Assembly (NCBI GenBank): GCA_964609115.1
Contig: CAZSRN010000001.1
Location: forward strand, 1-43,725
DNA from: an uncultured Veillonellaceae bacterium
Lineage (GTDB): Bacteria > Bacillota > Negativicutes > UBA1444
DNA length: 43,725 bases
Direction: 5' to 3'
Of the stretch, positions 1 to 43,725 are shown in pieces (the first letter of the stretch is position 1; each line of letters starts with the position of its first letter). Under the pieces are notes generated by a model. The model saw only the letters and a program-made list of their open reading frames with translations. It made no database searches and was not told where the DNA came from. The translations under genes and the position numbers were made by a program.

Positions 1-142
1 CCACCAAGGCTTCGGCCAGCACATTGTCACTCTCAAATCGCAGCGCTACATGTGACCAGCGTGATCTAGTAATGGCGGTGACCAACGAATCCATCCAACT
101 GGTCCCGGTAACAAATATAAAGTCTACTCTTTTTACTGCCAT
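1..142 (-). CDS. Partial CDS (first 47 codons only; continues past window start), hypothetical protein
   Basis: A minus-strand ATG at 142 opens MAVKRVDFIFVTGTSWMDSLVTAITRSRWSHVALRFESDNVLAEALV with no stop up to position 1. It overlaps the stop of the upstream gene by 10 nt. No family recognised. Confidence 0.4.
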   Translation of the reverse strand, partial: MAVKRVDFIFVTGTSWMDSLVTAITRSRWSHVALRFESDNVLAEALV

Positions 143-1092
143 GGTTCCAGCGGAAATCGTCCCAATATCTTCTTGCAAAGTTCTAAACTTAGCGGAGAAT
201 CATCATGCTTCATGCCTTTTTTCAATCCCTGCAATGCACGCAGTCCCGGTTCGGTCGTCAATCCCAAATCTTCTGTCAGCTGACTCATCGTTTTGCGGCG
301 GATTTGTTTGAGAACACTATCTGCGTCGGCAGTGTCATCCGTTTTTTCCGCAATGCCCTGAAACATATAAAATTGCGCCAAATTCGTCATCGGATTACCG
401 CAAACTCCCGCTTGGGTAGCCCCCAAAACCTCCGGCAACGCATATTGCATGCTTTTTTCAACAGACCACGTAAGTTCCTCAGTTTCTTTTTGCATGGCGT
501 CCTGTAACGTTCTGGCCGTGCACAACCCGTAGGTCTTAAGCGATCTAATAATCGCATGTTCAACGGTATGAGCCGCCTCCAAACTTACCAGCCCTTTGAG
601 ATTTCCGGTCATGCTCACCGCAACATTCCGTTCAACATCCTGTCCGTACAGGGTAACCGGTATGTCGCCCAAACTGCGAAATTCCGTAAAGCCACCCTGC
701 GGTATCCACCCGGCGCCGGAAATAATCGGATAATCGCCGCGCATCATACGAAAGTTTTGTGGTTCCAATCCATCGGCCATGATAAAACCATGATCCGTAA
801 GTAATGTATCCCACCGAGCATGGGTAACTCCCTCAACCATCATCGATAAAAATGAAATCGGCTTGCTGCCAGGCACTTCAAACACTTGACGATGCAAATC
901 AATTACTTTTGCCACCACGCCGATTCGGTAAAGAACTCCGTCTGCAGGCACCAGCGGACAGACGAAAACATTCTCTCCACGTTCAAGTTTTGGCATCTGT
1001 CCCGTTTTTCCTTCGAGAAACCCTCCTATGGAGCGACCGCCGCCCGGACGGGGCAATATCCCATTGACCACAGGAATTAAGAAAGTTGGCAT
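133..1092 (-). CDS. Conserved hypothetical protein, 319 aa, contains an HTVEH (HxxEH) motif
   Basis: Long ORF co-directional with dusB, overlapping the dusB stop by 16 nt. No family recognised by eye. Confidence 0.6.
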   Translation of the reverse strand: MPTFLIPVVNGILPRPGGGRSIGGFLEGKTGQMPKLERGENVFVCPLVPADGVLYRIGVVAKVIDLHRQVFEVPGSKPISFLSMMVEGVTHARWDTLLTDHGFIMADGLEPQNFRMMRGDYPIISGAGWIPQGGFTEFRSLGDIPVTLYGQDVERNVAVSMTGNLKGLVSLEAAHTVEHAIIRSLKTYGLCTARTLQDAMQKETEELTWSVEKSMQYALPEVLGATQAGVCGNPMTNLAQFYMFQGIAEKTDDTADADSVLKQIRRKTMSQLTEDLGLTTEPGLRALQGLKKGMKHDDSPLSLELCKKILGRFPLEPWQ

Positions 1093-2060
1093 TCTCCGTT
1101 CCCTTCCATATACTCATCCAAAATGCGGGCAAAATCACACCGCCCAAGCGCTTGATTGAACCGGGTACGCAGTTCGGCTGATTTTGGAAATCCTTTCACA
1201 TAGGCCGCTGCATGACGGCGCATCTCATTGATTGCAATATGGTTTCCCTTCAACTCAATCAGCATATCCAAATGTCGCAGCAAGGTGGCAGCCCGTTCCG
1301 AAAAAGAAGGCGCCAAGGGTAGTGTTCCGTCTTGCATGAATTTTGCAACCTGCCGAAAAATCCATATGTTTCCGTACGCCGCCCGCCCAATCATTACTCC
1401 ATCGCAATTCGTTTCTTTCAACATCTGCTCTGCATCATGAGCGGTTCGAACATCACCATTGCCAATCACAGGAATTTTGACAGTCTGTTTGACTTGCCGG
1501 ATAATGTCCCAGTCGGCGTTGCCTCCGTAGAATTGCTCTCTTGTCCGTCCATGCACCGCAATGGCGCTAACCCCTGCTTGTTCTGCAATTTTTGCAATCT
1601 CGACCGCATTAATGGAATTCGCATCCCATCCAGCCCGAATTTTCACCGTTACCGGTATATCGACAGCATTCACCATTTTATTTAATATCGATGCTGCCAG
1701 ATCCGGAGAACGCAACAGGGCTGACCCTTCCCCATTTCTTACAATTTTATGAGTAGGACAGCCCATATTAAAATCAATAATATCCGCGCCGCTTTCCGCA
1801 ACCCTGCGGGCAGCTTCCGCCAATTCCGACGGAACTGAACCAAACAGTTGAATAGCCGTTGGTCGCTCTCTGGGGTCGATTCGAATCAGCTCTTTTGTTC
1901 GGCAATTTTCATACAACAGCCCTTTGGCGCTTACCATTTCCGAAACAACCAATCCGCAACCCATTTCTTTTGCCAGCAAACGAAAAGCTAAATCCGTCAC
2001 CCCAGCCATAGGCGCTAAAATTGTTGGAACATCCAGCCTCACCTTACCGATTGCGTTCAT
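1077..2060 (-). CDS. dusB: tRNA-dihydrouridine synthase
   Basis: Contains the Dus signature [13 protein letters not shown]...SEMVSAKGL...DFNMGCP...KIR and a TIM-barrel FMN enzyme pattern. I trimmed the start to the ATG at 2060 (MNAIGKVRL), which overlaps the coaX stop at 2044. Confidence 0.9.
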
Positions 2061-2808
2061 AGATGATACGGAGTCCCTCCAGTGTAATAAATGGCTCAAC
2101 CACATCAATTGTAGAAGATTCCTGCGCGATAAGATTCGCCAGTCCGCCAGTGGCAATGACTTTTGCTTCAGCTCCCAACTCCTGTTTCATACGCCGGACC
2201 ATCTCATCCACTTGGCCTACAAAGCCTATAATAATTCCTGCCTGCATGCTGGCAACCGTATTGCGGCAGATAACGGTTTTCGGCATCACCAATTCAATGC
2301 GAGGCAATTTTGCCGCCCTTTGAAATAATGCTTCCGTCGAGATTCCGATCCCCGGAGCAATCGCGCCGCCAAGATAATCTCCATTCTCTGCGACGGCGCA
2401 AAAGGTGGTGGCTGTCCCAAAATCAACCAGGATCAGCGGGCCGCCATACTTCTCATATCCGCCAATCGCATTGACAATGCGGTCAGCGCCAACTTCCCGG
2501 GGATTTTCATAGTGAATACGAACACCGGTCTTGATCCCAGGCCCCACAATAAGAGGCTCTCCGCCAAAATATCGAACGCACATTCTTTGTAACGGCACAA
2601 TAAGAGGCGGAACCACTGATGAAATAATCACTGCATTAATTTGCTTCATATCCACTTTCATGTGCTGAAACAAATTGTAGATCTGGATTCCATATTCATC
2701 GGAAGTCCGCTGGCGGTCCGTTGAAATCCTCCAGTGGCAAAGCAGTTCTTTTTCGCGGTATATCCCCAGCACAATATTTGTATTACCGACGTCTATTACA
2801 AATAGCAT
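2044..2808 (-). CDS. coaX: Type III pantothenate kinase
   Basis: N-terminus [17 protein letters not shown] plus DFGTATT and ATGGLA motifs, typical of CoaX (ASKHA fold). Confidence 0.92.
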
Positions 2809-2877
2809 GTTAGCTCCACCTTCATCCCTTCATGTATAAATCCGCGAATCACCTATCGATGATACTGGGTTTATTTT

Positions 2878-3861
2878 TCAGCCTTCTGTTATCGGACGAA
2901 TCGAAACATCACCAGCGACCACGCGTTCTATTCCATGTTCTGTCTCGACTAGCAACGCTCCATCTTCATCAATATCGACAGCTTTGCCAGTAAATGACTT
3001 ATCCGGCGCCAGCACGTTAACCCTATGTCCGAGCGTGATCGAATCCTGACGCCAATCATCAAGAATTGTCGCCAATCCCTCAGCCTTCACACGCAGATAT
3101 ATTTCTTCCAGTCTCTCCAAAATTTTAATGAATAAATCGAGCCGGGAAAATTCGGTACCGGCTTCAATGGAAATCGAAGTAGCAATATCCTGTAATTCTG
3201 GAGGAATCTCCGTCACGTCGATATTCACATTAATCCCCATACCTATCACAATATGGTTGATCGCATCCATTTCAGCGCTCATTTCCGTCAGTATCCCAAC
3301 GAGTTTCCGTCCATTGCACAGGATATCATTGGGCCATTTTATGCCGCAAGGAATTCCTGTAACATCGCGAATGGCGCGATTCAGCGCCACGGCAGCCATC
3401 AACGTGCATTTGGGAGCTTCCTGAGGCGGGAAAGGTGGACGAAGAACCACCGAAAACCAAATTCCCTTTGCCGCAGGAGAAAACCATCCGCGCGACAACC
3501 GCCCCCGTCCTCCCTGTTGGGTTTCTGTAATAATCAGAGTCCCTTCTGCGCAACCGGCAATCGCTCTTTTTTTCCCTTCATCATTTGTTGAATCGAGGCT
3601 GGAAAAATAGTAAATTTCATTGCCGAGAATTTTCGTCGTCAAACGGGGGCAAACTTCTTCTGGTCGCAATAAATCAGGCAAGCACCTCAGACGATGTCCC
3701 TGACTTACAGTAGATTCAATATCATAGCCTTCTTCCCGCAATTTCTGGATCTGCTTGCTGACAGCAGTCCTTGAAATAGCAAGCTGTCTGCCGAGTTCTT
3801 CGCCAGACACGAATTGTCCGATGTGGCTGCGAAGCATTGCCAAAATAGCGTTGCGAGTCAT
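2878..3861 (-). CDS. birA: Bifunctional biotin-[acetyl-CoA-carboxylase] ligase / biotin operon repressor
   Basis: N-terminal winged HTH (GEELGRQLAISRTAVSKQIQKLREEGY) followed by the ligase core GRGRLSRGW and KWPND. Confidence 0.92.
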   Translation of the reverse strand: MTRNAILAMLRSHIGQFVSGEELGRQLAISRTAVSKQIQKLREEGYDIESTVSQGHRLRCLPDLLRPEEVCPRLTTKILGNEIYYFSSLDSTNDEGKKRAIAGCAEGTLIITETQQGGRGRLSRGWFSPAAKGIWFSVVLRPPFPPQEAPKCTLMAAVALNRAIRDVTGIPCGIKWPNDILCNGRKLVGILTEMSAEMDAINHIVIGMGINVNIDVTEIPPELQDIATSISIEAGTEFSRLDLFIKILERLEEIYLRVKAEGLATILDDWRQDSITLGHRVNVLAPDKSFTGKAVDIDEDGALLVETEHGIERVVAGDVSIRPITEG

Positions 3862-3897
3862 AGCTTTCTCTCCCCGTACATTAGATTACTGTGCTAG

Positions 3898-4284
3898 TTA
3901 CTTCTTGATTTCTCCGTGTTTTTCCTCGTTTTTCAGCTCAGTAATTTGATTCGCATCATTGAGAAAAGCTACAGTAGGCTTCCAGTCTTTTGCCTCACGA
4001 TCATCCATTACTGCATAAGTTATGATGATCACTTTATCGCCCGGTTGAACCAATCGGGCGGCGGCGCCATTGAGACAGATAATTCCAGAACCACGCGGGC
4101 CGGGAATCGCATAAGTTTCCAAACGTTCTCCATTGTTGATGTCAACTACTTGAACTTTTTCATTGATCAGAATATCCGCAGCGTCCATAAGATTCTCATC
4201 GATCGTAATGCTACCGACATAATCCAGACAGGCTTGCGTCACCGTTGCCCGATGTATTTTGGATTTGAATAACGTTCGCAACAT
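3898..4284 (-). CDS. panD: Aspartate 1-decarboxylase
   Basis: [29 protein letters not shown] contains the self-processing G-S site. Start set at the ATG at 4284, behind a GGGAGGGGA RBS. Confidence 0.93.
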
Positions 4285-4285
4285 A

Positions 4286-5143
4286 CTACTTCCCCTCCCA
4301 GAGCAAATTATCAATCAATCGGGTATTGCCAAACCGGACAGCCAACGCAATCAAAGCGGTGCCGGAAATTCGTTCCACCGGTTCAAGATTCAACGAATCT
4401 ACAATCGCAATATAATCAATGACGGCCAAAGGTTCCTGTTCAATCTGTTCTCGTATAGCCGATAAAATCACTTTTGAATCAACTTTCCCCTCCGTCAGCA
4501 ACTGCCTGGCATTGTCCAGTGATCTCGACAATACAACCGAAGCTTTTCGTTCAGCCGTCGTCAAAAATTGATTGCGGGAAGACAATGCCAATCCATCCTC
4601 TTCTCGCACGATTGGAACGGCGACAATCTTCACATTCATATTCAGATCTTCTACCATACGACGAATTACGACTACCTGCTGGGCATCCTTCTGTCCAAAA
4701 TAAGCAACATCAGCTTCGGTGATATTGAAAAGCTTAGTAACAACAGTGGCAACTCCACGGAAATGTCCCGGTCGCGACGCACCGCACAAGGTTGTCGTGA
4801 TCTTTTCAACATCTACAAACGTTAATGTCTTTCCATTTCCGGCCGGATACATTTCATCAACGAATGGAGCAAACAAGATATCGATTCCCGTCGTTTCAGC
4901 CATTTTTCGGTCCCGTTCCAAATCGCGCGGGTATACGGAGTAATCTTCCTTCGGTCCGAACTGCAATGGATTCACAAACAACGTTGCAATCACAAAGCTC
5001 TGTTCTTGCCGTGCGCGGCGCATGAGTGTCAAGTGTCCCTCATGCAGGTACCCCATTGTCGGTACCACGCCAATTGTTTTACCGGCGACACGAGCCTCTC
5101 GAATTTTTTCCTTCAATTCTCCAATGTGGGAAACTACCTGCAT
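4286..5143 (-). CDS. panC: Pantoate--beta-alanine ligase
   Basis: [15 protein letters not shown] (HIGH-like motif), FVNPLQF and YFGQKDAQQ are typical of PanC. Confidence 0.95.
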
Positions 5144-5172
5144 GGAGTAACACCCCTTCTTTTCTTAGCCGG

Positions 5173-5210
5173 AACAAAACAATGCGCCTTCCCACAAGCA
5201 GGAAGGCGCA
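5173..5210 (-). terminator. Intrinsic terminator-like hairpin about 30 nt upstream of the panC start
   Basis: The minus strand reads UGCGCCUUCC-ugcuugug-GGAAGGCGCA followed by UUGUUUUGUU. Confidence 0.6.
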
Positions 5211-5227
5211 TATCAACCATCAAACAT

Positions 5228-5382
5228 TTGCGTCCCCCGTCTCGGTCGCTCAGGATCCAAGCGGTTTTGGGAAGTCCCTATTGGTTTGTCCAGACCCTTT
5301 TCGTGCAGCTCACAGCGGATGCCGCCATAGTTCGCCACAATAGTAGCATTTTACCGAAATCGAGTCAATACAGGGACGCAAG
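5228..5382 (-). ncRNA. Candidate structured RNA element (cis-regulatory leader of panCD, or a processed sRNA) between the thioesterase gene and panC
   Basis: An ORF-free 155-nt segment. Its ends form a long helix: minus-strand UUGCGUCCCUGU (5370-5382) pairs with ACGGGGGACGCAA (5228-5240), extended by CUCG/CGAG and GGU/ACC. Internal hairpins are also present. The class is not identified. Confidence 0.35.
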
Positions 5383-5387
5383 TTTTG

Positions 5388-5792
5388 TTAATTATTTTTT
5401 TGTTTTTCTGCAGTTTTTGCCAAAAATGCCGCCATGTTTCCGACAATATACCGTTCATGACGGCCCTTACCTACGATTTCCTTCGTGTCAGATGCCACAA
5501 TGTCGAAAATCAATTTCTTCCCGGCGATTTCGACAAGTTCAGCCTGCGCAGTCACAACCATTCCAACAGGAGTAGCCGCCAAATGGCTCATCTCCATTTT
5601 TGTACCTACACTGCCTTCACCTGGCATCAACGTGGAGCGGATGGCGTCAATCGCAGCCTGTTCCATCAGGGCCACCAACATGGGCGTTGCGTAAACCTTC
5701 GCGCCAACATTTCCAAAAGCCTCCGCCGTATTTAACTCTGAAACCAGTGTCGTTGCCTCGCCAGTCAGTCCCGGCTTCAAGCCTTCAGGCAT
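5388..5792 (-). CDS. Hotdog-fold thioesterase family protein
   Basis: The pattern [33 protein letters not shown] matches small thioesterase-superfamily proteins. Start set at the ATG at 5792, which overlaps the ftsH stop by 8 nt. Confidence 0.7.
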
Positions 5793-7710
5793 TTCCGCCA
5801 CTTGTCTCAGGTACGTTATAAACAACTTTTGAGCTTACTTCCGCATCCGGAGGAATCGCAATGCCCGCCGGTTCACTCACCGATTCGGACGGTTCTTCGT
5901 CCACCGGTTTCTCACTGATCCGTCCTTCGTTCATCAGTTGCTCCAACTCAGAAGCCTCAAGCGTTTCCTTCTCAATCAAGGCCGTCGCAATCAAGTGCAG
6001 TTTATCCATGTGTTCCTTGAGCATCGCTTCGGTCTTTTCGTAAGCATCTTCGATTAACCGTCGAACTTCCTTGTCAATCGAGTATGCAACTTCTTCGCTA
6101 TAATTACGGTCTCGGGCAATATCACGGCCAAGGAAAACCTGAGCATCCTGCCGCCGTCCAAAAGTAATCGGCCCCAGCACTTCGCTCATGCCAAACTCGC
6201 AAATCATCTTGCGAGTCAATTCCGTCGCACGCTCCAAATCGTTTTGCGCTCCAGTCGAAATTTCTTCCAAAACCAATGACTCGGCGACGCGCCCGCCCAG
6301 CAGCGTACGCAGCTGATCCTTCAATTCGGAACGGGTTGCATAGTTACGTTCCTCTTTGGGCAACATTAACGTATACCCGCCGGCCCTGCCCCGTGGAATA
6401 ATGGATACTTTATGAACAGGGTCAGCATTCGGCATCAGCATGCCGATCAACGCATGTCCCGCTTCATGATACGCGGTAAGTTTCTTGTCTTTTTCGCTAA
6501 TAACTTTACTCTTGCGTTCCGGCCCCGCTACGACCCGCTCAATTGATTCTTCAAGCTCATTCATCCCAATGCGCTTTTTGTTGCGCCGCGCGGATAGCAA
6601 AGCAGCTTCATTGACCAAATTGCTAAGATCCGCTCCCGTAAAGCCAGGGGTACGGCGTGCCAGCACTTCCAGATCGGCTTCCTTATCGACCGGTTTTCCT
6701 TTTGTATGAACTTTGAGAATATCCTGGCGTCCTTTGACGTCCGGCTTATCGACAACAATATGTCGATCGAATCGCCCCGGTCTCAGCAAGGCAGGATCCA
6801 AAATATCCGGTCGGTTGGTCGCGGCAATAATGATAATGCCTTCATTGACCCCAAAACCATCCATTTCCACCAACAATTGATTTAAGGTCTGTTCCCGTTC
6901 ATCATGTCCGCCGCCTAACCCGGCGCCACGTTGACGCCCTACCGCATCGATCTCGTCAATAAAAACAATGCAAGGAGCATTTTTCTTAGCTTGTTCAAAC
7001 AAATCGCGGACACGGGATGCCCCTACGCCCACAAACATTTCCACAAAATCAGAACCACTAATAGAGAAAAAAGGAACCCCGGCTTCCCCGGCCACAGCTC
7101 GCGCCAATAAAGTTTTGCCTGTACCGGGAGGTCCAAATAGCAAAACACCTTTAGGAATACGCGCACCCAAGTCATTGAACTTTTTGGGATGTTTCAGAAA
7201 CTCGACAACTTCTTCCAGTTCTTCTTTTGCTTCCACAGCGCCCGCCACATCGGCAAAAGTAACTTTGATCTTTTCCTCGTTATGCAGCTTGGCGCGACTT
7301 TTACCAAAAGACATAACTTTACTGCCGCCGCCTTGAGTCTGTTGCATAATAAAAAACCAGACCCCAATCAGCAACAGCATCGGCAATAAAGAAGAAAACA
7401 ACGTCGTCCACCAAGGCGGTTGGGGCGGCTGTTCAGCTTTAATATCAATCTTCTTTTCCCGCAGTGTGTTGATCAGCGTAGGATCATTCGGCGTAACCAG
7501 CGTAAATTCCTGGCCGTCCTTTAGCTTGCCACGGATAGTATTATCGACAATCGTAACCCGTTCAACCTTCTGATCCTCAACTTGCTTTAAAAAAGCAGAA
7601 TATGAAACTTCAGTTTTGGTTGTCGTTTTCGAAGAATAATAGTCGATAATGGAAATTGCGATAATGATAATCAGCAGGTAAAAACCCACATTTCGAAAAA
7701 ACTTGTTCAA
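5785..7710 (-). CDS. ftsH: ATP-dependent zinc metalloprotease FtsH
   Basis: Walker [12 protein letters not shown], Walker [32 protein letters not shown] and zinc site HEAGHAL. Confidence 0.97.
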
Positions 7711-7819
7711 TCGGGCCTCCTATTGCCAGCACGATTTGGCTGTCATTGATATGATTCGTAGGTGATAATTATATCATAAAATAAATCAGCAGAAAAGAGT
7801 TATTATCCTCGCCTCAATC

Positions 7820-8365
7820 TCACTTCTTTTCATAAATTTCAGGTTTTAAGACTCCAATGAAAGGAAGGTTACGATATTTCCCAGCATAATCCAGTCCATA
7901 TCCCACAACAAAATAGTCTGGAATGATAAAGCCGTTGTAATCAACCTGTACATCTACCTTACGCCTGTCCGGTTTGCTAAGTAGCGTACAGATTCTTACG
8001 CTTGCCGGTTTACGGGATTTTAGATTCTCGACCAGATAATTCAAAGTCAGCCCGGAATCGATGATATCCTCGACAATCAGGAGATGCCGACCCTGTACCA
8101 CCTCATCAAGGTCTTTCATAATGCGAACCACTCCACTGGAACTTGTAGACGTTCCATAGCTGCTGGTTGCCATAAAGTCAATATCAATCGGTCTTTTGAT
8201 CGCTCTGACCAAGTCAGCCATAAAAACAACCGCGCCCCGAAGTACGCCAATCATCAAAATATCCTGCCCCGCATAATCATTGGTGATTTGTTGCCCGAGT
8301 TCACGAACGCGCGCTCCAATTTCTTCCGATGTAAAAAGAATTCGTTCTACATCATTCATCATCAT
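7820..8365 (-). CDS. hpt: Hypoxanthine phosphoribosyltransferase
   Basis: PRPP-binding motif LLIVEDIIDSGLT. Start trimmed to the ATG at 8365, behind a GGGGGA RBS. Confidence 0.93.
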   Translation of the reverse strand: MMMNDVERILFTSEEIGARVRELGQQITNDYAGQDILMIGVLRGAVVFMADLVRAIKRPIDIDFMATSSYGTSTSSSGVVRIMKDLDEVVQGRHLLIVEDIIDSGLTLNYLVENLKSRKPASVRICTLLSKPDRRKVDVQVDYNGFIIPDYFVVGYGLDYAGKYRNLPFIGVLKPEIYEKK

Positions 8366-8378
8366 CTGTTTCCCCCTG

Positions 8379-9803
8379 TCAATGAGTAGTATCGGTGTCA
8401 ACAATTTCTATCACTATATAATCCCGGGTAGTCGCCGACAGTCGAGCCCTTTCAGATCGACGATATCCCGCAACCCATAAAATACCGGCGCTATCACACA
8501 CAATGGGCACCATTTCACGTTGTTCAGCCGGAATCTTAAGATCAATAAGCACTTTTTTCAGTTTACTGGATCCGGAAGCACCCAATAGATGGAGCCTGTC
8601 GCCCGGAAGTCTCCGTCGTACCGTCAACGGCAAACTTAGCGCCTCGCGATCAAAAGCAACTCGAGTAGGACCAAGACGTTCGGAAAAAGGGAGCGGGTCT
8701 GCGCAGACTTTGCATCGCAATACAACCCCAAACTCCGTCAACCTTGTTTCGCCCGGGCAAGAGAGCGTTATACCCTGTGCATTGTTGCCCCGAAATTTCT
8801 TGTCCACCGATTGGGACCCGCTCCGTGTCCATTCCACAAATAAATCTTGATACGATTTGCGGGCCTGACATTTTCCCGGCAAATCAATTCTGCGAGAGCC
8901 CTCTGCCTGCAAAAACAGCGTTCTGACCTGTTCCACGTGGGTAAAAGAAATACCGAAGGCTTCCCCCCGCAATTTCTCCAGCAAATTCAGTATGAGCGTC
9001 CTCTGTACAGCAACATGCAACTGTGAGAATACTCCTAAATTCAAATGATATCCGTTTTTCCCGCAAACAGCCCATTCCGGCAGATGTCTTTCCACATGGC
9101 TTCGTAAAAAGTCTTGCTCCTCTGCCAAAATATTGGCCGTCCGGCATAATGTATCCGTCACAGCCCCACTAAACCTACGTTTCAAAAAAGGAAGCAATTC
9201 GTGACGCACCCTGTTGCGCCGAAATTCAACATCGCTGTTGGAGTCATCCTGCCGGGGTTGCAACCTTTGCTCCCGGCAATAGGTTTCAATCTCAGCGTGC
9301 GTCAGACAAAGGAAAGGATGGATAATATGATCTCTCTGCGGACGCATCGCGCCTAAGCCACGTCCCCCGCTGCCACGAACAAGATTCAGCAGCACCGTCT
9401 CCGCCTGATCATCCCGGTGATGCCCTGTCGCAACCAACGCCCCTCCGACTTCTTCCGCAATGCGAAAAAGAAAATTGTAACGCAGTCGACGGGCAACCTC
9501 TTCAATAGAACCCCCGCAAAACAATGCTTCAGTTCTCACATCCGCATCGCCGCAAAAAAAAGGTAATCCCCGCTCAGTGCAAAAATGGCGCACGAACGCT
9601 GCATCCTGTGTGGAAGCTTCGCCTCGAAGGCCATGATCAAAATGAGCAACAAACAAAGAAAAATGCAACTCATGCCGCAACTCATCAAGCATAGCTACAA
9701 GCGCCAACGAATCAGGTCCTCCGGAGCATGCAGCCACAATATTACCGTCCTGCGGCAGAAGCGCATATCGTTCCACCCAGGCGCGAACCTTTGCCCGAAT
9801 CAT
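8379..9803 (-). CDS. tilS: tRNA(Ile)-lysidine synthetase
   Basis: PP-loop SGGPDSLAL near the N-terminus. The tilS-hpt-ftsH order is the classic Firmicute arrangement. Confidence 0.9.
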   Translation of the reverse strand: MIRAKVRAWVERYALLPQDGNIVAACSGGPDSLALVAMLDELRHELHFSLFVAHFDHGLRGEASTQDAAFVRHFCTERGLPFFCGDADVRTEALFCGGSIEEVARRLRYNFLFRIAEEVGGALVATGHHRDDQAETVLLNLVRGSGGRGLGAMRPQRDHIIHPFLCLTHAEIETYCREQRLQPRQDDSNSDVEFRRNRVRHELLPFLKRRFSGAVTDTLCRTANILAEEQDFLRSHVERHLPEWAVCGKNGYHLNLGVFSQLHVAVQRTLILNLLEKLRGEAFGISFTHVEQVRTLFLQAEGSRRIDLPGKCQARKSYQDLFVEWTRSGSQSVDKKFRGNNAQGITLSCPGETRLTEFGVVLRCKVCADPLPFSERLGPTRVAFDREALSLPLTVRRRLPGDRLHLLGASGSSKLKKVLIDLKIPAEQREMVPIVCDSAGILWVAGYRRSERARLSATTRDYIVIEIVDTDTTH

Positions 9804-9873
9804 GCTGTTCTTTCCTCACACCTAGCGTTTTCGCCGTCATCCGGCTTTTCCCTGTGTTTTTTTGCGGGCTTCG

Positions 9874-9897
9874 CAAAAAAATGGAGCCGAAGGCTCA
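9874..9897 (-). terminator. Intrinsic terminator after the 431-aa gene
   Basis: The minus strand reads GAGCC-UUC-GGCUC followed by CAUUUUUUUG. Confidence 0.5.
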
Positions 9898-9963
9898 TGC
9901 TCATTCATAATATATTCAAATTCATCTTGACGCAAGTAGTATGAAAATATTTTTTCTCAGTGA

Positions 9964-11259
9964 TTATTCAGGCAAAAACAAACCTATCATAACCCGATTT
10001 ACCCATTTTATGCTCACGGATAGAGGTGTCAATAAACCTTTATAATACATCCACTCCAACGAAAAGATAAAAATGTAACCTATCAACAAATCCTGTACCC
10101 AACCCCGCCGCATGCGCGTCATTCCGAGAAGCCGTTCCCGGGACTGTTCCCGAATAGCACTCATTAATTCGATCATCTGCGCAATAGTTGCCGCAGTAAT
10201 GCGATTGGCGGCGCTGGAGGTTTCCCTCCCCGCATGGGTGCGCCCCGCCTGCTGCATTTTCTTTACGAGTTCTGTTAACGGGCGCAAGTATTGATGATCA
10301 CGTTCTTCCAACGAAATCAAAGTTGCCAAATCTTCCTTTGATTTATTCCATTTCAAGTATAACGGCAGCATAGTAATTCGCAAGAAAAAATAGGAGAGCA
10401 AAATAACACACAAATTATAAGCCTGCGTTAATATCCAGATATGCAGAGCGGTCGCATCTTGCGGCATAAGTTGAAAGGCGCCGCTCAAAACCGGCAAGGT
10501 AACATGTACCAGCACAAATGCATAGGCCGCCAGCAGAATCCAGGAAAAGACCACCGCGATACGATTTATCGAGTTCGAATGCATCTCACCGTATGCGCCG
10601 GTTAACGATAGTCCAAATCCGGTCTGTAGTTCCGCTGACCGACGGAATGTATACAAAACCACAGTGTTTTTTTGAATCTGAACTCCAATTACGCTGACAT
10701 TTCCAACCAACGGCGAACGTTTCTCCGGCCATTCAACATATAACCGAATAGTACGCTTGACGCGCAATACAAACCGAAGGGATTCATGCCGCCATGAACC
10801 CTTCCATCGCAAAGTTGCATATAATAATTGAATCATTGCAAATTCCATTAACCGCTGAAAATAACCATTGTTGCACTTTCGAACCAACAGTCGGCAAATT
10901 TGAAAATCAATAGAAGATACTCGTTGGTCATGCCACAGGTCAACAATAAGAAAATGCACGGCTACTTTCCCTAATAAAGGAACCTGTAGGCACACTTCCA
11001 CCAGGCTATCACCCGAAGCCTGCAAAGACTCGAACCAGGATTGGTGACACCCCAGCCAATTGTTCTTCTTGAGAATTTCACTAATTTCCGCATCGGAAAA
11101 TTCATATTCCCCGTGCCGGATACGCTCCAGAATCTTGCGCGCACGGGATGCAGCAACGGTATGGGGCATCGGCGACGTCACCTGGCGTTGTACCGACAAA
11201 GTATCCACTGCTCGAACAATTTTATCCAGCGCCCGGCCCCATTTTTTGATCAAATTCAT
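9964..11259 (-). CDS. Hypothetical membrane protein, 431 aa
   Basis: A soluble N-terminal region of about 230 aa, then hydrophobic segments (VVFSWILLAAYAFVLVHVTLPVL, ILTQAYNLCVILLSYFFL and LLIGYIFIFSL). GGGGG RBS before the ATG. No family recognised. Confidence 0.6.
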   Translation of the reverse strand: MNLIKKWGRALDKIVRAVDTLSVQRQVTSPMPHTVAASRARKILERIRHGEYEFSDAEISEILKKNNWLGCHQSWFESLQASGDSLVEVCLQVPLLGKVAVHFLIVDLWHDQRVSSIDFQICRLLVRKCNNGYFQRLMEFAMIQLLYATLRWKGSWRHESLRFVLRVKRTIRLYVEWPEKRSPLVGNVSVIGVQIQKNTVVLYTFRRSAELQTGFGLSLTGAYGEMHSNSINRIAVVFSWILLAAYAFVLVHVTLPVLSGAFQLMPQDATALHIWILTQAYNLCVILLSYFFLRITMLPLYLKWNKSKEDLATLISLEERDHQYLRPLTELVKKMQQAGRTHAGRETSSAANRITAATIAQMIELMSAIREQSRERLLGMTRMRRGWVQDLLIGYIFIFSLEWMYYKGLLTPLSVSIKWVNRVMIGLFLPE

Positions 11260-11307
11260 AGGCGCCCCCTAGTCATTCTCTTTCCTTGTTCATTGTACTA
11301 TGTGAGA

Positions 11308-11338
11308 TAAAAAAGCGGAACAGCCTTTGCTGTTCCGC
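11308..11338 (-). terminator. Intrinsic terminator after the 162-aa gene
   Basis: The minus strand reads GCGGAACAGC-aaag-GCUGUUCCGC followed by UUUUUUAUC. Confidence 0.75.
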
Positions 11339-11352
11339 ACCTGTTGCCTGCG

Positions 11353-11841
11353 TCAAAATTCGCACTGTGCGAGTTGATCCTGAGCCGGCACCTGAATCTT
11401 TCTCAGCGTGTTAAGCCGAACCGTACGCTGCCCATTTGAAGGTTGTTTCCCTGAAGTTGCATACGCCAATGCCCCAGGCCCATTAAAAACAATGTCCGGA
11501 ACACCTTCATCCGAAAGTTTCATGACAATCAAATGTTGTGGGACCTGTTCACTGCGCAATACAACCGTTTCGCCTTGAGCGGGCTTGATTTGGACCAGGA
11601 TGGACTTATCCCGGGTCCGGGCATTATGAATTTTGCTGGAAGCGGGCAGCAGTTCAAGGTCAAAGCAGTGTGCAGCCAAAACTTCACAGAAGCTTTCAAT
11701 TTGGTGTCCATCGGGAGTAAAGCTTCTTTTGGGAAAAAGTTTGTCCAATTCAGATGTTACAGAAAAAAATTGACAAATCAACTGGCTGACTTTTGCGCTG
11801 GACAATGTTGGCTCAACTCCTTTAACAGGTACGATAAACAC
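11353..11841 (-). CDS. Hypothetical protein, up to 162 aa; start uncertain
   Basis: The ORF opens with a GTG at 11841. An in-frame TTG at 11805 lies behind an AAAGGAG RBS and is an alternative start. No family recognised with confidence. Confidence 0.55.
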   Translation of the reverse strand: MFIVPVKGVEPTLSSAKVSQLICQFFSVTSELDKLFPKRSFTPDGHQIESFCEVLAAHCFDLELLPASSKIHNARTRDKSILVQIKPAQGETVVLRSEQVPQHLIVMKLSDEGVPDIVFNGPGALAYATSGKQPSNGQRTVRLNTLRKIQVPAQDQLAQCEF

Positions 11842-11876
11842 TTATAAATTATTTGACATTTATTTCATTTTCCCTC

Positions 11877-11904
11877 GGGACCATGGTCCTATTTTTTTGA
11901 GACT
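11877..11904 (+). promoter_or_regulatory. Composite motif site A: GGGACCATGGTCCT, 8 nt, GAGACT
   Basis: A perfect GGACC-AT-GGTCC palindrome with a GAGACT box, in the gap between the phosphatase gene and the 162-aa gene. Same architecture as sites B to E. Confidence 0.4.
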
Positions 11905-11956
11905 CCAGTCCCTCTCTGTAAAAAAGTTCTTTCGTCCCGTTTTTTCAAACCATCAG

Positions 11957-12667
11957 TTACGCCTGCCAGAATTGTTGCGATGGGAGCTCCATAACAGTCA
12001 GGGGACCACCCCATGCGGCGCCGGTATCCAAAAAAATTTTATGTTCCCGTATCAGCGGCTTTGATATGTCCGTCACATCAGGAATTAATTCATACCGGGC
12101 CAGATACTGTATGGGAGTATGACCCGTCACCACGTCTTGCGGTCCCCGATATCCCTGTATATAAGGTTCACGTAACCATATAAGTTCTTGGGGAGACTGT
12201 TGTTCAAGCGAAATTCCAGGTCTTATTCCCGCATGAACAAATAAAAATCCCCATTCTTCATGCCACCGGGGCAATGATTGAAAAAAAGCCACATGTTCAT
12301 CCAGCAAATCAGATTGGTTTCGATAACTGGCAAGAGTGACCTCTCCGCCATTCGCATACCACTGTTCAATTTCTTCCTGCGACAAATGCATATTTTTTCG
12401 ATCTTTTAATGCCTGTCGCATCATATCTTCATGATTTCCATACAAAGCCACCGCACCCGATTCTACAAGGTGCATTACCATGGATACGGTCCGGTTGGAG
12501 TCTGGACCCCTGTCCACATAGTCGCCCAATAAAACCAGGCGATCCTGCTTCGGCTTATATCCCGCCAAGCTCAATACCCGCTTCATTTTTTCCAACTGCC
12601 CATGTATATCACCCATAACCAACAATCGTTGGTTTGGTCTACCGGCTTGTTCCATCTTTTCGGACAT
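11957..12667 (-). CDS. PPP-family metallophosphoesterase (Ser/Thr phosphatase, PrpE/ApaH-like)
   Basis: Carries the GDIHG, GDYVDRG and GNHE signature motifs in the canonical order. Confidence 0.85.
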   Translation of the reverse strand: MSEKMEQAGRPNQRLLVMGDIHGQLEKMKRVLSLAGYKPKQDRLVLLGDYVDRGPDSNRTVSMVMHLVESGAVALYGNHEDMMRQALKDRKNMHLSQEEIEQWYANGGEVTLASYRNQSDLLDEHVAFFQSLPRWHEEWGFLFVHAGIRPGISLEQQSPQELIWLREPYIQGYRGPQDVVTGHTPIQYLARYELIPDVTDISKPLIREHKIFLDTGAAWGGPLTVMELPSQQFWQA

Positions 12668-12730
12668 ACATTACCCCTTTTCCGTCATTGAACTGTATGG
12701 AACTTCGACATTTCTTCCTTCGGCTCCTGC

Positions 12731-12772
12731 AAAAAAAGAAAACCTTCAACCCTAATCGGGCTGAAGGTTTTC
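12731..12772 (-). terminator. Intrinsic terminator after flp copy 1
   Basis: The minus strand reads AACCUUCAG-cccgauuaggg-UUGAAGGUU followed by UUCUUUUUUUG. Confidence 0.75.
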
Positions 12773-12788
12773 TTTGGGTTGTCTCTTG

Positions 12789-12950
12789 TTACAGCGCCGC
12801 AGATACGGCGTTAAACTGGGCCAGAACTTGCGGTCCGAGGGCTATGAGACCCGCCATGCCGACTACGGCTACCAGAGCAAGAATCAAACCATACTCGACC
12901 ATCCCTTGACCTTTTTTGTTTTGGAGAACAAAAGTTAACATCGTGAACAT
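12789..12950 (-). CDS. flp: Flp-family type IVb prepilin, copy 1 (53 aa)
   Basis: Own translation: MFTMLTFVLQNKKGQGMVEYGLILALVAVVGMAGLIALGPQVLAQFNAVSAAL. It has the Flp motif G/xxxxEY (GQG-MVEYG), a hydrophobic stretch and a GGAGG RBS. It is too short for the supplied ORF track. Confidence 0.85.
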   Translation of the reverse strand: MFTMLTFVLQNKKGQGMVEYGLILALVAVVGMAGLIALGPQVLAQFNAVSAAL

Positions 12951-13004
12951 TGTGTAAATCCTCCTCTATTTTTTTATTTGATATGCTGTTTGCTTTCTGA
13001 GTTT

Positions 13005-13013
13005 ATTGTAACA
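13005..13013 (-). promoter_or_regulatory. Extended -10 promoter element (TGT TACAAT) for flp copy 1
   Basis: Minus-strand TGTTACAAT about 55 nt upstream of the ATG. Conserved in position with the flp2 and flp3 elements. Confidence 0.5.
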
Positions 13014-13041
13014 AGCTTTATAAAGAGTTCCATCATACGCA

Positions 13042-13070
13042 AGTCTCAATTACCATGGGAACCGGGTCCC
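13042..13070 (-). promoter_or_regulatory. Composite motif site B: GGGACCCGGTTCCC, 9 nt, GAGACT
   Basis: Lies upstream of the flp1 promoter. Read on the minus strand. Confidence 0.4.
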
Positions 13071-13174
13071 ACACTACACGCAAGACCAAAGCTCCATCAC
13101 TCTGGTGCCTTTTCGCTCTGTTATTATCGTTCCAACCTGCACGCGCCGACTGGTTTCAATCCATTATTCATAAT

Positions 13175-13210
13175 AAAAATCCCCCTGGCTTTTTAAGCCA
13201 GGGGGATTTT
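13175..13210 (-). terminator. Intrinsic terminator after flp copy 2
   Basis: The minus strand reads AAAUCCCCCUGGC-uuaaaaa-GCCAGGGGGAUUU followed by UUAUUAU. Confidence 0.7.
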
Positions 13211-13228
13211 GCAGGTTTCTTTTGCTGT

Positions 13229-13390
13229 TTACAGCGCGCCGGTCACTGTATTAAACTGCGCCAAAACCTGCGGCCCGAGAAGCACGAGACCGGCCATGCC
13301 GACTACGGCTACCAGAGCAAGAATCAAACCGTACTCGACCATGCCTTGGCCTTTCTTGTTTTGGAGAACCGAAGTAATCATTGCGAACAT
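13229..13390 (-). CDS. flp: Flp-family type IVb prepilin, copy 2 (53 aa)
   Basis: Own translation: MFAMITSVLQNKKGQGMVEYGLILALVAVVGMAGLVLLGPQVLAQFNTVTGAL. RBS GAGGGAGGG. Confidence 0.85.
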   Translation of the reverse strand: MFAMITSVLQNKKGQGMVEYGLILALVAVVGMAGLVLLGPQVLAQFNTVTGAL

Positions 13391-13448
13391 GATATGAACC
13401 CTCCCTCAATTTTTTGTATTTGGTTTACGTTGCTTGCTTTCTGACTTT

Positions 13449-13457
13449 ATTGTAGCA
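13449..13457 (-). promoter_or_regulatory. Extended -10 promoter element (TGC TACAAT) for flp copy 2
   Basis: Minus-strand TGCTACAAT. The -35 is weak (ATGGAA). Confidence 0.5.
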
Positions 13458-13485
13458 AGCTTCACAGAGGGTTCCATCATACGCA

Positions 13486-13514
13486 AGTCTCAATTACCAT
13501 GGGAACAGGGTCCT
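13486..13514 (-). promoter_or_regulatory. Composite motif site C: AGGACCCTGTTCCC, 9 nt, GAGACT
   Basis: Lies upstream of the flp2 promoter and overlaps the last codons and stop codon of the ICMT-like gene. Confidence 0.4.
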
Positions 13515-14176
13515 ATACTCCCGCGTGACCGAATGCCTATCAACCCGGTTCGTTCATGATAATACGCATACTCGGGAAATGTTTGCAGCAACAATTTTTC
13601 TTCCCGCCGCAGACGCAACATCAAAAATGCGATTTGCGATATGGAAGCAATCAGCATCAGCCAGCTTGGAAACATCAAGACGTCGGCAACTGCCCAAACC
13701 ATGTAACAAACATACAGCGGATGACGCGAATATTTGTATGGCCCGTTCGCAACCACCGCATGCGCCTCCGGTACAACCGTCAAACAATCTCCAAGACAGA
13801 AAAGCGACCATATCACGAATGGATAGGGCAGAACCGAAAGAATAACTCCCAGCCTGCGAAGCTCTGCCATAAATCCTTCACCCACATGAGGCGCCGAAAC
13901 GAACATAACAATTACGCTAAATCCAAAGGTTGTACCTAATCCGATAATCATTGAAGAAATGCGGGCATCTATTTTCTTTGGTTGCTGTAACAAACTGCGG
14001 GTCAAAAAATAAATATCCAAAGCGCTTACAGCAATAATTGGAATTCCCCACAATATATGGTGCAGCGACTGTGAAAGGCGCATCAATGTAAGAAAAATAA
14101 TTACAACCATAAATAAAGTTACCGAACCGCTGGCCAAAAACCGCAAGTATTGTTGCCGGATTTCATGTGAGTTCAT
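13490..14176 (-). CDS. Integral-membrane methyltransferase of the isoprenylcysteine carboxyl methyltransferase (ICMT)/PEMT family
   Basis: Multi-pass membrane protein whose C-terminal signature is NGPYKYSRHPLYVCYMVWAVADVLMF...LRREEKLL. Start set at the ATG at 14176, behind an AAAGGAGG RBS. Confidence 0.75.
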   Translation of the reverse strand: MNSHEIRQQYLRFLASGSVTLFMVVIIFLTLMRLSQSLHHILWGIPIIAVSALDIYFLTRSLLQQPKKIDARISSMIIGLGTTFGFSVIVMFVSAPHVGEGFMAELRRLGVILSVLPYPFVIWSLFCLGDCLTVVPEAHAVVANGPYKYSRHPLYVCYMVWAVADVLMFPSWLMLIASISQIAFLMLRLRREEKLLLQTFPEYAYYHERTGLIGIRSRGSIGPCSHGN

Positions 14177-14203
14177 TTTCCAGCCTCCTTTCTCCAACAC
14201 TTT

Positions 14204-14239
14204 ATAAAAAGACCCCCGACCTTTTGCAGACCGGGGGTA
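14204..14239 (-). terminator. Terminator-like hairpin after flp copy 3, about 28 nt upstream of the ICMT-like start
   Basis: The minus strand reads ACCCCCGGUC-ugcaaaa-GGUCGGGGGU followed by CUUUUUAU. Confidence 0.6.
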
Positions 14240-14258
14240 TCCACTGGTTAGTTGTTGT

Positions 14259-14420
14259 TTACAGCGCGCCGGTCACTGTATTGAACTGCGCCAGAACCTG
14301 CGGCCCGAGAAGCACGAGACCGGCCATGCCGACTACGGCTACCAGAGCAAGAATCAAACCGTACTCGACCATGCCTTGGCCTTTCTTGTTTTGGAGAACC
14401 GAAGTAATCATTGCGAACAT
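14259..14420 (-). CDS. flp: Flp-family type IVb prepilin, copy 3 (53 aa, peptide identical to copy 2)
   Basis: The own translation is identical to copy 2, with two synonymous differences. Confidence 0.85.
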   Translation of the reverse strand: MFAMITSVLQNKKGQGMVEYGLILALVAVVGMAGLVLLGPQVLAQFNTVTGAL

Positions 14421-14522
14421 GATATGAACCCTCCCTCAATTTTTTGTATTTGGTTTACGTTGCTTGCTTTCTGACTTTATTGTAGCAAGCTCCGCAGAGG
14501 GGGCCATCATACGCAAGTCTCA
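14259..14522 (-). repeat. Direct repeat unit 2 (flp3 CDS, 5' UTR and promoter)
   Basis: See unit 1. Identity ends right after the GAGACT box. Confidence 0.9.
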
Positions 14523-14544
14523 TTTGTTTTAGGTATAGCGTCCT
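14516..14544 (-). promoter_or_regulatory. Composite motif site E (degenerate): AGGACGCTATACCT, 9 nt, GAGACT
   Basis: Lies upstream of the flp3 promoter. The left half-site and the GAGACT box are kept; the right half-site is degenerate. Confidence 0.3.
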
Positions 14545-14579
14545 ATTTTTAGTTCATATCAAAATGTATCAATCAAAAG

Positions 14580-15719
14580 TCAGCTGCCTGAAGGTACCGA
14601 AAGCACGACCTTGGTGCCCCGTCGGGGGGCGGATTTGATTGATAACTTTCCTTCCAGCAATTGTATTCGTTCCTGCATTCCCGTCACTCCATAATGCCCT
14701 GCCGGCAGCTCCTCCGACTCCGCATCAAACCCTTTTCCGTCATCTTCTACAACAACCGTCACTCCGGACGGCGCGAATTCGATTCGCACCTTTATGGAAG
14801 ATGCCTGTGCATGTTTTATAACATTATTCAACGCCTCTTGAACAATCCGAAACATCCCAATTTCAATATGAGGTTCCATTCGTCGCTCTTTGCCGATAAC
14901 CGCAACCTCAGTAAAAAGACCGTATTGCTCCCGAAAAACGTCCAATATCCCACGGACAGTCGGTACCAAGCCCAGATCGTCCAGCGCCATAGGCCGCAAA
15001 TCAAAAATAATCTTGCGAATTTCCGCCAAGGTACTGCGAATATGCTCACGCAATGCTTTCAATTCAGTTTTGGCCCGCTCTGCGTCCGTCTCAATCAAAC
15101 GTTCACAGACTTCTGCGCGGAAAACAATGTTGGCAATCGCCTGCGCCGGGCCATCGTGAATATCGCGGGCAACTCGTCGTCGCTCCTCTTCCTGACTACG
15201 GATAATCTGCGCCCCAAGCGCATGCGCATTCTGCAAATTTTCGATTTGGGCAAAGGCTGCGTTCATCTGATTCCCCAGATAATCCAATACCACACCCACT
15301 TGTGAAACCAACTGCTCCGCTTTGGAAACCGTTCCGCTCAGCGTGCGCAGCCGTCCTTCCAGATCATCCCTCTGTCTGCGCAAATTCTGTTCCTGCTCCC
15401 TGGCTACTGCGACATCAATCTGAATCTTGCGGGCATCGTCATAAGCTTCCCTGATTTCTTCCTCAGTACGGTTTTTAAAATCCCGGCTGACTTCCATCAG
15501 ATGAATGCGCGCTTTACGTTCGTTTCGTTCCAATTCATCCACTTTATAAATAATCGCGGCGGTTTCATCCTTAACGCGATCAACATCGCGCTTCACATTG
15601 TCCAGTTCCTCCCGCGCCATTTCATAAACGTCATAAATCTGCCCACGCCCGTCGTAAATACTGGCAATTGTCTTTTTTATAATTTTATCGAGGGTCTTAA
15701 CATTCACATCCTGTATCAT
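14580..15719 (-). CDS. degS: Cytoplasmic sensor histidine kinase, DegS-like (coiled-coil N-terminus, HisKA_3, HATPase_c)
   Basis: Close to B. subtilis DegS by eye: EEERRRVARDIHDGPAQ (H-box), IIFDLRPMALDDLGLVPT, and the N and G boxes (QEALNNVIKHA, DDGKGF, GVTGMQERI). No TM segment. Its ATG overlaps the tadB stop as ATGA. Confidence 0.8.
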   Translation of the reverse strand: MIQDVNVKTLDKIIKKTIASIYDGRGQIYDVYEMAREELDNVKRDVDRVKDETAAIIYKVDELERNERKARIHLMEVSRDFKNRTEEEIREAYDDARKIQIDVAVAREQEQNLRRQRDDLEGRLRTLSGTVSKAEQLVSQVGVVLDYLGNQMNAAFAQIENLQNAHALGAQIIRSQEEERRRVARDIHDGPAQAIANIVFRAEVCERLIETDAERAKTELKALREHIRSTLAEIRKIIFDLRPMALDDLGLVPTVRGILDVFREQYGLFTEVAVIGKERRMEPHIEIGMFRIVQEALNNVIKHAQASSIKVRIEFAPSGVTVVVEDDGKGFDAESEELPAGHYGVTGMQERIQLLEGKLSIKSAPRRGTKVVLSVPSGS

Positions 15720-16690
15720 ACTTCAATATCCACGATACGGCGAATGACCAGAATCCCTATTATCTGTCCCACCAGCGCAACTCCCAACATTATTTTTCCG
15801 ACAGGATGCACAAACAGCACCCGAATATAATCCGGATTCAAGACATAAATGACCACTCCCAAAGCTAATGGCAGCAGACTGACGATGATGCCGGAAATTC
15901 GGCCCTGTGCGGTCAGTGTTCGAATTTCACCCCGAATACGCACCCGTTCCCTGATAGTCTTGGCAATATTGTCGAGCACTTCCGAAAGATTCCCTCCCAC
16001 CTGACGCTGAATCAGCACAGCCGTCAGCACCAGGTCAAGATCGTCCGAATCAATACGCTTCGCCAGATTTCCCAGTGAAGTTTCTATCGTAATCCCTAAA
16101 TTCATTTCTTTGACGGTCCGGGCAAATTCAGTGGAAATTGGCGGACGCATCTCCTGCGCAACCATATCCGCCGCCTGCATGAAGCTATACCCTGTCCGCA
16201 GCGAATTGGCAATCAGAATTAGCGCATCGCCCAATTGTCCATTGAAAGCCTTCATCCGTTTGGCAGTCCTGATGTTCACCAATAAAAACGGTATTGAAAA
16301 ACCAACGATAGCGCCGACGATTCCCAATAGCACGGAGCCGCCGCCTATCAGCAGCAGCAGAATTGCCAGTAAAAGAGCCGATCCGCCGCACAGCGCAAGA
16401 AACTCGCCGCTCCGGATTGGCAGACCGGCTCTGAGCATGCGATGCTCCAACGAAAGGGTCCATCGGGGAGATTCCAGATAGCGCCCAATATTGCGCAGCA
16501 ATCCGCGCACTCCGGTGGCCTCGCCTCCCTGATAAGGGAAAGACGACGGTTCGGAAGTCAGATCAGCCCCCTGAACAACCTGATCCAATCGTCTGCCTAC
16601 AACACGTTTCTCGGCCGTTGCCAGCTGATAGACCAGCATAATGATTGTGCTTAGTGTTAAAAATACGCCGATGGATATGAGGAAAATCAT
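15716..16690 (-). CDS. tadB: Tad/type II secretion platform protein (T2SS-F domain, TadB-like)
   Basis: FNGQLGDALILIANSLRTGYSFMQAADMVAQEMRPPISTEF...QRQVGGNLSEVLDNIAKTIRER...LTAQGRISG matches the TadB/TadC family. Start set at the ATG at 16690, behind an AGGAGAG RBS. Confidence 0.85.
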   Translation of the reverse strand: MIFLISIGVFLTLSTIIMLVYQLATAEKRVVGRRLDQVVQGADLTSEPSSFPYQGGEATGVRGLLRNIGRYLESPRWTLSLEHRMLRAGLPIRSGEFLALCGGSALLLAILLLLIGGGSVLLGIVGAIVGFSIPFLLVNIRTAKRMKAFNGQLGDALILIANSLRTGYSFMQAADMVAQEMRPPISTEFARTVKEMNLGITIETSLGNLAKRIDSDDLDLVLTAVLIQRQVGGNLSEVLDNIAKTIRERVRIRGEIRTLTAQGRISGIIVSLLPLALGVVIYVLNPDYIRVLFVHPVGKIMLGVALVGQIIGILVIRRIVDIEV

Positions 16691-16703
16691 AGCACCATCT
16701 CTC

Positions 16704-17912
16704 CTATCGGCCAAAAAGCTTGAAGCGTAAAGAGCGCTTGCCTGCAGTGTTCTCCGCATCCGGTTCCGGCGGAGCCAAAATGGCAGCCAAGGCCAAAATC
16801 CGTTGCGTTACCGGGCATTCCGGATTTGTGATGACAAACGGAACCCCTTTGTTGATTGAACTTACAACCGTCTTGGCGTCCGTAGGAATCAATGCCGCAA
16901 ATGTTTTTTTCAACGTCGATTCCACTTCCCGCGAATCAATGCCGCCTTCTGGAGTTGCCCGGTTCAACACCAACATGATTTTTTTGTCTTCATACCCAAG
17001 TGATTGCATGATTTCCAACGCAAGTTTGGTGTTTTTTACCGTTGGCAAATCCAGTGCTGCGACAAGCAGGATAAAATCTGATGCGTCCAGCGCCGCAATC
17101 GTTGTTTCACTAAAGGAAGAAGCTGTGTCCACAATAATATAATCATAGGCGCTCCGCAACTGTTTCAATACGGATCCCATGAGAGTTCCCGTTACACTTT
17201 CCGCCTGTTCCGGTCGTAGAGGCGCGGCCAATACCTGCAGCTGTTCGCTATAGGGGGTCATGTAGGATGATAAAATTTTATCTTCCAGTTGCCCTTTTTC
17301 GGCGCCAACATCCGCAATGGTGCTGCGTGGCAAAACATTTAAAACCAGCGCGGCATCACCAAATTGGATGTCTGCGTCCACAAGTGCAACCTTGGTCGCC
17401 GGACGAAATGATAATGCAGCCGCAAGATTAACGGCAATAGTCGTCTTCCCGACCCCGCCTTTGCCTGAAAAAACACTGATCACCCGACCGGGAACTTTGT
17501 CGCCGGATTTCTGCGTAAGAACATCCCGGATCTTACGATCGCGATGATAGGCATCCTTCACTGCGTTGATCAGTTCATCGCCGGTAAACGGTTTGGTCAG
17601 ATAGTTTTTCGCACCGGCCATCATGGCGCGTCGCAAATATTCCTGCTCGCCTTGCACACTCATAATGATAATGGACGTTTCGGGTATCTCCAGACTTAAC
17701 CGCTCAGTAGCGGCGATTCCATCCATCCCCGGCATATTGATATCCATTAAAATGATGTCCGGGCGCAGTTTCTTAGCCTGAGCCAGCGCTTCTTCCCCGC
17801 TGCAGGCCTGCCCTACAGCCTCGATTTCCGGCTGAAACTCCATTAGTTTTTCTATATTTTCCCGGGTCGTTGCTACGTCATCAACGATTAGGACTTTGAT
17901 TTTTTCGCTCAT
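16704..17912 (-). CDS. cpaE: Response-regulator receiver domain fused to a CpaE/TadZ-like ParA/MinD ATPase
   Basis: The REC domain has DD, an acceptor Asp in ILMDINMPGMDG and a Lys in LTKPF. It is followed by the deviant Walker A SGKGGVGKTT. The start overlaps the secretin stop by 32 nt. Confidence 0.85.
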   Translation of the reverse strand: MSEKIKVLIVDDVATTRENIEKLMEFQPEIEAVGQACSGEEALAQAKKLRPDIILMDINMPGMDGIAATERLSLEIPETSIIIMSVQGEQEYLRRAMMAGAKNYLTKPFTGDELINAVKDAYHRDRKIRDVLTQKSGDKVPGRVISVFSGKGGVGKTTIAVNLAAALSFRPATKVALVDADIQFGDAALVLNVLPRSTIADVGAEKGQLEDKILSSYMTPYSEQLQVLAAPLRPEQAESVTGTLMGSVLKQLRSAYDYIIVDTASSFSETTIAALDASDFILLVAALDLPTVKNTKLALEIMQSLGYEDKKIMLVLNRATPEGGIDSREVESTLKKTFAALIPTDAKTVVSSINKGVPFVITNPECPVTQRILALAAILAPPEPDAENTAGKRSLRFKLFGR

Positions 17913-19152
17913 CCGTTTTCACCCCCGCCGGGTTCTGATTCATGTGGTCTTTTAACTCCTGTGACATACTCGGCACTAACGCCTGTGGATCGACGATCAT
18001 CGGAGTCACGAGAATGATCAGTTCCGTCTCCCCTTTTGTGAAACTTGTGCTGCGAAACAACTGGCCAATTACCGGGAGATCTCCCAGCAAGGGAAGTTTT
18101 GTCACATCCCGGGTAATATCATTGGAAATCAATCCACCGATCGCCATAGTCTGACCGGACGACAGCGCAATGGAAGTTTCCGCCTTGCGCATTCGGATTG
18201 GCGGAATTTTTATGTTGGTTCCCAGTTCAATCTTATTGACCGAATTCCATTCCATGGCACTCACTTCAGCCTTGACTTTGCTGGTTATAATCCCGTCAAG
18301 GCTTGCTTCCGGCGTAATCTCCAGCTTGATGCCATAATCTTTCCATTCAATACTGATCTGCCCATTCTGATTACTGACAGGCACGGGAATTTGCCCTCCC
18401 ACCAGCATGCTTGCCTTATCGCCGCTCAGCGTCACCATGTTCGGCTGTGAAAGCAACTTGGCATACCCATTTTGTATCATCAAGTTGATTTGGGCATTTA
18501 TCGGAGCGTAATTACCAAAGTTACCAGCCATCGAGGTCGATCCAGTATTGGATTGGCTTTGGCCGACATAAAATATTCCGGGGGATGTTGTGGCAGAATT
18601 ACTGTAATATTTCAATCCCAGGTCCTGTGTTTTCATTCGGTTAATTTCCACAATTTTTGCTTCGATTTTAATTTGAATCGGCTTGGCAATCTCCAGCAAA
18701 TTCACTACTTTGTCGCCATACGCGCCTGCAATTTTCTCCGCTCGTAATCGTTGGTACTGATCATTTACAGTCCCTTCCAAAATCACTGTTTTATTAACTT
18801 TCACAACACGAATATCCGGGTACCCGAGAATGCGTTTGATTTCGTTGGCGATTGCCGGATCGTTGGCCGCTACTTCCACCTGATAAGATTGCTTCCCCAT
18901 GTTCGACCACACAATCAAGGTAGTCGTGCCGGTTTGCTTGCCCACAAGAATCAGTTCCGAGCTGGAAACGACAACAACATCCGCTACGTCAGGATTGGCA
19001 ATCGCTGCTCGTTGCAAGCCGTACATCGTTATCGTCCTGGATTGGCCCGCGCCCACCGTCATCTTGGTTGGCGCTTCCGCCGCCACAACACCCACAGGCG
19101 ATAGAACGATGAAAAAACATAGCAGGATTCCAGACAACAGTAATTTTCTCAT
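17881..19152 (-). CDS. cpaC: Tad-type outer-membrane secretin (CpaC/RcpA family)
   Basis: Signal peptide MRKLLLSGILLCFFIVLSPVGVVAA, a pilus-N domain, a BON-like segment, and a secretin C-domain with LPLLGDLPVIGQLFR. Start set at the ATG at 19152. Confidence 0.88.
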   Translation of the reverse strand: MRKLLLSGILLCFFIVLSPVGVVAAEAPTKMTVGAGQSRTITMYGLQRAAIANPDVADVVVVSSSELILVGKQTGTTTLIVWSNMGKQSYQVEVAANDPAIANEIKRILGYPDIRVVKVNKTVILEGTVNDQYQRLRAEKIAGAYGDKVVNLLEIAKPIQIKIEAKIVEINRMKTQDLGLKYYSNSATTSPGIFYVGQSQSNTGSTSMAGNFGNYAPINAQINLMIQNGYAKLLSQPNMVTLSGDKASMLVGGQIPVPVSNQNGQISIEWKDYGIKLEITPEASLDGIITSKVKAEVSAMEWNSVNKIELGTNIKIPPIRMRKAETSIALSSGQTMAIGGLISNDITRDVTKLPLLGDLPVIGQLFRSTSFTKGETELIILVTPMIVDPQALVPSMSQELKDHMNQNPAGVKTDERKNQSPNR

Positions 19153-19168
19153 GTTCCCATCACCCCTT

Positions 19169-20041
19169 TTACTCAATTTTCGTCCCTCGAATCACCATAA
19201 CACCAGGTACTCCCTTGGATGCGTCTTGAAAAACTCCCGCTGCGGGCGCCGGGACTGCAGGTGAAGCCGGTTGTTCTTTTCCTGTTTGTACAGGTGATTT
19301 TTGGATTCCAACAATGTCGGTTGGTGTAACCGGCTGTACCGCTGCCACTCCTGTTTCCGGCAGAAATGGGCGCAACGTCAACCTTAATTTCCCCTTTTCC
19401 TCCGCCAAGGTCACTTTTGTCGCTTCCTCAGGCGAGACTGCCAGTGTCACGGTTGATAGTTTAACCACCCCGGCATCTTTGGCTGCATCTTTTTTCCCAT
19501 CCCGTTCCTGAGGCACTTCGCTTTCACGATTCACGGCCAACACCGGTACATTTTGCAACAAAATCTGGCTGACATTCCCGCCGGCCACCTGTTGATCAAA
19601 GGTCACAATAGCGTCAACGGAATCCCCTGCCTTTAGAAGGCCGGATACTCCCGTTACATCAGAAACCGCAATCGTTAATGCCCGCTTACCGGCAGGAATT
19701 ACTCCTGTAAACCCCGCTTGCTTGCCTGCCGTAAGCAGCCGGCGTTCCAACACCTGTTCTCCCCCCACGATGGCTTCCCGTGTCATTATCCCCAAAACCT
19801 TTGATAAATCCCGTACCGCGCCGCTTTGTATATAGTCGGCCGGCATCTGCGATTCTTGAACCATGTCGGAAGTGATTTTCGTCTTCGGGGGAATATCAAC
19901 CTTGGCCGTAATAACAGTTGCCAACTCTGAAGGTGGCGGCTGTTGAGCGCTCTCCCGCAAAAAATTAAAAACAAGGACTGCTGTAATCAGGCTTAATGCC
20001 AATGCGATTCCCAACAGTCCCTTGCTTGACAACTTTGCCAC
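19169..20041 (-). CDS. cpaB: Flp pilus assembly protein CpaB/RcpC (SAF domain)
   Basis: One N-terminal TM segment, then a SAF-like ...ITSDMV...P.... region and the RcpC-like GFTGVIPAGKRALTIAV...GLLKAGDSVD. Start set at the GTG at 20041, 8 nt after an AAGGAGG RBS. Confidence 0.85.
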   Translation of the reverse strand: MAKLSSKGLLGIALALSLITAVLVFNFLRESAQQPPPSELATVITAKVDIPPKTKITSDMVQESQMPADYIQSGAVRDLSKVLGIMTREAIVGGEQVLERRLLTAGKQAGFTGVIPAGKRALTIAVSDVTGVSGLLKAGDSVDAIVTFDQQVAGGNVSQILLQNVPVLAVNRESEVPQERDGKKDAAKDAGVVKLSTVTLAVSPEEATKVTLAEEKGKLRLTLRPFLPETGVAAVQPVTPTDIVGIQKSPVQTGKEQPASPAVPAPAAGVFQDASKGVPGVMVIRGTKIE

Positions 20042-20076
20042 CGGGTCTCCCTCCTTCACGCCACATTCGTGGTTTC

Positions 20077-20105
20077 ATTGTACAGGAGCCTCGACTAAAC
20101 CTCAA
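20077..20105 (-). promoter_or_regulatory. Candidate sigma-A promoter of the cpaB operon (-35 TTGAGG, 17 nt, extended -10 TGT TACAAT)
   Basis: Read on the minus strand, about 35 nt upstream of the cpaB start. Confidence 0.5.
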
Positions 20106-20134
20106 TAGAACAGTCATTCAAGCGATGCAACTTC

Positions 20135-20163
20135 AGTCTCATTTTTTATAGGACCCGTGTCCC
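20135..20163 (-). promoter_or_regulatory. Composite motif site D: GGGACACGGGTCCT, 9 nt, GAGACT
   Basis: Lies upstream of the cpaB operon promoter, in the corA-cpaB gap. Confidence 0.4.
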
Positions 20164-20178
20164 TTTTTTAGTTACACG

Positions 20179-21315
20179 TCACAACCACTTTTTAGTGCGA
20201 AAATATCGCAGCATGCCCAATGTAACCAGTCCCATAACGGTCCAAACGGCAAAATAACCATACTTCCACTTTAGTTCCGGCATATATTCAAAATTCATGC
20301 CATATACGCCGGCAATAAATGTTAACGGAATGAACAGTGTCGAAATGATCGTTAACACTTTCATTACTTCATTCAATCGGTAACTGATGCTCGACAGGTA
20401 AATGTCCAGCATGCCGGAAATCAAGTCTCTATAAGTTTCTACAGTATCGATGACCTGAATAATATGATCGTAAGCGTCCCTCAGATAGGGGCCCGTCTCA
20501 GCGGAACAAAAGCGTGAGCTACAGCGTTCAAAGGTCCCGATAATCTCCCGAACCGGCCAAACTGCTTTATGCAAGTACATCATCTGCCGTTTGAACGCAT
20601 GAATCTGCCGCAACAACGGGGGTCCCGGCTGCCTAACCAACTCTTCATCAAGAAACTCTATCGCGTCTCCCAAGTCCTCCAGCACCACAAAGAACTGATC
20701 CACCATTACATCCAGCAATGCATAAGCCAGGTAGTCGGCTCCCTGAGTCCTCAGCCGTCCTTTCCCGTTCAAAATACGCTCTCTTACAGGAGTAAATAAT
20801 GACCCGTTACTTTCCGCAAATGATATAACCCAATTTTCGCCAAACAGCAGGCTCACCTGCTCGAATGATATATCCAATTTGTGATTTGTTTTCACAGAAG
20901 ATTTATGGTGAGGATTTGCAACCGCCGCCTCATGCTGCGCAAACGGAATTCGCGCCACCAAAAACAAGTACTGATCATACTCCTCAAACTTTGGTCGCTG
21001 CGTGGTATTCAGAATATCTTCCAACACCAAGGGGTGAATCGAAAATTGCCGTCCAATCTCCTCTATCGCATTCACATCATGAATTCCGTTAATTTCGATC
21101 CAAGATATAGTACGTGATGGATGAAACGGCAATAATTTTTCCCATTCATCGAATTCCCGGGTGTTGGCGCCAGTCGCGTCAAAGTCTGTCTGGCGGACCC
21201 GGATTTTTTCCGAATAAACCGCTCCGACATGTGTCAGCGTTCCCGGCGGAAACCCCTTTTTCCCTGCATAAGCAGTTGAGATGCGTTTCAGAGGATCACC
21301 CCGTAATTTTATCAT
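20179..21315 (-). CDS. corA: CorA-family magnesium/cobalt transporter
   Basis: The C-terminus carries YGMNFEYMPE (GMN motif) between two TM helices. Confidence 0.9.
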   Translation of the reverse strand: MIKLRGDPLKRISTAYAGKKGFPPGTLTHVGAVYSEKIRVRQTDFDATGANTREFDEWEKLLPFHPSRTISWIEINGIHDVNAIEEIGRQFSIHPLVLEDILNTTQRPKFEEYDQYLFLVARIPFAQHEAAVANPHHKSSVKTNHKLDISFEQVSLLFGENWVISFAESNGSLFTPVRERILNGKGRLRTQGADYLAYALLDVMVDQFFVVLEDLGDAIEFLDEELVRQPGPPLLRQIHAFKRQMMYLHKAVWPVREIIGTFERCSSRFCSAETGPYLRDAYDHIIQVIDTVETYRDLISGMLDIYLSSISYRLNEVMKVLTIISTLFIPLTFIAGVYGMNFEYMPELKWKYGYFAVWTVMGLVTLGMLRYFRTKKWL

Positions 21316-21454
21316 TTTGACAAATTCATTCTTATTTTCAGAATTTGACGTTGATGGACAAAAGTCCTTCTCTATTCAGCAGATGCGAGTATTAAAATTC
21401 CATAACCCAAAATGCAGAAACTAGCCCGACGTGTGGAAAATTCGACAAAGATAG

Positions 21455-21469
21455 TATACACTGTGTATA
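21455..21469. promoter_or_regulatory. Perfect palindrome TATACAC-T-GTGTATA, candidate operator
   Basis: A 7-1-7 inverted repeat about 50 nt upstream of the TTG start at 21521, in a divergent intergenic region. Confidence 0.3.
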
Positions 21470-21520
21470 AGATCTTCATCTTAACGTTCCTTAAAATATA
21501 ATGCAAAGAAGGTTTTTTTC

Positions 21521-22795
21521 TTGGACATTATCAAAGAATTGTTGAAAAATATTTCTTTGCCCCGCATGATAAAAATTGGTCAAAAATTTGACGCAACCGA
21601 AATATCGGATGTGCCTTTTGCATTGCGGCAGCACCTATCTGATTCCGGGCAGCTGGAGCAAATCAAACCTGGAATGCGAATCGCCATTGCGGTGGGTAGC
21701 CGGGGAGTGGCGCAAATTCAGTCACTAGTCCGGACTACCGTCGAAGAACTAAAGAAGCGTGGCGCTGAGCCTTTTGTCGTTCCAGCCATGGGGAGTCATG
21801 GCGGAGCGACCGGAGAAGGACAAGCCGAGGTATTGGCGCATCTTGGAATCAGCGAAACATCGGTGGGATGTCCTATTGTATCGTCCATGGAAGTAGTGGA
21901 AGTTTCACGTCTGAGCAATGGATTACCCGTATATGTGGACAAAAACGCTTATCAGTCCGACGGCATCGTGCCGATCAACCGTATTAAACCTCACACAGCC
22001 TTTAGAGGAGCCAATGAAAGCGGACTTGCCAAAATGATTGCGATTGGTCTGGGAAAGCAAAAAGGCGCTGAAACTTGCCATGCCTACGGATTCAAGCACA
22101 TGGCTGTCCATGTTCCCGCCATGGCCCGCGAAGCGATTGCTCACGCTCCCATTTTATTTGGAATCGGAACAGTAGAGAACGCTTACGATCATGTCGCAAA
22201 AATCGCCGTTGTCGGCGCTGACAAATTGATTGAGACGGATAAAGCTTTACTGGTGGAAGCCAAAGCAGCCATGCCGCGAATTGGGTTCTCGCTAATTGAC
22301 GTATTGATTATTGATGAAATTGGCAAAGATATTTCCGGCGACGGAATGGATCCCAACATTACGGGACGTTATCCTACGCCTTATCCTTCCGGAGGCCCGG
22401 AAGTCACAAAAATGGTAGTTCTTGATCTGACGGAAAAAACGAACGGTAATGCCAATGGTGTTGGAACCGCCGATTTTACAACCCGCCGGTTGGTAGAGAA
22501 AGCCGATTTTAAAGCCATGTATGCCAATGGCATTACATCAACCGTTGTTAAGCCTACTTCAATCCCGATGACATTGGATTGTGACCGGGACGCTATCCGA
22601 GTTGCCGTCAAAACTTCAAATGCCCTGGATCTTGATAAAATCCGTTTGGTACGTATCAAAAACACTTTAAGCCTGGGTGAATTGATGATTTCCGAAGCAT
22701 TGCTGGATGAAGCCCGCGCCATCTCCAATGTGACCATTTTATCGGATCCATTTGAATTGGAATTTGATGAGCAGGGAAACCTCAAGGAGAAATAA
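21521..22795 (+). CDS. LarA-like (lactate racemase N-terminal domain, DUF2088-type) protein
   Basis: AMGSHGGATGEGQ...NRIKPHTAFRGANESGLAKMIAIGLGKQKGA resembles this family from memory. TTG start with an AAGAAGG RBS. Confidence 0.5.
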   Translation: MDIIKELLKNISLPRMIKIGQKFDATEISDVPFALRQHLSDSGQLEQIKPGMRIAIAVGSRGVAQIQSLVRTTVEELKKRGAEPFVVPAMGSHGGATGEGQAEVLAHLGISETSVGCPIVSSMEVVEVSRLSNGLPVYVDKNAYQSDGIVPINRIKPHTAFRGANESGLAKMIAIGLGKQKGAETCHAYGFKHMAVHVPAMAREAIAHAPILFGIGTVENAYDHVAKIAVVGADKLIETDKALLVEAKAAMPRIGFSLIDVLIIDEIGKDISGDGMDPNITGRYPTPYPSGGPEVTKMVVLDLTEKTNGNANGVGTADFTTRRLVEKADFKAMYANGITSTVVKPTSIPMTLDCDRDAIRVAVKTSNALDLDKIRLVRIKNTLSLGELMISEALLDEARAISNVTILSDPFELEFDEQGNLKEK

Positions 22796-22798
22796 TCT

Positions 22799-23659
22799 AT
22801 GGATGTTCTTTCCTCTGATGTCAGTACTGCCCGGCGGAACCATAGCCGGGCCATTCTTTTTTTACTTATGGCCGCTCTTTTGTGGAGCACTGGTGGGTTT
22901 TTCATCAAATGGGTAGATTGGAACCCGATGGCAATCGCCGGTGGTCGAAGCGCTATCTCCGCCCTTGTTTTTGCTGTAGCATTCCGCAAAGATCTTAAAA
23001 TCACCGGATCTCCGCTTCAGTTAATTGCGGCTCTGGCTTATGCCCTTACCGTTACTCTTTTCGTTATCGCCAATAAAACAACAACGGCCGCCAATGCCAT
23101 TTTATTGCAATATACCGCGCCAGTCCATGTAGCGTTGCTTTCGGCCTACTTCCTGAAAGAACATACGAGCCGACGCGACTGGTGGACGATTATTGCCGTC
23201 CTTGCCGGTATGGTTCTCTTCTTTTTTGAACAGATGAGCCCCGGCAATTTGATTGGCAATTTTTGTGCGTTGTTCAGCGGCTTTACGTTTGGCCTGTTCA
23301 TTGTGTTGTTACGCAAGCAACGGAACTCATCCCCGGCTGCTTCGGTCTTTTTGGGGAACGTTTTCACTGCATTGGCCGGTTTGCCGTTTATGTTTGATTC
23401 AGGACCTAGCCCCACCGGTTGGATCGGGCTTGTGTTTCTCGGTATTTTTCAGCTCGGGCTGGCCTATGTTTTTTACACTTGGGCCATTTCACACGTTACC
23501 GCAATGGAAGCCGTATTGATTCCATTGATTGAACCGGTTCTCAACCCGATCTGGGTTTTCGCTTTACTGGGGGAAGTTCCCGCCGGGACCTCTTTGGCTG
23601 GCGGTCTGGTGATTATTGGTGCAGTAACTGCAAGACAACTCATGGGAGCACGAAAATGA
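22799..23659 (+). CDS. EamA/DMT-family transporter
   Basis: About 10 TM segments with a duplicated EamA-like pattern (LLWSTGGFFIK...; IFQLGLAYVFYTWAI). Confidence 0.8.
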   Translation: MDVLSSDVSTARRNHSRAILFLLMAALLWSTGGFFIKWVDWNPMAIAGGRSAISALVFAVAFRKDLKITGSPLQLIAALAYALTVTLFVIANKTTTAANAILLQYTAPVHVALLSAYFLKEHTSRRDWWTIIAVLAGMVLFFFEQMSPGNLIGNFCALFSGFTFGLFIVLLRKQRNSSPAASVFLGNVFTALAGLPFMFDSGPSPTGWIGLVFLGIFQLGLAYVFYTWAISHVTAMEAVLIPLIEPVLNPIWVFALLGEVPAGTSLAGGLVIIGAVTARQLMGARK

Positions 23660-24831
23660 TCAAAACTCTTGTTATGCTTTTTAAAAACCGCCAGTTTCAA
23701 AGCATTGCCTGCATCCAGGTTTTCAACGTATTCGGCGCTAATTTGATCGCGCCGGTGTTGCCGCTCTACCTTTCGCTGCAAGGGATGTCAGCTTCCCGGA
23801 TTGGTTTGGTTATGGGAATTATGGCGATTGGAGCGCTGGTTATGCGCCCTTGGGCCGGTCGAAGCATCGACCAGCGAGGCAGCCGACCGGTAATTCTATT
23901 TGGCCAGGTTCTATTGGGCGCTTGCTTTTCTGCATTTCTCTGGTTTACTAGCTTTTGGCTGCTTTTGCTTGTGCGTTTCGTGCAGGGAGCCGCTCAATCC
24001 TTTTATTCCACAGCCGCCGTCACTTTTGCCAGCAGTGTTGAATCTCCGCAGAATACCGCCAGCGCTATTTCGATGTACACCGTTTTTACCATGATAGGAT
24101 TGGGCAGTGCTACAAGCCTGGCCCCTCTCTTTTTTCACGAAATCGGCTTCACTCGTTTGGTCGCGCTAAGTTTACTGGCTATGGGGATCGCCATCTTTTT
24201 CGCCTTATTTCGTGCTCGTCCTATCGCACCTATTCGAGATTCCGAAGTATTGCCTTTTTCTTCCGTATTGCATTTGAAAGCGGTCTGGGCGCCAACGGTC
24301 TGCCTTTTTGCTTCCAACTTTGTGTTCAGCACATTGTTCACCTTTGTGCCGCTTTACGCTATTTCGGTTTCGCTTCAGAATTATTCGGTTTTTTACATTT
24401 TTTTCGCCATTGCGGTCATTGCAACCCGCCTGGGAGTTCAACACCTCACGCAAACCTATCGGGCTGAAACGGTTGCTACTGTTGCCAGTTTGATGAATGT
24501 CGGCAGTGCTTTGGTTATCGCGATTTATCCTTCCGCTTTTACCTTCGCCGTTTCCGGTGTATTAATCGGCCTTGGCTTTGGCGTAATTTTCCCCGCCCTT
24601 ACCGTATATGTCGTTCAACGGATTTCTCCCTCCATCAAGGGAACCGGCTTGTCCATTCTGACCGCTTCCGGAGATGTCGGCAACGCACTCGGCGCTGCTA
24701 TTTTGGGAATTGTTGCTGAACAGTTCGGTTTCCGCTGGGTCTTTATCCTCTCTGCCCTTGTCGTATTGATATGCGCCCGTTACTTCTATGTCACACTGGT
24801 AGTCCATGCAGAAAAAGACATAGCGAAGTAA
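23656..24831 (+). CDS. MFS transporter
   Basis: A 12-TM profile with an MFS loop motif (RPWAGRSIDQRGSR). A 4-nt overlap with the EamA gene indicates an operon. Confidence 0.8.
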   Translation: MIKTLVMLFKNRQFQSIACIQVFNVFGANLIAPVLPLYLSLQGMSASRIGLVMGIMAIGALVMRPWAGRSIDQRGSRPVILFGQVLLGACFSAFLWFTSFWLLLLVRFVQGAAQSFYSTAAVTFASSVESPQNTASAISMYTVFTMIGLGSATSLAPLFFHEIGFTRLVALSLLAMGIAIFFALFRARPIAPIRDSEVLPFSSVLHLKAVWAPTVCLFASNFVFSTLFTFVPLYAISVSLQNYSVFYIFFAIAVIATRLGVQHLTQTYRAETVATVASLMNVGSALVIAIYPSAFTFAVSGVLIGLGFGVIFPALTVYVVQRISPSIKGTGLSILTASGDVGNALGAAILGIVAEQFGFRWVFILSALVVLICARYFYVTLVVHAEKDIAK

Positions 24832-24882
24832 GAAATCAGGCGCGAAAAACGAAAAGCACTTCCAAAATTTTTCTATGAAAAC

Positions 24883-24939
24883 AGGGGCTGTCTCGGACTA
24901 GGCTTTTTAACCTAAACGAGATAGCCCCTACCTTTTTTA
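24883..24939. terminator. Bidirectional terminator between the MFS gene and gnd
   Basis: AGGGGCUGUCUCG...CGAGAUAGCCCCU, followed by CCUUUUUU on the plus strand and UGUUUUC on the minus strand. Confidence 0.6.
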
Positions 24940-24966
24940 CGTGAGAGTTACTTGCGACATGTTCGT

Positions 24967-26418
24967 TTATTTTTTGCCCCATTCAGTATGAAACGTACCG
25001 GGGCGATCTATTCGTTCATAAGTATGAGCGCCAAAATAATCGCGCTGGGCCTGAATCAGATTAGCGGGCAATACTGCCTGCCGATAGCTGTCATAATAAT
25101 CCAGCGAGGCATTGAATGCAGGCGTGGGGATCCCAAAATCGCGGCAAGTCTTCAGAACCGACCGCCAGGAATCTTGCACCTCAGCCAGCACGGATGCAAA
25201 GAACGGGTCAAGCATAAGATTGTCCAACGTCGGGTTATTGGCAAACGCATCTCGGATTTTATCCAGGAAGCGCGCCCTGATGATGCACCCGCCCCGCCAC
25301 AGCAATGCAATCTCGCCAAACTGTAGATTCCAGCCATATTCTTTGCTGGCGGCCGCCAGCAAACCAAATCCCTGTGCATAGGAACAGATTTTTGAAGCGT
25401 ACAGCGCATCATGAACCGTCTGAATCAATTGTTCCCGATCTCCGTTCCAATGACCCTGAGGCCCTTTCAACACCGCTGCCGCTTTGACCCGTTCCGGCTT
25501 GATCGCCGACATGCACCGTGCAAACACGGCTTCTGTGATAGCCGGCGTTGGTATGCCTAAATCCAGAGCGCTCTGCGAAGTCCACTTTCCGGTTCCCTTC
25601 TGCCCCGCTTTATCGAGAATCATCTCCACCAACGGGCGACCTGTTTCAGGGTCTATTACCCCCAGAATGTCCCGCGTTATCTCAATCAGATAAGAGTCCA
25701 GCGGACCGGCGTTCCAACGGTAAAATACGTCATGCAATTCAGTTGCCGTAAGTCCGCCCGCCTGCCTAAGAATATAATAAGCTTCAGCAATGAGCTGCAT
25801 ATCCGAATACTCGATCCCGTTGTGAACCATTTTGACATAATGGCCTGCGCCATCAGTCCCGACAAAAGTGCAGCAGGGACCGTCCGCCACCTGGGCAGCT
25901 ATCTTTGTAAACAACGGTGCAAGTTCCTTATATGCGTCCAGGTCTCCGCCCGGCATCAAGCTTGGCCCTTTCAGCGCGCCTTCTTCGCCGCCGGATACCC
26001 CGGTGCCGATGAAGCGGATGCCTTTGGCCGCCAACGTCTTGAACCGCCGCCGAGTATCTTCGAAGAAGGAATTGCCTCCGTCGATAATAATATCTCCAGC
26101 TTCCAAGCACGGCAAAATCTGATCAATCATGTCGTCCACCGGTTTACCGGCTTTGACCATCAGCATCACCCTTCGCGGCTTCGCCAAGGACGCAGCCAAC
26201 TCTTCCAGAGAATGGGTCCCTTTGATGGGCAACCCTGCTGCCGCTCCGGCAATGAACTCATCAACTCTGGCTGTAGTTCGGTTGAATACGGCCACCTGAA
26301 ATCCCTTGCCGGCCATGTTCAATACTAAATTTTCCCCCATAACGGCAAGTCCTATCAACCCGATATCACACAGTGGTTTCAATTGTTTTCCCTCCTCAGT
26401 TATCAAACTTTTCATCAT
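24967..26418 (-). CDS. gnd: 6-phosphogluconate dehydrogenase, decarboxylating
   Basis: GLIGLAVMGENLVLN (Rossmann fold), MVHNGIEY, and a C-terminal ...QAQRDYFGAHTYER. Confidence 0.95.
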   Translation of the reverse strand: MMKSLITEEGKQLKPLCDIGLIGLAVMGENLVLNMAGKGFQVAVFNRTTARVDEFIAGAAAGLPIKGTHSLEELAASLAKPRRVMLMVKAGKPVDDMIDQILPCLEAGDIIIDGGNSFFEDTRRRFKTLAAKGIRFIGTGVSGGEEGALKGPSLMPGGDLDAYKELAPLFTKIAAQVADGPCCTFVGTDGAGHYVKMVHNGIEYSDMQLIAEAYYILRQAGGLTATELHDVFYRWNAGPLDSYLIEITRDILGVIDPETGRPLVEMILDKAGQKGTGKWTSQSALDLGIPTPAITEAVFARCMSAIKPERVKAAAVLKGPQGHWNGDREQLIQTVHDALYASKICSYAQGFGLLAAASKEYGWNLQFGEIALLWRGGCIIRARFLDKIRDAFANNPTLDNLMLDPFFASVLAEVQDSWRSVLKTCRDFGIPTPAFNASLDYYDSYRQAVLPANLIQAQRDYFGAHTYERIDRPGTFHTEWGKK

Positions 26419-26450
26419 TTGACATCAGTTACTGCAAGGTGAAAAGTCGA

Positions 26451-27860
26451 TCAATCAGTGCTGAAAATTTTTTCCGGATTCATAATTCCATTAGGGTCCA
26501 ATGCTTTTTTAATCGCTTTCATCATTTTTAGCTCCACTGGATTACAATATTTTTTCATCAAGGCCAGCCGTTTATGACCGATGCCATGTTCACCGGACAA
26601 TTTTCCCCCAACCGAATAGATAAACGCATAAAGTTCATCCTGAAGCACAGGCAATTGCTCATTCCAACGCTCCAAAGGAATGTCTTCCTTCAAAATATCC
26701 GCATGAATATTGCCGTCTGCCGCATGAGCCGCAACATGAATCGTCATCCCATATTTTGTTCCCAGTTCGGACAGTTTCTTTATAACATCCGGAATGCGGG
26801 ACATCGGAACCACCGTGTCTTCTGCGGAAAAAATCAGACTGCGGGCGCGATTGGCTTCGCCAAAACATTTTCTCGCTTTCCATATTTTCGCCGAATCAGC
26901 CACCAGCACTTCCAAAGCCCCATTGGAAGTACAAAGTTCATCCATCATGACGCACTGGTCCTCCAGCACCTCTTCATTGTCGCCATCGATCGAAACAATA
27001 ATGTAGCACCCTTTGTCACTGTGGGGCAGCTTTTCCCGCAAGAAGTCTTCACAAGCATGAATTCCCTTGTTATCCATAAATTCGACGCAAACCGGGCTAA
27101 TCGGCGACTGCATGATTTTTGCGACAATATTGATTGCCGTTTCCGGACTCGGAAATACCGCCAGCAAATCCATCACATGCTGCAACCGCGGCATCAGTTT
27201 CAAGTACACTTTCGTGACCACTCCCAAGGTTCCTTCTGATCCTATAATGAGTTGCGTCAAGCAATAGCCGGTGGAATCTTTTTTCAGCTTTCCGCCCAAC
27301 ATCACAATTTCGCCTTCAGGAGTTACGAGTTCCAATCCAACGACCTGTTGCCGGGTCGTTCCATATTTTACCGCCTTTAATCCGCCGGCATTGGTGGCAA
27401 CATTGCCGCCGATAAAGGAACTATCCGAACTGCTGGGTTCGCCTGCATACAGATATCCCTTGTCAGATGCAATTTTTTGTACGTCGACCGTTCTTACGCC
27501 CGGTTCCACAACAAGTACCATATTCTGTTCATCGATTTCAATCACGCGGTTCATCCGCTCCGTCGACAATACGATTCCGCCTGTAAAAGCAACAGCTGCG
27601 CATGCGTATCCTGTTCCCGCCCCCCGCGGTACGACCGGAATCATTCGCCGATTCGCCAGTTTGAGAAGGTCAGCGACTTGCTCCGTGTTCTCGGGAAAAA
27701 CGACGGCTTCGGGATACTGAACATACTTTTCGCCGGTCACTTCATCATGCGAATAAGGTTCCAGTTTATCTCTATCCACCCACACATATTTCTCGCCGAC
27801 GATGCGTTTCAAATCAGCGATTGCTGCTTCATCCAGCTTATTCAACTTGCTCATTTGCAC
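26451..27860 (-). CDS. FAD-binding oxidoreductase (GlcD / D-lactate dehydrogenase family)
   Basis: FAD-binding PCMH domain (PRGAGTGYACAAV, GIV) and a C-terminal GGKLSGEHGIGHKR. Confidence 0.85.
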   Translation of the reverse strand: MQMSKLNKLDEAAIADLKRIVGEKYVWVDRDKLEPYSHDEVTGEKYVQYPEAVVFPENTEQVADLLKLANRRMIPVVPRGAGTGYACAAVAFTGGIVLSTERMNRVIEIDEQNMVLVVEPGVRTVDVQKIASDKGYLYAGEPSSSDSSFIGGNVATNAGGLKAVKYGTTRQQVVGLELVTPEGEIVMLGGKLKKDSTGYCLTQLIIGSEGTLGVVTKVYLKLMPRLQHVMDLLAVFPSPETAINIVAKIMQSPISPVCVEFMDNKGIHACEDFLREKLPHSDKGCYIIVSIDGDNEEVLEDQCVMMDELCTSNGALEVLVADSAKIWKARKCFGEANRARSLIFSAEDTVVPMSRIPDVIKKLSELGTKYGMTIHVAAHAADGNIHADILKEDIPLERWNEQLPVLQDELYAFIYSVGGKLSGEHGIGHKRLALMKKYCNPVELKMMKAIKKALDPNGIMNPEKIFSTD

Positions 27861-27943
27861 TGTTCCTCACAAAACATCCAAACGCATCCCTCGTGATTCG
27901 TTCCGACATGTTCGCCATTTTTCAGAACCAGGCTGTCGGCAGA

Positions 27944-29029
27944 TTATCTTTGAATACGCGCCGATCCGCCACCGGCGAAAGCCCGAACCTGGTCAACCGT
28001 ACTCATTGTCGTGTCGCCGGGGAATGTTGTCAGTAAAGCACCATGCGCCCATCCCAGACGCAAAGCAGCTTCCGGTGTTTCTCCCGTCAGAAGTCCATAG
28101 AATAGGCCGGAAGCGAACCCATCTCCGCCGCCTACCCGATCATAGACATCCAATTCTGCCGTAGGCGCGGTATAAGTCTTGCCGTTCATCCATGCCACGG
28201 CGCTCCAGCTGTGACGATTTGTGGAATGCACTTCACGCAGCGTTGTCGCAACAATTTTAATCTGAGGAAGTTTGCCTGTCACTTTGTCAATCATGCTGAA
28301 AAAAGCGCTTGGATCCAACTTCGACTTAGCGGCCACTTCAGGGCCGGGAATTCCAAGACCCATCTGGAGGTCTTCTTCATTGCCTACCAAAACATCCACG
28401 TTCTTCAAAATGCGCCCCAATACTTCGACGGCGCGTTTGGGTCCCCCGACAATATTCCAGAGCTTGGCCCGATAATTCAAGTCAAATGAAACAATAGCTC
28501 CAGCCGCTTTTGCAGCTTCCATTCCTTCAATAATCACTTCAGGCGTTGTTTCAGACAGCGCGGCGAAAATTCCGCCGCTGTGAAACCAACGAACCCCGCC
28601 GGCAAAAATGCTTTTCCAGTCAAAATCCCCTGGTTTGAGCAATCCCCCGGCTTCATTCGCCCGATTATAAAATACGACAGGGGGTCGGACGCCCTGGCCG
28701 CGATCACTATATACCGTCGCCATATTGGGGCCGTTGACTCCGTTATGCTTGAAGTGTTTATAAAAAGGCTCTACTCCCATAGCCCGTACACGTTCGGCAA
28801 TCAAATCACCGACCGGATAATCTACTATGGCTGTCGCAACACCGGTTTTTAATCCGAAACAGTCCGCCAGATTAGCAGCGCAGTTGAACTCGCCCCCGCT
28901 GACATGAATTTTACATTCTGTTGCTTTGTGGAATGGGACAACCCCGGTATCTAGACGATGAACCAACGCGCCGACGGATAAAAAATCCAATGCGCCTCCG
29001 GAACGAATATTCAAGCCTATAGTACTCAT
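27944..29029 (-). CDS. PfkB-family sugar kinase (KdgK-like)
   Basis: The C-terminal DRVGGGDGFASGLFYGLL matches the PfkB signature 2 region. Confidence 0.8.
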   Translation of the reverse strand: MSTIGLNIRSGGALDFLSVGALVHRLDTGVVPFHKATECKIHVSGGEFNCAANLADCFGLKTGVATAIVDYPVGDLIAERVRAMGVEPFYKHFKHNGVNGPNMATVYSDRGQGVRPPVVFYNRANEAGGLLKPGDFDWKSIFAGGVRWFHSGGIFAALSETTPEVIIEGMEAAKAAGAIVSFDLNYRAKLWNIVGGPKRAVEVLGRILKNVDVLVGNEEDLQMGLGIPGPEVAAKSKLDPSAFFSMIDKVTGKLPQIKIVATTLREVHSTNRHSWSAVAWMNGKTYTAPTAELDVYDRVGGGDGFASGLFYGLLTGETPEAALRLGWAHGALLTTFPGDTTMSTVDQVRAFAGGGSARIQR

Positions 29030-29076
29030 GATTTCCCTCCTCTGATTTGTTTTTCACCCCATAGGATGGCCAAAGC

Positions 29077-30234
29077 CTATCCGACGGCTTCCAGCCAGGC
29101 TCCTTGCGCCACTTCTTCCCACACCACTGTACGGGCTTTGGAAAAGCCATTGAAAGTAGTGGCGGACGCCGAACTGTAAGAACCAATGTCAGGTACTAAA
29201 ATCAGATCGTCCACATCCAGACGCACAGTTTCTTTTTCGCGGAAAATCACGTCAAAAGAATCACAGCTGGGTCCTGCAAACGTAGCCGATAGTAGCGGTC
29301 CTTCCTTGAAGGTCAGCAGTTCAAAATCCCAATGATCAAAAATTACGCCGGAAAAAGTGCCATAAATCCCTTCATCAAGAAAATACCAATCCTGATTATC
29401 GCGGTGCTGCCGACCGATAACCCGGGTAATCAGTTTGACCGAAGTGCCGCAAATAAAGCGACCGGGTTCGGCCCAAATTTCCACATCGGGAAAATATTGA
29501 TCCAGGCCTGCGCTGATTGCCAGCAGCATCTTTTGAATATCAATTTTTGCGCTTCCGGGAGCCCGAATCGGAAATCCGCCGCCGATATCCAGCACCCGCA
29601 AATTGATTCCCATAACGGCTGCTTCGTCAAACAATTTCCGGCAAGTCTGCAGCGCATTGAGATACGCCTGCGGTTGCGATGTCTGGCTCCCAACATGAAA
29701 GGCCAAGCCAACCACATCCAATCCGCAGTCCCGCGCTTTGCCCAACAAACGAATTACGTCTGTCGGCTCTGCGCCAAATTTTTTGTTCAAATCAATTAAC
29801 GCTTCCGGATTCTGCATACGAACCCGAACTAAAATTCCAGCACCCGGTGCAACACGAGCCATTTTTTCTATTTCCGGTTCGCTATCCACCATATAATTCG
29901 ATATCCCCGCCTGACGGGCAATTTCAATGCCATGGATCGGCTTGATGGGATTGGCATATACCATCTGTCTGGCGTCAATGCCCATCTCGTTCAGCTGAAG
30001 AATCTCACCGTCGGAGGCAACATCGAAACAAGACCCCAGGTCTTTCAGCGTACGGAGAAGCCTTTCGTCCGGATTGGCCTTGACCGCATAATGAATGCTG
30101 ACCCGGGGTATGTGTTCTTTCAGATACCGATAATTATTTTTTACCTGTTCGACCGACATCACCAGCAAAGGCGTCCCATACTCGTCCGCCAGTCGCTTCA
30201 CATCGGTCTGGGATAGATGAAATTCCTTTTGCAT
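29077..30234 (-). CDS. Type III PLP-dependent decarboxylase (ornithine/DAP/arginine decarboxylase family)
   Basis: YAVKANP (PLP lysine), DIGGGF and EPGR motifs. Start trimmed to the ATG at 30234, behind a GGGGAG RBS. Confidence 0.85.
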   Translation of the reverse strand: MQKEFHLSQTDVKRLADEYGTPLLVMSVEQVKNNYRYLKEHIPRVSIHYAVKANPDERLLRTLKDLGSCFDVASDGEILQLNEMGIDARQMVYANPIKPIHGIEIARQAGISNYMVDSEPEIEKMARVAPGAGILVRVRMQNPEALIDLNKKFGAEPTDVIRLLGKARDCGLDVVGLAFHVGSQTSQPQAYLNALQTCRKLFDEAAVMGINLRVLDIGGGFPIRAPGSAKIDIQKMLLAISAGLDQYFPDVEIWAEPGRFICGTSVKLITRVIGRQHRDNQDWYFLDEGIYGTFSGVIFDHWDFELLTFKEGPLLSATFAGPSCDSFDVIFREKETVRLDVDDLILVPDIGSYSSASATTFNGFSKARTVVWEEVAQGAWLEAVG

Positions 30235-30399
30235 ATCCACTCCCCTTTTACCCTTTGTTTTCGCGGGAAAAACCCGATTTGATTGTACCATATACCCGGA
30301 AAACTGCAAGAATAATTTTATGAAATATAAAAAACAAGGGCTGCCTTTTTCAAAGCGGCCCTTCTTGATGCCCAATTCATGAGTCTGTGAGAAGCCAAT

Positions 30400-31773
30400 T
30401 TACTTTCTAACCGTGCCTGGAGCAACATACGTTCCCACACGCACAATCCGGTCAGAGCCGTCAAAATCGTCCGTGGAAATATTCTCGCGGTTGATCTCCC
30501 GCGTCCCATGTAAACGAATTCGCTTCACAGTAACAACGAATCCATGACGGCCGGCTGATTCGACAACTTCCTGACCCAGCGGCAGCTGCGGGTCCTGCAT
30601 CATAATCGTTTTGGGAACGTGAACGATCTTTTCGACAGACTCGATACGAATAGCCGGAGCGCCTTGTTCCCGCTTGCCGTAAATACGAACTTCCAGATTG
30701 CCGGCATCCGCCACGCTCCAGAAATACACCGCATGACTTGTCACATTTTTCAACTTGAGGTCAATCTGACCGTCCGCTACCGTAGCATCCTGCCCCAATG
30801 GCACATACGAAGGCGGATCATAATGGGCGCTCCGCTCGATTACCGCAAAATCCGCCAATAGCGCCGCATTATATAGCGTGGTGGAAACCTGGCACACACC
30901 GCCGCCCCAATCCATTACGACTCCCGCGCTGGAAAGAGTTGGCGCAGGTTTATATCCCTGTTCCTCTGTTCGCAATCCAACCCTGTCGTTAAACGAAAAA
31001 ACTTCACCTCGCCGTAGCAGAGTTCCCGTTAATTTTTCCGCTGCAATTTGAATATTACGCGAGCGGTTTTCGTCCGCCGCATTATAAGTGGTGGAAAAAG
31101 CTGACAAAAGGCTGTCGATTCCCTGTAAATCTTTGGCTCGGATTTTGGCCGGCATTTCCGCCACTACCAACGAAACAACAGTGGCATCTCCCGTTTCAAT
31201 CGCCTGTGACAATTTCTGCACCGAAAGCATACGATCAGTTTTTCGTCCCGTTTGGTCTGCGCTGATCTTCACTCCGGCTGCAGATTCGGTTATGCCTGCG
31301 TCCACCGCGTTTCGATCTATCGCAGCGGCAGCGGCAATCACAATTGTCTTCAACTTCTCATTGTTGGCCTGCAACCCCAACGGTATCACACTTCCGCCAT
31401 GTGTTGAAAAAAATTGATCTCTCAATCTTTGGAACAAATTTCCGGCGCGCCCCACTTCATAGGCCTGCTGCACCAACGCACCCGCATCCGGTTTTCCGGC
31501 AACCGCATCCCAAGCAACATCCCAGTGTTGATCCGCATATTGCAGCCTTGCAATCGGTTTGGACTGTCTGTCCTGTAATGCCGCCGCGACTTTTTTCTCC
31601 GCTTCGCCTACCGTCAATCCGCCTACGGAAACCCCCGCAATGCTCAGCCCGCGACACAGCCGATCTGAATAAGCCAGCGCCGCATCTTCGGCTCCCAGCA
31701 TCACACCGCCAAATATAAAAATGATCAACAAAAAACTGACGAACTTCGTCAAACGCATTTCTTTTCCCCGCAA
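30400..31773 (-). CDS. VanW-family protein with a C-terminal G5-like domain
   Basis: N-terminal TM segment, a VanW core (GGGVCQVSTTLYNAAL) and a C-terminal G5-like segment. Confidence 0.8.
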   Translation of the reverse strand: MRGKEMRLTKFVSFLLIIFIFGGVMLGAEDAALAYSDRLCRGLSIAGVSVGGLTVGEAEKKVAAALQDRQSKPIARLQYADQHWDVAWDAVAGKPDAGALVQQAYEVGRAGNLFQRLRDQFFSTHGGSVIPLGLQANNEKLKTIVIAAAAAIDRNAVDAGITESAAGVKISADQTGRKTDRMLSVQKLSQAIETGDATVVSLVVAEMPAKIRAKDLQGIDSLLSAFSTTYNAADENRSRNIQIAAEKLTGTLLRRGEVFSFNDRVGLRTEEQGYKPAPTLSSAGVVMDWGGGVCQVSTTLYNAALLADFAVIERSAHYDPPSYVPLGQDATVADGQIDLKLKNVTSHAVYFWSVADAGNLEVRIYGKREQGAPAIRIESVEKIVHVPKTIMMQDPQLPLGQEVVESAGRHGFVVTVKRIRLHGTREINRENISTDDFDGSDRIVRVGTYVAPGTVRK

Positions 31774-31858
31774 ATAAAGTTGCTTTGACAGACTGAGAAT
31801 CCCCGCAGCGGCGGGGATTTCAATAATTGTAGACTTCGCAAAGTCAATTTATCGGCAA

Positions 31859-32647
31859 TTATAACCGTAAATTCATCGTGAGTTCAATCATCTTATCTTC
31901 TTCGCGAATTCTCTGCAAAACGTCTTCTGTGATTTCACTACCCTGTTCAATGATAATACTACCGTCATTGGCGGAAATTCGTCGATTCACTCTTTTCCCC
32001 AGCAGATAGCGGCGTTGCTTTTCTTCAAACAGCTGGGCCGCATCATCCGATTGGGCAGGCGCTGCCGGAGAAATAACCGAAGCTGCTGTCTCATCCGCTG
32101 ACGCATAAGCATTTACAGGCGCAGTACGGGATACCAATCCCTCCATGGGACGGCCGCCGATCGGCCCTCTTCCGGATGGATCCGCAGAATCACTAATAAT
32201 CAGCACGTCCTTGCCAAAAGTCACAATCTGTTGAACGGAGATCTGTATTCGTTCACCAATATTTTCTTCTACTTCGCAGGAACTGATCCGTCCGGTTTCA
32301 TCGATGGTAATTTCAACCACTTTTCCGCCCATATGCCCTGAGCGGGTCAATGTCCGGGTTCCGATGACTTTTACGCCTGCGGACATAAATTGCTCCAGTC
32401 GGGAAATCGTTGTAACCGGAATTATAACATTTGTGGTTTCCACAGTTACCGCCGATTCTCCTAACCCAGTGATTGCATTGAAGGGGAGAAGTTTTGCGCC
32501 GAGATACCAGGAACCGTCATCAACCACCAACGCCACAACCGCGCCTTGCGCTGCATCAATGACCAAATCCTTCACGGTACCGACCTGCTTCCCTTCGCTG
32601 ATGCTAATTACCGGCAGCCTGAGAATGTCCGCACTCTTTTTCATCAA
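31859..32647 (-). CDS. PRC-barrel domain protein
   Basis: Two PRC-barrel-like repeats (LPVISISEGKQVGTVKDLVID...; GTRTLTRSGHMGGKVVEITID). Confidence 0.7.
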   Translation of the reverse strand: MMKKSADILRLPVISISEGKQVGTVKDLVIDAAQGAVVALVVDDGSWYLGAKLLPFNAITGLGESAVTVETTNVIIPVTTISRLEQFMSAGVKVIGTRTLTRSGHMGGKVVEITIDETGRISSCEVEENIGERIQISVQQIVTFGKDVLIISDSADPSGRGPIGGRPMEGLVSRTAPVNAYASADETAASVISPAAPAQSDDAAQLFEEKQRRYLLGKRVNRRISANDGSIIIEQGSEITEDVLQRIREEDKMIELTMNLRL

Positions 32648-32710
32648 AAACCCTCCAAATTACATAATTAAGATTCCATACGGTCGCCCGCAAATAATCT
32701 CAGTTTCAGC

Positions 32711-33877
32711 TCATTCGAATCTGTTATCGGCGTTGGCCAGAAGTTCCGTTAGTTTTTGTTCAAATGCCTGCACCAACTGCCTTTGTTGGCGGATACGCGG
32801 CAATTGCAGAATCTCCGTCAATTCCGCCGCTGCTCCGGCATAATCACCCTGACTTTGCAAAGTGCTGACAATCTCCGCCACCACCATGGGCAAAGCATCA
32901 CTGGTGCTATAGAGGTGTTTAACCAACTGAAATGTTTCCAGCGCACTCGCCTCTCGTTGACGGCTTCTTTGCAGAAAAGCAAAATCCAGTAAATCTTCCA
33001 ACGAGTCGGATGCCGGTTGTTCAGGTTGCCTATAGTCATCATCATACTCTATCTCAGCAATTTCCGCCATTTGTAGAGCTTCCATTGCGATAATTTCCGG
33101 ATTTGATTCTTCTTTACCCATCGGTTCACTTGCCAAAAACGCTTCCGGTTCTGCGAATTCTTCCGTAAGTGTCCTTTCCGTCACAGGTTCTTCAAAAATT
33201 GATTCGTCCGGCAAAGGTTCACTCGTTTCGACTTCAAGCTCAACCTCGTCTTCATTAGTTTCTTGGGCTTCTTGGAAAAACGATGCTTCAAGCACCGGCA
33301 ATACAGCTTCCCATTCCAACTCGTTCGCCTTGGGCTGAACCTCGTTGTCGCGCTCCGGTTCAACCGAAACTTGCGCTACTGCATCCATAGATTCCGTTGG
33401 CAAAATCAATGAAGACAACGGCGAATCATACGAAAGTTCCCGCTCATCCTCTTTTTCCAACACCGGCATGGTAATGGCTGCAACAACGGGAGTTGCGGCT
33501 CCCCGATCATTGCCTACCGGGAATGCAGCTTCTGCGGGCGGCGTCCAGTCAGAGTCCACGTCTGCAAAATGCGCCGAAGAATCTGCAACAGGAATCGGCT
33601 GAGAGGCTTGCGTTCTTGCGTCATAAATTGTCGCAAGCCAAGCAAACCCAACTGCGCTGACCAAAGATATTCCTACAGATCCCAAAAAGCCGGCCGAGTG
33701 GAAAAACAGTCCAGGCAATACCAAAGAAATCAGCCATGCAAAGCCTACCAATAAAATTAGCAGTCTGCATGACAGATGAATATGAAATACTAATTCGGCC
33801 AGTTTATACACACTAAATGTAACTACCGCAATCGCGAGCAATGGAACCAGAAAAAACTCCACCAGGTCCTCCTGCAC
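32711..33877 (-). CDS. Hypothetical membrane protein with a long acidic linker
   Basis: Three N-terminal TM helices, then a strongly E/D-rich low-complexity region and a helical C-terminal domain. No family recognised. Confidence 0.6.
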   Translation of the reverse strand: MQEDLVEFFLVPLLAIAVVTFSVYKLAELVFHIHLSCRLLILLVGFAWLISLVLPGLFFHSAGFLGSVGISLVSAVGFAWLATIYDARTQASQPIPVADSSAHFADVDSDWTPPAEAAFPVGNDRGAATPVVAAITMPVLEKEDERELSYDSPLSSLILPTESMDAVAQVSVEPERDNEVQPKANELEWEAVLPVLEASFFQEAQETNEDEVELEVETSEPLPDESIFEEPVTERTLTEEFAEPEAFLASEPMGKEESNPEIIAMEALQMAEIAEIEYDDDYRQPEQPASDSLEDLLDFAFLQRSRQREASALETFQLVKHLYSTSDALPMVVAEIVSTLQSQGDYAGAAAELTEILQLPRIRQQRQLVQAFEQKLTELLANADNRFE

Positions 33878-34261
33878 TGATTTTGCTTTTCAAATATACC
33901 TTTGTTTCAGCTTCGACACTTTTTTCATTATTCCTTTTTCTTGCACTAAAATTATGATAATGATAAATTGTGGTAGTTGAAAAGATTAGTATACTTGAAA
34001 ATACGTCATTAATATTTATTATACAGCATACTGGGGAATATTCCTCGTTGAAAATACCGTTTGCCTCGTAAATTATTCACTTTTGCGGATTTTATTTTAT
34101 TATAATAACATAATAACAATTTTTGAATATCGACATAGTAAAATCGTCTTTACTTAAATTTACTCTGTTTGCAGAAATTTTCAACCTTAAAAATTATTAA
34201 AAATTCCTTGTCCATCGCAAATGAACTTCTGTGCTTAATGAAAATATTTTAAAAAACACTC

Positions 34262-34290
34262 TTGACACTCTCTGTTTGTTTTGTAATAAT
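34262..34290 (+). promoter_or_regulatory. Sigma-A promoter of the ilv leader (TTGACA, 17 nt, AATAAT)
   Basis: Consensus -35 and an AT-rich -10, just upstream of the T-box leader. Confidence 0.6.
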
Positions 34291-34295
34291 GTATA

Positions 34296-34612
34296 CAAAA
34301 TCCGAAACAATTTCATACGCAAAATTTAAATTGTGATGACTGGGAGCGGAATAAATGCAGATCCCGTTTCAGAGAGCCGGTGTTTGGTGCGAACCGGTAC
34401 GGAGCGTTGATTCTAAATCACCCATGAACTGCTTATCGAACTTATCTGCATGAGTTTTCGCGGATAATGTTGTAGAGTAAGACGTAAGGCCTGCGTTAAA
34501 GACCAGCCGGTGATAGCCGGTGGAATGAGTACAATTCAGGGTGGTACCGCGGAAATTCCGCCCCTGACGCTACGTTTGACAACGTAACGTCAGGGGCGTT
34601 TTTTATTTTCCA
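34296..34612 (+). promoter_or_regulatory. T-box riboswitch leader with terminator; probable isoleucine (AUC) specifier
   Basis: Stem I elements GUGAUGA/UGAAC (K-turn), AGAGAG and GGUGCGAA. T-box sequence AAUUCAGGGUGGUACCGCG at 34533-34551. Terminator CCCCUGACGCUACGUU-ugac-AACGUAACGUCAGGGG followed by a U-run at 34561-34608. Confidence 0.85.
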
Positions 34613-34628
34613 GCAAAGGAGGATTTCA

Positions 34629-34886
34629 ATGAGTCAAGTATTATCAGTCGTTCTAAACCGTCAGGAGGATAGTTTGTTGAGATTGACCGGGCTCTGTTAT
34701 CGTCGCGGGGTACCTATCGAAAGTTTGGCTTTTTCGCCAAGCGAGCAACCCGGGAAAGTACGCATCGAAGCGATTTTGTCGTGTGAAAAGTCTGCGGCCG
34801 ATCAGCTTCAACGCCATGTTGCCAAACTCGTCGATGTTGTAAGTTCAGAAATCAGTTCCAAATATGAAAGGAGAATGACACAATGA
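34629..34886 (+). CDS. ilvN: Acetolactate synthase small (regulatory) subunit, short ACT-only form
   Basis: An 85-aa ACT-like domain ([29 protein letters not shown]). ATGA overlap with ilvC. Confidence 0.7.
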
Positions 34887-35875
34887 AAAAACTTTACTAT
34901 GATCAGGATGCTAACTGGGACCTCATGCTGGATCGCAAAGTAGCTGTCATTGGGTACGGCAGCCAGGGACATGCCCATGCACTCAACCTCAAGGAAAGCG
35001 GTGTCGATGTCACGGTCGGCCTGTACAGCGGCAGTAAATCCTGGGCCAAAGCAGAAAACGACGGTGTAAAAGTTTCCACGGTTGCAGCCGCCACTGCCTG
35101 GGCGGATGTAGTCATGATGTTGATTCCTGATGAAAAACAGGCTGCAACCTATCGCGAACATGTCGCGCCCCATCTCAAAGCAGGCGCTGCACTCGCTTTT
35201 GCCCACGGGTTCAATATTCATTTCGGTCAAATTCAGCCTGCCGCTGATGTCGACGTGTTTATGGTCGCTCCAAAGGGTCCCGGTCACCTGGTCCGGCGAC
35301 AGTTCACGGAAGGCGCCGGTGTTCCGTGTCTGCTAGCAGTTCATCAGGATAGTACGGGAATGGCCCGGGAAATCGGCTTGGCATATGCCCGGGGAATTGG
35401 CGGCACGCGTGCAGGAGTACTGGCTACAACCTTTAAAGAAGAAACCGAAACCGATTTGTTTGGCGAGCAAGCCATTCTTTGCGGAGGAATAACCGAACTG
35501 ATTTGCGCTGGATTTGAAACGCTTGTGGAAGCCGGATATCAGCCGGAATCCGCATATTTTGAATGTATGCATGAAATGAAACTCATCGTTGATCTGATGT
35601 ACGAGGGCGGCATGGCGGCCATGCGCTACTCCATCAGCGATACCGCAGAATTTGGCGATTATATGACCGGTTCGCGAATCATTACGGACCAGACTCGATC
35701 TGAAATGAAACAAGTATTAAAAGAAATCCAAAATGGCACTTTCGCCAAAACATGGATTCTGGAAAATCAGGCCAATCGCCCCATGTTTAACGCCATGCGC
35801 CGCAGGGGCGCCGAACATCCGATTGAAGCCGTAGGGAAAGAACTTCGGGGAATGATGCCCTGGATCAAAAAATAG
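34883..35875 (+). CDS. ilvC: Ketol-acid reductoisomerase
   Basis: [21 protein letters not shown] and [11 protein letters not shown] are typical of class I KARI. Confidence 0.96.
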
Positions 35876-35879
35876 CCTC

Positions 35880-37562
35880 ATGAAAAAGTCGGGTAGTCAA
35901 ATTATCGTTGAAACATTAATGGAACAAGGCGTTGATACGGTCTTCGGTTACCCCGGCGGCGCCATTATGCCTTTATACGATGCCCTGTATGATGCTCCTT
36001 TGCGTCATGTGCTGACGGTACATGAGCAAGGAGCCGCTCATGCAGCGGATGGATATGCCCGCGCTTCTGGAAAAGCCGGTGTATGCATTGCCACCTCAGG
36101 GCCCGGCGCCACGAATCTGGTTACGGGACTGGCCACCGCCTATATGGATTCTTGTCCTGTCATAGCCATCACCGGACAAGTTGCAACTCCCCTGCTGGGC
36201 CGGGATGCGTTTCAGGAAATAGACATAACCGGTCTGACTATGCCGATCACCAAACACAGTTTTTTAGTCCGCAACGTATCAGAGCTTGCCGCAACGGTTC
36301 GCAAAGCTTTTGCGATAGCCACCGGCGGTCGGCCTGGTCCCGTACTGATCGATGTACCCCGAGACATTTTGCTGGCAGAAATTGAAGTTTCCGCCTCCGA
36401 CGCGTCAATGATCGAATCGCCAGATCTTGGATGCAAAGCTGCCGAACTTGCCGCAACTGCTATTGAAGAAGCTCTGGCAGCTTTCGGCAACTCCAAACGG
36501 CCTGTTTTGCTTGTTGGCGGCGGTGTCATTCGTGCCGGCGCCGCTGTCGAAGTCGCAGATTTTATGCGAGCAGCCAACATCCCTGCCGTCAGTACTCTGA
36601 TGGGATTAGGTGCGCTACCGCCAACGCACTCTCATTATCTTGGCCTGACCGGCATGCATGGTCATAAAGTCGCCAATTTGTCTGTTGCAGCAGCCGATCT
36701 GATTATTGCCGCAGGCAGTCGATTTAGCGACAGAATCACGAGTGACCGGATACAATACGGAAAAAACAAAACAATCATCCATCTGGACATCGATGCTGCT
36801 GAAATGAGTAAAAATGTAAATTCGACAGTCACTATAGTGGGTGACCTTCGCCGCTCTTTAGCTGCATTGACTCGTGCACTGCAATTTCGTTCCCCTCCGG
36901 ATCACTCTGAATGGCTGCAACAAATACAGCAATGGCAAGAGAGCGCTTCTCTCCCTCCGCTCAACGACTGTCTTAATCCCGTCTGGATTATGTCGCACCT
37001 TTCGCAGGCTACGAGCAATGATCCACCTATCTGGGTTACCGATGTCGGTCAACACCAGATGTGGGCCGCCCAACACCTTGCCATTCAGAATTCTGGAAGC
37101 TGGCTTACCTCCGGAGGCCTCGGCACGATGGGTTTTGGTCTGCCGGCAGCGATTGGAGCTCAACTCGCCTGTCCCAATCGGCGGGTAATTCTTGTCGCAG
37201 GTGATGGGGGCTTCAAAATGACAGGCCTGGAATTATATACAGCAGCTACGGAAAAATTACCCCTTATCTGTATCATCGTGAACAATTCCGTGCTGGGCAT
37301 GGTCCGCCAGTGGCAGCGCCTGTTTTTTAAAAACCGCTATTCCGCAACAACCTTGCCTAATTTTGATTTTATTGGGCTGGCGCATTCCTGTGGGGTTGCC
37401 GGAACAGCCACCCATACGACAGAAGAATTCACCACCGCATTTCGGCGCGCACTGAAACGAACCACCCCTTCTGTCATCGTAGCCAACATTTCTCCAGATT
37501 TCATGGTCGATCCGATGGTTCAACCGGGTCAACCTGTCGATCAGTTCATAAATATTTCATAG
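35880..37562 (+). CDS. ilvB: Acetolactate synthase large subunit (biosynthetic type)
   Basis: VFGYPGGAIMPLYDAL and the ThDP motif GDGGFKM...NN. No obvious RBS. Confidence 0.93.
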   Translation: MKKSGSQIIVETLMEQGVDTVFGYPGGAIMPLYDALYDAPLRHVLTVHEQGAAHAADGYARASGKAGVCIATSGPGATNLVTGLATAYMDSCPVIAITGQVATPLLGRDAFQEIDITGLTMPITKHSFLVRNVSELAATVRKAFAIATGGRPGPVLIDVPRDILLAEIEVSASDASMIESPDLGCKAAELAATAIEEALAAFGNSKRPVLLVGGGVIRAGAAVEVADFMRAANIPAVSTLMGLGALPPTHSHYLGLTGMHGHKVANLSVAAADLIIAAGSRFSDRITSDRIQYGKNKTIIHLDIDAAEMSKNVNSTVTIVGDLRRSLAALTRALQFRSPPDHSEWLQQIQQWQESASLPPLNDCLNPVWIMSHLSQATSNDPPIWVTDVGQHQMWAAQHLAIQNSGSWLTSGGLGTMGFGLPAAIGAQLACPNRRVILVAGDGGFKMTGLELYTAATEKLPLICIIVNNSVLGMVRQWQRLFFKNRYSATTLPNFDFIGLAHSCGVAGTATHTTEEFTTAFRRALKRTTPSVIVANISPDFMVDPMVQPGQPVDQFINIS

Positions 37563-37620
37563 AAAAAGGGGAAGGCAAGCGACGCTAATAAATTAACGTC
37601 GCTTGCCTTCCTCTTCTCTC
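37563..37620. terminator. Bidirectional terminator between ilvB and the LapA-like gene
   Basis: GAAGGCAAGCGACG-loop-CGUCGCUUGCCUUC. The minus-strand reading is followed by CCCUUUUUU. Confidence 0.7.
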
Positions 37621-37626
37621 TTCTGT

Positions 37627-37989
37627 TTATATTTTTGCCACTGCCCCATCTTCCGTCTTTTTATCTTGCTCACCGACAGATCCTGATATGGCAGGTTCCT
37701 TGTCAAGTGCACGTTTCTTTAAAACCTGCACTTCCTCTTCCAACTGTTTCACTTGACGATTCATTTTATACAGCCGATATCGCAATTTGATCTGAACAAA
37801 CAACTCAAAAAAAAGCGCCGCCAAAAAGCCCATAAGGGCAGACAGGATAATCACCAATACAAGCGAAGCCTCAACATACCAGTCAAAAAAACCGACAGTG
37901 ACAACCTGTCCATTTTGCAAGGCAAAGACAACAATAACAATCGTCGATACCATTCCCAGCAGCAGCATTATGATTGGCACATATATCAC
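37627..37989 (-). CDS. LapA-domain (DUF1049) inner-membrane protein
   Basis: Two TM helices (VIVVFALQNGQVVTVGFF...; LVLVIILSALMGFLAALFF) followed by a coiled-coil tail. Confidence 0.7.
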   Translation of the reverse strand: MIYVPIIMLLLGMVSTIVIVVFALQNGQVVTVGFFDWYVEASLVLVIILSALMGFLAALFFELFVQIKLRYRLYKMNRQVKQLEEEVQVLKKRALDKEPAISGSVGEQDKKTEDGAVAKI

Positions 37990-38161
37990 CTCTTGTTATT
38001 TTTTTAACCCGTGCGACTAATTGATTAGTAAGAAATTCGACGCCTGCGCACCCAGCTCCTTTTTACCCTGTCTTTCATCAATGGGACAAATATTTTGAGA
38101 GCAATATAAAAAATCTTATTGTTTTCTTTAAAAATAGTGATAAACTATAATCAGTAAAAGA

Positions 38162-38244
38162 ATATTTGGCAAATTCGTCGAAAGACGGAGACGCAAAGCT
38201 ATGGGTCTAAAGGTGCTCAGCACCCATGATTGCCAGGTTGCCCT
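38162..38244 (+). promoter_or_regulatory. c-di-GMP-I (GEMM-I) riboswitch aptamer
   Basis: GGCAAA-UUCGUC-GAAA-GACGGA-GACGCAAAGCU-AUGGGUCUAAAGG...ACCCAUGAUUGCC follows the Vc2-type consensus: GNRA tetraloop hairpin, GCAAAGC and GGGYCUAA. A TATAAT -10 lies at 38146-38151. Confidence 0.85.
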
Positions 38245-38286
38245 CCTGAAAGATCGTTTTTACGATTCGTTGTCAGGTGAATTGGT

Positions 38287-38316
38287 GACCGGCATTCCCG
38301 GTCGTTTTATTTTTTA
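38287..38316 (+). terminator. Expression-platform terminator of the c-di-GMP riboswitch
   Basis: GACCGG-cauuc-CCGGUC followed by GUUUUAUUUUUU, ending 13 nt before the TTG start. Confidence 0.6.
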
Positions 38317-38328
38317 AGAAGGAAGTGA

Positions 38329-38775
38329 TTGGCTGTGGTTAAGTACATTGCGTTGGGAGTTGTGTTGATTCTCTCTACCGTGGCAGTCTCCGTCGCGGTG
38401 GCAGTTCCGCTCGCCCTCCAAAATCCTCCCCCCGCAACAACCGTCGCAGCACCGGACGCTTCCTATATGTTCACTCTAAAAAGCAACGAAAAAGACAATT
38501 TCATTGTAACGACACTCGCTGATAAAAGACTCGTACGAATGCAGGTCATTCTAGAGTTGGATAAATCCTTTGAACCCAAGGACTTGAAAAACCCCGACCG
38601 CCAAATGCTGGTTTTGCAAGATTCACTGTTACGGACGATCAGGGCCTGCCGTACGGAAGATCTTTCCGTACAAAATCAAAGTACCTTTAAAAAGCGCATT
38701 GCCGACACGGCGACTCAAATATTGGGAAAACGCGCAGTCCATTCTGTTTATCTGACAGGTCTAACCGTACAGTAA
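38329..38775 (+). CDS. FliL-like flagellar basal-body-associated protein paralogue
   Basis: Single N-terminal TM segment, then the FliL pattern (F.L......R.V.MQVILELD......IRA....EDL....FKKRI......V.SVYLTGLTVQ). TTG start behind an AAGGAAG RBS. Confidence 0.7.
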   Translation: MAVVKYIALGVVLILSTVAVSVAVAVPLALQNPPPATTVAAPDASYMFTLKSNEKDNFIVTTLADKRLVRMQVILELDKSFEPKDLKNPDRQMLVLQDSLLRTIRACRTEDLSVQNQSTFKKRIADTATQILGKRAVHSVYLTGLTVQ

Positions 38776-38811
38776 TTGACCCAGTGCTTTTCAGATTCAG
38801 GGGTACATGTT

Positions 38812-38845
38812 AAAAATCCGCCGAAAGGCGGATTTTTTTTGTTTC
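38812..38845. terminator. Bidirectional terminator
   Basis: AAAAAUCCGCC-gaaa-GGCGGAUUUUUUUU. Confidence 0.8.
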
Positions 38846-38905
38846 CGTAATATTTTTCACAGGCTCTGGCGACCATCAATGCTCAAAAGCAATTTTATCC
38901 TCTTT

Positions 38906-39115
38906 TTATAAAGGTGAACACTGCAAGATTCGATTCACAATCGAACGAGGATCCCAATGGAACACTGCCGGAACGTTCTCCGTCTGCTCATTCGAAGAAC
39001 TGACATACTGCACTTTTACTCCATCCGCCCCTCGGGTAATTATGATCTTTTCTTTTGTTGCATCCACTTCCGTGTCAATCACCATCAGGCCGGATATAGT
39101 ATCGAAGCGAATCAT
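38906..39115 (-). CDS. Small hypothetical protein (69 aa)
   Basis: AAGGTGG RBS 9 nt before the ATG. Lies downstream of the PilZ gene. No family recognised. Confidence 0.45.
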   Translation of the reverse strand: MIRFDTISGLMVIDTEVDATKEKIIITRGADGVKVQYVSSSNEQTENVPAVFHWDPRSIVNRILQCSPL

Positions 39116-39217
39116 TGCAATCAGCCACCTTATTATATTTGTAACTTTTTAATTTCGCCCCCCTCTATTTTTTACCTTGAGACATACGTCCCGTTTAGCA
39201 CGGGACTTTGGTCCTAT

Positions 39218-39880
39218 TTATTCAAACCACTCTTTTTCTTTCATTCGCAGCTCCGCTTGTTTTCCAAAAATATAGCGAATTACTTTTTTCTTCGTTGTCT
39301 CATCCATTTCATTAAACTTTATTCCCGCAAAATACTTGTCCAAGGGTGGAAGTGGGGGATTTAGACGAACAACCTTTCCCTGCATTTCCAACACAAAATC
39401 GTCACCGATAGCCACACTGATTCCAACTTTTGTTCCAACCGGCAACGGTTTGACAAGGACAACCTGCACACCGCCGGCACTGATATCGCGCGTTAATGTC
39501 CGGATCACTTTTGTTTCGGGTTCATCATTCAATATTTCCAAACTGATCGGCAAACTAATTTCCAGCCGAACATCCTCCCGCAACTGAGCTTTGCGAAAGC
39601 TGGAAGGTTTTGACATTTCCCATAAGGGAAGCGGCTCAGAACGATACCGCAACAGAGTTGCCGAAAACAAATATGGAACCTTGTCGGAAACGACTCTCGC
39701 CGAAATGATCCTTCCGGGCCGCGGCGGCAAATAAAAGCCTTTGCGGAATGGAGGAGTAATAAATATCGACTCCTCTCCAATATCCTCAATCCGGCTGAAA
39801 AAAACTTCCCTCTCCATGCTTTCCCAGTTTTCTTCAATCACATCAATTTTTTGTGTTACCCGCAGTATTTCTGTCATCAA
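39218..39880 (-). CDS. PilZ-domain c-di-GMP receptor, YcgR-like (flagellar brake type)
   Basis: N-terminal YcgR-N-like beta domain, and a PilZ domain with RxxxR (LREDVR) and D-x-S-x-x-G (DISAGG). Confidence 0.8.
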   Translation of the reverse strand: MMTEILRVTQKIDVIEENWESMEREVFFSRIEDIGEESIFITPPFRKGFYLPPRPGRIISARVVSDKVPYLFSATLLRYRSEPLPLWEMSKPSSFRKAQLREDVRLEISLPISLEILNDEPETKVIRTLTRDISAGGVQVVLVKPLPVGTKVGISVAIGDDFVLEMQGKVVRLNPPLPPLDKYFAGIKFNEMDETTKKKVIRYIFGKQAELRMKEKEWFE

Positions 39881-40112
39881 TCTACTCTTTCCTGTTATTT
39901 TATCAATCTGTTGCTTTTCCCCTCATCAGCGCTGTCTTCCATTGCCAGCCCTGACTTCCGACCAAATTGCAACCCATTCGAGGAGTTTGTCCGCATGGTT
40001 TGCAAAACTTGCAGTCCCCCTCGGTCAATTGTTGGGTTACGGCTTACTGATAAATTCTCCGGCCGACCATTTTATTCCTGCGAACTGGGTATTTGTCTTT
40101 CTCACCTGTCCA

Positions 40113-40691
40113 TCATTTTCGATGAATTTGTTCCAATAGCCAGGCCATGTTTTGCCCCAGATTTTTCATGTTAGCCATTCCTTCCGCGTCTTGCTCCACT
40201 TCTCCGATATCCCGTCCATAGCCCATATTCCAGTAAGTTGAGCCCACCAAAACCATTTCCTTGCTATGCAAAAAATGCGTCATGGTATCAAAAGTGTTCA
40301 TTGCCCCTGCCCGGCGTACTGCTACAACAGCTGCTCCCACCTTATGGCGAAGCAATCCTTTATTGGCTGCCAACACAATGCTGGCCCGATCAATCAGCGC
40401 TTTCATTTGTGAAGTCACATCGGCCGAATACACAGGAGACCCCAACACAATTCCATCTGCCGCAATCATTTTTGCCAAACATTCGTTAAAAAAATCGTCT
40501 TTCATTATGCACTGCCGGTTTTTTAGCGTCATGCAGCTCCAACAGGCCGTACACCCTTTTATCGCTTGCCCGGACAATTGCACCAGTTCCGTTTCGATTC
40601 CCCGGGCATTCAATTCTGCAAATACGGTCTGAATCAGAATGGATGTATTGCCTTCCTTTCGCGGGCTCCCATTAATTCCTACGACTTTCAT
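40113..40691 (-). CDS. Flavodoxin-like NAD(P)H-dependent FMN reductase / iron-sulfur flavoprotein family
   Basis: MKVVGINGSPRKEGNTS..., a CTACWSC cysteine cluster and GSPVY. Confidence 0.8.
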   Translation of the reverse strand: MKVVGINGSPRKEGNTSILIQTVFAELNARGIETELVQLSGQAIKGCTACWSCMTLKNRQCIMKDDFFNECLAKMIAADGIVLGSPVYSADVTSQMKALIDRASIVLAANKGLLRHKVGAAVVAVRRAGAMNTFDTMTHFLHSKEMVLVGSTYWNMGYGRDIGEVEQDAEGMANMKNLGQNMAWLLEQIHRK

Positions 40692-40732
40692 CTCACAATT
40701 CCTCCCTGAGCTTTTTCATTTTTCGCAATCGC

Positions 40733-41077
40733 CTATCGTTGCCAAAATTGAGGTTTTGGCCCTACTAAATTCACAAAGTGATTATAAATGCGAGGAGAAT
40801 TGTCTTTGCGCAAAATACAGACTTTGATGCTGTGGGGAGCTGTGCCGTGAATACAGGAATGCGCAAGCGTTCCGGAAACAATCGCATCACACCAGACATA
40901 ACCGTATATCAGCGCCTCCGGCGCAGAGGCCTTGATTCCGCCGCCCTCAACATCCCATAAGGGATTGGAAACTTCGCCTACGTAAACTTGAGCAATTTCC
41001 CAGCTGTTCCATTGCCGACGCACGGAAACCAGCTCTGTATCCAAAACTGTTTTCAGGCTTTTGGAATTTGCCGGCAT
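40733..41077 (-). CDS. Hypothetical protein (114 aa)
   Basis: AAAGGGGAG RBS 7 nt before the ATG. No family recognised. Confidence 0.5.
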   Translation of the reverse strand: MPANSKSLKTVLDTELVSVRRQWNSWEIAQVYVGEVSNPLWDVEGGGIKASAPEALIYGYVWCDAIVSGTLAHSCIHGTAPHSIKVCILRKDNSPRIYNHFVNLVGPKPQFWQR

Positions 41078-41181
41078 TGTGCTTCTCCCCTTTTGAACGT
41101 TGTCAAATTTTATTACTGCTTTTTTATTCGCGCCGCTACGGCCAATCCCTGCTTGTCACATTCTGTTTTCCTGTTTTTTGT

Positions 41182-41229
41182 AAAAAAAAGCAAACCACTC
41201 TACTTAATCCAGAGTGGTTTGCTTTTTTC
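41182..41229 (-). terminator. Intrinsic terminator after the repeat-protein gene
   Basis: AGCAAACCACUCU-loop-AGAGUGGUUUGCU, flanked by A and U runs on both sides. Confidence 0.8.
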
Positions 41230-41252
41230 GCTTATTTATTTTTCCATGTCAC

Positions 41253-41756
41253 TTATAAGAAAATACGGATAATCGAGGCTGCAATTTCAGTTTCAATCTC
41301 CTGCATTCTGTGTTCATGCCGCTCATTTTCAGAGCGCTGACGTTCCCGCCATTCATGATCGTTTTCCCATGCGCGTCGGCGCATTTCCCACTCGTGCCGT
41401 TCATTTTCTTCCCGTTGCCACTGGCTACGTTCATTTCTTTCCCATTCATGGCGTTCTTGAGGCGTCCAATGATTTCGCGGCTGCTCCTCCCGATGCCGGT
41501 CTACCCGTTCTTGGTCTTTACGTTGCCAATCCTGGCGTTTTTTCTCATCTTTTTTCCGCTCTTCCGGATGTTTGTCCTGTCTATTTTTTTCCTGTTGTGA
41601 ACTTTGGGAATTGGAATGGCGCGGATCTTGCCGTTGCTCTTGCTGCTGTCGATCATCATGGCCGGCGGGGGCCGCTTGTGTTACCGATAACCCTATGCTA
41701 CTTATCAGCATTCCCGCCAAAGAATATACAACTATGTTTCGTGCTTGATTTGCCAT
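41253..41756 (-). CDS. Secreted low-complexity protein with W/E/R/H-rich tandem repeats
   Basis: Start set at the ATG at 41756, behind an AAAGGAG RBS. Signal peptide MANQARNIVVYSLAGMLISSIGLSVTQA-AP. The repeats are of the ERHEWERNERSQWQREENERHEWE type. Confidence 0.6.
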   Translation of the reverse strand: MANQARNIVVYSLAGMLISSIGLSVTQAAPAGHDDRQQQEQRQDPRHSNSQSSQQEKNRQDKHPEERKKDEKKRQDWQRKDQERVDRHREEQPRNHWTPQERHEWERNERSQWQREENERHEWEMRRRAWENDHEWRERQRSENERHEHRMQEIETEIAASIIRIFL

Positions 41757-41997
41757 TCTATTCAACTCCTTTTTCTGATTCATTGCGCGTCTGTCTATGT
41801 TCATAGTATGACTTCCCACTATGACAGCCAGGTAACAGAAATATCACAGTTTGGTTAACATTATAAAAATCGGGGTAACGCAAAGAGCGGAGCCTTGCCT
41901 TTTGTCTCCGGCAAACCTTGCTCAAAAGAAGGCGCTCCGAGCTTTTCAGCCCAGAGCGCCTTCCAAGGATTGCACCTTTCATCCGCCTGTTATCGTT

Positions 41998-43167
41998 CTA
42001 CAGTTTGATTCGTTTTCCCTCTCCCGCAGCCCAATACGCCGCATAGGTCGCTTGTATGGTGGTATATGCAAGTTCAAGATCAGCCAATGGACGTCGTCCT
42101 TCCGCGATGCACTCCATAAAATCCTGGATTTCCTGGATATACCCCCGCGTCCATTCTTCTTCCAGACAGACGAATTGCCAGCCTGTCTTACGGTCCACTT
42201 TCTCTGTGATATAGACATCTTTCAGCTTGTTTTCATCCGTCAGGTAGGCAACCATGCCTGTACTGGGACACATGTTCGCATTGAGAATTCCGCCGGAAGT
42301 ATATGTTTCCACCAGATTCCGCACACCGCCCAGAACCATATCCCCGGCAAACACGGTACTCTTGGTTCCATCGGTAAAGGTCAGGTTCATCATGGCCCAA
42401 TCTTCGACATCGACCGGATGGGAAAGAATATACTTGTGCTCGCTCTCCGCCAGTGCATCGCCAATATTCCCGACATCCGCGGTCACGTCGGCAATCCCGA
42501 TAATTTCGTTGCGGGCTTTTGCTTCCACTTGTTTGAGATACAGCACTGCGGATAACGGGTGGCAACCTTGCCGAATCAAAGCTCCCCCGCCAGTCATGTC
42601 CCAGCGGGCGGCATGCTCGGCATGAGAACCGCTATGACTTTCCTCCGCCTTCATAAATAGAATTTTATCTTTAGTTTTGGAAATAATTTCAGCGCTTTTG
42701 GCAACAGCCGGTGCATACACCCAGTTTTCGGCATACATAAACATTGAGCCGCTTGCGTCCATACGCCGCCGGGTTTCATGCATTTCCTCCATGACCCGTT
42801 CATACATCAGCGCTTTGGACAGTTTTCGCCCAATCGGGCTGGGGTCGCCCGCTTGCCCAAAATAGCCGGTAAACGGCTTTTCACAGATAACATGCTTCCC
42901 CGCTTCCATTGCGTCAACGATCATGGGTGCATGCAATACCGCCGGAGTGCAGATATCGACAACATCGATCTCTTTATCTTTCAAAAGTTCCCGGTAGTCG
43001 CGATACACTTTGGAAATATGATGTCTTCTCGCAAAATCAAGCACATGATCTCCTCGGGAGACCACCGCCGAAACACTCGCATTGGTTCCATACACACGAC
43101 GATACGCATGCATGTGCAGTTCCGCCACAAATCCACTGCCAACGAGCCCCACACAAATTTTCCCCAT
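41998..43167 (-). CDS. Gfo/Idh/MocA-family oxidoreductase
   Basis: N-terminal Rossmann fold KICVGLVGSGFVAELH and the EKP motif (ICEKPF). Confidence 0.85.
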   Translation of the reverse strand: MGKICVGLVGSGFVAELHMHAYRRVYGTNASVSAVVSRGDHVLDFARRHHISKVYRDYRELLKDKEIDVVDICTPAVLHAPMIVDAMEAGKHVICEKPFTGYFGQAGDPSPIGRKLSKALMYERVMEEMHETRRRMDASGSMFMYAENWVYAPAVAKSAEIISKTKDKILFMKAEESHSGSHAEHAARWDMTGGGALIRQGCHPLSAVLYLKQVEAKARNEIIGIADVTADVGNIGDALAESEHKYILSHPVDVEDWAMMNLTFTDGTKSTVFAGDMVLGGVRNLVETYTSGGILNANMCPSTGMVAYLTDENKLKDVYITEKVDRKTGWQFVCLEEEWTRGYIQEIQDFMECIAEGRRPLADLELAYTTIQATYAAYWAAGEGKRIKL

Positions 43168-43188
43168 TTACCGTCACTCCCGTATTCC

Positions 43189-43725
43189 TTATTCTTTGAA
43201 TTCGTCATGCGCCAGCAGTTTTTTTAGTCGTCCGAACGCATTCAATTGTGAAAGCGCCAATAATAATATAGCAACAACAAACAGGATGCTTAGAGGCCGT
43301 GTAAAGAATGGAGCCGGATCGCCATTCGACAAAATCAATGCGCGCCGAAGATTGTTATCGGCCATCGGTCCAAGAATGATGCCCAGCAAAAAGGGGGCGG
43401 CCGGATAAGACATTTCCCGCAATAACAGCCCTAGCAAGCCAAATACAAACATCAAATAAATATCAAAAATATTATTGTCAATGACAAATGATCCGACAGC
43501 GCAGAGCACATAAACAATCGGCATCAATATTGTACTCTTGACGGCCAATATTCGAACCGTTGCTTTCGACAGGATCAGCCCCAGCACTACCATCGTAATC
43601 GCGCTGATTGCCATATAAATGCTGATGGTGTAGACAAATCCGGGGGACTCGCTCATGAGCAACGGCCCGGGGCGAAGTCCATGAAGCCATAGCGCTGCAA
43701 GAAGGACAGCAGCCGGAGCGCTTCC
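43189..43725 (-). CDS. tctA: Tripartite tricarboxylate transporter permease TctA, 3' part (gene continues past window end)
   Basis: The frame stays open to position 43725 (..GSAPAAVLLAALWLHGLRPGPLLMSESPG..). The C-terminus carries ...PAAPFLLGIILGPMADNNLRRAL, as in the TctA family. Confidence 0.8.
   Translation of the reverse strand, partial: GSAPAAVLLAALWLHGLRPGPLLMSESPGFVYTISIYMAISAITMVVLGLILSKATVRILAVKSTILMPIVYVLCAVGSFVIDNNIFDIYLMFVFGLLGLLLREMSYPAAPFLLGIILGPMADNNLRRALILSNGDPAPFFTRPLSILFVVAILLLALSQLNAFGRLKKLLAHDEFKE

Follow-up and report, generated by a model that had tools for sequence, protein, structure and literature searches.

The stretch of DNA that we analysed (the window) comprises 43,725 nt from an uncultured Veillonellaceae bacterium (GCA_964609115.1) and carries a Tad (Flp) pilus locus (Table 1). 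The cpaB operon ends with a gene for a DegS-family histidine kinase, which gives a full-length match to the Pfam DegS domain (2e-50) as well as a HisKA_3 match. Full-length orthologues of this kinase occur in 47 related loci, and orthologues are present in all complete Negativicutes tad loci. The same operon encodes a TadZ/CpaE ATPase whose receiver domain shares 38% identity with that of the DegU-like regulators. A 295-nt direct repeat, present in three copies, holds three of the sites described below (B, C, and E), which had rightly been treated as nonindependent copies of one duplicated flp unit.

Table 1. Features of the tad locus and of the inverted-repeat sites in the window
Feature	Coordinates	Strand	Remarks
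DUF6998 gene	11353-11841	-	Putative regulon member; true start codon uncertain
Site A, single inverted repeat	11876-11891	-	TAGGACCATGGTCCCG, then conserved GAGGGAAA and TGTCAAATA; upstream of DUF6998 gene
GAGACT beside site A	11899-11904	+	Absent there in all seven orthologous loci
flp pilin genes (three)	12789-12950, 13229-13390, 14259-14420 (span 12789-14420)	-	Each with its own module
Site B, proximal repeat	13033-13048	-	GAGACT at 13042-13047; extended -10 at 13005-13013
Site B, distal repeat	13056-13071	-	TGGGACCCGGTTCCCA; flp1 promoter; 9/12 matches to ideal repeat
Site C, proximal repeat	13477-13492	-	GAGACT at 13486-13491; extended -10 at 13449-13457
ICMT-family gene	13490-14200	-	Between flp3 and flp2
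Site C, distal repeat	13500-13515	-	TAGGACCCTGTTCCCA; flp2 promoter; overlaps final codons of ICMT-family gene
flp3 extended -10 element	14479-14487	-	TGCTACAAT
Site E, proximal degenerate repeat	14507-14522	-	TGAGACTTGCGTATGA; GAGACT at 14516-14521; overlaps -35 region
Site E, distal inverted repeat	14530-14545	-	TAGGACGCTATACCTA; flp3 promoter; inferred centre about -65.5
DegS-family histidine kinase	14580-15719	-	DegS, HisKA_3, and HATPase_c domains; last gene of cpaB operon
T2SSF-family (TadB/C-like) gene	15716-16759	-	cpaB operon
TadZ/CpaE ATPase	16704-17912	-	N-terminal receiver domain with canonical DD, D57, S, and K107
cpaB and secretin gene	17881-20041 (cpaB, 19169-20041; secretin, 17881-19176)	-	Transcribed from predicted promoter 3' of site D
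Predicted cpaB promoter	20077-20105	-	TTGAGG-17-TACAAT; TCTATTGAG.TT and C.TGTA.AAT invariant in alignment A2
Site D, second degenerate repeat	20126-20141	-	TGAGACTGAAGTTGCA; GAGACT at 20135-20140; offset 23 bp from start of distal repeat
Site D, distal inverted repeat	20149-20164	-	AGGGACACGGGTCCTA; upstream of cpaB; GGAC and GTCC invariant in 12/12 relatives
69-aa ORF	38906-39115	-	No family match; putative regulon member
Sixth site	39178-39216	-	TAGGACCAAAGTCCCG, then CGGGACGTATGTCTCA 23 bp later; between PilZ/YcgR gene and 69-aa ORF

The original prediction listed five composite sites (A to E), each consisting of a palindrome followed by GAGACT, and all five were found with their coordinates and strands. 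The core of the motif is a 16-bp inverted repeat, TAGG-N8-CCTA, with the ideal form TAGGAC-N4-GTCCTA. Allowing up to two mismatches, the ideal form occurs five times in the window against 0.43 expected, a count that none of 100 shuffles reached. The excess was similar for RGGAC-N4-KTCCY (8 strand-hits; 0.33 expected) and for GGAC-N4-GTCC (5 occurrences; 0.27 expected). GAGACT by itself was at background (11 versus 9.3 expected). The combination of palindrome and GAGACT exceeds background. GAGACT is not a separate element; it belongs to a second, degenerate 16-bp repeat that begins 23 bp promoter-ward of the first and has (T)GAGAC(T) as its left arm. Across the window and 80 related loci, the hexamer T[AG][AG]G[ATG]C lies 22 to 24 bp downstream, in the direction of the gene, of 31 of 70 strong palindromes (background, 0.58%; P = 3e-50). 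In mirror orientation it accompanies only 1 of the 70, so the second repeat is oriented. The palindrome is two-fold symmetric over about 16 bp, with conserved arms and a free centre both at cpaB (12/12) and in the flp promoters, and in the full module an A-rich flank lies beside it. A sixth palindrome is present at 39201 to 39216, followed 23 bp on by a GAGAC-type palindrome (39178 to 39193); the original prediction had not found the combined motif elsewhere in the window. Two related loci (L083 and L084) conserve a double palindrome ahead of their homologues of the 69-aa ORF.

At cpaB, the centre of the distal repeat lies at about -86.5 relative to the inferred transcription start, and the spacer between the two repeats is A-rich. 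In an alignment of 12 related cpaB promoters (A2; CpaB identity, 65 to 77%), GGAC, GTCC, the A-tract, and the ATG.GAC of the second repeat are invariant in 12/12, whereas bases differ between relatives in the N4 centre and in the flanks. The sequence TGnTACAAT, which had been reported downstream of all five sites, was found in the window only at 13005, 13449, and 14479 (the flp promoters) and at 30282. It thus follows sites B, C, and E, but the -10 region 3' of site D lacks the canonical TGn, and site A is not followed by a -10 element in the orientation that had been assigned to it. In the flp3 promoter, the distance from GAGACT to the downstream TACAAT is 31 nt, a register shared with 26 Negativicutes flp promoters. 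Aligned on the extended -10 element, these need no gaps and give the consensus aaTa.GaC....t.CCtA....AaaT.AGACt..cG.acGATG...TG.TA.AAT.

Site A had been read on the plus strand, towards GAGACT; it works the opposite way, on the minus strand, towards the DUF6998 gene. ATAGGAC-N4-GTC(C/A) is kept in seven of seven orthologous DUF6998 promoters (L001, L003, L005, L006, L008, L009, and L010). The adjacent GAGACT is probably fortuitous, since none of the seven orthologous loci has it at this position and site A is not followed, in the plus orientation, by a -10 element of the TGnTACAAT kind.

In dozens of Negativicutes and Clostridia, the module is conserved, with its register kept, in front of cpaB, flp, and tadE, the kind of conservation that the original prediction had named as support. 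In Sporomusa-type loci and in Anaeroselena, tadE/tadG are preceded by this module, there made up of two or three repeats in 23-bp steps. Among the loci that carry the kinase, the 300 nt upstream of cpaB or flp make up 3.1% of the sequence but contain 41 of the 57 strong sites (1.48 versus 0.018 sites per kb; P = 4e-49). The motif is above chance frequency in the window and biased towards promoters in the kinase-carrying loci. Sites A and D, described as independent of the flp duplication, proved to be so, and each is kept at orthologous positions in diverged genomes. The view that the motif is the operator of a dimeric regulator with a small regulon is supported, and the comparative data on the cpaB, flp, DUF6998, and 69-aa ORF promoters strengthen it.

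The half-site and spacing point to a family of regulators. The DegU-P footprint in the fla/che promoter of Bacillus subtilis covers a perfect 5-8-5 inverted repeat, CTAGG-N8-CCTAG. This repeat lies some 40 bp upstream of the -35 box, from which an A/T-rich UP element separates it (Mishra et al., bioRxiv 10.1101/2023.08.04.552067). TAGG-N8-CCTA equals this footprinted site in half-site and spacing, but since the 2023 study did not find a DegU consensus across the genome, the match rests on the one footprinted promoter of that report (bioRxiv 10.1101/2023.08.04.552067). An older proposal for the DegU consensus differs (GNCATTTA) and comes from a source that also mentions varied repeat arrangements for NarL sites (PMC2245950). 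The likeness to fla/che extends beyond the half-site (C)TAGG and the 5-8-5 repeat. Between the end of site D and its -35 box there are 44 nt, with an A-tract adjoining the site, and protection in B. subtilis extends promoter-ward from the repeat, comparable to the second degenerate repeat here. In each system a long operon encoding a surface appendage is the target, with a DegS-family kinase as the signal source (here proposed). Unlike in B. subtilis, the targets are Tad/Flp pili rather than flagella, SwrA is not expected, the inner AC...GT is conserved where the B. subtilis 8-bp spacer is T-rich/AT-rich, and in Negativicutes a DegU-type gene does not adjoin the kinase.

Other NarL-family regulators show related architecture. 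The boxes of LiaR, CesR, and VraR, read by a dimeric NarL-type HTH, consist of a 16-bp inverted repeat and a neighbouring A-rich stretch that binding requires (PMC4447274). They differ from the present sites in half-site (TCAGHCTnnAGDCTGA for CesR) and in regulon (cell-envelope stress), and no LiaFSR-type gene context exists here. The tripartite ComA site of B. subtilis and the 7-2-7 sites of NarL likewise pair a 16-bp inverted repeat with promoter-side half-sites needed for activation. Their half-sites differ in sequence from those found here, and the additional ones are spaced differently. Direct activation of a pilin promoter by a response regulator, as we propose here, has a parallel in Tad/Flp regulation of Proteobacteria such as Caulobacter, where CtrA activates the pilA promoter; CtrA is of another family (OmpR type), binds another motif (TTAA-N7-TTAA), and has no operon-embedded kinase gene.

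HisKA_3 kinases partner NarL-type regulators, and the DegS-family kinase is likely the signalling input to the regulator. The original prediction had not linked this kinase to the motif; its statement that the cluster encodes no DNA-binding protein was correct. A search of the window and of 10 kb on both sides of cpaB in each of 43 Negativicutes loci revealed no LuxR-type HTH gene. In Clostridia and in one Aneurinibacillus metagenome-assembled genome, a NarL-family regulator gene lies directly 3' of a full-length kinase orthologue (41 to 46% identity), and the order kinase, DegU-like regulator, palindrome, and then flp or cpaB is found in L045, L047, L055, L062, L069, and L072. Compared with a B. 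subtilis DegU sequence, the clostridial regulator is 40% identical and has an identical SEKTVKNH helix, which we treat only as a lead. As the best 120 homologues of this regulator all come from Clostridia, a DegU orthologue in the present organism is an assumption, and because none of the Negativicutes loci yielded the regulator gene within 10 kb, we infer the identity of the regulator.

Our preferred reading, to which we assign a probability of roughly 0.6, is that the motif forms the cis-regulatory module of a Tad (Flp) pilus regulon, with tandem DegU-type operators activating the pilus promoters. Dimers of a NarL/FixJ-family, DegU-type response regulator would bind the distal 16-bp repeat first, as the presumed high-affinity site, and then the proximal repeat cooperatively. 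In the flp promoters, the proximal repeat would be centred near -42.5, over the missing -35 element and upstream of the extended -10, so that direct recruitment of RNA polymerase by the regulator would follow (class II activation). In the cpaB promoter of this clade, the module appears to sit 21 bp (two helical turns) further upstream, before a real -35 element, in what would be a class I geometry. The signal would reach the regulator from the kinase encoded at the end of the cpaB operon, which would close a feedback loop, and the kinase may phosphorylate the TadZ receiver domain too.

The kinase could also signal solely to that receiver domain, which would speak against a DegU-type regulator. 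The sites may instead be operators of a dimeric factor of another type, perhaps an HTH protein encoded elsewhere, and the kinase would in that case act on TadZ only. We consider this possible but doubtful. The TadZ receiver keeps all canonical phospho-acceptor residues and resembles DegU-like receivers, the 43 Negativicutes loci searched have no nearby LuxR-type HTH gene, and the link to DegU consists of synteny in another class and likeness to a single footprinted site. Set against this are the many clostridial loci in which the palindrome lies directly 3' of a DegU-like gene, the match to the DegU-P site, the combination of a 16-bp repeat and an A-tract typical of the NarL family, and the established pairing of HisKA_3 kinases with NarL-type regulators.

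It is very improbable that the sites are sporulation boxes for SpoIIID or GerE, which would link the pilus genes with the mother-cell programme of those Negativicutes that form spores. The idealised SpoIIID site is TAGGACAAG, and GerE recognises TRGGY. There is a likeness between the left arm, ATAGGAC, and the SpoIIID core, and between TAGG and a GerE half-site, but SpoIIID needs GGACA, and the base that follows GGAC here can be A, C, G, or T. SpoIIID occupies its site as a monomer, whereas these sites have strict two-fold symmetry, with the partner arm conserved at a fixed distance of 8 bp. The module is also found with DegS/DegU genes, not with sporulation genes.

We give still less credence to RNA or single-stranded DNA hairpins, acting as intrinsic terminators of upstream genes or as processing sites. 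Site A looks terminator-like on the plus strand, and sites A and D come after the stop codons of upstream genes. However, the stems are short (4 to 5 bp) and weak (-2.6 to -6.3 kcal/mol), mostly no better than in shuffled sequence. In the gene direction the stems are not followed by a U-tract; the sole fit is site A on the plus strand, where no gene lies. It is the sequence of the arms that is conserved, compensatory changes are absent, degenerate arms (flp3 and distant cpaB sites) break the pairing, and the module is present without a gene ending upstream in L013, L014, and L036. An Rfam search at all sites gave no match to a structured cis-regulatory RNA.

Recurrence by chance plus duplication of the flp unit would fit the shared origin of sites B, C, and E, the background frequency of GAGACT, and its lack of conservation at site A, but is effectively refuted by the extreme shuffle and positional tests, the invariance of the cpaB promoters, the 23-bp offset statistics, and the conservation of sites A, D, and the sixth site, independent of the duplication, at orthologous positions in diverged genomes. 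Nor do the sites behave as interspersed REP or MITE repeats: only the three flp units share flanks, and sites A, D, and the sixth site have in common just the 16-bp core, at fixed distances from -10 elements.

Beyond tandem DegU-type operators at this locus, we tentatively suggest an ancient DegS-DegU circuit for Tad pili in Firmicutes, in which one soluble kinase, encoded within the pilus operon, would have two outputs. The first would be transcription of the cpaB, flp, and tadE operons through a DegU-type regulator bound to tandem TAGG-N8-CCTA repeats, and the second would be assembly or placement of the pilus through the phosphorylatable receiver domain of TadZ. In Negativicutes, the regulator gene would have parted from its kinase. 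If this is true, TAGG-N8-CCTA would be the sequence that DegU ancestrally recognised; in B. subtilis, the recognition site has proved elusive.

All five sites (A near 11877, B near 13070, C near 13514, E near 14544, and D near 20163) were found where the original prediction had placed them. In the window, RGGAC-N4-KTCCY gave 8 strand-hits against 0.33 expected, GGAC-N4-GTCC gave 5 against 0.27, and TAGGAC-N4-GTCCTA with up to 2 mismatches gave 5 against 0.43, a count of at least 5 being reached in 0 of 100 shuffles. GAGACT by itself occurred at background frequency. Four of the five strong 16-mers were intergenic (intergenic DNA makes up 12% of the window), and the fifth lay within the last codons of the ICMT-family gene. 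Sites B, C, and E, which precede flp1, flp2, and flp3, had been described as duplicated units, and they are indeed members of one 295-nt direct repeat present in three copies. The motif had also been thought confined to these five places, which did not hold: a sixth palindrome was found at 39201-39216. A further perfect GGAC-N4-GTCC core (GGACCCCTGTCC, 12504-12515, plus strand) lies within the metallophosphoesterase coding sequence.

The genome is that of a Sporomusaceae-like member of the Negativicutes. Its closest CpaB relatives are Negativicutes MAGs (65 to 77% identity), with Dendrosporobacter, Sporomusa, and Anaeroselena at about 50%. In Dendrosporobacter and Anaeroselena (L081 and L082; 15.7-20 kb), flp is followed by tadE, tadG, the T2SSE ATPase gene (cpaF), and a second T2SSF gene. 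This block is missing from the window's clade (compared over window positions 11353-14420) and is replaced there by the ICMT-family gene, extra flp copies, the metallophosphoesterase gene, and the DUF6998 gene. As the Pfam tables showed no pilus ATPase in the window, the pilus machinery must be split between loci. The window also holds a T-box leader (34327-34568, plus strand, 94 bits), followed by an operon for an ACT-domain protein, ketol-acid reductoisomerase, and a TPP enzyme of the acetolactate-synthase type. A pan RNA motif match (5233-5328, minus strand, 38 bits, barely over the gathering score) lies upstream of ORFs 4286-5143 and 3898-4314.

Genes discussed in the text, with window coordinates and strand
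Gene	Coordinates	Strand
corA	20179-21315	-
cpaB	19169-20041	-
secretin	17881-19176	-
TadZ ATPase with N-terminal receiver domain	16704-17912	-
T2SSF-family gene	15716-16759	-
DegS-family histidine kinase	14580-15719	-
flp3	14259-14420	-
ICMT-family gene	13490-14200	-
flp2	13229-13390	-
flp1	12789-12950	-
metallophosphoesterase	11957-12667	-
DUF6998 gene	11353-11841	-

We aligned 26 flp promoters from Negativicutes, anchored on their extended -10 elements. They fell in register with zero gaps and gave the consensus aaTa.GaC....t.CCtA....AaaT.AGACt..cG.acGATG......TG.TA.AAT. The distal element is a 16-bp inverted repeat, TAGGAC-N4-GTCCTA (that is, TAGG-N8-CCTA). GAGACT, exactly 31 nt 5' of the -10 hexamer at flp promoters, belongs to a second and degenerate 16-mer, of which it forms the left arm (in the window, TGAGAC-N4-GTATGA). 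This 16-mer starts 23 bp past the first; the two repeats together are referred to as the module. Among 70 strong palindromes from the window and 80 related loci (1.28 Mb), the second-repeat hexamer T[AG][AG]G[ATG]C stood at +22 to +24 on the gene side in 31 (background, 0.58%; P = 3e-50), +23 being the commonest offset. It was seen on the opposite side in 1 of the 70, most likely site A of the window. Assuming a transcription start some 7 nt past the -10 element, a position that we infer, the flp repeats are centered near -65.5 and -42.5; no recognizable -35 element was found at flp promoters. At cpaB of the window's clade, both repeats are shifted upstream by 21 bp (to near -86.5 and -63.5, again from the presumed start) and are followed by a conserved -35/-10 pair, with TCTATTGAG.TT and C.TGTA.AAT invariant. 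The cpaB promoters of more distant Negativicutes carry three boxes, the last of which (TTAAGGC-N4-GTCYGATGA) keeps the 31-nt distance to the -10 element. The extended -10 element TGnTACAAT, predicted behind all sites, was present only at the three flp promoters and at 30282. The predicted promoter at site D, that of cpaB, reads TTGAGG-17-TACAAT instead, and site A, read in the originally chosen orientation, lacks a -10 element.

All 12 close relatives carried the palindrome some 125 nt 5' of cpaB, with GGAC and GTCC invariant and the N4 center and flanks variable. It preceded flp in all relatives that could be examined, and two or three repeats in 23-bp steps preceded the tadE/tadG/cpaF operon (Sporomusa-type loci, Dendrosporobacter, and Anaeroselena). 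The conservation anticipated upstream of tad and flp orthologues was thus found at the cpaB, flp, and tadE/tadG promoters of relatives. Within kinase-carrying loci, 41 of 57 strong sites fell in the 3.1% of sequence located up to 300 nt upstream of cpaB or flp, a density of 1.48 per kb upstream of these genes against 0.018 per kb (P = 4e-49). A second cpaB locus, diverged to about 47% identity, was present in several Negativicutes MAGs and in Lucifera (L003/L025, L004/L017, L005/L020, and L036/L042). It comes with an flp gene of its own and with an upstream sequence that is conserved but different; among these second loci, a strong palindrome occurs only in the Lucifera copy (L042). The cpaB upstream regions of Sporomusa-type loci (L018, L019, L021, L022, L024, L028, L031, and L035; about 9840-9960) contain an extra long conserved block, CTAAGTCCTAAAGAAAATAGGAGAATCTCCTCGCTGGTTTTT, which includes the inverted repeats TCCTA...TAGGA and GGAGAATCTCC.

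The conserved form of site A faces the DUF6998 gene on the minus strand, opposite to the orientation first proposed. It is kept as AAATAGGAC-N4-GTCC(C)GAGGRAA...TGTCAAA upstream of that gene in 7 of 7 loci having it. Because the adjoining GAGACT is absent from all seven, we treat it as fortuitous. The sixth site, upstream of a 69-aa ORF, consists of TAGGACCAAAGTCCCG followed 23 bp on by CGGGACGTATGTCTCA, a double palindrome kept upstream of homologues of this ORF in two metagenomic relatives. A c-di-GMP-I riboswitch aptamer (38158-38245, plus strand, 75 bits) directly precedes the FliL-like gene (38329-38775). This aptamer is some 1 kb away from the PilZ/YcgR gene and the sixth palindrome, which makes c-di-GMP control a neighbor of the palindrome regulon. 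In two Firmicutes relatives, a c-di-GMP-I-type riboswitch lies between the palindrome and flp (L044, 7713-7797; L045, 4825-4913); with this arrangement, the pilin would be under transcription-factor plus c-di-GMP control. We rejected the GGAC-N4-GTCC upstream of corA as a module, as the palindrome is not conserved and is part of a different conserved leader sequence (21330-21400, minus strand), in which GGACAAAAGTCC at 21356-21367 forms the perfect palindrome core. The corA leaders of relatives have GCAGGACTTTTG...GTCAAA in common, with an upstream TTCCTGCC possibly able to pair, which suggests a conserved and structured leader; Rfam gave no match there.

The sites are very probably (roughly 0.9) protein-binding regulatory sites. 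The operator originally proposed was correct in its core, the motif being real, conserved, and promoter biased. A reading as hairpins or terminators was rejected: the repeats form stems of 4-5 bp (-2.6 to -6.3 kcal/mol) that are mostly no better than those of shuffled sequence, and the transcribed strand lacks a U-tract in the gene direction. The arms are kept as sequence and not through compensatory exchanges, and where they degenerate the pairing is lost. A known RNA family is disfavored by the lack of an Rfam match at the sites. GAGACT as a -35 element (TTGAGA) has no -10 element 16-18 nt on, and CGATG plus GGAAC has, by inspection, the wrong spacing and hexamers for a SigD-type or ECF-type promoter.

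The binding protein is fairly likely to be a DegU-type response regulator. The cpaB operon ends with a kinase gene; its product matches the DegS domain over the full length (2e-50) and also has a HisKA_3 domain, and kinases of the HisKA_3/DegS class partner NarL-family regulators. Full-length orthologues of this kinase (41-46% identity) occur in tad loci of Peptococcaceae, Desulfotomaculia, and Thermoanaerobacterales relatives and of one Aneurinibacillus MAG, each directly followed by a NarL-family regulator gene (about 218 aa). The order kinase, regulator, palindrome, and then flp or cpaB was seen in L045, L047, L055, L062, L069, and L072, several of which (L047, L055, and L069) have a terminator ahead of the palindrome. 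The promoter-proximal box in such loci is again 31 nt from the extended -10 element. The Clostridial regulator is 40% identical to a DegU sequence, with an identical recognition helix (SEKTVKNH), a likeness that serves as a lead only.

The kinase might instead serve the TadZ receiver only. The claim that the cluster encodes no DNA-binding protein was borne out: neither the window nor the 10 kb on either side of cpaB in 43 Negativicutes loci contained a LuxR-type HTH, and in tblastn searches of the window and all loci with the full regulator and its HTH domain, the only match in Negativicutes was the TadZ receiver. No DegU orthologue of the organism was found in the window, and the 120 top-ranking homologues of the Clostridial regulator all came from Clostridia. 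The TadZ receiver keeps the canonical DD, D57, S, and K107. Its identity is 38% with the receiver of the DegU-like regulators linked to tad and 50% with its counterpart in the TadZ of L047. Alongside a DegU-type regulator, it could be a second substrate of the kinase. The DUF6998 protein, which had no PDB relative, was rejected as the regulator, as it is restricted to the closest clade, whereas the motif is much more widespread. The KdpE-type regulators near cpaB in L014 and L026 belong to unrelated KdpD/KdpE pairs.

By analogy, the module resembles a NarL-family activator site, most of all the DegU-P site of the Bacillus subtilis flagellar promoter. There, according to a 2023 preprint from the Kearns laboratory, a perfect 5-8-5 inverted repeat (CTAGG-N8-CCTAG) is protected by DegU-P. 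It is located some 40 bp ahead of the fla/che -35 box, from which an A/T-rich UP element separates it, and addition of SwrA extends the protection in the direction of the promoter (bioRxiv 10.1101/2023.08.04.552067). Half-site, spacing, and placement all match those of the module. LiaR and CesR, also of the NarL family, use 16-bp inverted repeats flanked by a stretch of A residues (PMC4447274), and the module has both features. The DegU consensus has been disputed for decades (bioRxiv 10.1101/2023.08.04.552067; PMC2245950), an older and different version being GNCATTTA (PMC2245950). Candidate membership of the module in the DegU-type operators is supported by its symmetry, half-site, spacing, and kinase linkage.

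These results extend the original prediction by resolving the two-repeat anatomy, correcting the direction in which site A is read, adding a site close to the PilZ gene, showing how widely the module is conserved, and proposing a candidate DegS/DegU pathway. The comparison across distant lineages offers independent support for the recently proposed 5-8-5 DegU site. Regulation of the Tad/Flp pilus in Firmicutes, diderm Negativicutes included, is essentially undescribed, and full-text searches gave no report tying DegS/DegU or any regulator to Firmicutes Flp/Tad loci. The module provides a concrete and testable operator with exact half-sites and spacing and, with the kinase encoded inside the pilus operon, points to a candidate signaling pathway. 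It defines a small putative regulon comprising the cpaB operon, flp, and tadE/tadG and, in the window's clade, also the DUF6998 gene and the 69-aa ORF beside the PilZ gene.

Follow-up and report, generated by a model that had tools for sequence, protein, structure and literature searches.

A Tad pilus cluster without motor genes in an uncultured Veillonellaceae bacterium, probably the front half of an operon split between two loci

The canonical tad/cpa loci are flp-tadV-rcpCAB-tadZABCDEFG of Aggregatibacter and cpaA-F of Caulobacter, and the cluster described here shares with them the Flp, RcpC/CpaB, RcpA/CpaC, TadZ/CpaE and TadB families. Dispersed forms also exist, and the Kil system of Myxococcus resembles one of them, the Tad system of Bdellovibrio. 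In Bdellovibrio bacteriovorus the tad genes lie over several loci, with tadC apart from tadB, and there is no dedicated TadV, the prepilin being processed by the T4aP peptidase PilD (bioRxiv 10.64898/2026.07.08.737194). According to MacSyFinder, multi-locus Tad systems are real but very rare.

The stretch of DNA analysed here, hereafter the window, comprises 43,725 nt from an uncultured Veillonellaceae bacterium. Pfam and NCBIfam profile searches identified the following genes of its Tad cluster and flanks, which are listed with the promoter-like elements from the upstream side.

20179-21315, minus strand: corA, the upstream flank, outside the machine (PF01544, 1.5e-68)
19169-20059, minus strand: rcpC/cpaB (PF16976, 2.7e-29, plus SAF; TIGR03177 at 167 bits against a cutoff of 71)
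17881-19152, minus strand: RcpA/CpaC-type outer-membrane secretin, ATG at 19152 with an alternative TTG at 19176 (T2SS-T3SS_pil_N, BON and Secretin PF00263, 3e-43)
16704-17912, minus strand: REC-tadZ/cpaE (Response_reg, 8.4e-31, plus a ParA/MinD P-loop: AAA_31, 5e-20, ParA, CbiA)
15716-16690, minus strand: tadB, inner-membrane platform protein (single T2SSF domain, PF00482, 1.8e-18)
14580-15719, minus strand: DegS-like cytoplasmic histidine kinase (DegS PF05384, 2.1e-50, 159/159 profile positions; HisKA_3, 2.4e-17; HATPase_c, 2.7e-14)
14479-14520, minus strand: flp1 promoter-like element, AGACTTGCGTATGATGG-N17-TGCTACAAT, conserved upstream of flp in relatives
14259-14420, minus strand: flp1 prepilin, 53 aa (Flp_Fap, 30.1 bits; Class_III signal; motif KGQG/MVEYGLILALVAVV)
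13490-14176, minus strand: ICMT/PEMT-family polytopic membrane methyltransferase, between flp1 and flp2 (PF04140, 3.4e-11; PF04191, 5e-10)
13449-13490, minus strand: promoter-like element, flp2 copy, a repeat of the flp1 element
13229-13390, minus strand: flp2 prepilin, 53 aa, protein identical to flp1 (Flp_Fap; motif KGQG/MVEYGLILALVAVV)
13005-13046, minus strand: promoter-like element, flp3 copy, a repeat of the flp1 element
12789-12950, minus strand: flp3 prepilin, 53 aa, 85% identical to flp1 (Flp_Fap, 31.5 bits; motif KGQG/MVEYGLILALVAVV)
11957-12667, minus strand: calcineurin-like metallophosphatase, ApaH/PrpE-like (PF00149, 8.9e-18)

These profile matches bear out an earlier interpretation made from the nucleotide sequence (the sequence-only reading), which had named cpaB, cpaC, REC-cpaE/tadZ, tadB, a DegS-like kinase, three flp genes and a methyltransferase and had placed corA upstream of cpaB. 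The tight packing that it had described was found as well, with junctions comprising a 32-nt overlap, a 13-nt gap and an ATGA overlap between the degS start and the tadB stop, and with a 16-nt gap or an 8-nt overlap between cpaB and cpaC. Both the RcpA/CpaC secretin and the RcpC/CpaB protein of the diderm form of Tad are present, the latter above the TIGR03177 cutoff. For tadB the gene calls begin at M24 of the longest ORF, which is probably the true start and gives a protein of 324 aa, and homologues bear the name "tight adherence protein B". In NCBIfam the methyltransferase matched NF040696 at 62 bits, below the cutoff, and the metallophosphatase had weak matches to ApaH, PrpE and Ser-Thr phosphatase families, every one of them below cutoff. 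An Rfam search inside the cluster gave nothing credible.

The three 53-aa ORFs have the G/XXXXEY site and the hydrophobic core of Flp-type prepilins, with the processing motif G/MVEYGLILALVAV in 3/3, and score 30-31.5 bits against Flp_Fap, slightly below the cutoff of 32.2. The promoter-like element belongs to a 295-nt unit with three copies in the window, that of flp2 being 95% identical in DNA to that of flp1. A terminator-like hairpin lies 3' of flp1 (14212-14238), hairpins followed by T-runs lie 3' of flp2 (about 13176-13212) and of flp3 (about 12731-12771), and a copy of the 3' end of the ICMT gene is found at about 13050-13095, upstream of flp3. The element is kept upstream of flp in the window and in five relatives, whose contigs are given here by L numbers (L018, L007, L108, L105 and L003), and the flp genes are probably driven by their own conserved promoter.

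The sequence-only reading had reported that tadA, tadC and tadV were missing locally, and Pfam and tblastn searches across the 43.7 kb bear this out. Neither a T2SSE ATPase (TadA/CpaF; Pfam on ORFs of at least 150 aa, and tblastn) nor a second T2SSF protein (TadC; Pfam and tblastn) was detected in the window, and a Pfam search of the same ORFs gave no Peptidase_A24 (TadV/CpaA). The pseudopilins TadE, TadF and TadG were likewise not found in it, and tblastn with the relatives' proteins detected no remnants of TadE, TadG, TadA, TadC or DUF192, its only match being the expected paralogous one between TadC and the window's tadB. Two neighbouring genes had been flagged as possible divergent ATPases or peptidases. 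The product of the first (11353-11841) is a DUF6998 protein; the second (9964-11259) encodes a 431-aa protein that lacks a Walker A motif, matched nothing in Pfam, NCBIfam or PADLOC, and gave an unusable AlphaFold model (mean pLDDT 37). Among the relatives this second gene occurs in the closest one, L233, alone, and so it does not belong to the conserved components of the system.

Complete clusters of relatives of Sporomusa, Thermosinus, Sporolituus and Dendrosporobacter (L005, L009/L010, L105, L184) show what the window lacks. Their order is corA | rcpC-secretin-tadZ-tadB-degS-flp-tadE-tadG-tadA-tadC-DUF192, with tadA-tadC after flp-tadE-tadG also in L134, L150 and L174. The window is colinear with the first six genes, in the same orientation and at 47-59% aa identity, and then stops; over the four named loci the proteins are 47-63% identical (55-57% for the secretin). 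It shares with the complete clusters the flp promoter element, the Flp processing motif and corA, which lies directly upstream of rcpC in L105 too, but it has no contiguous tadE-tadG-tadA-tadC-DUF192 and carries instead the metallophosphatase, the ICMT-family gene and two extra flp copies. That no room is left for an ATPase between cpaE and tadB, which the sequence-only reading had taken as a deviation, is ordinary in this family, since in the complete relatives too tadB directly follows tadZ and the motor comes after the pilins. The missing peptidase stands as a local absence but not as a deviation: none was listed among the genes of the complete clusters or found among the Pfam-scanned ORFs of the displaced modules described below, so that the window in this respect follows its family; the enzyme may be shared with another system, as described for Bdellovibrio. 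Where the window cluster truly deviates is in ending after flp. With respect to the canonical tad/cpa loci, the window's family differs in having the pilins after the platform genes and the motor after the pilins, and the window in its embedded histidine kinase and in a canonical, not atypical, TadZ receiver. Another rearranged form is that of Lucifera butyrica (L003), tadB-flp-tadE-tadG-tadG-tadA-tadC, without upstream rcpC, secretin and tadZ.

The truncated layout is not peculiar to the window. A comparison of gene order, proposed by the sequence-only reading, showed that corA-rcpC-...-degS-flp-(ICMT)-metallophosphatase recurs, intact and under selection, in every relative examined with a TadB 61-100% identical to that of the window (L001/L002, L007, L015-L024, L108, L232 and L233), a clade abundant in sewage metagenomes. 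Thus the single-locus organisation that is typical, although not obligatory, for Tad is not seen, the cluster ending after flp in all clade members. In L015-L024, L108 and L232 corA is directly upstream of rcpC. The ICMT gene follows flp in L015-L024 and is absent from L007, L108, L232 and L233. In all truncated relatives the next gene after flp or flp-ICMT is the metallophosphatase, which the complete clusters lack and which identifies the side of the truncated cluster on which the break lies. The apparent loss of the secretin or the metallophosphatase in L015, L017, L019, L021 and L023 was traced to 100-N scaffold gaps. Strong purifying selection acts on all genes kept in the clade: pS has reached saturation (about 0.75), and pN is only 0.13-0.21 for the tad genes and 0.06 for flp, as low as for corA, panC and tilS. 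Against L018, tadB gave pN 0.157 and pS 0.70, and rcpC is 65% identical in aa with saturated synonymous sites; the secretin is 80% identical to those of L018 and L232.

When metagenome contigs were scanned for a TadA motif specific to the family, GKLN[IV]VVSGGTGSGKTT, a distinct TadA clade emerged (L114, L179, L203, L216, L196, L165 and L224). A scan of genome contigs with the L005 TadA gave, among the matches listed, only other phyla (universal motif DMLQAMNT). The displaced TadAs share 83-100% identity among themselves and 72-80% with each of the 120 complete-type TadAs listed, and their TadC is 51-61% identical to those of complete types. Their layout is (tadE-tadG)-tadA-tadC-DUF192, with TadE, TadG and DUF192 intact where the contig allows, and TadE (PF07811) and TadG (PF13400) were identified in L196, L165 and L224. 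The modules are under purifying selection. Neither degS nor flp precedes any of them, and the flp promoter element was not found upstream of them, which gives no sign of a regulation shared with the front half. Of the TadB/TadC pair, TadB is encoded in the window and TadC beside tadA in the displaced modules of relatives. The order in L196 is AsnC | tadE-tadG-tadA-tadC-DUF192-OKR_DC_1-tmk-DUF327; in the complete cluster of L105, OKR_DC_1-tmk-DUF327 likewise lies downstream of DUF192, with five other genes between.

Several observations connect these modules with the truncated clusters. In L114 and L179 the back half neighbours an aminotransferase and an AsnC gene, whose products are 80-83% identical to those of scaffold L108, in which the AsnC-aminotransferase operon, with the same T-box leader, is placed next to a front half. 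This scaffold is the only physical link of the two halves; its metallophosphatase and aminotransferase genes are separated by a 100-N gap, and a second flp-like gene stands where other contigs carry tadE/tadA. A front half (L232, Ga0351907_1151) and a back half (L196, Ga0351907_1025) occur in the same small JGI assembly, but their G+C contents of 46.7% and 54.9%, respectively, indicate different organisms. Across the sets, G+C is 47-58% for front halves and 46-56% for back halves. Tetranucleotide correlations were 0.94 for L232 with L224, 0.92 for the window with L232, 0.89 for the window with L224 and 0.89-0.92 for L196 and L179 with L018 and L007, whereas complete types gave 0.3-0.6 with the front- and back-half sets. 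The trees of front and back halves are congruent, and L224 shares with the window (40733-41077) a 114-aa orphan protein at 75% identity. The links by composition and co-occurrence are circumstantial.

We consider it probable (about 0.75) that the window holds the front, promoter-proximal half of a Tad (type IVc) system split by a chromosomal rearrangement, with the motor half elsewhere and acting in trans. In the window's clade the ancestral operon would have been broken between the flp and tadE genes. The front half, with the secretin, the RcpC alignment ring, the TadZ positioning ATPase, TadB, the DegS-like kinase and the Flp pilins, would have stayed with corA, and the back half with its old downstream neighbours (Orn/Lys decarboxylase, tmk, DUF327), now beside the T-box-AsnC-aminotransferase operon. 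From there it would supply the minor pilins, the TadA hexamer as motor and TadC as second platform protein, and the prepilin peptidase would be encoded elsewhere in all family members, complete or split. The back-half modules are known from relatives, and we infer that one is present in the window's own genome. The sequence-only reading had offered as one possibility a module using a motor and peptidase encoded elsewhere, which the displaced tadA-tadC modules favour, and as another a different energising logic, in place of which the comparative data point to a chromosomal break.

It is unlikely that the window's own lineage has no tadA and tadC and that its Flp/secretin apparatus is repurposed or driven by a mechanism other than TadA. 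Consistent with such a loss, neither tadA, tadC nor tadE was found in the 43.7 kb, or within 10 kb of the cluster in any relative; strong purifying selection shows that the half-cluster is in use; and the ICMT gene, the metallophosphatase and the extra flp copies are clade-specific gains beside flp. In addition, no group among the best 120 TadA and the best 120 TadC matches was as densely sampled as the TadB of the window clade, but the absence of the displaced clade from these lists is explained by its divergence, its TadA being at most 80% identical to the complete types. Against a motor-less lineage stands a separate, intact tadA-tadC clade, which is under selection and whose divergence, composition, neighbours and tree shape are those expected. 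To our knowledge, no Tad or other type IV filament system polymerises pilins without a hexameric ATPase, and TadB acts only with TadA. If the apparatus were motor-less, it might be remodelled by the clade-specific methyltransferase and metallophosphatase beside flp. The ancestral type IV filament system has been inferred to have been able to energise its own assembly (Denise et al., PMC6668835).

We give a similarly low probability to borrowing, in which motor and platform would come from another type IV filament system that is complete, be it a second tad locus of another type or the T4aP PilB/PilC. We know of no exchange of TadB, TadC or TadA between systems; no such locus was observed for the window clade, and the orthologous back half is present and conserved in relatives. 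Prepilin peptidases are exchangeable between systems (PMC6668835; Bdellovibrio PilD), and some Negativicutes have more divergent TadA types, such as a Veillonellaceae MAG (L036, 60%), which would leave room for borrowing. If the distal half of a complete tad operon had been deleted and the rest were decaying, the locally missing genes would be explained, but this very improbable reading is already contradicted by the selection data, as ORFs are intact in every relative, with the pN (0.06-0.21) and saturated pS of housekeeping genes, the flp promoter element and terminators are conserved, the apparent gene losses are scaffold gaps, and flp has been duplicated, not lost.

The family has a further peculiarity in the TadZ receiver domain. 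TadZ combines a ParA/MinD-like ATPase, with the deviant Walker A motif GKGGVGKTT visible in its sequence, with an N-terminal receiver domain in which DD (11-12), D56, S84 and K106 are all present. Its best PDB matches are VraR, NarL, DesR and CheY, and its alignments with CheY, VraR and NarL span the full length (E 1e-19 to 1e-22). The atypical receiver domain (ARD) of TadZ is a receiver-like fold without phospho-acceptor residues (bioRxiv 10.64898/2026.07.08.737194); since these residues are present here, an ARD-type TadZ was rejected, and together with the alignment they identify a canonical receiver. The degS-like gene occupies the same position in truncated and complete clusters. Like DegS of Bacillus, the kinase is cytoplasmic, with a full-length DegS N-terminal domain followed by HisKA_3 and HATPase_c, and as in the DegS-DegU pair the adjacent receiver, that of TadZ, resembles NarL-family receivers, but it is fused to a ParA/MinD ATPase and not to a LuxR-type DNA-binding domain. 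A DegU-like regulator (receiver plus LuxR-type HTH) was found neither among window ORFs of at least 150 aa nor in the relatives' clusters, and the sole receiver of the cluster sits on TadZ. The DegS-like HisKA_3 kinase probably phosphorylates the NarL-like receiver of TadZ, which would gate assembly or positioning of the machine. A literature search for DegS kinases in tad loci returned nothing relevant, and the kinase beside a canonical-receiver TadZ is a conserved, apparently undescribed feature of Sporomusa-type tad operons. It suggests a direct and testable phospho-control of the pilus-positioning ATPase.

The layout of the window clade is probably an unusual two-locus arrangement of a known machine and not a new motor-less one. 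It departs from the canonical tad/cpa loci in this division and in that no tadV, tadD or rcpB was seen. Dispersed loci, tadC apart from tadB and the lack of a dedicated TadV are shared with Bdellovibrio, which belongs to another phylum, has other gene sets at each locus, and has a TadZ-TadA fusion without a receiver, whereas the window's TadZ has a fully canonical receiver beside the kinase. The variant architecture in a diderm Firmicute announced by the sequence-only reading would stand as a clade-wide two-locus layout, while the surprise of the missing motor largely dissolves, tadA-tadC being displaced in relatives. Tad systems are reported to occupy a single locus almost always, and here diderm Firmicutes would have maintained one at two loci for long, across a whole clade and with a breakpoint that can be reconstructed; locus-based detection would miss or mislabel such split Tad systems.

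The Tad cluster of the window comprises nine genes between positions 12789 and 20059, all on the minus strand.

Genes of the window cluster
19169-20059, minus: rcpC/cpaB
17881-19152, minus: secretin of the RcpA/CpaC type
16704-17912, minus: TadZ/CpaE, a receiver domain fused to ParA-MinD
15716-16690, minus: TadB, a T2SSF protein with a single domain
14580-15719, minus: DegS-like histidine kinase (HisKA_3)
14259-14420, 13229-13390 and 12789-12950, minus: three Flp prepilins of 53 aa each, motif KGQG/MVEYGLILALVAVV
13490-14176, minus: membrane methyltransferase of the ICMT/PEMT family, between flp1 and flp2

The gene junctions were the same as described in the sequence-only reading, and the local absence of a secretion ATPase and a prepilin peptidase reported there was borne out, as no ORF of at least 150 aa in the whole 43.7 kb matched T2SSE or Peptidase_A24. 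Searches of the window by tblastn with queries from relatives revealed no remnants of tadE, tadG, tadA, tadC or the DUF192 gene. The cluster is flanked upstream by corA and downstream by genes for a metallophosphatase, a DUF6998 protein, a 431-aa protein without family, tilS, hpt and ftsH. The 431-aa protein (9964-11259, minus), inserted between DUF6998 and tilS, is predicted to be helical and partly membrane-associated, and was common only to the window and its closest relative, L233 (433 aa); its single-sequence AlphaFold model was unusable (pLDDT 37). Elsewhere in the window, a YcgR-like PilZ-domain protein (39218-39880, minus; PilZNR plus PilZ) suggests that the organism's motility is under c-di-GMP control, and an ORF matching only the C-terminal quarter of TctA (43189-43662, minus; profile 331-423), with an in-frame stop near the window end, may reflect either gene truncation or the edge of the assembly.

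In relatives with a complete cluster (L005, L009/L010, L105, L184, L134, L150 and L174), corA is followed by rcpC-secretin-REC/tadZ-tadB-degS-flp-tadE-tadG-tadA-tadC-DUF192. None of these clusters includes a prepilin peptidase gene, so its absence from the window cluster is normal for the family. The sequence-only reading had also stressed that no room is left for an ATPase gene between cpaE and tadB, which is true but is no deviation in this lineage, because tadB always directly follows tadZ in the complete relatives and the ATPase gene lies downstream of those for pilins and pseudopilins. The actual deviation of the window cluster is that it ends after flp. Two further rearranged forms occur in the family, one in Lucifera butyrica (L003, UPPP01000065.1), with tadB-flp-tadE-tadG-tadG-tadA-tadC behind unrelated upstream genes and without degS, and the other in contig L144 (MTLD01000146.1), in which rcpC-secretin-tadZ-tadB is followed by tadE-tadG-tadA and degS is not detectable.

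The best 120 TadA and best 120 TadC matches contained nothing with sampling as dense as that of the window clade. Metagenome contigs were then scanned with a degenerate DNA pattern of the family TadA motif GKLN[IV]VVSGGTGSGKTT, a motif that 119 of 120 family TadAs carry and that was absent from all 80 TadAs of other phyla. The scan recovered the complete clusters and a separate TadA clade (L114, L179, L203, L216, L196, L165 and L224), whose members were 83-100% identical to each other and 72-80% identical to every complete-type TadA, with TadC 51-61% identical to the complete types; this divergence explains their absence from the best-match lists. As TadB, TadZ and DegS of the window clade are 47-63% identical to the complete types, the separate clade is as divergent as expected for the window clade. 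These displaced modules consist of (tadE-tadG)-tadA-tadC-DUF192, lack degS, flp and the flp promoter element upstream, and carry tadA and tadC genes under purifying selection (pN/pS 0.08-0.21).

Gene order connects the two halves. In the displaced-module contig L196, AsnC is followed by tadE-tadG-tadA-tadC-DUF192-Orn/Lys decarboxylase-thymidylate kinase-DUF327, and in the complete L105 the decarboxylase, thymidylate kinase and DUF327 genes also lie downstream of DUF192, with five genes intervening. These shared downstream genes, together with the corA kept by the front half, argue that the halves are the two sides of a single flp-tadE intergenic break, and would thus derive from one ancestral operon. 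The new flank of the back half is a T-box-regulated operon of an AsnC-family regulator and a class I/II aminotransferase, divergent from the tad module; its leader matched RF00230 (L114 4875-5092, L224 7-223, L108 15686-15783; E 5e-13 and 1.5e-14, below the gathering score). The aminotransferase and AsnC beside tadA in L114 and L179 are 80-83% identical in amino acids to genes that follow flp-metallophosphatase in the truncated relative L108, with the same T-box, and an N gap separates the two blocks in L108. Directly after this operon, in the position of tadE/tadA in related contigs, L108 carries a second, divergent Flp-like ORF (16192-16389; …RHGQGVLEYVLVLTLVAVV…) without a Pfam match.

Front and back halves also resemble each other in composition and phylogeny. 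The G+C ranges of the two sets match, and tetranucleotide correlations were 0.94 for L232-L224, 0.92 for window-L232, 0.89 for window-L224 and 0.89-0.92 for L196 and L179 against L018 and L007, versus 0.3-0.6 between the complete types and these high-G+C sets. The trees of the two halves are in agreement, with ((window, L232, L018), L007, L108) for the front and ((L224, L196, L165/L216), (L114, L203, L179)) for the back. The window (40733-41077, minus) and L224 (7335-7679), which carries displaced tadE-tadA-tadC, both encode a 114-aa protein that has no Pfam match, the two copies being 75% identical. A front-half contig (L232, Ga0351907_1151) and a back-half contig (L196, Ga0351907_1025) share one small JGI assembly, Ga0351907; as their G+C differs, the two stem from separate organisms of that sample.

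We conclude, with a probability of roughly 0.75, that the window encodes part of an ordinary Tad pilus machine distributed over two loci, the back half being known from relatives' contigs and not from the window's own genome. A truly motor-less or repurposed apparatus would also fit the lack of T2SSE matches in the window, but is unlikely given the displaced tadA-tadC modules; a motor taken from an unrelated system is about as improbable. The earlier observation stands, and its interpretation, a reduced module borrowing motor and peptidase or a repurposed apparatus, is partly supported.

The same truncated order was found in a synteny check across relatives: the ending flp-(ICMT)-metallophosphatase and the upstream corA were common to all the relatives examined whose TadB was 61-100% identical (L001/L002; L233, 78%; L015-L024, 74%; L232, 69%; L007, 63%; L108, 61%). 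Gaps of 100 N in MUNK22 sewage scaffolds (L015, L016, L017, L019, L021 and L023) mimic a missing secretin, metallophosphatase or tilS, and can easily give rise to false pseudogene calls. In comparisons of the window with L018 or L007, synonymous sites were saturated (pS ~0.75), and non-synonymous divergence was 0.13-0.21 for rcpC, secretin, tadZ, tadB, degS and ICMT and 0.06 for flp, within the same range as the comparison genes corA (0.21), panC (0.16) and tilS (0.31). The truncation is therefore old, clade-wide and maintained. In all truncated relatives the next gene after flp or flp-ICMT is that of the ApaH/PrpE-like metallophosphatase (11957-12667, minus), and in most of them the DUF6998 gene (11353-11841, minus) comes after it; both are absent from complete clusters and mark the breakpoint, and both might or might not contribute to the system.

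A promoter-like element, AGACYTGCGKAYGATGG-N17-TGCTACAAT, is kept at the flp genes and occurs in several complete-type relatives. Its fuller form (ATAGGAC, ~20 nt, TAAGACYTGCGKAYGATGG-N17-TGCTACAAT) was found at all three window flp genes (14479-14560, 13449-13530 and 13005-13090) and, including the -10 box, in L018, L007, L108, L105 and L003, L005 having the upstream half-sites only; this arrangement resembles an extended -10 promoter preceded by two half-sites at which a putative activator might bind. Each flp gene has a terminator-like hairpin of its own. That the half-cluster is a decaying remnant is very improbable, being contradicted by purifying selection, the kept promoter-like element and the hairpins. 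The 3' end of the methyltransferase gene overlaps the flp2 promoter element, and a copy of this 3' end upstream of flp3 (~13050-13095) suggests that an ICMT-flp unit was duplicated in tandem. The ICMT-family gene is restricted to the window and the 74% group (L015-L024), and its product might modify Flp as a candidate substrate.

In the proposed two-locus machine, the window locus would make the outer-membrane secretin, RcpC ring, TadZ, TadB and Flp pilins, the second locus would supply TadA, TadC and minor pilins, and Flp would be processed by a peptidase encoded elsewhere; shared or distant peptidases are documented in other type IV filament systems (PMC6668835; Bdellovibrio, bioRxiv 10.64898/2026.07.08.737194). 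The TadZ receiver domain, usually described as atypical (bioRxiv 10.64898/2026.07.08.737194), has here a full set of phospho-acceptor residues. The degS-like gene is translationally coupled to tadB, and a DegU-like regulator is absent. The best structural relatives of the receiver include the NarL-family receivers VraR, NarL and DesR, a family with which HisKA_3 kinases usually pair. Phosphotransfer from the DegS-like kinase to TadZ may thus control assembly or positioning.

An identical TadZ protein was found on sewage-metagenome contigs of 46-52 kb, and hundreds of contigs, the majority of them from global sewage metagenomes, carry TadB homologues 73-81% identical. Named TadB relatives (53-57%) are Negativicutes (Lucifera butyrica, Veillonellaceae MAGs and Negativicutes MAGs), and TadA and TadC of related complete clusters come from Sporomusa, Thermosinus, Sporolituus and Dendrosporobacter. 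The Kil system of Myxococcus is split. Tad systems are reported to be almost exclusively single-locus, multi-locus cases being very rare (PMC6668835); Bdellovibrio has a dispersed Tad system without TadV (bioRxiv 10.64898/2026.07.08.737194). No description of a DegS-like kinase/TadZ receiver pair in tad clusters was found in the literature searched. New here, therefore, is a probable two-locus Tad system that spans a whole clade of Negativicutes, has a gene order specific to the lineage and embeds a kinase/receiver pair.
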